Of a DNA stretch of 64,000 nt, positions 1 through 64,000 are shown piece by piece. The stretch is taken from contig OX597819.1 in NCBI GenBank assembly GCA_951406725.2, positions 16,678,001 through 16,742,000 of the forward strand, written 5' to 3'. The DNA comes from Octopus vulgaris. Lineage: Eukaryota. Each line of letters opens with the position of its first letter. The stretch's first letter is position 1. The notes beneath the pieces are model-generated. The model was not told where the DNA came from. It worked only from the letters and a program-made list of their open reading frames with translations, and ran no database searches. Both the position numbers and the translations under genes were made by a program.

Positions 1-94
1 CCAAGCCAATACAAGAAAACATATGAAGGTGGTGATGATAAAAGCTTGCCCATACATGTGTGTGGGTATATATATACACATACAAAATCGTAGC

Positions 95-434
95 TGTGGC
101 CAGTGCCCCCTGACTGGCTCCGGTTACAGTGGCACGTAAAATGCATCATCTGAACGTGGCCGATACCAGTACCCCGTGATTGGCTCCTGTGCCAGTGGAA
201 CGTAAAAAGCACTATCTGAATGTGATCGATGCCAGGCCCGCCTGACTGGCTCCTGTGCTGGTGGCATGCAAAAAGCACCCACTACACTCTCAGAGTGATT
301 TGTGTTAGGAAGGGCATCCAGCTGTAGAAACATTGCCAGATTAGATTGGAGCCTGGGGCAGCCACTGGCTCTCCAGACCTCAGTCAAACCGCCCAACCCA
401 TACCAGCATGGAAAACGGACGTTAAATGATGATG
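95..434 (+). mobile_element. RTE-LINE 3' tail or LINE-derived short element; further copies near 1120-1470(-), 3654-3900(-), 19270-19450(-), 22220-22400(+), 23290-23560(+), 31224-31365(+), 32215-32600(-), 43780-44160(+)
   Basis: Internal ~50-bp repeats (tgactggctc..gtggcacgtaaaaagcac) then aggaagggcatccagctgtagaaac...gcatggaaaacggacgttaaatgatgatg, matching 57990-58431. Confidence 0.8.
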
Positions 435-454
435 ATATATATATATATATATAT

Positions 455-652
455 ACTCTTACTTGTTTCAGTCATTTGACTGTGGCCATGCTGGAGCACC
501 GCCTTTAGTTGGGCAAATCGACCCCGGGACTTATTCTTTGTAAGCCCAGTACTTATTCTATCGGTCTCTTTTGCCGAATCGCTAAGTGACGGGGATGTAA
601 ACACACCAGCATCAGTTGTCAAGCAATGCTAGGGGGACAAACACAGACACAC

Positions 653-706
<54 letters not shown>

Positions 707-870
707 GACAGGCTTCTTTCAGTTTCCGTCTATCAAATTCACTCACAAGGCATTGGTCGGCCCGGGGCTATAGCAGAAGACACTTGCCCAAGATGCCACG
801 CAGTGGGACTGAACCCGGAACCATGTGGTTGGTTAGCAAGCTACTTACCACACAGCCACTCCTGCGCCTA
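455..870 (-). mobile_element. tRNA-derived SINE with internal microsatellite; decayed copies near 3920-4240(+), 18090-18400(+), 27525-27880(+), 30020-30340(-), 48280-48645(-), 49330-49490(-), 53940-54100(-), 55750-55900(+)
   Basis: Head TGGCTGTGTGGTAAG (A-box-like) and GGTTCAGTCCC (B-box-like), body ...gggcaagtgtcttct..., tail ...ctccagcatggccacagtcaaatgactgaaacaag. Confidence 0.8.
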
Positions 871-2550
871 TCTAAATTATGCTAGCATAAAAAAAAAAAG
901 TCAACAGGAAACCATTAAACAAATACACATACACATGCATGCACACATGAGTTACTTCTGCAGTTTCTGCTTGCCAAATTTTGCTCATAGGGTATAGGTA
1001 AAAAATGCTGTATGTATGCATGTGTGTGTGTGTATATGCATGTGTTTCCTCATGTCTTGAAATCATGAGTGTTTTAAACGAGTGTCACCATGACACATAT
1101 GATGTCATTTGTTCCCAGTCATCATCATCATCATCATTTAGCGTGTCACCCATGCTGGCATGGGTTGGACAATTTGACCAGGGTTGGCAAGCTGGAAGGC
1201 TTCACCAGACTCCAATCTGATTTGGCAGTTTCGATGGCTGGATGCCCTTCCTAAGACCAACCACTCAAAGTATAATGGGTGCTTTTACGTGCCATTTGCG
1301 TGACACTGGTATCTGTCACAACTGAGATTTTACTTGGCTTGATAGGTCTTCTCAAGCATGGCATAATGCCAAAGGTCTTGGTCATTACCTCTGTAAGGCC
1401 CAACACTTGAAAGGAGTTTTTCACATGCCAATGGCTTCAGCCTCTTTGCCTCTATGAGGCCTAATGCTCTGAAAAACATGTCTAGCCATGGGGAAATATT
1501 ACTTTGTTTGGCATTAGGTGAGGGGTGGTGACAGGAAGGGCATCTAAACTCTACCTAAACAAATTTAGTCTGACCCATGCCAGCAAAGGAAAATGGACAT
1601 TAAAATTGACGGTGACCTAAAAAATCCATGACACAACGGTTGGCAGAATCTACTCAATAGAGTTAATTGACTTGCAAGAAGTAGCAACTAAATCTCAAAT
1701 TACACACTATTATCTTACACAGGGCCTTAAAGAAAACTTTTGCAAAGTGAAACAAGACTATTTTTTAAACTGGGGAGCATGGTTTATTCTAATTTTTATG
1801 GAGGGTTTTTTTTTTTTTGTCATATTCACAGACCTCTAACCAATGTACTGGCTGTCCCTCATCTTGTGTGGGCCCTATTCTTACAAAGGTGAAAGCATAT
1901 TGTATAACAAGGTTTATTGCCTCAAAAACAAAAAGGAAGGTCTCTGCTGAAATATTTTTGATTAAAGATAGGTCTGCTCATTGAAGTCTGACCTAAGGCT
2001 AAACAATACCAACATATTCACTATCAACTTTAACTAGAATCACTACCACTCCTACTACTACTACTACTACTAGCAGATGTTAATCATAACAGCAGTGATA
2101 GGTGGTGGTGGTGGTGGTGATGACAGTAGCAGTAGTGTTACTAGTTGGTGTAGAGGTGAGCTGCAATGGCAGTGATAGTAAATATACTTGTGTGTATATC
2201 AAATATATTTGCATGGTTAGTTATAGTGGTTTAGCCTGGAGCCAGCTCTGATTAAGCAGACATATTGATCAAAGAAGGTATTCAAGCCACAACACTGTCT
2301 AATGTGTCTTTTCTGTATTCAGCCCAGCAGGGTATGATAAGATATAGTTGCTATTTCTAGCAAATTGATCGACTATGTAAGGGCTTCACATTGGCTCACG
2401 TTAGTAAATGTAAGAGGCAATAAAATCAGTAATTGCATCAGTTAGGTATGTAGAAGTTAGTAGTAGTAGTAGTAATAATACACTTGTAAGCAACTACATC
2501 ACAATCCCACCACACAGACTTCTTCAAGACTTACAAGAAAATCGGCTTAC

Positions 2551-2643
2551 CTTGCCATATTGGTTAAAGTAATTTCTGACATCATCAACAGTAGTAGATG
2601 CTGATAATCCACCAACAAATATTTTCTTTGTACGGGTCACCAT
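2551..2643 (-). CDS. msi: Internal coding exon of a Musashi-family RNA-binding protein (start of RRM2, RNP2 motif IFVGGL)
   Basis: Encodes [31 protein letters not shown], near-identical to the MSI1/MSI2 segment [29 protein letters not shown]. Flanked by tcttcttttttcag| acceptor and AAG|gtaagc donor; 93 nt, phase 0/0. Confidence 0.95.
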
Positions 2644-4679
2644 CTGAAAAAAGAAGACAAACATTATTATAAAATGCATTTGTGTGTGTGTGTGTGTGTG
2701 TATAGTAAAAAGCATGGTAATATTTTAACAATTTTGATAAGATTACTGGTGGGATTTTCTTTTAGTATTGCATAGACTTGCATATTTTTTGTATAAGCTC
2801 CAACATGTTGATTGCTATAGTAATCCCACTGGTTATTAAAATAATTAACTGATTAATAAATGTGATACCACTATCATTATTCCTTTCATTGCTTTTATAT
2901 ATATGTAATAAATAAAATGTACATTTGTCACGCACACATTTGGTTCTAAATCTGTTTTTCCATACTTGCATGGATTGGAGATACCATTGAGGCATTGTTT
3001 TACAGTCGGATACCCTTGTCATTAATCCTTATTATTTATACTGAGACAGTGCACATGGAATAAATCAGAGATCTGTTTACTTATCTTTAACATAGACTTA
3101 GCCTTGCTGTTAGTAAATGGCATGTCTCTCTTGGCAGAATTAAATGAAGAATAACTTGACAAGTTTCACAAATCATTACCGGCAAATCAATCATAATTAT
3201 GAGAGAGCAGCTTACAACTATTTACAGGTATACTTGTTACTCATAAATAAGCATTTTTCACGAGCAGTTGCAAGCTCCTCACTCTCTCAGTCTGTTTCTC
3301 TGGAGAATAAACAAAAACTGATGTATGAGCTGATAATGAACGACCAAGTGAAACTACTCAAGCTGTTCTTTGGTTCATTCTGTTGTAAGAGTACTACGAC
3401 TTAACTATGGGATGTATTGGTATGGCAAGACTAAATACCTACAACATAAACTTATGATTTAGATGTGTATTCCACAAGCCACAGTGCAAGTGATCTATCA
3501 AGAGAAGTAATTCTTAAAAAAAAAAATTGAAAAAATACAGATACAGAATAGAGAACTATTTAGCTTTCAGCCAGTCAAACATTCTAGTGCTGGTGGTACT
3601 ATCAAATGTACAGAGTTTGTGCTGGGTGAGTGATAGGTAGGATATCCATATACCATCATCGTCATTTAGCATCTGTTTTCCATGCTGGCATGGGTTAGAC
3701 AGTTTGACTGGAACTGGTAAACCAGATAACTGTACCAGGCTCCAGGCTGATTTGGGATTTCTACAGCTGGATGCTCTCCCTAATGCCAACCACTGCAAAA
3801 CTGTAGTGGGTGCCTCTTACATGTCACCGGCAAGGGTGCCTCTTATGGGTCACCGGCACGGGTGCCTTCTATGTTTCACTTGGCTTGACGTGTCTGCTAT
3901 GAGCCTTATATGTGCAAACATTGCTGTGTGGTTAAAAGGCTCACTTTGCAATCAAGTGGTTTCGGGTACCCACTGTGCAGCACCTTAGGGAAGTGTCTTC
4001 TTGACAGCCAAGGACTTGTGAGTGAGTTTGGTAGACAGAGACTATGTGGAAACCCGCAATGTGTGTATGTGTTTGTCCCCAATTGTAACTGGGCAGTGTT
4101 GGATTGTCTGAGTTACGTCCCCTTAACTTAGCAGTCCAACAAAAGACACCGTTAAGTATCACGCTTAATTTTCAAGTACATGGGTCTATTTGTGTAATTA
4201 AACGCTTCATAGCAGTGCCCTGGCATGGGCACATAAAAGTACAAGATATGGTAAAGTGGTTAAGAAGATTGCTTCAACATCCTCTTGAAAGGTCTTGAGT
4301 TCAATCCCACTCTACAGCTCATTGAGCAAATGTTTTCTACCACAATTACGGTTTGATCCAAACCTTTCCAGTCACATGGAGAGACATAAATTGATGGAGC
4401 GTACCTGAGTCTAGTTTGGGTTTTTCTCCTATCACTTAATATTAGTACTTTTAAAATAAACTACTGGCCTACAAAAATGAAATATATAGTGAATAAGCAA
4501 AGATAAACAGATTGGTACGTCATAAAGTAAAATAAGAAGACATGAAAATGGCAACCGAGGTATACACAAAATACATAGCAAAGAGCACACAAGCACTCGT
4601 AGATGTAAACACACGAAGGTGTAAATGAACCTAAACGCATTGTAAACGTGTAAATTAACAATGTAAATACAAACATTCC

Positions 4680-4938
4680 GGCGATCTTTCGTCTCTAGTA
4701 GACCTTTCCGTCGATTACACAACATACTGTCTGTCTCCCACAGCCCATCAAACACACACACATGTACATCAATGCTCCCATGCACGGTAACTTCAAAAGA
4801 ACTTCCCTCGTCATACAATCGCTTTCTCTTAGTCTCTTTCGCTCTCATTACTTCAAAAGTTCCCGCAAGCCCATATGTAAAAAAAAAATTTTTTTTGCGG
4901 AAATCGACGGAAAGGTCTACTAGAGACGAAAGATTGCC
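4680..4938. mobile_element. MITE (Merlin-like), internally deleted copy
   Basis: 37-bp TIR GGCGATCTTTCGTCTCTAGTAGACCTTTCCGTCGATT; 8-bp TSD AACATTCC. Confidence 0.85.
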
Positions 4939-5644
4939 AACATTCCCAATAACCAATGTAAATACAAACGGGTGTAATTATCCATGTAAATAAGTAAATC
5001 ACATGTTAAACTCCTATAGGTGTAAATTACTGATATGAACACAAACATGTATAGATATCGTGTTTAAGTGTACTGCATTAATAATCTGGTTAGGTTTATC
5101 AGTATAAACAGATTAAGGAATAATTAACCTGAGAGGTTATATAACTGTCACCTAAACTTAAGTTGGGTTTTATTATTTAGTAATTAATGAGATTAAATCG
5201 ATAATAATTAGAAAATAATGTACAAATGTACAAATATAAGGACATAAATACGTGAGCAAGATCATAGAAATAAATATCAACAAACAAGTTCACATTTAGA
5301 CGCATACAATTATACAAATACGAAAACACATTTACAAATACATACACGAATTCACACAAATATGCAAGTTAAAAAGTATTTAACTTGGCAACATATTAAT
5401 TTTTTTCTTTCTTTCTTCTCATGGGCTATTATTTTTTACGAGGGAACTAGCGATAGTCTGTGAGTAGTTAGTGGAAACAAGTAGAAAGCCAGCCATTAGG
5501 CACCATCACTCCCTTCCTTCTGATGAAGGATTCTATCCAGGCCATTAAATTATTCCTCTTCCTCAATAAATCTTTTTATTCCACTTTGGAACGTTGATGC
5601 TGCCCTTGTTTGTAACAAAGTCACACACAGTTTTACATACTTAA

Positions 5645-5979
5645 CTAGCAGTATCGCCCGGCGTTGCTCGGGTTTGTAAGGGAAATAACTATATAAGCAT
5701 TTTTAGAGAGTTATAGCCAAAAAATACCAAAAAAATGCATTAAAAATGGGAAAAAAATTATGGTAATTTTTTTTTTTTAATCGTTGACTCATCGTAGACA
5801 TTTTTAGAGAGTTACTTCCCTTATATAATAGCGAAAAAATGCATTAAAACAGAAGGGCTCGATATGAATCACGACTATAAGATACCCGGTTTTGGTTAAA
5901 CTGCACCGCAAAATGTGGGAGTAGTTAGGAATCTAAATCGTAGGAGACAGACACACAACTTCACTTTTATATATAAAGA
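5645..5979 (-). mobile_element. Non-autonomous Helitron
   Basis: 5' A|TCTTTATATATAAAAG; 3' hairpin CCCGAGCAACGCCGGG followed by CTAG|T; no TSD. Confidence 0.8.
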
Positions 5980-6440
5980 TATAACAAACACACATACACA
6001 CACTTTAGTGATGTAGTGTACTTGAAGCACTGCAGAATGTCAGTGTAATAGAAAAGTAATGCAGATGAATCACTAAACAACGTTGGTCTTAATATTTTTT
6101 GTTAAAACCATTTAATGAAGTAAGACATTACATTTTTTTCGCCCGCCAAATAAACCGACGTCCTTTGTGTAAAAATGTTTCGCGCAAACTGACATTGACA
6201 AGATGCAAAACTGAAAGATACCCGGTATTAAGGCAGTAAAGAATGATAAACCAAACATACATGTGTGTGTGTGTGTGTGGGGGGGGTTATTGATTAATAT
6301 TGATTTTAGATTTTGACACGAGGCCAGCAATTTCGGAACAGTGGGTAAGTCGATTAGATCGACTCCAGTGTTCATCTGGTACTTATTTTATTGACCCCGA
6401 GGAAATGAAGAGCAAAGGCGACCTCACCAGAATATAAATT

Positions 6441-6844
6441 GGCGATCTTTCGTCTCTAGTAGACCTTTCCGTCGATTTCCGTAAAATTTTTTTTTTTTTT
6501 TTACATATGGGCTTGCGGGAACTTTTGAAGTAATATACATACATATACACATACACCGAGTAAAAAATTTCACTTATCTCTTTCTTTCACGCATACTAAC
6601 AGAAGCACTTCACTTACACAACATACTGTCTGTCTCCCACACCCCATCAAACACACACACACATGTACATCAATGCTTCCCATGCACGGTAACTTCAAAA
6701 GAACTTCCCTCGTCATACAATCGCTTTCTCTTAGTCTCTTTCGCTCTCATTACTTCAAAAGATCCCGCAAGCCCATATATAAAAAAAAAAAAAAATTTTT
6801 TTACGGAAATCGACGGAAAGGTCTACTAGAGACGAAAGATTGTC
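6441..6844. mobile_element. MITE of the same family as 4680-4938, longer copy
   Basis: About 90-bp TIRs, same internal sequence, 8-bp TSD TATAAATT. Confidence 0.85.
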
Positions 6845-7267
6845 TATAAATTTGTTAAAAAATGTATACGCAAAAAATTACTAAAAAAACTTCCGAATTT
6901 ATCAATTACATGTTTCTTCCCATAGGCAATGTCACAGCATGGCCATTGTCAACAAGTTGGCACAAGTAAAAATTTAATTATCTGTAGGAAATTTGACATT
7001 ATCACCTTAGTAGCATTTTTTAAAAAATTATTTTATATAAATTCTTTTGTTTACTTTCGTCATCACCGCCAAGGCCATGTTGAAGAACCGTGTTTATTGT
7101 AAATTATGTTCTTCCAGGTTAGCTTTGATGGAGCAGACAGACCTCCCTTTTTTTCTCTGGCGTGTCATTCAGAAAGTTTGATGACCGATAAAATTCAACA
7201 ACCTTTTAGAAATAACAACCAAATCACGCTATTAGGGTTTAAGTAAAAGTTTAACTGATTGGACCAT

Positions 7268-7637
7268 GGGCAGACGTAAAGAATGTGGACCGCACCCCCT
7301 TTCGTTATGCTTTTTTTTTTTTACAGAATCTCCCCCCCCATTTTCTAGTACAGAGATTCTGATTCTGCAAAAAAAAAAAACCAAAAAAAAATCATTTAAA
7401 AATTTTAACTCCCCCCTCCCCCAATTTTCACTTTTTTCAGCAATCATTTTCTGAAAAAAAAAAAATTTTGTAAAATTTAAATTTAAAAAAAGTGAAAATT
7501 GAAGAATTTGGGTGGGGGGTATCAAAATTTTAAAATGCCGTTTTTTTTTGCAGAATCAGAATCTCCGTATTCGAAAATGGGGGATTCTGTAAAAAAAAAA
7601 AAGGGAGGGGGCGCGTCCACATTCTTTACATTTGTCT
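7268..7637. repeat. Fold-back inverted repeat, probably a MITE
   Basis: 7268-7440 is the imperfect reverse complement of 7485-7637 (for example gtaaagaatgtggac / gtccacattctttac and gattctgattctgcaaaa / ttttgcagaatcagaatc). Confidence 0.7.
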
Positions 7638-7819
7638 GGACAATGTAGGGGCTAATGCAGAATTGCACTTCTTGAAAAATGCATTTTTGGAAACAAATTT
7701 TTCCGATTCCTACGTAAAGTTTAGTAAATATCAACCCACTCCCCCAATTTTAAATTTTGAACTTTATCAGCCATTTATTTATTTGTCTATTTATCCCTAT
7801 CCGTTTATTCATATATATA

Positions 7820-8198
7820 TTAGCAGTATCGCCCGGCGTTGCTCGGGTTTGTAAGGGAAATAACTATATAAGCATTTTTAGAGAGTTATAGCCAAAAAAT
7901 GCAAAAAAAATGATGGTAAATTTTTTTTTTTAATCGTTGACTCATCGTAGACATTTTCAGAGAATTACTTCCCTTATATAATAGCGAAAAAAATGTATTA
8001 AAATGGAAAAAAATGATGGTAATTTTTTTTTTTAATCGTGGACTCATCGTAGACGCGCGCTAATACCCAGAAGGGCTCGATATGAATCACGACTATAAGA
8101 TACCCGGTTTTTGGTTAAACTGCACCGCAAAATGTGGGAGTAGTTAGGAATCTAAATCGTAGGAGACAGACACACAACCTCACTTTTATATATAAAGA
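7820..8198 (-). mobile_element. Non-autonomous Helitron, second copy
   Basis: Highly similar to 5645-5979; inserted in a (TA)n stretch inside the left arm of the large inverted duplication. Confidence 0.8.
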
Positions 8199-9712
8199 TA
8201 TATATCACTCTATCTGAAGCAGGGTGAAATTTGAAAAATTTAAAATTTGGGAGAAGGGGAATTTGAGGTGGGGGATTTTAAATTTGGAAAAGGTGTTTTT
8301 TAAAAAAGTTTCAAAAAAGTCCAAAATCTTAAATCAGGCGGGGGTGGATTTTAAAAGGTGATTTTTTTTTGCATATTCGTAATCTCCAATATCTAAAACG
8401 TAGAAATCATAAAAGATTTCTTTTAAAAAAATATGCATTTTTCAAGGAGAGGTGCGATTCTGTATTAGTCCCCAAAGTAGTCCTACATATCACCAAAAAA
8501 GACTGAATGGTGCCGGCTGTAATGCCTTTGATTATAAATCTGCGAATCTGTGCCGTCATGGGCGCCCCAGGACGAAATGTCACTGTGTGTGTGTGTATAA
8601 AACATTTTATCGAATTCGAGAAAAAAATGTCACAAGAATATTTCAATAACTGGCTTTATGTTTTTTGGATGGAATTTTGGAAGAGCTGTTACCACAGAGG
8701 ATGGGAGCAAAATGTAAAAATAAAAAATGGCGTGGGGAAGAGAAATCACTCAATTCCTTGGCTCCGTTTGCATTCTCATTTAAAGATATTGAATAAAATG
8801 GTAGTTATTTTAATATATATTGTTGTAAAGTTTTCAATTAAGTGATGTAATATTATTCAATTAAATTAAATTTCTTTATTTGTAGTAATTAAATGAAACA
8901 AGATAACGAAAACTGTGACCGTTTTCCATCCACTATTTTATTATTTATTCATGGTACGTCTCCTGTTAAAAAGCCATGACCTATTTATTATATCGATCAT
9001 GTTTAAGAGGCTGATAGAAACGTATTGGGGGATATAATCGTACCAATTTGATGAAATTATGAATGATAAGAGAAGGGACAAAATTTCATGTAGTATTTAG
9101 TTGTAATGCATGAATCTTCGTGTCGCCGATGTCCACTTAAACTTTCATACTTCTGAGATCGAAAACAATAAATAAATAAAATCAAGAAGCCATGGTCTGT
9201 GTTTTGGATGAAGATGCCTCATACCTCATAGGAAATGAAAAAGTTACAGGAGTAAAGGAGGAAGGAAGGGGGTAAATAGAAAAAAAAAATTGAAATTTTG
9301 AAAGAGAATTTGTTTTCAGAATCGATTGTAATTTCCGTTATCTGAAACAGGAATACTATAAAAAATAATATCAGTGATAATAAATAAAAAGAATTTTTTA
9401 AATGTAAAAGATTTCCCATGAGGTGTGTGGGGTGCAGTGCCTAATCCGAGCTTCACTGAGGTAAGTAATGGATCGATTGAATCTAAACTAAAAGCAAGGA
9501 AGATTAATTTAAATAAGGTTAGTCGATGGAAATTTTTGTTTCTTAATTAATTATTTCTTAATAATTGGAGAATGTGCATATTCTGTTCAAAAGTAAGATT
9601 ATCTGAGACATTAAACACAAGTATTTATTGTATTCTTTGTCACTGCAAATGTGTCGTCTGCTTCTTTGGGGCTCGAAGAAAAACTGAGGGGCTCAGCTTC
9701 TATGAACCGTAA

Positions 9713-10030
9713 CGAGCAGTATCGCCAGGCGTTGCTTGGGTTTGTTTCGAACCCTTTAGAATTGGAATTTTTGGAAAAGTAAAGATTTTGCATGATGTAG
9801 CTTGTTATTCTCTTTAAGTGAACATTTTTCTGGTTGAAATACACCGAAAAATGGCGAAACAGCAGTCAAAATATCGTAAAAATGGGGATTTTCATAGAAA
9901 ATTTTTGGTGTTAACATGGTCCGATTTGAATTTTTTCTTCTGCGAGAGGAAGAGCAACCCTTCTATCATACTCTCAATTTTGGTCAACTTGCGCCTCAGG
10001 GTCTCGAAGGAGATAGTGTTTGTTAGTCGA
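9713..10030 (-). mobile_element. Helitron-related 3' fragment (second subfamily)
   Basis: Same 3' hairpin motif (cagtatcgccaggcgttgcttggg on plus); inverted copy at 10905-11155. Confidence 0.55.
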
Positions 10031-10904
10031 AGGCTACCAAACATGATCGATATAACAAATAGGTCATGGCTTTTTAAAAGGAGACGTACCATGAATAAAT
10101 AATAAAATAGTGGATGGAAACGGTCACAGTTTTCGTTATCTTGTTTCATTTAATTACTACAAATAAAGAAATGTAATATTATTTAATTGAATAATATTAC
10201 ATCACTTAACTGAAAACTTTACAACAATATATATATTAAAATAACTACCATTTTATTCAATATCTTTCAATGAGAATGCAAACGGAGCCAAGGAATTGAG
10301 TGATTTCTCTTCCCAACGCCATTTTTTATAGAATTACGATTCTGAAAAAAATGTATTTTTACATTTTGCTCCCATCCTCTGTGGTAACAGCTCTTCCAAA
10401 ATTCCATCCCAAAAAACATAAAGCCAGTTATTGAAATATTCTTGTGACATTTTTTTTCTCGAATTCGATAAAATGTTTTATACACACACACACACACACA
10501 GTGACATTTCTTTCTGGGGCGCCCATGACGGCACAGATTCGCAGATTTATAATCGAAGGCATTACAGCCGGCACCATTCAGTCTTTTTTGGTGATATGTA
10601 GGACTACTTTGGGGACTAAATGCAGAATCGCACCTCTCCTTGAAAAATGCATATTTTTATTTTTAAAGAAATTTTTTTATGATTTCTACGTTTTAGATGT
10701 TGGAGATTACGAATATGCAAAAAAAAAAAAATCACTTTTTAAAATCCACCCCCGCCCGGTGGAATTTTTCGGAATTTTTTTAAAAAACACCTTTTCCAAA
10801 TTTAAAATCCCCCACCTCAAATTTTAAATTCTTCAAATTTCACCCTGCTTCAGATATAGAGATATAGATAGATATGAATAAACGGATAGGGATAAATAGA
10901 CAGT

Positions 10905-11155
10905 ATTCAAATCGGACCATGTTAACACCAAAAATTATTTACAACAAAAAGGTGTTTTTTTTTTCTATGAAAATCCCTATTTTTTTACGATTTTTTCACT
11001 GCTGTTTCGCCATTTTTCGGTGTATTTCAACCAGAAAAATGTTCACTTAAAGAGAATAACAAGCTACATAATGCAAAATTTTTACTTTTCAAAAATTCCA
11101 ATTCTAAAGGGTCGAAAAGAAAACAAGCCCGAGCAACTCTGGGCTATACTGCTAG
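10905..11155 (+). mobile_element. Helitron-related 3' fragment
   Basis: Ends CCCGAGCAACTCTGGG-CTATACTG-CTAG|T; reverse complement of 9713-9930. Confidence 0.6.
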
Positions 11156-13209
11156 TTACTTAATAATTCTAACAATTAACTGATAAGTAAGATTAGCTGA
11201 GACATTAAACACAAGTATTTGTTGTATTCTTTGTCACTGCAAATGTGTCGTCTGCTTCTTGGTGCACGAGGTAAAAACTGAGGAGTTCAGCTTTATATGA
11301 ACCGCTTCCGTTATTTTGTTTTCATAATTACTTAATAATTCTAACAATTGATTGATACTAGTGCCGTCTCTTGGGTTTCTTCAGACAGTAACACTTCAGT
11401 TGAGATTAAAAAGAATCTTCCTAATACTACTGCCTTGCGCTTTAAATTTGGAGATGAAGGTCTAAGCTTCAATGGCGACATTATTCCTTCGAGAAGCCGT
11501 GGCGTCGGGTATTGGTAATTTTGAGAAGGGTATAATTACTGAAGTCTATCCACTGTTGGTCTATTTCCTCATCTTTCTGTAAAATGCATGTTATTTTTTA
11601 AAAAAAGATACAGGTACATTCTTGATGAAATTCGAAAAATGAAGTTTCTGTTTTGGAGGCGCTTCGGATAATTCCTCCTGACTACAATCACTGTGTTTTT
11701 TACGGAAAACTTTGAAAAGCATAATTATGTAATATGTATTGAATAATGAAGTTGTTTAGCATTGCACAAAAATTTATTTCAGTGAATTTCTCTGAGCAAA
11801 AACAAAAAGGTGGTGAGTGATTCAAGTTACAGCACAAGCAATGAATGTTTCTTCCTTCCCGGGTTGGTGGGGATGAAACTATTCGAAATTCCATGTCCCC
11901 CACCCAAATTTTAAAAATAATTTATTTACTTAGTTTAAAAAATTATTTACTTTGCGTTTTATTTACTTTGTTCGAAAAAATATTATTTCATTTTCTTTGA
12001 AATACAAACACGAGCAAGTCGTTGTAGGATCGACTACTTACGACTAGCTTGCGCGAGTGCGAGCACCGGGACCACTGTTCGCTAGTAGTACCAGGATAAT
12101 CATAATCTACACCCCCAAAAACGTATCTCGGAAAAATCAATAAGAAATATGCATTTAACGAAGGATGGAAAGTCGTCGGAGTGGGGATATTTAAAAAAAG
12201 TTTTCAATTTTTTTTTTCCTTCATATAATTGTTATCTACATTATCTAAAATGTATTGCAAAGAAATTTCACTGGAAAATACGTATTTTATAAAGTTTATA
12301 GAGAAGTAAAATCAGGTGGTGAGAGGCACAGTTTTGTAAAAAAAAAAAAAAAAAAAAAATGCCATTTGAGAGAAGTAAAAATGTACAAGTCATGTACCTA
12401 ATAGTTTATTATTATATAAGTGACTGTTACCTTTCCCTAAAATCTACAGCCTTATATCTAACTTAGAAATCAATAACACACATTAAAGTGTGCGTTTCTT
12501 TTTAATCTGATTTTTGTTCCACTGGGTATAACAGCTGATGATCAATATACTACTGCTATTAATAGTAATGATAATAATGACAATAATAATTACCATAATA
12601 ATGATTTCTAACATCAATAATAATGATTTCAATGATAACAGCAGTAAAAATAATATGCCAAATTTGTTTATTGATTAAAAACTATAAAACACACTGGAAC
12701 TAGATCTGAGAAGAAAGAATTTAAATAAGCCATAGATTGTTGTTGGAGAGAGAAGCTTGGTGTATATAATCAGATATGTATGGTGGTTGGAGTAGTAGTA
12801 GTGGTGGTGGTGCAATTAATAGTACTGCCATATATGGTAAGGTTGTGATAATCAATGAGGTAAAAACTATTAATTAGTGGAAAATTGTAATTGACGACTT
12901 AACTAGAGGGTATTGATAACATTATCCGCACGAGTAAACACACGGCATATATATTCCATGTCAACCCACATGTGAATACACATGTGTGAGTGCACGTTAT
13001 ATATTATGTGTTTGTGTATGTATGTACAAGTTTGTAAGCGAGAGTGTAAGATAATATTACATGTGATATATTTGTTTAAACCGAGATTCTCCTTGCTTCT
13101 ATTGTTTCATGCTTCCCGATTTTTTGTCAGTGGAGTATAAATATATTGCATATATGTTGTCACACATGGCTGTTTGAATTAAATACACTTCAAGAACGAA
13201 CGCAAGTAC

Positions 13210-13254
<45 letters not shown>

Positions 13255-13599
13255 TGTGTGTGTAAGAAAGTCTGGCGTTGATTTGCCGTGAACAATAAAA
13301 ATAGTTGAAAAAAAAACTGGTCGACAGAAATGCTGGTAAAATTTTCCAAACGAAATAGAGACGAACACATACACTTCATACATACAGACATATGCCAAAT
13401 TTGAGATTTAGCATTGGCCTCATTATTCATTCAGTCTTAAAATAAAATCAACAAGAAGTGGGTTAATTAATAAGAAGCTGGATACAACGGGATCAACCCA
13501 TGCAAAAGGGTTATGAAGAAAAGAAAAATTAAAAAAAAAAATTATGAGTAGCAAATATTAATATAATCTGTTAGAAAGACAGGTAAACTTTCAACTTAC

Positions 13600-14388
13600 A
13601 GCATGTTGATGTAATGGAGATGTGGCAATAGAGGAGGGGTTAGAGGGTAAGCTCAGTATAGGACTGGATAGAATAGCGCCGCCACTAGCAGTAGGGTGGA
13701 GTTGGTGGGGTAGTTCCGGCATCGGAGTAGGAACGAGATAGGGCTTATTGTCGATGAGAGGGCTTGGGAGAGCATAGTCGTTGCCCAACATCAGAGGAGG
13801 CGGTTGCATCATCTGAACGGGTCGGGGAAATCCGAAAGTCATCCCTGCGTTATCGTCCGAGATTGGTAACCGAGGGTAGAGTGAAACTGGTGCTGGGATG
13901 GCTCCATATGTAGTTTCACAATTAGGAGTTACGAACAGAGGGTTCTGATGGAAGTTAACTCGTCTCGTAGGGTCAGTTCTCATGGGTAAAACGTTGCTAT
14001 CCATGCTAACGGGAAGTGGAAGAGGAACAGCACTTGCTGATGGAGTCGTTGCTGTTTGGGGTGACTGTGATGGAAGTGGAGGTGGCGGAGGAGGTAGCAT
14101 TACGTTAGACGTGTAACCACTTGGCCTTGGTTCATGATACCCTAGCATGGTATTTAATGGTAACTGGGATTGTACCTGTGTAACAACAACAATTGGTTGC
14201 GAATTATTCTTCTCATCTCGGACTCTGAATGGGAAAGAATCTGGCATTCTATCCCTTGTTACTTCTTGAGTGTTATGTCTGAGTGTTGGTAAAGCCGGGT
14301 GGCCCACACCTTGTGGGAAAGTCTGGGTTCCACTAGAAGTAGCTTCAGCACTCGTGTGGTGGTTTGGTTCCTTATTAATAGTTTCCAT
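13600..14388 (-). CDS. Candidate alternative 5' coding exon of the Musashi gene (263-aa Pro/Ser/Thr-rich, probably disordered N-terminus)
   Basis: 789-nt unique, GC- and CpG-richer open frame from ATG at 14388 (in-frame TAA just upstream). Ends ...CATCAACATGCT|gtaagt, a consensus donor in phase 0 that matches the RRM2 exon acceptor. Confidence 0.7.
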
Positions 14389-14619
14389 CAACCTGACTTT
14401 TTTTTATCACAGGATACCGAATTGTCGATAATATCAGAATGTTTGAAAGCCTCCTCAGTTCTCGATATTTTAGTTTCAACTTAAAAAATATATGTATATA
14501 AATCTTCGCGTTTTCTACAAAATATATGGAGAGAAAAAGAGGAAAAAAAAGAACAAAATAGTTGGATGGATAAAGCAACTAGGTAGAAGTATTTGGACGG
14601 AATGAAAAGGCTACGGGAT

Positions 14620-14720
14620 TGTACCATGTGATATATGGGGGAAAGGGAAGGGGCCACACCTAAAAATATAAGTAAGATTATTCCTAATCAGCCAACTGGA
14701 CCTTTAATTCTATTGGTCAA
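14620..14720 (-). promoter_or_regulatory. Possible internal promoter for the 13.6-14.4 kb exon
   Basis: Unique sequence about 230-330 nt upstream of the ATG with CCAAT (plus attgg near 14712), a TCACATG E-box-like site and a pyrimidine/C-rich tract. Motif-level evidence only. Confidence 0.2.
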
Positions 14721-17700
14721 AAACTGGACTGAATGGTATTGTAGTGAGGGGTGAAAGATGAATAAATTGTTTTTGTAGAATAGATGTGGTTAGAATAGCT
14801 TTGGGCTGGGGTGAGGTCAGTCTTGGCGGTAGCAGAGATGAATAGTGGCTGGGGTGTATTAGGGGTGGAGAAGAGACGACCAGTGGTCAGCATGTCGGTT
14901 AGGGAGATTAGAAAACAGCCCCATTAACACTCCTTGAAAATATTTTTGTTTTCAAGTTCTGGTTGTTGTGATGATAGTGGTAGTAGTCGTAGTAATACGT
15001 ACGAACAAAATAGTAGTGCTTGTTTATGGTAGTAATTGTAATTGCTGTGAATATTTAACTGCAAGTTAATCCTGAACAAGTAAGCCTATGGTCAAAGGCA
15101 TTCTAGTTATGACCATCCATCCTTTTTCATTCACTCTACATTATGCCATGTACTCTTTTCATGAAAGAGTTCGGTGCACTTTGAGATAGTCGTACTTGCT
15201 ATTACTAACAAGATTACTTCGTTGGCATGCCCTAAGTCAACCTTGAATGAACAAATATATGGTCAAAGAAATCTCAGAATAGCGGTGCTCTAACATGACC
15301 GCAGTTCCACGACTGAAACCATAAATTTTTTTTTTAAATCACATTCTTTTTATATACTAAGGAATGCATTGTTCAATATATCCTTGTTTAAAAGTATAAA
15401 GAGTGATTTGCTGCAGATATGGCTGCTATATATAGCAAGTCAAACGACCACGTAGGGATGCTGTCCTTGTGTCTAGTAGTAGTATTCTAACCACTACTGG
15501 TAGTTGTAATAGTGAGGAGTGGATCAAGATGGTAGTTATGGATGATCTATTTGCGTTGACTGTGTTAATAGTGATGATGGTGATGGTAACTGATTGTCAA
15601 TAACAGAATAGCTGAACTGCTTAGGACATTGACACTGGTCATGGTGTCGTAGCGGACAGGACAGGTAAATGTGTGTGTATGTGTGTGTCTGAAGAAACAG
15701 GAAATAAGAGAGAGAAATAGTAGGTGTGGGTGATTACAAGGTTAGAGTAATAAGTAGGTGTTTATGTTGTTATTGAGTGGGCTGATGGTAGTCATTATGG
15801 CAATGGTAGTTAAAAGTAACGTTTACAATTACAGATAAGTAAATCTAAATTTTAAAGAAATATTATCTAAGGGGTAAACACCCTCAACATATCAGTGTCT
15901 CTGAGTGTGTATGCTGTGTTTATATAATTTATTCATCCTTCTTTCGTTTTGCTCTTTAACTCCTGGTGCAATCATGTAGACAGATTCATGAATATGTCTT
16001 GTGGGGTTTAAACTTATCAGAGAGAGCCCTTCTCTATTCAAGATCATAATTTCTGTGGGGCTCATGCAAGCATTAAAAAAAAAGTAGATATTGAAACAAT
16101 GATTGTCTATTGTGGCATAATCAAGTATTTTAAAGAAGTCCTTGAGTTCCCCATGTGACTTCATGCACATGTAACTTCTAACATACCATGGATTGACCAA
16201 AACTGCATAAAAGTGAGGTGGAAACTTTGTGGAAACCTGATAAATGGACTGCATGTGTAATTCAGATAGTCAGCCTTGCTGATTCTACTGTGGATTCCAT
16301 AATGGATATACATGTGGAATACTAAGCCACTTCCATTATAATCCAATAAGTAGGTAGCTTAACTGAAATACTCATGGTAGAAACAAAGGGAGTAGCCATT
16401 TGTGGTTGAATTTTGTTTTAATGTCCTTTGAAAGTTTGTAACATTTTTATAGTTAATTTTTCCAAAAATTGTTATGAATTTTGTAATTGGCATGAAAATA
16501 ACATCTATATAGAAGTTAAATACATGTATGTATACACACACTACCCACATAGATGCAATCAACTGAATGATCACTAAATTCTAACTTCCCTATTGTATAG
16601 AGAAATTATATTATGTTCCAACCTAATGTAGAAAGAGTGGAACATGATATCTCAATGATTCAGAAACACATGCTGTTGTATAATCCCAGCTCTCATCAAG
16701 GAGCCTTATTATCAAAGTCCTTGCTATGACCATCTCGTTTAGTCATAATGTTTCAAGGACTATATGGTTCAATGTATCTTTTATTGTTACTATTTAGCTA
16801 GATTCAGCAAACTTTATGCTCAAATGCATTCCAGCTATGACCATCTAATGTGCCTTTTCCATACTTAAAACACATTATTTGAAAGTGATTTTGCTGCTGT
16901 TTCATCCATGTAGAAGTCAATCATTGGTTTAAAGATACACAATGGAGAGAGAATAAGGGAGATAACATCAAACAGGAATATCATTGAAATAATTTCGAAG
17001 GAATATTAAGATGCCACCATGGCTTGATTTGCCAGGCTCTCTTAAGAGTATTAAATGCTGAATAAAGCTGAGGAGTCCCCATAATATATAAGGCATTGAT
17101 ACATGTGATGGTCATGCCAGTCTCAACAGCAATAAAAATGTGAGTTACCATTAAGATTCAAAACTAAATGTCTGAGGGAAGTTGTACATGGTTGCTTGAC
17201 ATGCTAAAAATAACAGCTGAATCTCCCTTAACCCACACTATAAAAGAAAACATTGTATAAGGTGATCCAAGATTCACTATCTAAATAAATGAAGAGATGG
17301 TCTCGACTGGAAAAACAATTTGGTCATAAACCCACTGTATCATGATTGACCTAGAGCTAAACAGCAAAAAAATTTTTTAAGCCATAATCATAGTGCACTA
17401 CAAGCCAAAAGGGGCAGCCTTCTTCATATTACATACCCCTAGGTATACTATATCTAAATAAACACACATGGCTGGAATTTTGGCTGACCAAGGACAAACA
17501 GACAAGCAACAAAATACTACATCACCTGACAGTAACATATATCAAATCCCATTAACCTATATACAACATCAGAGATACGTTCACTCAGGTAGAAGTGATG
17601 GGGCAGTCTACTGAACAAGAACAGCAGGAAAACAAAATAGCAGAGAGGCATAGGATAGGAAAGCAAAAGAAACCTTATGGTTACAGGAAGCGCTGGAACA

Positions 17701-20324
17701 ATAAATTTATTAGAGTGGAGTGGTGTGGGAAGGGAAGGAAAGGCAGACTTAACAGAGTAGTAGGGTATTTGTTTATTGAAAAAGGATGTTGTTGGGTACA
17801 CATACAAACAGGTACACGCGAAGCATCTACACAGACACACCTGGGTATAATGTACATATGCTCATACTCAATCCTGAATAATACATTATCCCTTGTCTAT
17901 CTCTTACATATCTATTTCTGTGTGTGTGAATTTTGGAGTTATTTGAAAGAGATTGTAAGGTTAGAATATTTACTAATAAACAGTGCTCAAAATTAAAACT
18001 ACAGTCAAAACTAAATTCATAACACATGCACAGATATCTTGCACCAAGTAAACATTTTTTTTGTTTTTTATGAAATAGTTTGCCTAGATGCCAACATAGC
18101 TGAGCAGTTAAGTAGTTTGCTTTACAGTTTGTCATATTTCAGGTTCAATCCCATTGATCCCATTGTGCAATATCTTAGAAGTTTGGACAAGTGGCTTCTT
18201 CTATAGATTAGGATTTACAAACATCTTGTAAGGGGAATTCAGTAAATGGAAGCTGAGAACTGTGTGTGTAAGGTACCACAGCACGATGGCTTCTTAGGCA
18301 AATGACTTCTACTGTATAGCCCTTGGATGACCAATGCCTTCTGGGAGAAATTGGTAGGCAAAAACTGCATGGAAAACTTTTGTGTATGTATGTGTGTGAT
18401 AAGTATTTTTTTGCCTATGTTTATTCTTGAAGGATAATGCAAAACTGGTGTTCTATGAAATGAAGTCTCTTGCTATGGTTGTTCTAGACTAAGGTACAGG
18501 TACTCTCTTGAACACTCTTGCCATTACCCAATGCAGTGAACTAATGATTCATTGAAAACCTGTATCCAACAACACTTGTTGTTCATTAACTGCAATATAA
18601 TAAATATAGGAATTAGGTGTTGTGGCTATGGCTATCAAAGTTTGAAGACTGCGAAGATTGATGAAAAACATGGACTGGGAGGGAGATGTTCCAGTAACAA
18701 TGGACAGGAGAAAGCTGTTTTAGGACCTGGCATTGGGAACGTAACATCGTATGGGAGGAAGAGGAAGAATTAATCAGAAGTGCCTATGTGGAGCTCGCAT
18801 TAAATACCTAGAGTAGTCATTGTTTAGTGCCTGGGTAATTTTAATCATGCAGACCAAAGACATTATAGCGGTAATCCTCCTATCTTTTTCCTGTGTGCAG
18901 AGAGCTTAGGATCACATTATCCAAGAATCTTTCCTTAAGAAATATGTGACTTGAAAGATTTGACTGCTATTTTCAGCAGATTGAATAACTCTGTAGGCTC
19001 CTTCATTTGTCTCAAATAACCATAACAATATGTGTATCAGAGAAAGAGAGAATCAGCTGATGGTGATAGTACAGTACAATACTATGCATCCATAGTATTG
19101 TCTGTGTGTATATGTACTGTGATGGTTGTACTGCATAGTACTATATACATATAGTATTAAAGGTCTGTGTTGTTATTTAGCCCAAGTTGTGTACTAATTG
19201 AGCATATCTATGCTCAAAGACATTTCAACCATGGCCATCACATTTTTTTTTTTCAGCATGCACATCATCAACATTGTTTAAAGTCTATTTTCTATGCTGG
19301 CAAGGGTTGAACATTTGACAGGAGCTGGCAAGCCAGAGAGCTGTCCGGACTACAATTGTCTGTTTTGGCATGGTTTCTATGGCTGGATGTCCTTCCTAAT
19401 GCAAACCACTTTACAGAACGTGCTGGGTGTGTTTTATGTGCCAGTGGCACATAAGATAATGTGCTCTTCCTTTTCTAAGGCATCAGAGAATGATGTCAGC
19501 AATTTTGTTGCTATCTCTTGCTGATCAAGTGATTACAAACAGGTGATGCAACAATACAATACTAAATAGCATAATCTTACATGCTTGTTGTACTTGTTTA
19601 GCCCTAGGTGAACTCTGTTCCAGCAGAACTATCAAATGCAATCCAACCATGACCACACTTTTTTCAGACATTATATAAACAATTTATTTTTATGTTGTTG
19701 AGGGAGAGTTAGCTGCTATTTCTGTTATTTAAAGATGTTGCCATTGGCCTTTGTGTTTGCTATGTTTGCATGCATGTGTGTGCAGCTGGGGATGCAACAG
19801 TGTAGTACTAACATCTGTTCAATATTTGTATTGCTAAACTGTACACAACATACTTGTACTATTCTGTATGTGGAGGTGTACATGTGTATGATGGCATGCA
19901 TACATACTTTTGTGCATTTGTACAAATTATGTCAGTGTAAATATGTGCATACATTTGTGTATGTGCACTCCCACACAAACATATATAACCATTATATGTG
20001 TATGTGTGTGTGTATTTTGCAGGTTTTAGTGACTTGACTATGGCTATGCAAGGACACAGCCTCTGGTCAACCTAAAAATATGGTAGAAGACACTTGTTCA
20101 AGTACTGTACAATGAGATTGAACCTGAAACTACGTGGTTGAGATAGGAAACTCACACTTTATATATATATATATATATATCCTCAATGTATGTATATATT
20201 ATGTAGTGTTGCTGAACACTGGGTCTTTAGAATTTGTATTAGTTTTTACCGCATTCTTTGCAAAAAATGTTTTCGCTTTTTTCCTAGCCCTCCTCTGGAG
20301 AGTTTTATCTTTTAGTAGTAAAAC

Positions 20325-20545
20325 TGATGATGGTGCTAATGAAAGTGGTGTCGAAGTTGGCAATAGTTGTGTTGATGGTGGTGGTGGAGGTATTAATGGA
20401 GATGATTGATTATGATGATAGTTATGGTGAAGATGACTACAATGATGATGGTGATGATAAGCATGATTACCATGAATATCACTATGATCATTACCATCAT
20501 CATTACCACCACCATTATCATAACCAACATCATCTACCATCATCC
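20325..20545. repeat. Degenerate (GAT/GGT)n followed by (CAT/CAC)n trinucleotide tract
   Basis: Complementary low-complexity triplets in inverted arrangement; source of the D/H/M-rich spurious ORFs. Confidence 0.7.
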
Positions 20546-21154
20546 TCTACTCCAACCCCATGCTAGCAGAGAGGAACCCACATCAAGAACACAAGTTTCA
20601 CTGTTATTGATTTCAGTCTTACCTAACGAACAGTTTGTTATGTACAGGTGGATGGTGGGGAATATTAATAGAGATGGTGCTGTGGTGGGATGGAGTTGGA
20701 TGTGAATAGAGGGGGAAGTACAGAGGTTAGAGAGAATAAGAGTAGTGACATGTGGGTGGTGGTGGTTGTGTGTGTGTTTGAGTGATCAGTTGAGAGAAGA
20801 TAGGGAGGAAATAGAGTGGGATAGAAGGTAGGTGTAGACAGTGGGAGGGGGTTTGCAGGTAAGATGGGGATAGAGACAACCTCTGCACCCACTCCCCAAT
20901 ATTATTGTCTCTACTTCTAACCAATGCAGGTCTGTTGCACTGGAATATATGATGCTGCACTAACTAACCTTGTATGGAGTACTGTACACAATTGTGCTGT
21001 GTTAGTTAACACACACACACTCATCACATATACACACATACACTCAGTGTCACAGATGCATGCATCCATATATGTATACTCATCCACACTTTCCCAATTG
21101 TGCTATACATACATTCTAACCTCTTGTTCACAACACATATATACTACATTATAG

Positions 21155-21195
<41 letters not shown>

Positions 21196-22442
21196 TTTAA
21201 CGTCTGCCTTCCATACTGGCATGGGTTAGTGACATATGTACATACACATTCTCTCTGTCTCTCTCCACTATATTACATAATTTTTAAAGTGAAGAAAACC
21301 ATATTTTCCACCCATACTGCACACACACACTGCTTCTCATGACTACACACACTCATATAACATCTCGTGCTTTACACATGCACAGAACCCATACTGTACA
21401 CAGCCTCTCCTGCAACATACTTCATTTTCTCTCTCTGTGAACTTGGAGCTACACAGACACACACATGCTCACACTAACCTCCCCAACATACACATCCATC
21501 TACCCTGAGTTACATACAGAATCCCTTCCATATTTCAGTCTTATACTCTACACACAATCTCTTACACTCAGAGCTTCACACTCTCACTGTCTCTCACTCT
21601 TTTCTCCACCCTGAGTTACAGTACTATCTCTCCTCCAACCCACTTCTGCCCTCTATTACAGAGAAACCCAATCAATAGCTTGTTAAGAGAACAGTGGATG
21701 GGATATATAGAATAAGTGAAGTCAAAGGAACAGGGTGGCAGCAGTGCAGTGTAGGGTGGGGTAGGATAGCAGTAGCAACAACAAAAACAACAGGGTGGCA
21801 TGTGAAGAGATGAAGTCGGTGGTGTTGGTAGCAGCAACAACACAGTTACCATTAGAAAAATAAACATCAGCAGATACATATAAAGACACACACACACGTT
21901 CATACTTATGTATGCATGTGTCTGTTTGTGTGAGTGTATTTGTGTTTGTGTGTATGTACCTGTGTTTGTGTATGTGAGTGTATTTCTACATGTGATGTGT
22001 CAATGTATGCACGTCTCTTTTTGAAGTGTGTGCTTCTACATACGTGTGGATAGGAATACACAGTTCATATAAAGTATTACCCAGATTAGAGGATTGAAAG
22101 ACTGGGACAGGTGTAAACTATTTGTGTATGTACATTCATATTACATATGCACAAACATACATTTATACCTATTACATAATATGTATGCCTCTGTGTGTGT
22201 GTGTATTATATATATAATACTGGTGCTGATGCCACGTAATAAGCACCCAGTACACTCTGTAATAATAACGGTAGCTGTTAAGGACATCCACTCAGAAACC
22301 ATGCCAGAATAGACAATGGCACCTGGTGCAGACCCTAGCCTTACCAGCTCCTGTCAAGCTGTCCCACTCATGCCAGCTTGGAAAACATTAAATGATGATG
22401 ATATATGTAACACAAACACACCAACATATGTATATATACTTG

Positions 22443-22473
<31 letters not shown>

Positions 22474-22972
22474 CAATAATAAATTTCTGAGTAAGATGTA
22501 AACAGTAGCAGCATGACATTGTGAAGTATATTTGCCACCTAAATGTGGATGACCCATATGGGACAATGCTACTGTTGTTTATAGCCCCTGGAAGACATCT
22601 CCTCCAGCTGGCTAATGACACTGTCTGTGACTGATCAGTATTTGTAAAGGGAAATCATTGTTCCAATCTCTAGCCTTACATAATACACACAGGTCTGTGT
22701 GTATCACATAACATATTCTCCTTTCTTATTTAACATATTCTCTCTCCTTTCAGATTCACACACTTAGTGCAGCAGTCCTTCAGTTTTTCTGCACTCTGTA
22801 AAAGAAATGAGGGTTGGGCTTCTAACCAGGACTTTTGTAGTACACTTAAAGTTAGGAACTTTTCAACCTAACCACTATATCATCATCATCATCATCATCG
22901 TTTAACGTCCGTTTTCCGCGCTAGCACGGGTTGGACGGTTTCGACCTTTTATGTGCCACCTGCACAGAAGCC

Positions 22973-23009
<37 letters not shown>

Positions 23010-23756
23010 CCCATTATGTTTGCATACACATGTATATACATATTCTTGCACATAACACGTATAGGCATACATATGTACATACACATGTATGCACATATTT
23101 ACATATACATAAATATGTATATATGAGGCAGCTGATGATGGAGGTATGTTGGATTGTTGGTATGGCTGTTTTTGTATACATGGAATAGTATAACAGCCTT
23201 TTGATATATATATATATATATGTGTGTGTATCTATTCATGTATGTATATATATATACACATAGATGTTACACGCATATACATATGGGCATGGCTGATGCC
23301 AGTACCATCTAAATGGCACTCATGCTGGTGGCACATAAAAAGTACCATTTGAGTGTGGCCAATGCCAGAGCCACTTGACTGGCACCCATGCCAGTGGTTG
23401 GTAGAAAGCACCCACTACACTCTTGGAGTGGTTGTCGTTAGGAAGGGCATCCAGCTGTAGAAACCTTACCCAATCAGACTGGAGCCTAGTGCAGCCTCCC
23501 AGTTTACCAGTTCTCAGTCAAGCTGCCCAACCCATGCCGGCATGGAAAGTGGATGTTAAACCATAATAATGAAACAAAAGCAAGAAAGAAACAAAAGACA
23601 AATTGCACGAACATGTATGGGCAGGAGGTGCAAGTGTTGCAGGCTTCCCCCCCACACACACAGACACACACACCGGCTAGGCATTGACATGCATGGAGAT
23701 GTGCGCGTGTGCATGTGGAGACATGCAGTAGAGGTGCAAGGTGCAAAATGGCTGAC

Positions 23757-23948
23757 CGTTGGTGGGGAGAGACACACAGGTGGGAGGGAGGAAGGCGGGG
23801 GACCGCTGGTGCGGTCGTGGGGGTATGGCGGGGGAACTCTGGCCGAGGTGGGATTGAGATTGATGTGAGGGATAAGTAGCACTGAGGTGGGGTAGCACCA
23901 GGTGTGTGGTGCGTGTGTTTTTGTTGGCTGAACAGGCGGGGTGACCAT
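23757..23948 (-). CDS. Second candidate alternative N-terminal exon (64 aa, Pro-rich, contains PPPY)
   Basis: GC-rich island; acceptor ttgttgcatttag|GA-ATG (exon start 23950); 64 codons MVTPPVQP...RVPPPYPHDRTSGPPPSSLPPVCLSPPT; donor ACG|gtcagc in phase 0 (weak donor). Confidence 0.4.
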
Positions 23949-24090
23949 TCCTAAATGCAACAATATATATATATATACATACATACATACACATATTTAT
24001 GTGTGTGTGTGTGTGTGTGTGAGAACATACTACATATACATGTTACATGTACATACTACATACACACATCCATTCACTTAAATACCTATG

Positions 24091-24133
<43 letters not shown>

Positions 24134-25433
24134 GTATATATGCACTCATGCATACACACACAAACAATCACAGAAAAATATACATTCATACATATAGACA
24201 CACACATCTAGCCATGAATCCATACATACACCCATCCATGCATTCAACATTCTTTTTATGTGCTTTTCCTGAATTCAGTTATAATATCTTGTGTGGAAGT
24301 ACTTTACAGATATTGTTCCAGTTGCCAACTCTTATTCATTTTTCAAGTAAGGAGGTTTCGTTCTTCTGGTCTTCAAATATTGAAACCAACAAAACTGCTG
24401 CACTATATTATGTATTGTCTACAGGAGACATATACAAGCATCACTAATTTTGCTCAAACAGTGTTGGTATGAGCTCAAGAAGACACTTGCCCAAGGAATG
24501 ACACACAAACATTTATATACTTACAATCACGTGCATGTACAAATATGCATACATATGTAGACACATAAACTCACATATTTTATAAATACACAACGGTAAA
24601 TCATATGTTGGTAATGTTTATCTGTATATCTATTTATGACACATCAAATACTATCACCTTTTGTGTCCCCTTTTTAAAGATCAACTCTCATGCTAATCAA
24701 CCATACATCAGCATGGTAGAACCAAGACTCCGCCAGCAGAGAATACAGCTATGTAATTTCTACACACACACACACACACATTTATGCTACATACTAAAAA
24801 TGGATGCTTATTGTAGTATAGATTTTACCAACTATACACCCATCTCGTGTAAAATACGAGATACTCACATATTGGTGTGTGTATATATATATATATCTTA
24901 ATGTATATACAACATCAACAGAGCAATGATGGATGCCAAAGTGTGTTCCAGACAACCTAACATGTCGGAAATCTATTCAGATCTGTCATATTGCCATATA
25001 AGGAATTGGTGAGCTGTTGATTTGGGGTGGGGAACACAACACATTGGAGCAAATACAAACAGAGGCTCACCTGAATGTACGCACACATACATTATAATTT
25101 GTATACGCATATTTGCACACAGACTCTTGTGTGTAGGTGTGTATGTGTGAGTAAGTGAGTGAATGAGAGAGTGTGTGAATGTATGTGAGTATGCATGTAG
25201 TTGGCCTGTGCATGCATAACAAAGCAGCCTGGTATATACACACAGGCAGACATATGTGTAGAAGCCTTCTGATTTTCCTAGTATAAACAGAAGTAAATAC
25301 ACATAAATACACACACCTGCAACACAGACACTCGTATGTATGTGTGTATATCTCACATATATAAAGATACACACATTTCCAAATACTATACATATACTGA
25401 TATTTCATGTATACACATAAACGAGACACATAC

Positions 25434-25470
25434 ACTCACCTACAAAGTAAAAGGATGATATTTATGAAAT
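25434..25470 (-). other. Candidate recursive splice site, or donor of a non-coding exon
   Basis: Minus strand reads catccttttactttgTAG|GTGAGT, junction 25440|25439. Confidence 0.45.
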
Positions 25471-26899
25471 CAGAAACAACCAAAACATTTTTAGAGAGTG
25501 TTTTGCGTGTGGTGTGAGTTAGTAAGTGTGTATATAACTTCAAGAATGTACTGAATTCACATCATCATCATCGTTCCAGGAATCATTTTTCCAAGCTGAT
25601 GTACACACCTCAGATACTCTGGGCCTCAACAAACACAGATGTGCATATGTACACACACACACACAGACCTTTGTTACTAGTATCATCATCATAATTATCC
25701 CTTAATATCTGCAGTGCAGTTGTATAGATGATGGTAATCATGGCTACAAGCTACACAGCTACTTAAAACAATTCAGATCATTATGTCTCTTATCTTTTGA
25801 ACATTCCTGTTACAAACTTTGGCATAGGAGGCAGAAAAACATAAGAGGGTTGGGAGTATCAGTCATATCTCAGCACTTGCTTTCTTAAACTCTTGTATCA
25901 GGGTGGCAACAATTCAATATTTTAAGTTCTGTAATTGTACAATTAAGGTGGTGAATTGGCAAGTCTTTAAAACAGTATATACATTGCCTAGCATTATATG
26001 TTTTGACTCTCTGCACTGTGAGTCTACTTTGCTTTTCAGATTGATAAAGTATCATTCCTCTATCTCTTACTGGAAAAAATTCAGCTATATTCAGACCTGG
26101 TAAAAGATGATCTCTGGTAGTTCTCAATATGTTCCCAGACATGCCATTTGTCATGACAGTACCATATGACTCCTTCAAGAATTGAGGGCCTAGATACACA
26201 GAGAATTGTACCACTTTCACCTGTAAAGTTTATTAAACAGGCCTAAAGTTGACCAAGAATTTTTGATAAAATATTTAAGTATATTTCTAACATAACAGGA
26301 ATAACCAAAATGCTACACCCAAAGTAGAGCTGCCTCTATCAATTCATTAATCGATCAACTAGGAATACTCTGTAAACCCAGCAAAATGACTAGATATGCA
26401 GGAAGACAACTAAAAATACAGAATAGGCAACTGTTAAGGTGGTATTGCTTGCTGCATGGACTTGACTTTGATAGAATATATAAAAAAGATAACAAAAGAT
26501 TGAAAAACTAAAGCTTGGTGTTCATTAATTACTCTTTTTTAAGCATGGCTAACATCATGTTGGAGCATTGCCATATAAAAGAGACTTATTTAATGGTTAA
26601 ACAAATATTTCACACCTTAATGGTAGTTGCAGGGTGTCTTTGAGATTCTCTTACTTCCTTAAACTAAATTTTCTTTTAACAGTTTGTTATAGTTCTCTTG
26701 GCCATAATAGAAGTTTAAGGCTGGTTGTACATACAAACTCCTGAATGCTATTGACCTAGTTCTCATCACTTGATTTACCAGAAATTTAGAAAAAAATTTG
26801 ATATGCAGAAACAAAGCCTAGAATCATAAATTCTTGAAGTAAATCTAACAAAAATAAGTTTTAGCCAGCTAAAAAGAAGACAGGACTCTATTACCATCA

Positions 26900-27490
26900 G
26901 GGAAATGGTTGTGCTTGATATGCAGAAAAAGGACAGAAATTCTATGTTGTGTACCCAGTGCAAACCTTCGCTGTACAAGCATTGTAACTGAATTAGAGGC
27001 AGACATGGAAAGAATAAGAAGTGGTAAGAACACAAAAGTAGTTTAGCACGAGAGTGGTAGTGAAATAAATTGGCAAATGATTGGAAGGTTCCATAAAAAC
27101 AGTTGAAAGTTTTTGTTACCTAGATGACCTATTTACTGTGGAGAAGGACAGGGTGCTGTTGACTTTTCGTAACAAACAAGTTCTAACTTTGAGCAAAGAG
27201 TAAATTGCATGATACCCATGAGCAAAGCCAGATAAATCTGGAGGCTGGAAAGGAGTAAAATGAACATGACTTGTTAGATGTGTAATGTTAGCCTGCAAGT
27301 ATGGCTGAAAGAAAAACTGGATACAAGACAAATCGGATTTTAGTCTGCAAAGACTACTGGTACATAAGCATGAAATCTATAGAAGAAAACATTTTGGGAA
27401 ACAAGTACCAGGTTATACTTAAATGGAAGGAACTTACAGGAGAGAAAAATTTAGTAAGATGATTAAAAGTGGTGTAAACTGATCTCAGGA
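26900..27490 (+). mobile_element. Ancient degenerate RTE-like LINE fragment
   Basis: NSMLCTQCK..YKHC and VESFCYLDD motifs parallel to the 57.1 kb element. Confidence 0.45.
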
Positions 27491-28680
27491 TACTGTGCAT
27501 ATCTATATATGTATATAGTCATCAGGTGCAGCTGTGTGGTTAAGAACCTTGCTTGCCAGTCACATGATTTGTGCATGGAGGTATTGCATGGTACCTTGGG
27601 CAGGCCTTGTGAGTGGATTTGGATGACAGATACTGAAAGAAGCCCATTGTGTGTGAGAGTGTGTGTGTGCGTGCGCGCACATGTCCTTATCTTGACATCA
27701 AATAATAGTTAATGAGTGTTACCATCATACAAGCAGTCATTCATTTCCAATTTCTGCGAAAACATGTTTGGGCATGAGGAAGAGGGTTGGCAACTAGAAA
27801 TGCATCTGGCAGTAGAAAATCTGTCTCAGCAAATCCTATTTGACCAAAGTGAGCATGGAAAAGTTGGTGTTTAAAGTGACGATGATTATTATATATGTAT
27901 TTCTCACACACATAAATGTGTATGTGAGTGAGCATATTTTACAATTCTTCACTTTGATCATATCCATATTTGTTTACACACCTGAATGTTGAGATATTCC
28001 TCATTTTCTTCCTAAGAATTACATATATAGCATCTATAGAGATGCTATATAAATAATTCTTTACTTCAGCCAAATCTAAGAAATGTGTTGAGAATGATAC
28101 ATAGCTTCTGTAAAATTGTTTCATTGGGTCTCTGTACAGATTTTTTTTTTTGTATTTTTTCTCAGCCTTACTTTTACAGTAAAGCACTCTGAAACTGCGA
28201 GAGATCATCAAGATGAAGAAAAGGGTTATGATGGTGATGATCTAAAGGATGGTTGTGGTGGAGGAGATGATAGTGATGATCATTTCAAAGATGAAAATGA
28301 TGATGATGCTGAATGTGATACTGAAAGTGGTTATGGTAGTATTGGCAATGATGTTGAATATGATGCAGTAATTAGTGATGATGAAGGGGGTATTATAAAG
28401 GAGTGAGGTATGTACTTGTAAAGACAAGTAAGGTGTTAGGAGACCAGAGAAATTGATAGAACATGTTTGGGTTATTAAGTGTGAAAAACTGACTTAAATT
28501 AGTTTGGAATAGAAATTATATATATATACATGTAAATGTAATATATATATATATAAATAAATATAAATAAATATTCGAGGCACTGGGCCACTTGGTGTTG
28601 AATGGACATACTATTAAATTAGTATCTAATTCTCTCACCCTTATTAATTAATTATATATATAAATATATATATAGTCGGT

Positions 28681-28752
28681 AGCCATGATAAAACTCTGAG
28701 TTTCGGATGCCGAGGTGGAAATCCACGCCACCATCTCTTCAGTTATTTGGCC
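28681..28752 (-). ncRNA. Type I minimal hammerhead ribozyme (Penelope-associated)
   Basis: Minus strand: GGCCA-A-ATAA (stem I), CTGAAGA, stem II GATG..GTGGA-TT-TCCAC..CATC, C-GAAA, stem III ACTC-A-GAGT, cleavage triplet GUU, then TTAT-CA-TGGCT (stem I partner). Confidence 0.7.
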
Positions 28753-29426
28753 ATTGGAAAAATGCTATCAAAAATGACTGTTATACAAAGGGAAATTACT
28801 GTGATTGACCGTTATTAAGACAAAAGAGCTATTCGAATGACCGCTAAGTAATGGAATAAAGTAAGTTCATGCCTACACATGCGCGCCCGCACACCCACGT
28901 GCGTGCACCTAAAGCTATACATTTATCCACCCTCACTCCAATCCTTCGCCAAATGTATATGCATATAGAACCCCCCACACACACACACACGCGCACACCA
29001 TAAAGGTTCATACACACGTCTACATATGCACAAGCACAAAAAAAAACGGTTATGGGTAACAATACAGAAAAAAGGCATAAGGGAGTACACAAAGAGTAAA
29101 CTACGTCTATATACGCACATACCCATATGCACACACACACACATACACGCACAAAAAGGATTATACATACGTCTAACACAAGAAAAAACAGGGCTAAGGG
29201 CAAAAATACAGGAAAATGTGTAAAAACACTGAGTAAAATGCATCTATATATGCATGTACTCGCATGCACGCACACTCACACACATCAATATACACACATA
29301 CCCGCACACATTCACATGTGCGCACAAAAGAATCCATATACACGTCTGTATACGCACAGGGAAAAATGCAGGGTGGAAAGTAGAATACAGAAAAAATTAT
29401 GTGTAAAAAATATATAAGCAATAAAC

Positions 29427-29915
29427 CTATAAACCAAAATCTCTATAAATATGTAAGAAATATAAGTAAAAGGTATAAAGAGATAAAAAGCTTGTGCGTG
29501 GACACAATATAGAAAGCAAGTTCTGTCTGTAGTCTTGGGGGGGGGGGGGGCACCAAAAACGTAACAAATATTTGGCCATATGTGGGCATGATCCGAAAAG
29601 TTCAGTCCTTGAATTCAGACATGTAGCAGGGTCTAAGCCTCTTTTCCAGATGAGCCATCTTTCCTTATCACATAGACCGCACTTTCCACTGCCATTGGTG
29701 TAGGGCTTACACTTGGCTAAAATCTTCCAATGGATGTTGTAACTGACACCTTTATCTTTTAATGACCATATATGACTGGATAATTTGGTCGTTTTCCTTT
29801 TATCCCAGTGCCTAAAGCTCAAGGTGTGATTATTGAACCTGGCCTTGAAATTACCCTCAGTAAGGCCTATGTATTTCTTTGTCGAAACCGTGTCTTTAGT
29901 GGGTATAGAGTCCAC
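29427..29915 (-). pseudogene. 5'-truncated Penelope-like element, GIY-YIG endonuclease C-terminal region
   Basis: YIGLTEGNFKARFNNH...LSSHIW.LK...W.IL....PY....KCGLC..E..LI...LNSRTEL...CPH, the GIY-YIG plus Cys/His pattern of PLE endonucleases. Confidence 0.85.
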
Positions 29916-30666
29916 GATGGTTTACCGTTTTTATCAATATATATATAAATATATATATATGAATGATAAAAAAGTGATGGTGGTTATGTGACAATAGTAA
30001 ATATATACCTGTATTCTTTTACTGGTATCAGACTGCTCTGCAGCTGTTTTGAGACATTGCTTTTAAAAGATTTAGTTGATTGTGTTAACTGGTATTTATT
30101 TCAGCCTGATGCTTATTTTATTAGCACCTATTTGAACCACTAAGTTATAGGACATAAAAAACATTTTGTAAACAATATAAAACACTGACATACACACACA
30201 CACACACACACACTTTGGTCCAGTTCTGATAACCAAAACTTCTACTCAAGGTATTGGACAACTTGAGGTAGAAGCTTTCCAGATGCTATGCAATTGGTTT
30301 GAAACTGGCACTGCATGGTTGTGAATGAAACTTAACTAAACATGCAACCTTGCTTTTATGTGTGTGTGTGTGTGATCATTTTTAGTTTCATTTTCTGTGG
30401 TGGCATGAGTTGGACAGGTTATCAGTTTGAGTGAGTTCTTGCTTGAGGTTTGTGCCCTCCTAGGTTCGGGCAAGAGAGCATACCATTTCATCCATTTTCA
30501 TTTGGCATGATTTCCACAGTTGGCTGTCCTTCCTTCCACTCACCACTTTACAGAGTTTACTGGTTACATATTTCATGACACCAGCACTAAAGAGGTTGTC
30601 TTGATTTCAAGTAGATTAAAAAGCCATACAGACACATATTCATGCATATGTGTGTGTATTTTGTAC

Positions 30667-30701
<35 letters not shown>

Positions 30702-33310
30702 TACATACTTGTTTGTAAATGTGTGTGTATGTGTACACACACGCAAATTTACAAGCACATATGCACAAGTGTGTATTTTATATATATATATATATATATA
30801 TTTATTTTTTTTTTTTCATAAAATTTTTTAAATATATATATATATGTGAATACAAATATATTCTGGCTAGCACTATGTAGATGGTGTAGAAACACCTAAT
30901 GAAAATTAATAGCTTTAAAGTTAACATTCATATAACACCTAACATGTTTAGATGAAGTTTTAAAACCTCATCTCAGTTCACAATGATGATTATCAGATTT
31001 CACTTGGTGCTGCATAAAGTTGGATAAATAAGAAATATCTAGATTTCACAATCTGCACAAATGAACAGTTAATAAATAGTTGCCTTCTCTATCAGTGTTT
31101 CCAACTAAGATTTCCCCAGAACCGTTGGGCTTTATCAACAGTCACAAGAGCTTCTGGGAGAAATAGTGATAGTTATATGTAAATATATTTTAAAGTCATT
31201 TTTGTGTTTAATTTTATATAGTTTAGGAAGGGCATCCAACCGTAGAAACACTGCCAGATTTGACTGGGCCTGATGAAGCCTTCTGGCTTCACAGACCCCA
31301 GTAGAACCGTCCAACCCATGCTAGCATGGAAAACGGACGCTAAACGACAATGATGATGATGATGTTATATTCAAAGTGCAAGCATCTGTTAGTAGTAAGG
31401 GGACAATAGCTGAAAAATAACCTTTTAATCGGTAATTGTGGAGGAATTAGCTCAAAACAAGATCTTGGTTCAGACATCAAACATCAGAAAGAACATCTAA
31501 GAAAGATGTTCTTTGTGATGTTTGATAGAATTATCACTGTCAAACCATTCAAAGCCAGTTTTATGATTTGTTCAATCAATCATGAAATTTAACTTTGACA
31601 GAAGAATATTTACACCAATATATAATAATTTTTATGTAAGAGTTCCTTGAGACATAAAATGAATTTGAAATATTGCCCCAAGTGTGATAAGGTTGTGAAT
31701 GCTGTTATGTATACTCTGTGCTCCGAGGTCAAGTCCTGCAAAGATCAACTTTGCTTTCCATCTTTTGGGAGTTGATAAAACAAGTATCACTCCTGAGCAG
31801 TAAATTACCGGGATTGTCAGACAGAGTATCTATTCCAGCCCTGTATATTCTGAGTTAAAATGCTGTCCTGTCACCAAAAAACAGCAACATTTTTGCCAGG
31901 TGTTATGACAACCAGATAGTATCAGCTATTTAAAAACTAACTAAACAAAACAGTGAAACTGAGAGAACTGTGTTTCCATTATAAAGATTGACTGCCACTC
32001 GCTTCCCCAGTTCTCTCTTGCTTTTAGATTTTAAACGCTCAGAATTTTTCCTATACTGAAAGTATTTTTTCAATCCATTAATATTACTTATATATGAAGG
32101 GATTGGCAGAATCATTAGAAAGTCAGACAAAATATCCTTTACAGTATTTACTCTGGCTCTTTACAGTGTGAGATCAAATCCAATTAACAGCAACTTTACC
32201 TTCCATTCTTTCCATCATCGTTTAATGTCCGTTTTCCATCCTGGCATGAGCTGGACGGTTTGACTGAGGTCTGGAGAGCCAGCAGCTGCACCAGGCTCCA
32301 ATTTGATCTGGCAATATTTCTACAGCTGGATGCCCTTCCTAATGCCAACCACTCCGAGAGTGTAGTGGGTGCTTTTTATGTGCCACTGGCACAGGAGACA
32401 GTCAAGCGAGCCTGACATCGATCATGTTCAGATGGTGCTTTTTACATGTCACTGGCACGAGCGAATCAGGGGTCACTGGCATCAGCCACGATCGGCTGGC
32501 CAGAGTTATGATATTGGTTTTACTTGACTCAACAGGTCTTCTCAAGCATATATTGCCTGATGCATCAGGGGTACTCTTAACAGAGCTGGACATCTGTTGC
32601 TGCGTGAGTGGAATAGAGTATCAGTGACCAGGTTTTAAGTGACTGATGAAAGACTTTCATATTTTATAGAATTATTATCATAAAATAAAGCAAAAATGTA
32701 TATTTTATATGGTTATCTTGTTTGTACATGTTAACAATGTTCAATTTGTAATATTGTTTAGTCTCAGATTAACACTGAGCCAGCTGACTTTTGTTTAAAA
32801 AAATATGCATAGTATTCCAGTTGTTATCCCATCTTTTTGTATATCATAGACTACATTGTCCAATAAATGCTTCTTTATATATGTGGTAGCATGATATGGA
32901 AGATATGGCTGCTGTTTCTTGTAGGTTGCCTGAATGCATAGTCATTACTCGATTGGTCCATTCAGTATCGGGTTGTAAGAAAATGTTCACTTTAGTGTGT
33001 GTGTGTGTGTGTCCTCATTCAGATGTAGGCATATAAAATGGTTAAGAAATTCACTTCTCTACCTCATGGTTCCAGATTTACACACACACACACATTTCTG
33101 ATATACAAATTGTCATCATTATTTAATATCTGTTTTCCATGCTGGTGTGGGTAGGATGGTTTGATAAGCTCTTGAGATATTGCCTGAAACATATCACGTT
33201 GTGTGGTCATGGCTGGAATACCTCTGATCATAGCTCAAATGATTAGTGTTGACTTTGGGCTCAACAGCGACATCACATTTGAATACTGAAGGAAGTACCT
33301 TAAGTATTAA

Positions 33311-33525
33311 GCCTTTAGCATTCTGATTACCAAATATAATGTTTATTTATTTGACTTGTTTTAAATTAATCATGCATTATCATACAGCTATAAAATTTCA
33401 ATGACATGATTGTTTACTTTTAGAATGACATAGTAGCATAGGTGTGAGAGGCCCAATCTGGTTAGTTTGACCATAAACCAGGTAGAATATTTGGGTCTGA
33501 TAAGGCTGGTTAGAATACTAAAGGG
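33311..33525. mobile_element. piggyBac-like MITE
   Basis: TTAA on both sides; TIR (g)CCTTTAGCATTCT / AGAATACTAAAGGG. Confidence 0.65.
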
Positions 33526-36500
33526 TTAAAGATGAAGATATCATGGAACACTTTTGATTACAGGCCTGCTCTCATTAGACTGACCCAAGGCTAAATCTCA
33601 ACAACAATCATTATCACTACTATGTATGAATCTATTATAAAATAGTGATCTTGTTTTTATTGAAAGGATAAGAAAGGGTCATTGTTACAGTTCAACTCAA
33701 GTGGCAGGTCAGATATATGATTCCAGGTAATTAACTTTGAAACACTAGTAATTTGTACACACCTGACACAGCTCACTCACTCTCTTCTTTGTTTGTTTCC
33801 TCTTTCTCATTCATTGCAACAGTCCTTATCCCTTAAACAGTATACAACTACACACCCCAATACACACACAGCCACAACTCACATATACACACACACACAC
33901 ACAATACTATATACTTACTATCCACTGCACACTATATGCATACAAACACCAGCCACTATACATAGCATATATACTCACCAACCACTACACACTTAGGCCT
34001 CAACTGTACAACATCTCCACTCTGTGATTGGTGGGTTTCCTTATAGAGGTCAACAAAATAGTAATTTCCCCTTTGTGTAGCAGAGACAGACACTATAACC
34101 TTTTCAATCTAAACAACCTCACACAATTGGGTTGTTAACAGACTAAAATGTCACTTGTAACAATAATGATAATAACAATAACAATAAAACAATGACAACA
34201 ACAACAAATAGAAATAACAAAAACTCCAATTCAAAAGACAATGGCAAACAAACAATTTGTGTGTGTGTGTGTGTGTGTGTAAAAGTCATCTTTGAATAGA
34301 TGAATAAACTGTGTGCATTGAGTACCTTAGCACCACCACCCCTGCCTCTCATTGCTGCACAAGTTTACAAGAGAAACTTACACTCACACACACCTGCATC
34401 AAACTCTATGCATATGGTGGGGGAGAGTTATAGTTATACAAGGAAAATATTTCTCTATTTTAAGGAAATATATTAGCAACATCATCAACATTATCATTTA
34501 GGCTGGTAGGTGGCAAGCAGAATCAGTAGCCCATCAGATGGACAAATTGATGCTCAGTATTTTCTTACAACCATTTTCATTGTAATTTTAATTCCTATGG
34601 GGATGGGTAGAGAGTACTCATTATATTGCAATTGATGAACAATAGTGTCCTTGGTTACAAGTTCCCAACAAATCAATCACCTGTTCACTCTACAAGGAAT
34701 TGTTCAGATTATTTTGGTTTCTTGTCAGTATGCATCACCAAAAAGACTCACACACACTTACCCATTACAATTTTATAACTGCTGACATGGGTTGAACAGG
34801 TTATCATGTTTCAAGGCAATTCCAAAGTTAGTGCTTTCCTGGGTCTTGTTTTTCTATTGCTGGATTCTTTTCCCATTATCAGTTAGTGTACTGAGTGCTT
34901 TTTTGATGGTACTAGCTCTCAAGAGACTGTCATGTCTACAAGACAAGCTGAGACTTAGGATCCCCTCTCAATTCCATTCTGTTTCTGTTTATTTGCCAAT
35001 CAGTTTACTAAGTGTACTAGATATACTTTATCATAGCACCAGCACTCTGAAGTTGCCTTGTGTCCTGCAAGACAGAAGGGGCTCCATTTGTTCAGAAGCA
35101 GAAGAGAGGGCAAGTACAAAAAATGAATTTGGGTGAGATGGAGAAATAAAAGAAACTTGATAAAGAAAATAATCATTGGGGTATTGGCGTGGGAGAAGAG
35201 GTGTAGAAATTAGCAAAATAGTGCTTGTGGAATAAGATGAGGCAGCAAAGTAGAGTGCTATGGAAGGGGATTGAACCAGAATCACATGATTGCACAGCAG
35301 CTTCTTAAGCTGACAGTCACAACTTTGCCTTTTATCTCTATAGGGATCAGTGCAATAATTACCAATTAAGTTGTCATTTTTAACTGAATGTTCCTTCCCT
35401 CAAAATTTCTGGCCTTGTAGCTATATCTGTAGTTAGAATGTTGACAAAATGTCTTGAGCTTTTTATGTTCTGAGTTCAAATTTTTTTTAAGTCACCTTTT
35501 TCTTTTATTCTTCTGGGTCTCAAAGTATTAGTTAAGAAATTATGTCATTATAATCAATTATTACTTTCCCTAAATTTCTGGTTTTGTACTTTTTCTAAAA
35601 ACAATTTATTTTATTATTAAAGTTGGTTGGTTAATGAGTAGACTTAGAGCACCTGACAAAATGTCATCATCATCATCATCATCATCGTTTAACGTCCGCT
35701 TTCCATGCTAGCATGGGTTATTTAATTGGTTATTAATTGTGGTTATTTAATTACATCTGCTTTTGCTGGTTCAAAGTTATTGGACTGTAGCCATGTGAGG
35801 TCATTACCTTCAGTTGTTTTACATTTACCCAGGTATTTTGTCTTATATTGTTTCATCATACTTGTAAGGTATGAAACAAAAGTAGACATTGATATAAGGA
35901 TAACTCAGACATTGACACTGCTCACACACATGCATTTATATTAACATGTAATGATATCTGATGACCTCAAACAGAAAAACATGGCAATATCAGTGTCTGA
36001 GGTACCTATCCTCGTGTGTGTGTGGTTTTACTAAATTCCACTTACAAAGCATTAGTCAGTATGAGGCTATGGGGCATATATTCTGGAAGTGCCAATTGAC
36101 TACTTGCGTGTCCACCAAAGATAGTAAGTTTTGCCTTTTAATAATTGTGTTCTGGCAATATCATGCATGATATAATCTGTTGATTATTTTTTAGATCCAA
36201 AAATATTCACTCAGAGCCACATGGAAATTGTATTATGTAATATTGTCAGAATTATATAATACATATGTAATACTGTCAACTGAAAAACTTCCATCAACTG
36301 AGATTATTCAAGCAATTAGTAAATAAAAACTTCATCAAAGTGTGTCTAAAACCTAAAAACAAGCAAGGCAGATGACTCCAATAAGAGCGATTGATTGAAA
36401 TTTTGGATTATATATATCAAGTAGATTGGAATGGATTTAGCTGGGTTTTTTTAAATAAATATAGTACAGTATGATTTGAAAAGAATTTTTGGTTGCTACA

Positions 36501-37191
36501 TATAACAGATTGAATACCTGGAGTATAGTGTATTAGTCTGGTGGTGTTGGAGTGTTTTGCAATGAATGTACATGTCTTAGAATCTATTTAGTGGCTGTTA
36601 TTGACTAAGGCCAGTCTTAACAAATCTGTCATTTATTCAGACAATCTATCTCAAACTACATTATCTGATATGTTGTTCCTACTTTAGAGATGGTGGAGTG
36701 TGGGCTATTTACTGCTGTTTCTAGCAAGTGGATTGAAACGTAGAAGCTCCCACAAATAGCTCCAGGTAAATAGTGGTAGGTGTGGGGAGAGAGAGAGAGA
36801 ATTAGGCGTAGTTGTATAAGTTGAAAGCTCATTTGCATCAGTAAACATGTACTAGAACTATTTGAAACTATAGTTTACAGCCATGCCACAGCAGACTCTA
36901 GACTAAACATACACAGACAGTACCCCCACAGGCATATGTGTGTGTTACATCCATTTGCACAAAGTCCAATAATGCAAACAGCCAATTGAAATTTGGAGAG
37001 TATACACACACACGCAGTATTAAAAATTCGGGGTTTGCATATACAGGTTATCTATTGTGTGTGTGTGTTGAGCAGGTTAATAGGATTAATATTTTAAATC
37101 CATATAGTGACTGGAGATGTGTGTGTGTGTGTGAAAATATATATCTGTGTGTGTGTATATAAATATATATCTGCATGTATATATGTATATA

Positions 37192-38480
37192 CGAGGGGCG
37201 TTCAATTAGTAGTGCCTCTGACCCACTTGCAGTTATTTGATCTAGCTGAAATTTTGCATGTGCAATTATCTATATCTCTATAGATTAAGTGGTAAATTAC
37301 AGCTCTGAACTAATTGTGGTTTCTGATTTACAGGTGTTTGAACTGAGTCAAGTGTGAAATGGAGCCTGTTGAGTATTGGGCAGTGATCCGCTTTTTATAT
37401 TTGAAAAGATGCACACCACGGGAGACTTTTGATGAAATGAAAGTAACTTATGGTGATGATGCCCCATCATATGACCTTGTAAAACGCTGGCATTGTGAAT
37501 TCAAACATGGTCGGAACTCTGTGGAAACAGCTCCCAGATTTGGTCGCCCCCTACTGCTATTGATGAGGCATCTGTCCAAGTTGAGGCTGCCATTTTGGAA
37601 GATCGATGCATAACTATTCGGCAAATAGCCCATGAGGTCAAGATTAGTACCGGGTCTGTGGAAACCAATCATTCATGACCATTTGCATATGCAAAAGGTG
37701 TCTGCCAGATGGATTCCCAGGTTGCTCACACCTTTCCGGAAGCAAGAATGCGTCGAGTGCTCGAGGATGAATTTGGAGATGTGCCAAGAAGATGAGTCAA
37801 CATTTTTCAAAAGACTGATTACACAGGATGAAACCTGGGTCCATCACTATGATCCAGAGACAAAAGCCCAGTCAATGCAGTGGAAGCACCGTGACTCACC
37901 TCCTCCAAAGAAGGCAAGGGTGCAGCCCTCCACTAGCAAGGTCATGCTCATAGTCTTCTGGGACCAGGACGGAGTAGTGATGACAGATTTCCTGGCAAAG
38001 GGTACCACAATTACAGGAGCCTATTATGCTTCACTTTTGATGAAATTAAGAGAAGCTATCAAAATCAAGAGGCGGGACAAGATCAGCAAAGGCATCCTCC
38101 TCCTGCAGGACAACGCTCCAGTCCACAACTCGATGGTCGCCAGATCAGAAGCACAGGTGTGCGGCTATGAACTCCTCCCCCATGCCCCTACTCTCTTGAC
38201 CTTGCACCCTCGGATTTTCCCCTCTTCCCAGCCATGAAGTTGTTTTTGAAAGGAAAGCGTTTCCCAGATGATGCGGCCTTGATTTCTGACGTCACGTCGT
38301 GGTTGGAGGACCAAGCTGGAGTCTTCTACAAAAACGGTCTCCAGAGCTGCATCAAATGATGGTAGAAATGCGTAACTCTGGGTGGTTTCTATGTAGAAAA
38401 AGACTAATAACTGTGCCAAGTTTCGTTGCTCTACTGCTATGGGAAGTGGGTCAGGGGCATTACTTATTGAACGCCCCTCG
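37192..38480 (+). mobile_element. Full-length mariner DNA transposon (Himar1/Hsmar2-like), 1289 bp
   Basis: About 37-bp TIRs (CGAGGGGCGTTCAAT(T/A)AGTA(G/A)TGCC(T/C)CTGACCCACTT) flanked by TA on both sides. Confidence 0.95.
37359..38407 (+). pseudogene. Frameshifted mariner D,D34D transposase
   Basis: HTH N-terminus (AVIRFLYL..., VKRW...F..GR), WIPRLL, QDETWVHHYDPE, QDNAPVH and Y-S-x-DLAPSD motifs split across ORFs 37359-37613, 37632-38237 and beyond; premature TGA near 38357. Confidence 0.9.
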
Positions 38481-38680
38481 TATATATTTACATGTATGTA
38501 TATATGTGTATATATATGTGTGTATGTGTATATATATATATATATATATAAATCCTTGTCCCATGCACTCCCATGAGTGTGATATATACTTTCGGGATCT
38601 GTTCCATCAATATGACAACTTTAACATGAAATAATTTCTAAAATACAAAATTTTGTCAAAAACCTTAAGAGTAAATCCTG

Positions 38681-39348
38681 GGATCTTTTCGAAATTCTAG
38701 CTAACTAAAATATTTTAAACTTCGTATACTTGTAGAATGTGTTTATAAAACATCTTTTTCTCTTGGCTTTATTGAGAAAATCCTATAGTTTGTAACACAT
38801 TTGGTCTTTAATTTCTTCAATTTCAACCAATCACTAACATCTATTGAGTTAAAAAGCATTCTGTGCCGTATGAATATGTCCCTCGTTTAAGAAACACATT
38901 GGGTTTACTTACATTTGTGAAGAAAAAAAGATACCCCCCCCCTAAATCTAAAATAGATTGAAATGCAATAGATCGATTCTAGGGTCATAATTATGGGTGA
39001 CAATTTCATGACACCTATAATTATGACCCTAGTATCGATCTATTGCATTTCAATCTATTTTAGATTTAGGGGGTGGGGTTATCTTTTTTCTTCACAAATG
39101 TAAGTAAACCCAATGTGTTTCTTAAACGAAGGACATATTCATATGGCACAGAATGTTTTCACCTCAATGGTTGAAATTGCTGAAATGCAAGAAATTAAAG
39201 ACCAAATATGTTACAAACTATAGAATTTTCTCAATAAAGCCAAGAGAAAAAGATGTTTTATAAACAGATTCTACTAGTATACGAAGTTTAAAATATTTTA
39301 GTTACCTAGAAATTATGTTAAAAACTGCCATTCAAAACGAAAAGATCC
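38681..39348. mobile_element. Palindromic (fold-back) non-autonomous DNA transposon, Merlin-like
   Basis: Termini GGATCTTTTCG / CGAAAAGATCC; 8-bp TSD AAATCCTG (38673-80 and 39349-56); the two halves are reverse complements almost to the centre (~39005). Confidence 0.85.
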
Positions 39349-42300
39349 AAATCCTGTTCTACATGACACATTCAACCAGTATCTGAAGTTTCAAAGTGTT
39401 TAGTTAAAAAAAAATTAATTAAAAAAATTTGTGCTTGACATGGAAAAAATCCAACATCTGTGCTTGAGATGGAAACATCCGGTTTTCGTCTGACTTTTTC
39501 TCTTTGGGTTCTTTCTGTTCAACCCTTGAGATATATATATGTGTGTGTATTAGCATTGAGTATATATAGGTAGGTATTCTACTGTGGAATTAAAGCTGGG
39601 TAAGGCCATCACAAACCAACAGCCAAAATATTTGAAGCTGTGTTAATGAGTAGAAGGGGTATATATGTGTGTGTGTAAAACTGCTTTGTAAACAGGACAA
39701 GATCATCATCACTACCATCACCAAGGCAGTTAGTAAGTGCATTTAGAGAATAGTTGAAAATGTCTTTCCCTCCTCCTGCTACCACTCTTTCTCTCCCTCC
39801 CTTTCCCATCAGCTGGGTCAGTGAAAGGTCAAGCAATAAGGAATGTAAGCTTTTCTTTTCACATTTCCTTTTCTCAGCATGTAGACAAGCACACACACAC
39901 ACACACACACACACCCTGATTAAGAAGCACACCTAAACACACATACACCTATTAAGAAGTACACATAATGAGGTATATACACACACACACACAAGACAAA
40001 CACACACACACACAGATATACACAAGCACTATCTTTACTTCCATTTCTCCACAACTGTTCTATCTCTTTCACTCTGCCCCTTCCCCTTCGCTAACCAACC
40101 AACCAACTAGTGAACAGCCATATGATCTGGGTCAGTCCAGAAATAAGGTCATCCAAACAGGGTTACTATGATACCCTAGAGATATATTCTGTGTACACTA
40201 CACACTCATACACAGGAGCCAGTGTGGGCATCAGCTAGCTAGAAAAAGCAACTAAATCTATCTTGGTTCACACACTAGTGAATTGAAGAAGAAAAAAAAA
40301 GACAGCTGAGATAATGTTGTATATTTTCAAATCAGATGGGATGGTCAGGGTTTAGAAGTCTAACTAATCACTACTCAGAGTTGATCTTCAGCTAAGTAAA
40401 AAAAAAAAAGTACTACACCTACAACACCCTTCTTTCTAATTCAACATATAAGACATAGGAACAGCTATCAAGGGAGCCTCTGTATGTAGTCTTTGCACCT
40501 GCTGAAAATAGCAGTCAAATTTCTTTCAAACCTCACCCAACTATTTTAAAAAGACAAGATCCTCAAGAGTATTACCTAAAAGAAAATTGGAATGTTCATG
40601 ATTTGAATGGACCTGTTACATCATAGTTGATATAGGGTTAAATAACAACACTAGCTATCAGTCTCTACATACCTGTTCAACCTGCAAGAAACAGCAGCCA
40701 AATGTCCCTCAGATCATTATGATTCAAAAAAGGCTTGGCTGCTATTTTATTGAATGTACTGAGTTCCTTTGTTTTATATAAATACCAGTAATCTACATAT
40801 GTATTGATTCAATTATCCACTTTCTTACAAACATAAAGTGAGGTATTAAATTTCTAAATATCTCATAGAGACATGTGGGGCGATAGAATGGTTGTATACT
40901 GTCAATTTAACATGACAGTAGGGGATTACACCACCGCTGTTTAGCCCTAGCATCAACGCTTCCTGGTGGCTTCGACTTGTAATAATATCTTGTGCAAATA
41001 CATTTTACCACAACCTCTTAATTCAAATCTTGTGATTGAAAATGTATTGATAGAAACTGTATGGAAGATGGATTATATTTATATTTCAAAAGCCCACTTG
41101 AGGACCACATTAAGGGTACATGCACATGCCTGTGGCATACTCAACCACTTATATGCTAATTAAATAAGGGAAGTGTTCATTTGACTGAAGTGAACTATCA
41201 TCAAAACCAACAGAGTTCCATTCCCACCTTTCCACAAACATTACTTACTCCCACTATTATAAGAAATTTTTGTTTGATTCTCACTGAAGTCGATTTTGCT
41301 TTAGGATCAGTTTTTCACCTGTGGCTTACTCAGAGGAAAGGCCTCTTGTTGTTAGGGTGTTTGACTCATCATAAAGACTGGGCAAATATATTGTGGTCTT
41401 GAGCAAAACACTTCAGTCTATTCAGCTGAGTGTTAATCTCATGGCTGACTGGTGTCCCATTATAAGTGAGACTATTGTACTCTGTTGATTATATGCTTTG
41501 GAAACTGAGATCAGCTCTGGCCTAATGAGCCTTTATGTTTACAACAGACTTAAGATATGGGATGTAGGGAAATGCCTATGACCCTTCACAAAACCTCTGA
41601 GACTGGTAGGAGAATGAAAGTAAACGATTCTTAGACCGCACACCAGGTCTGAGTACTTGTAACAATGTGGACTCTGCTAAAGTTTCCTAAGGGCCATGTG
41701 GTGGTGTTAAACCAGGTGGTAGATCAAGTCTGGTCTCAAAACAGGAAAGGTAATGTTAAAGGTTTCCATACATTTGTTATCCATGTAATTTTTACTTATA
41801 AGGCTTTGGTCAACCCAGAGATATGGGCCAAACGTGTCCTGCAGTGGGATTGAACTCAAAACTCTGTAGATTCAAAGTTAGTTTCTTAACCACACAGCCA
41901 TGGCTGCTTGCATTAAATCTAACCTAACCAGCTATACTATAAAATAATTATTATTTTGAGCTATAATCCTTTTGGGAGACTTTTTTTTTTTAATCACTTA
42001 GAAGACAATGCTCAGGACTCTTTCTAGGGCCTTGTATGATAGTGACACTCATTTACTACCATCATGCTATGTGAAAAGAAGTTGCAAACATTCACACATA
42101 CAGACAGATGTGTATGTTATTCCACTCTACCTAATGATATTGAGTACTTTCTTCACTTCATTGCAATTTGCATCTGTGTGAACCTATAATGATAGACACA
42201 TATGACAGGCTTCTGCACAGTTTCTATCTATCAAATTCCACTCAAGGGATTGGTCAATGTGTAGCTATGGTAAAAGATATGCCTAATGGGGCTTGGATTC

Positions 42301-42559
42301 AATTGGCTATATGCTATTCTCATATTTGTGGCCTTGTGCTCCTATTAGAAGCAATTAGTAGAAATGGGAGAACAATGGACATTTAAAAAAATTGTCTTTT
42401 ACATTCTGAGTTCAAATCCAACTCAAGTCAACTTTTGATATGCATCCTTCCAAAGTGGGGGAGTGGTGTGTGATAAAATAAATATTGGTCACATACTGGC
42501 ATTGGTTAAATTGACTGCAGCCCTGCCTCTACCCAAATCTTCGGTACTTATCCAAATTT

Positions 42560-42672
42560 GGCCATATCACATTGAATGCACCAGTTCTCATTGATTCACT
42601 GAAGTTATAATGTTGAGTCTAGTTAGTTCTTAGATGGGTGACTGCTTAGGAAACCTTGGTGCTGTAAGCATC
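42560..42672 (+). pseudogene. 5S rRNA pseudogene (5'-truncated, decayed)
   Basis: GGCCATATCAC.TTGAATGCACC.GTTCTC...GAAGTT...GTTAGT.CTT.GATGGGTGAC.GC.T.GGAA...GGTGCTGTAAGC is collinear with metazoan 5S rRNA; many CG>TG/CA changes. Confidence 0.85.
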
Positions 42673-42692
42673 TCAGACACACACACTTTTTA

Positions 42693-42890
42693 AAGGCAGT
42701 GAGCTCACCAGGTGAAATGCCTTGTGGTATTTTGTCCATCTTTACATTCTAAGTTCAAATTCTGCTGAGGTCAACTTTGCCGTTCATACTTTCAGAGTTG
42801 ATTAAATAAGTACCAATGAAACTCTGGAGTCGATGTAATCAACTACTCCCTTCCCCCAAAACTTCAGGCCTTGTGCCTTTAGTAGAAAGG
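42693..42890 (+). mobile_element. Second SINE family (gagttcaaattc..gaggtcaactttgcctttcatcc..gataaataagtacc); clustered copies at 35330-35640, 52310-53150(+) and 61800-62930(-)
   Basis: B-box-like GTTCAAATTC plus a conserved core repeated many times in the window. Confidence 0.7.
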
Positions 42891-44613
42891 ATTATTATAA
42901 TAATAAAGGCATTAATATTACTATCAAGACATCATCATTATTATAATTTGTTATTATCATTATTGGTGTCTGTCTTAATAGATTGGCTGCTGACAAGAGA
43001 ATGAACTGACAGCAGGAATAAATAGCTGTAATATTCTTCCAATCCATTCAAACTTTATGGACAATTAATTGTGTCCTATTCCAAGATGCCTAGAGTAGTA
43101 GCAATTATATGGTGAAGAAAGGTTACTACCCTCTCAGCAAAAATAAGTCTGTATGCTTTGTGTCAAAGCATAGATAGAAGAAAGAAGTAAGGAGTCTTGC
43201 CTGTGTTTAGAGTTGTTGTTGTGTGGCCTCAGGTTAGCCTTGAATCAGCTTATATATCATAAAAGCTATTTCAACTGTAACCGCCTCATCTTTTATTCAA
43301 CATTACTCAGGTAATGTTCTCCTTTGTTTCTTTCCTAATTTAAAAGGGAACGATGTACTTTTGAAGATTTGGTTTGTATTCCTAGCAAGTAGCAGGTGTC
43401 GTGTATTTCTGGATTGAATTTGTAGACAGTTCTTGCCTGTGAAGCATACTGGGAAGGGAGTTAAATCATATCCAACAGAAAAATAATGAAAAACATCCTC
43501 ATCTCTGCTTAGCAATTACATTTCCTGACAGCCCACAATAACAGCTCATCCTCACTGCTTTACCACATTAACACATCCTCACTGCCACTCTTACAGTCTG
43601 TAATGCTCCAACATTAGCGGTTCATGTATCCGTGGCCAACATGTTTGTTGAATGTGAAGATACAAATCTCTTGGATAGATAGCAAGCTTATAGCAACTTC
43701 TCCAGAAATTTCTGGATGAGGTCAGCTGCATCAAGAAGTGTCAATCTCTAATTGTGGAGGTAATATGTGGAAGGGGTAGACCCAAGAAGATGTGAGATAA
43801 ATTGCTTAGAAAGGATCTTCAAATGTTTGATCTCACAGAGAGGATGACAAGGGACTGAGAATTCTGGCAGTTTGCTGTGCTTGAGAAGACATGTGAAGCT
43901 AAGTAACATCATGGTTGTGGGCTCATGGGTGCTGGTGCCATGTAAAAAGCACCTAAGCCAGTGCCATGTAAAAGCACATGTGCTGGTGCTGTGTAAAAGC
44001 ACCCAATACACTATGTAAAGTGATTAACTTTAGGAAAGGCATGTAACTGTAGAAACTGTGCCAAAACTGACATGGAACCCAGGCAGCTCTTCTGTTGGCC
44101 AACTCCTGTCAAAGCATCCAACCCATGCCAGCAAGGAAAACAGATGTTAAATGATTATGATGCTTATGAACCAATATGTAAGGAAATGTTCTAAGATAAA
44201 ACATCCACAAGAAATTTTAACAGGAGGCAGGGACTCAATACATATAGTCAGGCATCTCCAACTACGTACATTTGTATATTTTATTATGGGTATTGAGAAA
44301 TTCAGTAGCACACAGGGACTACTAATTTCAGCCTGTGTAGAAATCCTTGGATACATAATTGTTGCTCTACAAGTGTATTAGGTACTTGCTTTCTTCAAGG
44401 AAGTTTAACCTTGTATGATGAACTTATCCCCCTCTGTTTTTCATACGCAAATAAGTAAATGTATCTATCCTTTTACTGTTGGGTGAGTATTAATTTGATT
44501 TGAAATACATACACAAGACAGGCAGGAGGAACAGCAATGTCACTAGCAAGAGAGAGAGAGAAATACCATACTGTTGTTGTAGGTGTTAAAATCCAATTTG
44601 TCTTTAGTGTGAC

Positions 44614-44640
44614 ACTCACCTGAAAAAAAAAAAAAAAATT
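44614..44640 (-). other. Candidate recursive splice site (ratchet point)
   Basis: Minus strand reads (T)16 CAG|GTGAGT: a 3' splice site directly abutting a consensus 5' splice site, junction 44620|44619, same strand as Musashi. Confidence 0.55.
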
Positions 44641-44821
44641 TCGTCTTACAATGCCATAATATGAACAAGAGAATTATAACAGGTCTTAATTACAACATAT
44701 AGCAGACACAAGTTTTGCTAAGTCATGGTGATATATCAGTATTAAGATAAAATTTATGATAGTGCTCACTCATGATACAATGTAAAGATGTGAAGTCTAA
44801 TACAATATAAAAATATGGGAG

Positions 44822-44891
44822 AGGATACAGTGTAAGGATGCGTATTAGGATAAAGTGTAAGGATGTGTGTTAGGATACAGTGTAAGGATGC
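44822..44891. repeat. Minisatellite, 25-bp unit x about 2.8
   Basis: aggatacagtgtaaggatg(c/t)gt(a/g)tt repeated. Confidence 0.8.
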
Positions 44892-47621
44892 AAGTTACAA
44901 TTGGTGTTTATGCTGTAACAATATCAACAAGCAAATTATGATTATAGGAACGACACAATCATTACAATTTCTAGAAGTAGTTGGTTACATTTTTCTGTAT
45001 CTAAATTTTCAGTTGACTGAAGTTGTACACTGAGATTAGTTCAATGAGCTTTTTACATAAACAAAAACAATTTTTGTTTTTGTACTACTCTAAGAAAACA
45101 GGAAATATAGTAATCATAAATCTGATTGTTAGTAAAGATGGAGTCAAGGAGAGTACATACATGAGATGTAAGGATTAGGTATTGTTAAATGTAGGGTTTA
45201 TAGGAGTGAAGTAGGCAGGCAACTACATAAGCTGGATTTATGTGGAGACCACTTTCATTCATCAGTGAAGATTTCTCTTTGTCTCAAGAGGTTTGAAGTG
45301 GGTGCATTAAGCAAGGTCAGAGAACTTTTCCATTTTCAGGGCTGCACATATCCTTGCATGATATAGAGGAGGTGAAGGAGAAAAGAGAATGAAGAAGAAA
45401 GTGGTAGCACAATATTTTAGAGATAATAGGTTGTCTTGGAGTGATGAAATGACAGAAGTATGGTAAAAAAATTTTGCTTTAACAAGACATTGTCCCAGAT
45501 GTCAGCAACAGCAGGTGTTATACTTAGAAAACTTGGGGACAATTAAGCTCAAGGCATCTTTGTTATTATCTAGTTCAATGTTGGCAATAAGAAAACCTTT
45601 ACATTGTCTCAATCTGTTACAAATAACATCCAAGTCTCCCTCAGATCATCCTTCAACATTAAACATTAAAAAAAATACATTGGCTAATGTGACCCTGAGT
45701 TCCCACAACACAAGATATAATGGCCACACTTAGAATGCTTTTGATCATTGCTCTGCTTGATTAGGATTAATCTGGGGGTTAAATAAATATCAAAAGTTAC
45801 ATTGTATAGTGTATACTATGTTTGAATAGAATATAAAATGCACACAGCTGGAATACTTTTGATGATAGGTTTGATGGATTAAGACTAACCTAGGGCTAAA
45901 AAAGAACAATTAACATTAATGATTTATCATTTTTAAATATTCAAATTGTTCATTTTCACTCCTGTATAGTATTATATGTCTACTAACTGATTTAGCCATC
46001 ACTGTGACGTTCATGATTCACAGATAAAATCTACTAAGACCAAAACATGTCTGCAGTTGTATTCCAATGTTTGCTGAGCTAAACAATATTAGAAATTTCT
46101 TATGTAATATTTTCAAATTAAACTCTTTTTATTCTGACTTCATTAAACACGTTAAAACAAATTTTTAAGAATTGTTAGTTAAAGAGTATAGTCAGTAACA
46201 CCAGAGATGACAAGTTCCTTAGTTAAAACACTCCTCAATGAACATTGGACAGCATTGGTCAACCTGTTAGAAATAACAGCCAAATCCCCCTTAAACCACA
46301 ATCCATCACATTAGAAGGGGACACATTGGATGATGTAAGACAGAATGATCTTGGGCAGAATGACTTTGATCATAGGTCATCCAATTCAGAGTTAACCTGG
46401 TGCTAAACATAAATGACATTATCCAGTTCAGTAGTTATTGCTTTGCACAGCTAAATAAATAAAAATCCTCAGGGGCAGACTACTCCCTTACATTCCCCCC
46501 TCCCCTCAACAATGAAACACACTTTCTAATGAAGGGTAGTGAATACAGAACAAAGTAAATCTGGTACATCTGGCTCCACTTCAAAATGGGTCTGCATTAT
46601 TTATTTTTATCATTCATACTGTGAATAAAACCATCATTGGTTGTAGGTTTCCAAGGTGCTAATCACGAGTTCACTGCATATATGATGATGTCAGTAACAA
46701 GGGAGTACCAGTAAGTTAATGCAGAACATGTAACAAGGACTTGATTTTAAAAGCACTGTTTTCATCTCAGTTTTCTTCACCAATATACATCACAAAAGGT
46801 ACGCATACATATATACATCTGTGATAACAAATATTTTGAAGATATAACGAAAATATTTCTTTGTGCAAGAGTTTAACAAAGGGCTCAAGGAAAAAGAGAG
46901 AATTCAAATTTCAGAACAATATACAATAGATAAAAATAGTGTTAACAGAATGGTACTTGGAAATCGAGACATGAAAATAAATATACTCTATATATATTTT
47001 CATTGAATAGGGATCTAGGCTTCTATCAGAAATCTGTGTGTAACATACACTTCTCCATCTCCACATGGAGTGAACGCTATGATAGTGGTTATGCTGGTGT
47101 TACTGTATTTTTTAAAACTGTTGGAATCTTCATACCTACAAAATAATCCCATTTTTAATTTTAATTTGCAGTCTTTTTGAATTCAATTATCAAAGTTTGT
47201 TTCTGTGAGATTACTTTGGTACCCTACCACACACACGGCTTCTGCAGTTCTCTCAACCAAATTCCATTATAATAAAAAAAAAAACTTGATCAAGGAGCCA
47301 TGTGGTTGGATTGATCCTGGAACCATGTGGCTATGGAGTGACTTTAACTACACAGCCATTCTGCTTCATCAGATAACTCCCGTTTCTTTGGTGGTTTGTT
47401 ATCAACATATTGTTATCAGTATATTGCAAGATTTCATTACACTTTCCTGATATCTCTGGAGGGTGTATTTTATAACATAATATTGATATTGTGTTTATGG
47501 TGATGTTATCACACAGCTTTGCATGCATATTTTATGAGATGCCCATACAGACAATATGACATCTATGTATGTTTGTATGTAAGAATTTACTACACAAACA
47601 CACGCGCAGTGGATAAAAGCT

Positions 47622-47830
47622 AAAGGAAAAGAGAAGAATGGGGAGAGAGAGAGAAAAGAATGAGGAGAGAGAGAGAGAGAAGAATGGGGAGAGAGAGGAG
47701 AATGAGGGGAGAGAGAGAGAAAGAAGACTGAGGAGAGAGAGAAGAATGAAAAAGAAACAGAATGAGTGGAGAGAAATAGAATGAAAAAGGAGAATGAAAG
47801 GAAGAGGAGGGATGTGAAGAGAGTGAAGTG
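47622..47830. repeat. About 200-bp polypurine/polypyrimidine (GA-rich) tract
   Basis: Nearly pure A/G on plus, with recurring gagaagaatg units. Confidence 0.85.
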
Positions 47831-50800
47831 CATGTGTGAGAGTAAAATGGGAGTAAACTGGCAGAAAGCGACATACTTTTGTATCACATGAACGTCACTG
47901 TCTAGGTATTCTTAGTTAAATATCCAATGATAAAAGTAAGTATATGGCTAGAAACATTTCAATCTTCTAGATTTTTCTTTTAAAACGATACCCAGAAATC
48001 AGTATTTGGTTTGGGAGTTTTCTTTCTCCTAGTTGTTTTATTGTATACTCAAACATATACACATACATGAGGTAACCTTAATGCAAGCATTTAAAAGACC
48101 ATTTACACAAGGAGGGGCTCAATATATTTGAATGGAGGGTGTCTGACAATTGTACAAAAGTTTTAAAACTGAGAGGTCAGGGCCTAATGTTCCTGAGGAG
48201 AAACTGTTTGGACCTGAACTACTTGTTTCAAAACTTTTGTGCAATCATTAGGTGTCCTGTATTTAATAGATTCTTTGTTTTACTGGTTTCAATCATTGGA
48301 CTGTAGTCATGCTGGGGCACTGCCTTCAAAGGTTTAGCCAATCATAATGGCCTCTGCTTATTTTCTAAAGTCTGGCACTTATAGTTTTAATTTCTAGTTG
48401 TTGAACTACTAGTTTAAGGGATAATGTAAACATGGATACAAACACACACATCATATGTATTTACAAATAGATACATTCACACACAACAGGCTTCAGTACA
48501 ATTTTCATCTACCAAATTTTACTCACAAGGTATTGATCAACTCAAGGATGTAATGGAAGACACTTGTCTAAGAGTGCCATCCAGTTGGTTCAATTCCCAA
48601 ACCATATAGTTCTGAAGTGAACTTCTTAACCAAACAGCCATGGCAGCACACATATATATAAATCACCTGTTTTCATCCTTTATGGCCCTGACACTAATTC
48701 CCCCCTTCACCCCAACATGTCTTGAAGTCTCTATAAGAAGGTTCATGGCAAGGACCTGCCTTACCCGAGCAATTTTCATTTTCTTTCTTAATCTAGCAAT
48801 TAAGTTATTGTGTATCTTTATAGTCTTAAATTGTCAGTGTGTGGTCAGTAAATCAAATCATGCTAACAACCACTATGATGGGGTAATTTCACATTTGAAA
48901 TACTGGTAAACTAAAGTTTGTGTGTGTATGGTTGGGGGACAAACTAGATAACTGCAGAAAGTATACATTACATATGTGTGCATGTGTAAGTTTGTTGCTG
49001 TAAGCTGGTGTGTAAGTTTCTACATGTTTGTGTGGGTGTGTTGAAAATTTCTTGTATAAACATATCCAGATATATATATATTTAGATCTCTATTTCTAAA
49101 AAAAAAAAGAAAACACATACAGTAGATTCTCATCCATGCAACTGAACAAAAACTAGGAATGTTCAAAATTTAAGAACAAGTAGGGGAGCTAACTTCAGTT
49201 AAATCAGTCCCTAAAGAAAGATTTTAAGTAATTTCAGTTAACTTAAGTTTTTTCAACTCCCTTATATGGGAGACCCAACTATTTGTAGCTAATATATAAC
49301 AACCACTTTTTCATACACACACACACACACGTGTGATGGGCATTTTGAGCTTTCATCTACCAAATCCACTTGCAAGGCTTTATTTGAGCCAAGGCTATTC
49401 AAAACACTTCCCCACAAGTGCTGCTTAGTGGGACTGAAACCTGAAACTACATGAATATGAAACAAACTTCTTAACCACACAACCATTCCAAAATGTGGTC
49501 CAAGATATATCAAAAAATAAAAAAAAGTCATGGCTAGAGAGTCTATGAGCTTAGGTGTGAGTGATAGCTTAAGTATGTGTCTAATATGTCTGTCAAATTT
49601 GGTAAAAGGAAACTGTTGAAGGGACAGTTCTTGGATCATAGGCAATGACATAGCAAAGGTTCTCATCAGTTGGTTGCTTTTGAAGACACTTTTAGTGTCC
49701 CATCTTATTTAACAAGCATGATCAAGAAGAAATTTTTGTACTCTTAACCACACAGCCCTACCTCTGTCTGTTGTATGTATGTATGTATTAAAACCATAAC
49801 TTCTAATTTTTTTTTCCAATTTTGCTTTTGAATTCTTTGTAGTTTGATTGAAACATTGAAGTTTCCAAATTCCATGCATGTCATTCAGTAATGTTACTGC
49901 AAATCTGGATCAAATTCACTCGAGCTATTTCCCTTAGCTCTTTTTTGTATATTAAAAATGCACTTGCATATATAACAGTAAATGTTTGTGTTCATGTGTC
50001 CAAGCTGATAGTTCCCATATATAGCTACTGCCATCATTACCATCTACTTCAGCTTCATCACTACCATTACTAATCACCACTGTAGTAGTGATGATGGTTG
50101 TCACTACTACCATCACAACCGTTACTGCTAGCATTGTCGTCACCACTATCACCAATATTATCATTACTGTTACCACTAATATCCTCCTCAGTTGACCTTA
50201 ATCCCTGTTTAATCCCCTACGAAAACAGTAAGCCACACTGCTACCATCTCCTATACAAAGGATTAGAGAATTATAGAATAAAAATGGTTTCATACCATCC
50301 TGTGGTGATGACAGTGCTTGTGAGATGAGAGGTGTTAGTGGCTATGTTGATAGTGCATGAGAGGTAGTGGTAGTTGTGATAGTGGTTTTGCACTGTAGCA
50401 GTGCAGAGTGTTGGTGTGTTGGAGATAGCGCTGTTGATATGGTGGAGGTAATGATAGTTGTTAAGAAAGAGGCCATTAAAGTGGCTGTACACAAGTAGAC
50501 CAGGTGGAATTGAGAGAAAATAGCCTTGTCACATGGATATAAAAACTGTCTTTTCAAGGGGTAGAGGCAAAAATTTCATTGGGGTGGATTGCAATGTGTG
50601 CTTAGTCTGAGGACCTCTAATGTAAGAAAAATGATATATTCCATCTTATAGTTACAGTTGTAATTGTATTTTAGTTACCCTTTGGGCAGCCTACATTGAG
50701 AAACTTATGTGTAAAAGTATTCCTTCTGTGACCATTTTATTATATTTTCAAGCAGTGTATCCAAAATAGCCTTCCTTTGTTAAGAAGCTAGTAATTTGAT

Positions 50801-53800
50801 ACCAGTTTGGCTACTATTTCTATCATGTTGTGCAATATATAAAGTATACCTCACACTGATAATGGGTAAAGTAAGAACATTATTCAATGATTTTTGAGAG
50901 TGGAAAGGGGTGTGCTGCACAGTTGCTTGCAAGGTCTGCAGTTTTAGTGTTAGTTAGTCACAGGTCAGCTGGGTTGACTCATGGTAAAAAGTATTCTATC
51001 CAGTCTCTCATTTCAGATTTATGCTTCCTTTTTTTTAAGATGGAACAGTGTGAGATGAAAGAGATTTGGCTGCTACTTCTCTCATTGGTTGGAGACACTG
51101 ATGCTCTAGAGAAAATATTCTAATATGTAGGATGTAAAAGATCTGTCAACTTTTACTGGATTCCACCTCAGAGATGTCAGATAATTAAGGAATCTGACAA
51201 TATAGAATATTTCCAACCACTAAAGCATGGAAGAATCAGGAATAAGTGACTAGGTGGAGAAGGGAAAAATTTACACTGTTCATGCTTTGCTCCAGGCCAT
51301 TCATGAAAAAAAAAAAAAAAACAATGTTCAGAATATACAAAAGAAGACATGTGCAATAACATCTTTCTCAAAGGCCCCAGAATAAAAATAAGAACAAAAA
51401 TTAAGTGATATTATTATTATTATGCAATTTCCTGTGCTTTAAAAATCAGTATTCTTTCTGCATAATGACAGCAGGAAATGACACTTTGGAAAATTAAAAT
51501 TAAAAACCCCTTAAATTCTAGGAAATTTTTTCAAAAAATAATTTTAAAATCAAAACTAAACTAAAAGAAAATTTCATTTATTTTGCTTTAATTTTATTCT
51601 GAATTGTTAAAGAAAAATTCCTATCAGTAAATTTCTTCTCAAGTCACTTCCTGTTTCGAGAGAATAAAAAATGAAATCTGTGAAAACTTGCAAGTTTAGC
51701 AAGTTATGTCCCTTTATATTGTGGGGTTGGGGGCTTCTAAAAGTTTTTTAGAGGTGGATTTTGAGGGTTATTGAGAAATTGTTGGTGTTTAGCTTCAAGG
51801 GCTATTTCAGCTATGATTATCATCTATTCTAGAACAATGTGCCCTGGACAACATTATCCAATATGTATTTCTATAAGACAATCTGTATGGTTTGAAGGGA
51901 ATGTAGCAGCTTTTTCTAGCAGACAGATTGACCACATAGAGGTTCCATAAGTTATGGGAATTATCAGAATAAGAACTGAGAATAAAATAAACGAAGATGG
52001 TTTATCTAACCATGTTTTTTATGGTCCAAATTTGATATTTCATGGTTTGACACGAGTCATTTACTGGTGAAAAATTTAACTATATCTATCCCACTCCTTA
52101 AATTTATGGTGTTGTGGCAATATCAAAAAGATCAATTTATAATATAAATAAATGATATATAATACATATAATGTAAAACAAAAAAACCCTAACATAAGTG
52201 AGCCATTAAGTTGCTTCTATAAGGTTGGTCAGTTAGAAATAGCAACATCAGTATGTGATTGATTTAAACACACAGTTGCTTCTAGTATATATATTGTTAA
52301 CATTAGAGCATCGGGTAAAATACTTTGCTGCATTTGTTCCAGTTCTTTACATCAGAGTTCAAATTCTACCAAAGTCAATTTTGTCTTTTATCATTCTGAG
52401 GTCAACATAAACTATCAGTCATGTATCGAGGTCAATTTAACTGACTATTTCCTTCCTCCTAAAATTTTCTGGCCTTATGCCTAGGCAAGCTGGCAGATTT
52501 GTTAGAGTACTAGAAAAATGCCAGGTCTTATTTTTTTCTTGTTCTTTACAGTCTGATTTCAAATCACACCAAGGTCAACTTTGCCTTTCATCCTTTCAGG
52601 GTCAATAAAATAAAGTACCAGTTGTAAACTAAGGTTGATGGTATTAACTCATTCCCTTCCCTCAAAATTGTTAACCTTGTGCCTAAAATCTGAAACAATT
52701 AATAATATTTACTGTCCCTAATGTCTTTGGCCCTTGTGGCCAAACAAAAAAAAAAAAAGAAATTATTAGGCGTTTGTGGTTAAATATATTGACATATTTG
52801 GTACAGTATAGTTAAATATTTTGTCATGATCCATTACATTCTGAGTTCAAGTTCTGCTGACATCAGCTTTACCTTTTGTCCTTGGATTAATAAAATTATT
52901 ACCGGTCAAGTTCATGAATAGATACAATCAACTGTTTCCTCCCCTATTGCATCTTATATAAGAAATTATTGCCATCATTATTATTACTATTATCATTGAT
53001 ATTATTATTAAGGAAGAATTGATTGAGCAGTAGACAAGATTATAAGAGCTATTCAGTTATCCATGTAGGTTCAAATCCTGTTGAGGTTACATATGCCTTT
53101 CATTAATAAAAATAAAATACCAGTCATATACTGAGCATTGATCTCAATTTGTTACAAATTTAGATACTTGTAATACCTTAAGTCTTTCATTATTCCCCTA
53201 GGTGACCTCCACTAGGTCACCCAAGTTCCATGTGCAGTCAGTATACCGCTACATCCCCTTATGCACATTGTGAAACATATAAACCTATTGGTAAAGAAAG
53301 GTGACCTTAAGTTTACAACTGTTTTTTTTTCCATCAGTTACCACCCTGCCCTGTTCATATCTCATCACCCACTCCATCACTCCATTTAACTTATGTGACC
53401 TTAAAGTTCAAATTCTTCTCCACTCTCGCTTCATTCAGACAGTAATCTCTCCTTATATCTATGCCATCATTTCTCATATACTGTACAGCTATGGTGTTGT
53501 AATATTGCCACTGCCATTAGAATTGCTGCTATTACTGGAAATCAAGAAGAGCAGAAGAGATATTTGACTTGCAAAGCATAACAGCCAACACACTCTCAAA
53601 CCAGTCATCTAAAAAATAAAAAATGTTTAGGAATCTGATGTATATTATGCATAAACAAAAGATAGAATAGTTATGGATAAAATGTCTTCAGTCAAGTTGG
53701 TTGGACCAGGGCTCACTTTGGGTCAAATTATAACAAATGCTGCTTCTTGCTCCCTTGTTGAAGAGAAGAGTAGAGGAAGAAAGGAAATAAAACTGTCATA

Positions 53801-56800
53801 GCTATGTTCCCTCAGATGAATTATGTACACAGTTATAACGTTAGTGGCTGAGTATTTCACTGAGTATTTCATAATTTTCAGTCAGAATTAGTGTGACACC
53901 ATAACAAGGTTGTTTATTTGAATTCTAGGTACAGTGTCCACCCAACAGGCTCCCATACAGTTTCCATCTCCCCAGTTTCCCTTATATGGTTTGGGTTGAC
54001 ATGAACTTAAAGAAAATACATTTGCCCATGATGCCTTACAGTCAAACTTGAGACCTAATGATTGTGGAGCAAACTTTTTAACCACTCAGTTATGCCTGTA
54101 CTTATGTACACACACACACACACACATGTACTGACAGTGCACACACATACACAATACACATGCATACACACCTACACATACATAGACTTTTTCTAAGAGT
54201 CATTAAAAACAGATTATCAAAAGTTATCTTGCCTGCAGTCCTGTGAGAAGGACTGGATTATGAGAGATTAACATTTAGGTAGTTGCAGGAGTGGGAGGGG
54301 ATTGTGGTAGTAGGGATGGTGGTATTGGTGGATGTAGCTTTGTGTAGGTGGTAGTAGACGTGATGGTGTTGGTAGTAGTGGTTGTAATGGAATAGCATTG
54401 GGTGGAGGTGGTGTTGGTAGTGATAGTAGTGGTAATACAGAAGAGATGGAGATAATAGCTTAATGTAAGATTAACTCAGATTATTTAGTCAGCAGAGTTA
54501 ATGATAACAACAGAAGCGGGTAAGCTGGAATGGAAAGGTTAAAGAGGTAGTGTAAAGGAAGGGTAGCTACTACCTTCCTTAGCACTTTCAATACATACCT
54601 TAATATTTAATAAAATAAAAATAACAAAACCACTTATGTTAATTGCTCAGAACCTGTAGCTCTAGATATACTATAAAATGGGATAGTGGAACATAGTGGT
54701 CATACATAAGTTTGCTTGATTAGAGTAGAACAAGGGCTAAAGAACTATGTTGTACATCTCCACCATTTGGCAATAAAAATTCAGTTGTTCAATCTACTGA
54801 ATTTAAATCTGAATGGCTGGGCATTCCTCAAATATTTGTCAGACACATTTAATGTTAACATAATTCTCAAGCAAAATCAGTGTGAATTACGGGTACACTT
54901 CACCTAACAGACTTCTATACAGTTCCTGAGGTCAACCTGAGGCTAAAGTGAGTAACATTTACCTAAGATACCATACAGTGGGGGTCAAATATGGGATCTT
55001 GTGGTTGCAAAGGGAACTTCTTAACTATTCAGTCAGATTATGCCTCTGCAACTATGCAACAGTTACAATATTCTTCACTCATCTGAGATAATATGCATGT
55101 ACAAACACTAAGTTTAGACCTCTTAATGAAAGGTCAAATGTATGTATTGTCACAGGTCTGGACCCTTTCAATAAAAAGACAAGGATACAGGGATGACAAC
55201 TGCTTTTCTCTATGAAAAACTTAGAATTAAGTATTTACAAGCTACAAAGATGCTGTCTAATAGAAGCTAGTGAGAAAACTCTACAAGTTGCTTGACTAAC
55301 GAGAAATAATAACCTCGGTTGCCTGAACAGTCTTGAAAAAAGCAATAGATCATGTACTCATGAGAATACTGTCTGACAAAAGTAAAAACTAAACACATAC
55401 ACAAAGAAAGAAAAAAACAGTGGTCAAGGCCAGAACTCCTTTGATGACAGGTTTGTCAGAGCAGGATGTAAGGTTAAATAACACTAATACACATAATATT
55501 ATTCTCACATCAGGAATTAAGCATAACAATGTGTAGAGTTTACACTACAGTGAAATGCAGACATATTAGGCAAAATATTACCTACACCTCTAGAGCAGTA
55601 CACACATAAATACTTGCACAAGTCAAGGAACCTCTATGTGGTTGCTTGTCCTGCTTGAAATCATAGCCAAATTTACCTTACATTGTCCCTTAGTGTCGTT
55701 CTCCTGCTCTGAAAATTTGTGCTTGTTCTAGAGTTAAAACTTGCACAAAGATGGCTGTGTGGTAAGGAGTTCACTTCACATGGTTTCCAGTTGAATCCCA
55801 CTGAGTGATGCCTTGCTCAAGTGCCTTCTACTATAGCCTAAAGTTCAGTGCCTTGAGAGTGAAATTTGACTAAAAGAAACTTTACAGAAACCTGTCGTGT
55901 GTGTGTGTGTGTGTGTGCAAAGACACATAAATACAAGATACACACAAATATAAATACTCATACATTTTATATGTATACTAGACTCCAGGTGATCCAATGG
56001 GTTACAGGTAAAGTCTGAGTTTCCCAGCAACAGAGTGCCCCCCTCCTTTCCAGGTTATTTCGCATGCTTTCATCAAATGTGACATCAAAATCATGCATAA
56101 CGGTTCCTTTCCTCAGAAAAGGAAAGATTTGGCTGTTATTTCTTGTATGCCCTGCTACCATGTACCAGGTATTTCTGGTCCTTTATTGCAAATAGCTGTT
56201 ACATGGTAGCAGGGCATGCTGAAAGTAGCAGCCAAATCTTTGGAGCTGAGATATATTGAATGCACTTGAGAAAACCTATGGAAAATTTTATTTCACATTG
56301 AGGTTACAAATGGGTCTCTTACGAAATATTTATATTTTTAAAGTCATTTTCACTTTAAAATGTGTTTTAAATATGACAAAAATGGTTTTCACTTGAAAAT
56401 AATTAAAAAACCCATTAAAATATTGTCTGTTTAAAGAAAGCTAAAATATACAGTACAAACAACATATTTTTGAAATCACATTCACTTAAGAATATTTCTA
56501 AATGATTGAAATATTGTGTATATCAAAAAGTTGATTTTTTTTCTTAGAGAGATAGAGAGAGAGAGCATGAAGATTATGTGTGTGTGTGTGTATGTCACAG
56601 ATAGTGTATGTGCATTTGTGTTGATTCATATGCCATGACATTCATTATATGTGTGTGTATTCTGTACGTGTGTTGATGTCATGGAAGCCATAATTTCTTT
56701 CATCAAGAAATAAATATAAATTGTGTTTAATCATCTTCATTAATAAATAGAGGTCCAAATATCACAAAATCTCATACTGCACTGCATAGAGTATGAAAAT

Positions 56801-57089
56801 ATATATGCAATTCAGATTAAGATAAAATATACTATTTCTGAGATATTTTGAAAACAAACATCTTCTAGAGTTTTAGTATTATTAAGATATATATAAATAA
56901 CTACCCGACAGCTCCACTTCACTAAAGAAATGAGTGGAAATCTAACCGTTGAGTGTTAGATAATAAGACATTAAGACAATATGACTCTCCAAGACACATA
57001 ATTTGCTTCAACACATGAGTTCACATAAATAATCTTGCAAACCAGATACAAAGACGAAATTTTTTCTATAAGAAGGTAGAAACTCAGTA

Positions 57090-58431
57090 AGAGGTAGAAA
57101 CTCTATAAGATTTACCCAGTGTAAGCTATGGACACATAAGAGGTGCAGCAATATCAAAGGAAGGCTAACTAGGAAGATAGTTTTTGTATGTGGCAGATGC
57201 TCAGGAGCAATAAACACTGAAAATGCGCAGAGAACAACTTCCGCCACATTCCAGGGAGAAAAACTAGAAGTAGTTGATAGCTTCCATTACCTAGGTGACC
57301 AAGACAGTAGCGGGGGTGGGTGCTCTGAAAGTGTAGCTGTTAGAATAAGAATAGCCTGGGCAAAGTTCAGGGAGCTCCTACCTCTGCTCCCTGAAAGGGC
57401 CACTTGCTCAGAGTAAAAGGTAGACTGTATGATGCATGTGTACGAACAGTCATGCTATATGGCAGTAAAACATGGGCTGTGACTGCTGAGGACATGCGTA
57501 AGCTTGCAAGGAACATGGCCAATATGCTCCGCTGGATGTGTAATGTCAGTGTGCATACTCGACAGAGAGTAAGTGCCTTGAGAGAGAAGTTGGACCTAAG
57601 AAGCATCATATGTGGGGTGCAAGAGAGACGACTGCACTGGTATGGTCAAGTGGTGCAAATGGATGAGGATAGCTGTGTGAAAAAGTGTCACACCCTAGCA
57701 GTTGAGGGAAACTGTAAAAGTGGTAGACCCAGGAAGACCTGGGATGAGGTTGTGAAGCACGACTTTCGAATATTAGGCCTCACTGAGGCAATGACTAGTG
57801 ATTGAGACCTTTGGAAATATTCTGTGCTTGAGAAAACCTGGCAAGCCAAGTGAGACCATAGCCTGTGGCCTATGCCAGTGGTTTAACCAGTCCACTTAGG
57901 CATACCTTTCTTTCATTGGACACTGAACTCTGCTTGCGAAGACCTGCTGAGGCAAGTGAAATCAAAATCAAATTCGATGACAGCACCGCATGACTGGCAT
58001 CCGTGCTAGTGAAGCGCAAAGAGCACTATCTGAGTGTGATCGTTGCCATGGCTACTGACTGGCCTTCATGCCGGTGGCACATAAAAAGCATCATTCGAGT
58101 GTGATCGTTACCAGCGTCATCTTACTGGTACTTGTGCCGGTGGTATTTGAAAAACATACGAGTGAGGGCGTTGGCAGTAGCGCTGGACTGGCTTCTGTGC
58201 AGGTGACACATGAAAACACCATTTGAGCGTGGCTGTTGCCAGTACTGCCTGACTGGCCCTCGTGCCGGTGGTACATAAAACTTGGAGTGGTTGGCATTAG
58301 GAAGAGCATCCAGCCGTAGAAACTCTGCCAGATCAGATTGGAGCCTGGTGCAGCCATCTGGCTCACCAGTCCCCAGTCAAACCGTCCAACCCATGCCAGC
58401 ATGGAAAGCGAACGTTAAATGATGATGATGA
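57090..58431 (+). mobile_element. 5'-truncated RTE-clade LINE (PHD-like Cys/His motif, post-RT domain, 3' UTR, (ATG)n tail)
   Basis: CKLWTHKRC...CGRC, EVVDSFHYLGD, RIRIAWAKFREL, RTVMLYGSKTW, RRLHWYGQV, GRPRKTW; the 3' end is the ccatgccagcatggaaa..cgttaaatgatgatg motif seen throughout the window. Confidence 0.9.
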
Positions 58432-58519
58432 TATGTGTTTGTATCTTTGTTTTGATGCTAATTCAGCAGTAACATTGTTTATGATACCAAAAAATAAAAC
58501 ATCTGACAATGGTTTGATA

Positions 58520-59130
58520 TGGAATAAGGTACTATTACTTGAAAAATAATGAGGTGGAAGATGAAGAATTTGCTTACCTTGGGCTGATAGTCAAAAAAAG
58601 ATAAAGGGGGAATGGAGGGTATAAAGAACAAAGCCTAGAGAGCATTCTACAATCTGATAGAGTTGTGGAGAAGCAAAAGTATAACTGTTCAGCACAGTTT
58701 GATCAGTATTAGTCCATGAATGTGAAAACTGAAAATTGACAAAAATGGAAGAAAAAACAATGGACAGCTTCCAATTCACATACTTAAGGAGAATACTTGA
58801 AATCAGGTGACTGTAAGGAGTCCAAAATGACAATTGAGATGACAATGGGCATCAACAGAATCAGTGATGAAATAAGACACAGAAGCTGGAACTGGATTGG
58901 ACATGTCCTCACACAAGAGTGAGAAAATGATTTTATGGTAGCATTAAATTGGAAGTCCGAAAGGAAAAGAGTAGTGAGGTACCCTTAAACCACATGGTGG
59001 AGGACCATTGACAAGGAAAGGAGACGAGAAGGGTGGAAGAGTTGGAATGAGACCAGAACATTGGCAGAAAACCGAGCTGATTGGAGAGATCATGTTGCAG
59101 CCTTATGTGCCTCATGGCACAGAGAGAACT
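58520..59130 (+). mobile_element. Degenerate RTE-type LINE 3' fragment (different family)
   Basis: Broken frames read EEFAYLG, YLRRIL, WNWIGHVL, ALNW, TWWRTIDKE, NRADWRDHVAALCA. Confidence 0.7.
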
Positions 59131-59534
59131 AATTTGAAAAACAAGGATTTCTATCCTTGCTTTTCAAATTAGTTCTGTGCCAAGAGGTACCTGGCTATAG
59201 GATACTGTCTCAATAAGTTGTATCCAATCCATTTTTACAAGAATAAAAATAAGTATGGAAAGATCCTCTCTTCTTGGTAGAGGAAGTAGTGATAATTGTT
59301 GGTTCTGTGGGCAGAAGAACCAGAGTTGTGTGAGATGTGTGTGTAGAATAAAGAATTTGTCACTTTAACTATATAGCCATTTGTACATGTCCTCCAGTGA
59401 AAGAGCACATGCATGATCTACTTCACCAGTTAGGAATAGTTGTAAATTCACTTTCAGTTTAAAGCCTGCTGTCTTAGAATTTTACAGACATTTATGGACA
59501 GATGGACCAGTCCAATGTGTAAGCATTGCATAAG

Positions 59535-59826
59535 ACTGGGTTCTCAACTAGTTTTTTACTTATGGACTCCGCCATAACCATTTGATGTTTAAAAACTAGT
59601 TTTATAGGAACTTCTTTCATAATTCCTACTTTGCTTTTCACACACTGCCTTGTGAAGGTTGAACTATGTAAATTCTTAGAGAAAGAAACCTAGCTATTTC
59701 TTGCAATACATAAATCTAAAGAAAAATTCTTCAGGAGTCTTGGAAATACTATAGTGACTCCCCAATTTACTATTTTATTGTGTGGGTCCCCCAAAATCTT
59801 ATATGGCCCCTGGTTGAGAACTACTG
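59535..59826. mobile_element. Old hAT-Charlie-like MITE
   Basis: Ends resemble GGTTCTCAAC ... GGTTGAGAACTACTG; TSD not recognisable. Confidence 0.4.
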
Positions 59827-62800
59827 CTCTAGAAGAGACTAGCCCCAATATATCCATTGCACTAGATAGACCGACTGTATAAACTATGTAAACATTGTTC
59901 TAGACACATCAGTCCATTACATACACATTATTCAGACATTGCTCTCAATCAGTGTTACTCGTTTTCTGTATTTTATCAGTTTAGCATCTTCATTTTCCCA
60001 CCCCCATATAAGAAAAAGTAGCATGTGTACAGCACAATTTATTACATTAATCTTACATTAATTGAACATTAACATTCTTAAAGTCAACATTAAAGAAAAT
60101 AAATCTAGCAAAACCAGTGTAAATAACAAACGATTTTTCAATTAAAAACATTTTCCAAAATGGAATTCCCAAATTTCACCCTGTTATTCTGAAATTTATA
60201 CCTTCTACCTTGTTAAGAATGACAGCTCTAGATGGACCAATCTGCTCTAAAATGAACTAGGTAATGAGAGAGAGAGAGAGAGAGAGATCCTCCACATTTT
60301 GGACTTATTTTTTCTGATATGGGCAAAAAGGAAATGAAGGTACATTGTGTTTGTGTGTGTGTGTGCAAATAGTTTTTTTTAGTCTTGTATGCAAATATGT
60401 AGTAAATATGCTATAAAATCAAATTCCTCTTGAAAAAAGAAAAAAAGGACTGTGAAATGGTGTCATAATTCCTAGCTAATTGGTCACTTTGGGGGTTGTG
60501 TGTATGTGTTGAGGTCTATGTGTTGTTTTGTGGTTTATTTATAGAGACTGACCTTGGCTAGCATTTTCAAGAACCTCAGGCTGAGATTTACAACATTGGC
60601 ATCACTGACTGGTAGTGGAATAACTAGTCATTAACACACACAGACACACACACAGTACAGAGACATGTGTATATAGTACTTACATATACAGAGTACAGGC
60701 ACAAATACATACAGCTGTGCTCTTACGTATTGTGCCTACATTTTCTCAATTAAGTATTTATAAAGAATATATATATATATATATACAGCTAAAGAACTTT
60801 ACACATCCAGCACTAACATACATAGATGAACACATGCACATGACACAGCTATCTGTCAAAATAGGAGATATGTCTTTTTTTGTTCCAACTGGAGGGCTGT
60901 CTCCAATGTGAAGCAGTTTTTTAATGCATGTACACTATATTAATACACACAACTAGATAATAATGGAACATAAACATGAGATTTTACACACGTGCAAAGC
61001 ATCTGTGCATGTATATGCTTACTTGTATATGCATGTATGTACACATGGACAATTTTTCCTCCTTGGCAGAGTTCACCACATATCACGTGAATGGCTTCAT
61101 ATAAACAGATATAAACAGGAGTTGGGGTGTATCTGAAGTATGCTAGTTGTATTTATGGAGAAATTATATACACACCACACACACATGGACATATTATACA
61201 TACATATAAGAGAGAATAGTTATGTTAAGTAGAGGTTAACAGTAGAGTAGTGGTATGAGTGATGTAAGAAAATGGATTCTGGCATTATACAACATGAAGA
61301 CTTCACATAATTATATACAGTTCTGACCAATTATTTCTACAAAGGTTATTTGCTCTTCTTACTACCACTACTGCCACAACTTGTTTCACAAGTGTTGTAT
61401 GTCAGAAATTTATAACATTATAAGGAGGCAAAATCCAGAATTGTCATGATAACATATCTCTCTAAGAAATAGAAAATTATTCAAACATTAAGATATGGAA
61501 ATAATGATAACTTGAATGTCATTACAGACTGAAAATAGAAACAATCCTTTCATAACAATGAGTCCTAAGAATGATTAAAATACAAATGCATAACCAAAAT
61601 CAGAGGACTTATGAATATGGGTGTCATACAGAAAATAGCACTATTGGGCATTGAAGACATTATTTGCAGGACTTTCAATACAATAAAAAATATAAAACTA
61701 TAAACAAAACACTGCACAAGTCGGCCCAAGGCCCAGAGAGCTGTGCTTAGCTGTACAGTGATAGCAATATCAAATAGAACTACTGCATAATAGTTTCTAA
61801 CCAAGGCACAAGGCCAGAAATTTGTGAAGAGAGCAGTTAGTTAAAATGACCCCAGTACTTTGTTATTTACTCCAGAAGGATGAAAGGCAAAGCTAACTTC
61901 AATAGTATTTGAACTCATTGTAAAAGAACTAGAATACATACATATATTCAACAAGGAATATTGACTGATGCTAATGTATCAGCTAATCCATAGTTTTTAA
62001 TAATAATGATTTCAAATTTTGACACCAGACCTGCAATTTTGGAGGAGGAGGGAATAAGTCAATTACACTAATACCAGTGCTTCACTGGCACTTATTTTAT
62101 TGAAACTGAAAGGATGAAAAGTAAAGTTGACCTTGGCAGAATTTGAACTCAGAATGTGAAAATGGGCGAAATGTCACTAAGCATCTTGTCCAACGTGCTA
62201 ATGATTCTGTCAGTTTGCTGCCTTAATAATAATAATAATAATAATAATAACGATGATGATGATAATAGTTTAAAATTTTTCCACAACAGCAGCAATTTTT
62301 GGGAGGTGATGAGTCAATTATATCGATCCCAGTGTTCAACTGGTACTTATTTTATCAACCCCAAAAGGATGAAAGGCATAATTGACCTCAGTAGAATAAT
62401 AATAATAATAATGACGCCTTTAATTTTGACATAAAGCCAATAATTTTTTTTTTTGTGGAGAGTACTTTTATCAACCACAGAGAGATGAAAGGCAAAGCTG
62501 ATTTTAGCAGGATTTGGACACAATGAATAAAGGACTAGAACAAACAAATTATTTTCTCTGGTATTCTAACAATTATAGTCTACCACTATTTGTAAGATAT
62601 GTTAGTCTTGATCAACCTTAGTGTTTGGTTGGGACTTTATTCAGTTGATTATGGAAGTTTGAAGATGTAGTTGATCTTTGGGATTTGTGCTCAGAACAAG
62701 AGGAACTTAATGCAGAAAGATGTATTATTTGATGCTCTACTAGTTCTGTTATGCAATTGTCCAATAGATAATTTAAAAAAAATTTTGGCTCAAGGCCATA

Positions 62801-62945
62801 TAGTTTGTAAGGGTAGGTGGTTAGAATGTTGTGAATTTAATTAACTCCAGTACTTGGCTAGTATTTATGTTATGAATTCTAGAGGGATGAAATGCAAAGC
62901 TGACTGACAAAATAAGAACTTAGAATGATACTATAATGATTAAAA

Positions 62946-62991
<46 letters not shown>

Positions 62992-64000
62992 ATATAACAT
63001 TTGAGTAATTCTAAATATACATTATCAGGTTTGTCTGTTGGTATATTTAAAATTCAGTTGTTTAGATGTCCATCAGTCTTGATCCAGCTGATTTATGATC
63101 AAAGATGCTTCACTAACCATTTCATCTTTTACTAAAAGTCTATTCAGGGTATCATTCATTAGTCAATATATTCCTCTTCTTTTACTAAAGACAGTAGGAT
63201 ATAATTTAATGGCAATCTCTGCTCTAAACAACCAGCCAAATAAACGGGACACTAGTTTTTCAATAGTTAGCATTAAAAAAAGTGATTTAAAAAGAGGGGC
63301 TGCAGTGGGTATCAAGTCAGGTGTATGAACGATCCAGTGCATGTACCAGATTGTCATTTTCAGTATTAGCAGATTTGGTTTCAAATGTCATCGAATGGTA
63401 ACAAGAGCCAACAGAAACATAAGATCTTCAAATAAAATCAGATTTTGTAATGCAATTGAACATTCTTTTATTTAAGAGGATGCATACGATGTGTGCATGT
63501 ACACGTGTGTGCACACATGCGTACACATGACAGGCTTCTGTAAAGTTTCTGGTAACCAAATTCTATAAATAGATTTGTTCAACCTGATACTCTTGTAAAA
63601 GGCATTTGTCCAAGTTGCCATGCAGTAGGATTGAACTCAGAACCATACAGCCATGCCTCCCGTGCTCCTACATATACATAAGTTTATATACATATATACT
63701 TATACCCAATAAGTAGGACTTGAGATAAATTGTTATCAATAAGGAAGTAAATATTAACTCTCGAGAACTAATCTAAAACTAATGGTGAAATTCTTATCGT
63801 TGGCGGATTGCCTTACCTAGGTGTCAGGTGATGCCTGTGAGGGTGCTTGGCTTTTCCAGTGCCTTAGCCTCACCATCATCTGTGGTAATGCTGTGAGCAT
63901 GCTAGCTTGCTTCACTAGGTTCCTTTGGTGCTGCGTTGTTGTTTTTTTCTATTTATTTTTCTTTTGTAAAAGCCTGTTCATATTTTGAATAAAGCTAGCA

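Follow-up and report, generated by a model that had tools for sequence, protein, structure and literature searches.

The window, i.e., the whole 64-kb stretch of Octopus vulgaris DNA analyzed here, holds on its minus strand the 93-nt exon that opens RRM2 of Musashi and, upstream of it, a long proline-rich open reading frame (ORF) inside a transcribed and apparently unannotated exon (cf. Table 1). Musashi governs RNA programs in neural stem cells and photoreceptors. The peptide encoded by the 93-nt exon matched, by eye, 31 of 31 residues of the Octopus vulgaris protein CAI9723882.1, and in mRNA this exon is flanked by the exon ending RRM1 and by the next RRM2 exon, which places it in the Musashi gene. 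In the RNA runs X11 and X18 both of its ends were spliced, one to the 42-nt exon that closes RRM1 and the other to the exon that follows, and X7 showed the 3' side; loose contig ends at this exon, read by hand, translated to the flanking Musashi exons. No further exon of Musashi or of any other host gene was found in the 64-kb window, and no RRM1 exon lies between the ORF and the RRM2 exon. Provided that the assembly is correct, the intron ahead of the RRM2 exon is therefore longer than 61 kb. The original prediction, made from the letters alone, had placed an RRM2 exon accepting phase 0 about 11 kb downstream of the ORF, and this was borne out: the intron between the ORF donor and the RRM2 exon measures 10,956 nt, on the same strand and with phase 0 on both sides.

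Table 1. Features of the window, with strand and supporting evidence
Feature	Position	Strand	Evidence or remark
Musashi exon opening RRM2, presumed partner	2551..2643	-	93 nt, phase-0 acceptor
Main donor GTAAGT, phase 0	13594..13599	-	X7 contig end; P0122 has the same A-V-S-stop
Coding stretch of the alternative exon, proline-rich, 263 codons	13600..14388	-	ORF, P0122, RNA cover
Inner donor CAG|GTACAA, phase 0, 71 codons past the ATG	14170..14175	-	X11 record 8, exit at 14176
5' leader of the first-exon form	14389..14594	-	X7 contig 14594-13600
Polypyrimidine tract and TAG acceptor, entry 14514	14515..14541	-	Tract score; X11 record 8
Likely internal promoter region (activity inferred)	14595..15500	-	X7 depth step, CpG edge
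Mariner-type transposase remnant	37629-38237	+	Pfam Transposase_1, E 2.5e-24
Solitary 5S rRNA-like copy	42554-42670	+	Rfam RF00001, 56 bits

The ORF extends from an ATG at 14388-14386 to a GCT codon ending at 13600 (789 nt, 263 codons). It is preceded by an in-frame TAA (14406-14404) and followed directly by GTAAGT, a phase-0 donor, and then by an in-frame TGA, so that the predicted layout, with its own ATG behind an in-frame stop and a phase-0 GCT|gtaagt end, agreed with the coordinates throughout. The minus strand of the window has just 14 GTAAGT sites. Among 7,487 stop-free frames counted across the window, that of the ORF ranks first with 270 codons (the runner-up, with 202 codons, belongs to a transposase), and shuffling the bases of the ORF 20,000 times never left it open. 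The first ATG has a T at -3, while a second Met codon (Met48, at 14247) stands in a better Kozak context. No ATG is present in the leader (14594-14389), and 11 in-frame Met codons lie ahead of the Met of the RRM2 exon.

RNA evidence was taken from four runs of four studies (X7, X11, X15, and X18), throughout as assembled contigs. In X7, a run of unrecorded library type that contains spliced Musashi exons, one 996-nt contig covers 14594-13600 at a depth of 42.5 with two differences from the genome. Its final letter is non-genomic, i.e., it leaves the genome exactly at the 13600 donor, and the depth in the intron bin 13102-13592 was 0 in X7, X11, and X15. Above 14594, the X7 depth drops 12-fold, from 42.5 to about 3.2-3.4. 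The contig continues for 80 nt beyond the 14514 acceptor without being spliced there and then ends, which fits a transcript starting a little further upstream, in intron sequence, although a contig end cannot reveal a start. In X11, a 368-nt contig (record 8, depth 5.4) consists of 16 foreign letters, the stretch 14516-14176, and 11 foreign letters, and thus this single contig enters at acceptor 14514 and exits at inner donor 14176. X15 and X18 gave exon pieces at a depth of 2-5 only, the same as intron pieces. By run, the full exon was therefore seen in one of four and the spliced internal form in one of four, the other two being uninformative. RNA and DNA differ at 13918 (silent) and 14052 (Ala to Thr); these sites were handled as alleles and not as RNA editing. 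The stretch 14594-13600 is hence a real, transcribed exon, and the X7 contig agrees with the original prediction in that the 13600 donor is used and that transcription appears to start upstream of the ATG in unspliced sequence.

Among 1.84 billion 50% representatives, the only homolog of the ORF was P0122, a 260-residue sequence present in Logan only and 82% identical to the window ORF. P0122 was likewise the only hit among near-length proteins, and longer proteins gave none; two other representative matches (5e-5 and 8e-5) were unrelated repeats. P0122 keeps the Met start, the frame, and the donor position and ends in A-V-S-stop. Because this ending equals a read-through of the same donor, P0122 probably derives, on its sequence, from unspliced DNA of another octopod. 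The two sequences differ by 47 substitutions in 258 aligned residues, 43 of which are reachable by one base, and by five indels, all of them one-codon deletions in P0122, with no stop. The ORF and its donor position are thus retained in a second source. At this distance, neutral DNA stays free of stops 15% of the time, and three to nine frameshifting indels would be expected under neutrality (from the local repeat spectrum, in which 43 of 53 indels are not multiples of three). The joint neutral chance of seeing neither a frameshift nor a stop is 1e-5 to 6e-3, depending on the assumed indel rate and to be read with the fact that P0122 came from a protein search able to find open frames only. 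By eye, three of the indels fall within or next to short triplet repeats, a setting in which 3-nt slippage is natural. The residue changes were no more conservative than expected under neutrality (P 0.10-0.14). This comparison suggests that the frame is constrained and the sequence itself relaxed, as would be the case for a disordered region. Pfam and Atlas yielded no distant homolog, P0122 peptides had no match in metagenome contigs, and no protein joining the new N terminus to an RRM was found in the searched collections. As the window ORF itself is absent from the protein collection searched, the lack of homologs from squid or other molluscs argues only weakly for lineage restriction.

These data bear on one objection, namely that the ORF is a chance or decaying frame in leaky intronic transcription, without function. 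Low depth in three of the four runs and the missing Pfam, Atlas, or distant homologs would fit it, but a frame that none of 20,000 shuffles kept open, with sharp exon boundaries in two runs and maintained at 18% protein divergence, largely refutes this explanation, and we consider it very improbable.

The likely partner of the 13600 donor is the exon at 2643. The check for junction reads was answered in part: X7 demonstrates donor use, but the 13600-to-2643 joint was not among the 15 of 32 joints listed. Pruning of a minority branch during assembly (42 versus 380) may account for this. In X7, the RRM2-exon contig extends 41 letters upstream, ending in AG, and those letters are not from the new exon. 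The letter that follows each donor (13600 and 14176) in the contigs is not a G, which is what an exon starting with ATG would give and is at most a slight hint. With this joint unseen, the ORF might belong to a separate small nested gene or be spliced to a partner other than RRM2, including a 265-residue product that ends at the TGA just past the donor. An X18 contig (13464-13636, depth 3.3) indeed passes the 13600 donor unspliced, P0122 ends at the equivalent stop, and the ORF has no similarity to the Musashi C terminus. On the other hand, the X7 contig stops precisely where the GT begins, its last letter being non-genomic and cover downstream being zero, P0122 carries a perfect GTAAGT at the same codon, and strand and phase are those of the single exon that lies downstream within the window. 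A nested gene or a foreign partner is, in our judgment, quite unlikely.

The original prediction had dismissed a cassette exon, since the nearby cag|GTTG (14392) lacks a pyrimidine tract and does not fit the phase. That description was accurate (40% pyrimidine; 84% of the 3,471 AGs are equally rich), but the conclusion did not hold, for the acceptor 14515|14514, 126 nt upstream of the ATG, had been overlooked. It is 84% pyrimidine, which ranks it in the top 0.5% of the 3,471 AGs, and X11 uses it together with the inner donor 14176, so that a hybrid first/internal exon is probable. Entry at 14514 in phase 0 leads to a stop after 12 codons, and internal use would therefore be that of a poison cassette, assuming a phase-0 RRM1-end exon upstream. 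Poison exons of RNA-binding protein genes are cassettes that carry an in-frame stop. The octopus exon shares this feature in its predicted poison role, but it also carries a long ORF with a conserved frame. One may then ask whether the exon is mainly regulatory, either as a poison cassette after the RRM1 exons or as a 5'UTR-like start with translation only from the RRM2-exon Met, the long frame giving little or no protein. The X11 splice sites, the early stop, the neutral look of the residue changes in P0122, and the weak context of the first ATG all speak for this. Against it stand a frame that has stayed open across 47 substitutions and five indels, the unspliced entry into the exon in X7, and an X7 leader free of ATGs followed by 11 in-frame Met codons before the RRM2 Met; we therefore regard a mainly regulatory role as unlikely.

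As to the encoded residues, proline makes up 17.9% of the 263-residue frame. AlphaFold gave a pLDDT of 44 and no elements for this part, in keeping with the predicted disordered N terminus, albeit from a shallow alignment of two sequences. The claim of many PxxP motifs was not upheld, as 8 were observed against a shuffle mean of 8.1, i.e., chance level. Class I and II SH3 ligand motifs are defined by basic flanks ([RK]xxPxxP and PxxPx[RK]), and neither is present in the window ORF or in P0122. With PxxP at chance level and no such flanks, an SH3-ligand adaptor is not supported. The motif LPPPP, which we take to be an EVH1-type ligand, is kept in both sequences. The new exon has no Pfam match, RRM included, and Rfam found nothing at the ORF locus. 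Searches of the Atlas gave no more than leads (best scores 0.79 and 0.75).

The ORF had also been described as CpG-retaining. Its CpG o/e of 0.66 agrees with this, but the property is not particular to the ORF: a broad block at 4-15.5 kb has 0.57-0.90 against 0.21 over 15.5-64 kb, and it consists in part of young repeats, 4-12 kb being a high-copy repeat by read depth. Octopus transposons are reported as unmethylated in the available text of PMC9476566. For these two reasons only 12-15.5 kb of the block is informative, and the block as proof of a promoter was rejected in part. The CpG o/e steps from about 0.5 to 0.14 at about 15500, just upstream of the new exon, which is consistent with a methylated gene body that ends at an internal promoter. 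A CCAAT lies at 14716, within the putative promoter region.

Taken together, these findings led us to hypothesize, with a probability of roughly two in three, that the exon in the >61-kb intron is an alternative first exon spliced in frame onto the RRM2 exon, and that the predicted isoform has RRM1 replaced by a 263-residue, proline-rich, likely disordered N terminus; the main reading of the original prediction is thus probably right. An internal promoter near 14.6 kb would start a transcript without an upstream ATG, translation would begin at the ATG at 14388 or, through leaky scanning, at Met48, and the 13600 donor would join the exon at 2643, phase 0 to phase 0. Use of the inner donor 14176 would give a short version of 71 residues. 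The predicted isoform would retain RRM2 together with the complete C-terminal effector region and would lack the tandem RRM1 and RRM2 of canonical Musashi, presumably binding single UAG motifs without two-domain avidity. Its predicted length is 369-576 residues, varying with the splicing of the C terminus. A separate tissue-specific promoter may drive it, as is thought for the short Rbp6 forms of Drosophila, and the tail probably serves as a low-complexity module for interaction or localization, with selection acting on its openness and not on its precise sequence. Main-promoter transcripts that enter at 14514 would stop after those 12 codons, and the exon would thereby double as a minor poison cassette.

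What a single RRM might do depends on how affinity is divided between the two domains. The earlier statement that RRM1 gives most of it is disputed: it has the backing of a review (PMC7982713), but SPR in the part available of PMC11542179 gave RRM2 a KD similar to that of RRM1 (25 versus 47 nM on one RNA), the tandem having a longer residence. In another report one RRM is >5-fold stronger, both preferring UAG (PMC12136788). Because isolated RRM2 binds UAG RNA near the KD of RRM1, a one-RRM isoform would be a lower-avidity binder and not a dead protein.

A single-RRM Musashi as such is not novel, contrary to what had been suggested. Four RRM2-only transcripts (C, D, E, and F) are annotated for Drosophila Rbp6, whose layout is a 42-nt exon, a 35.9-kb intron, and a 93-nt exon; the short transcripts survive a 5' deletion and are inferred to be forms of eye, brain, and testis, according to the accessible portion of PMC3507872. 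Fly and octopus thus have in common a giant intron between 42-nt and 93-nt exons, in which the short fly forms presumably start. The same portion of PMC3507872 describes no long coding first exon, whereas the octopus exon would add 263 (or 71) proline-rich residues and has a used acceptor. Human MSI2 variant 2 and MSI2a-d swap the N terminus via an alternative first exon in an intron (PMC5599597, PMC7982713); as far as these accounts go, they keep both RRMs and exchange about 20 residues, unlike the octopus form, which would lose RRM1. Hybrid exons, which are first in one transcript and internal in another and start near a 3' splice site, are described for human tissues in the available text of PMC11797052. 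The octopus exon resembles them in that its putative start lies within about 80 nt of 14514 and that this 3' splice site is used in a transcript (X11, one contig), but differs in that its two uses would have opposite coding outcomes, a new isoform versus an early stop. A preprint reportedly also concerns hybrid first/internal exons.

Among the 120 best of 1,694 Musashi-like proteins, none was without an N-terminal RRM start. Of the 32 loci closest to Musashi among 80 metagenome loci, 28 have an RRM1-end exon upstream, three are genomic with an intron at that point, and the last, L026 (1-150), is a spliced transcript in which a purine-rich 5' piece other than RRM1, with two or three short in-frame Met codons, is joined at the same RRM2 Met. 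By its sequence, L026 appears to be a further RRM2-only form. Fly, octopus, and L026 suggest that one-RRM Musashi forms from this intron recur across animals, by which the role of RRM2-only Musashi becomes a general question. Short, mutually unrelated cassette peptides occur at the RRM1-RRM2 junction in many animals (P0127, P0040, P0065, P0079, P0099, and P0120), and since they sit exactly there, exons have been gained repeatedly in the RRM1-RRM2 intron. The 13-residue cassette of the cephalopod-like Musashi P0127 and the oyster cassette had no match in the window.

What is new here is the long predicted N terminus and the probable dual use of the exon, RRM2-only Musashi being known already; the finding is thus at the isoform level and not a new system. 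No account of an octopus Musashi isoform with a 263-residue proline-rich first exon was found in the main texts of the open-licence literature, and since the new N terminus occurs in no protein of the searched collections, current octopus gene models likely lack an isoform. If coding, the exon would represent a young, lineage-restricted disordered domain with a constrained frame and an unconstrained sequence. We put forward only tentatively, and consider rather doubtful, the bolder idea that octopods built this 263-residue disordered domain from intron DNA as a substitute for the Musashi RRM1 in a single tissue-specific isoform, and that the same hybrid exon acts as a switch: its own promoter would yield a one-RRM protein with a proline-rich tail, and its inclusion in the long transcript would destroy the two-RRM form. 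If this were true, LPPPP could tie mRNAs to actin.

The window contains several other elements. The Mariner remnant (cf. Table 1) is bordered by 73-nt inverted arms at 37156-37228 and 38444-38516, and the 5S rRNA-like copy is probably a pseudogene. Two ORF remnants, at 29427-29921 (minus strand) and 57072-57805 (plus strand), had no Pfam match at E 0.01; we presume them to be a GIY-YIG (Penelope-type) and an RTE-type LINE fragment, respectively. Two large and young inverted repeat pairs, 8260-9004/10039-10823 and 9769-9882/10982-11095, lie in the CpG-rich high-copy block at 4-12 kb, which separates the new exon from that of RRM2, and have arms that are mostly 92-98% complementary; the inverted copies within 8260-11095 could pair in pre-mRNA. 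Finally, a near-perfect 620-nt palindrome (foldback) at 38692-39314, within the Musashi intron, folds into one hairpin (-424 kcal/mol, z -50) and is a candidate long double-stranded RNA substrate for A-to-I editing in the pre-mRNA.
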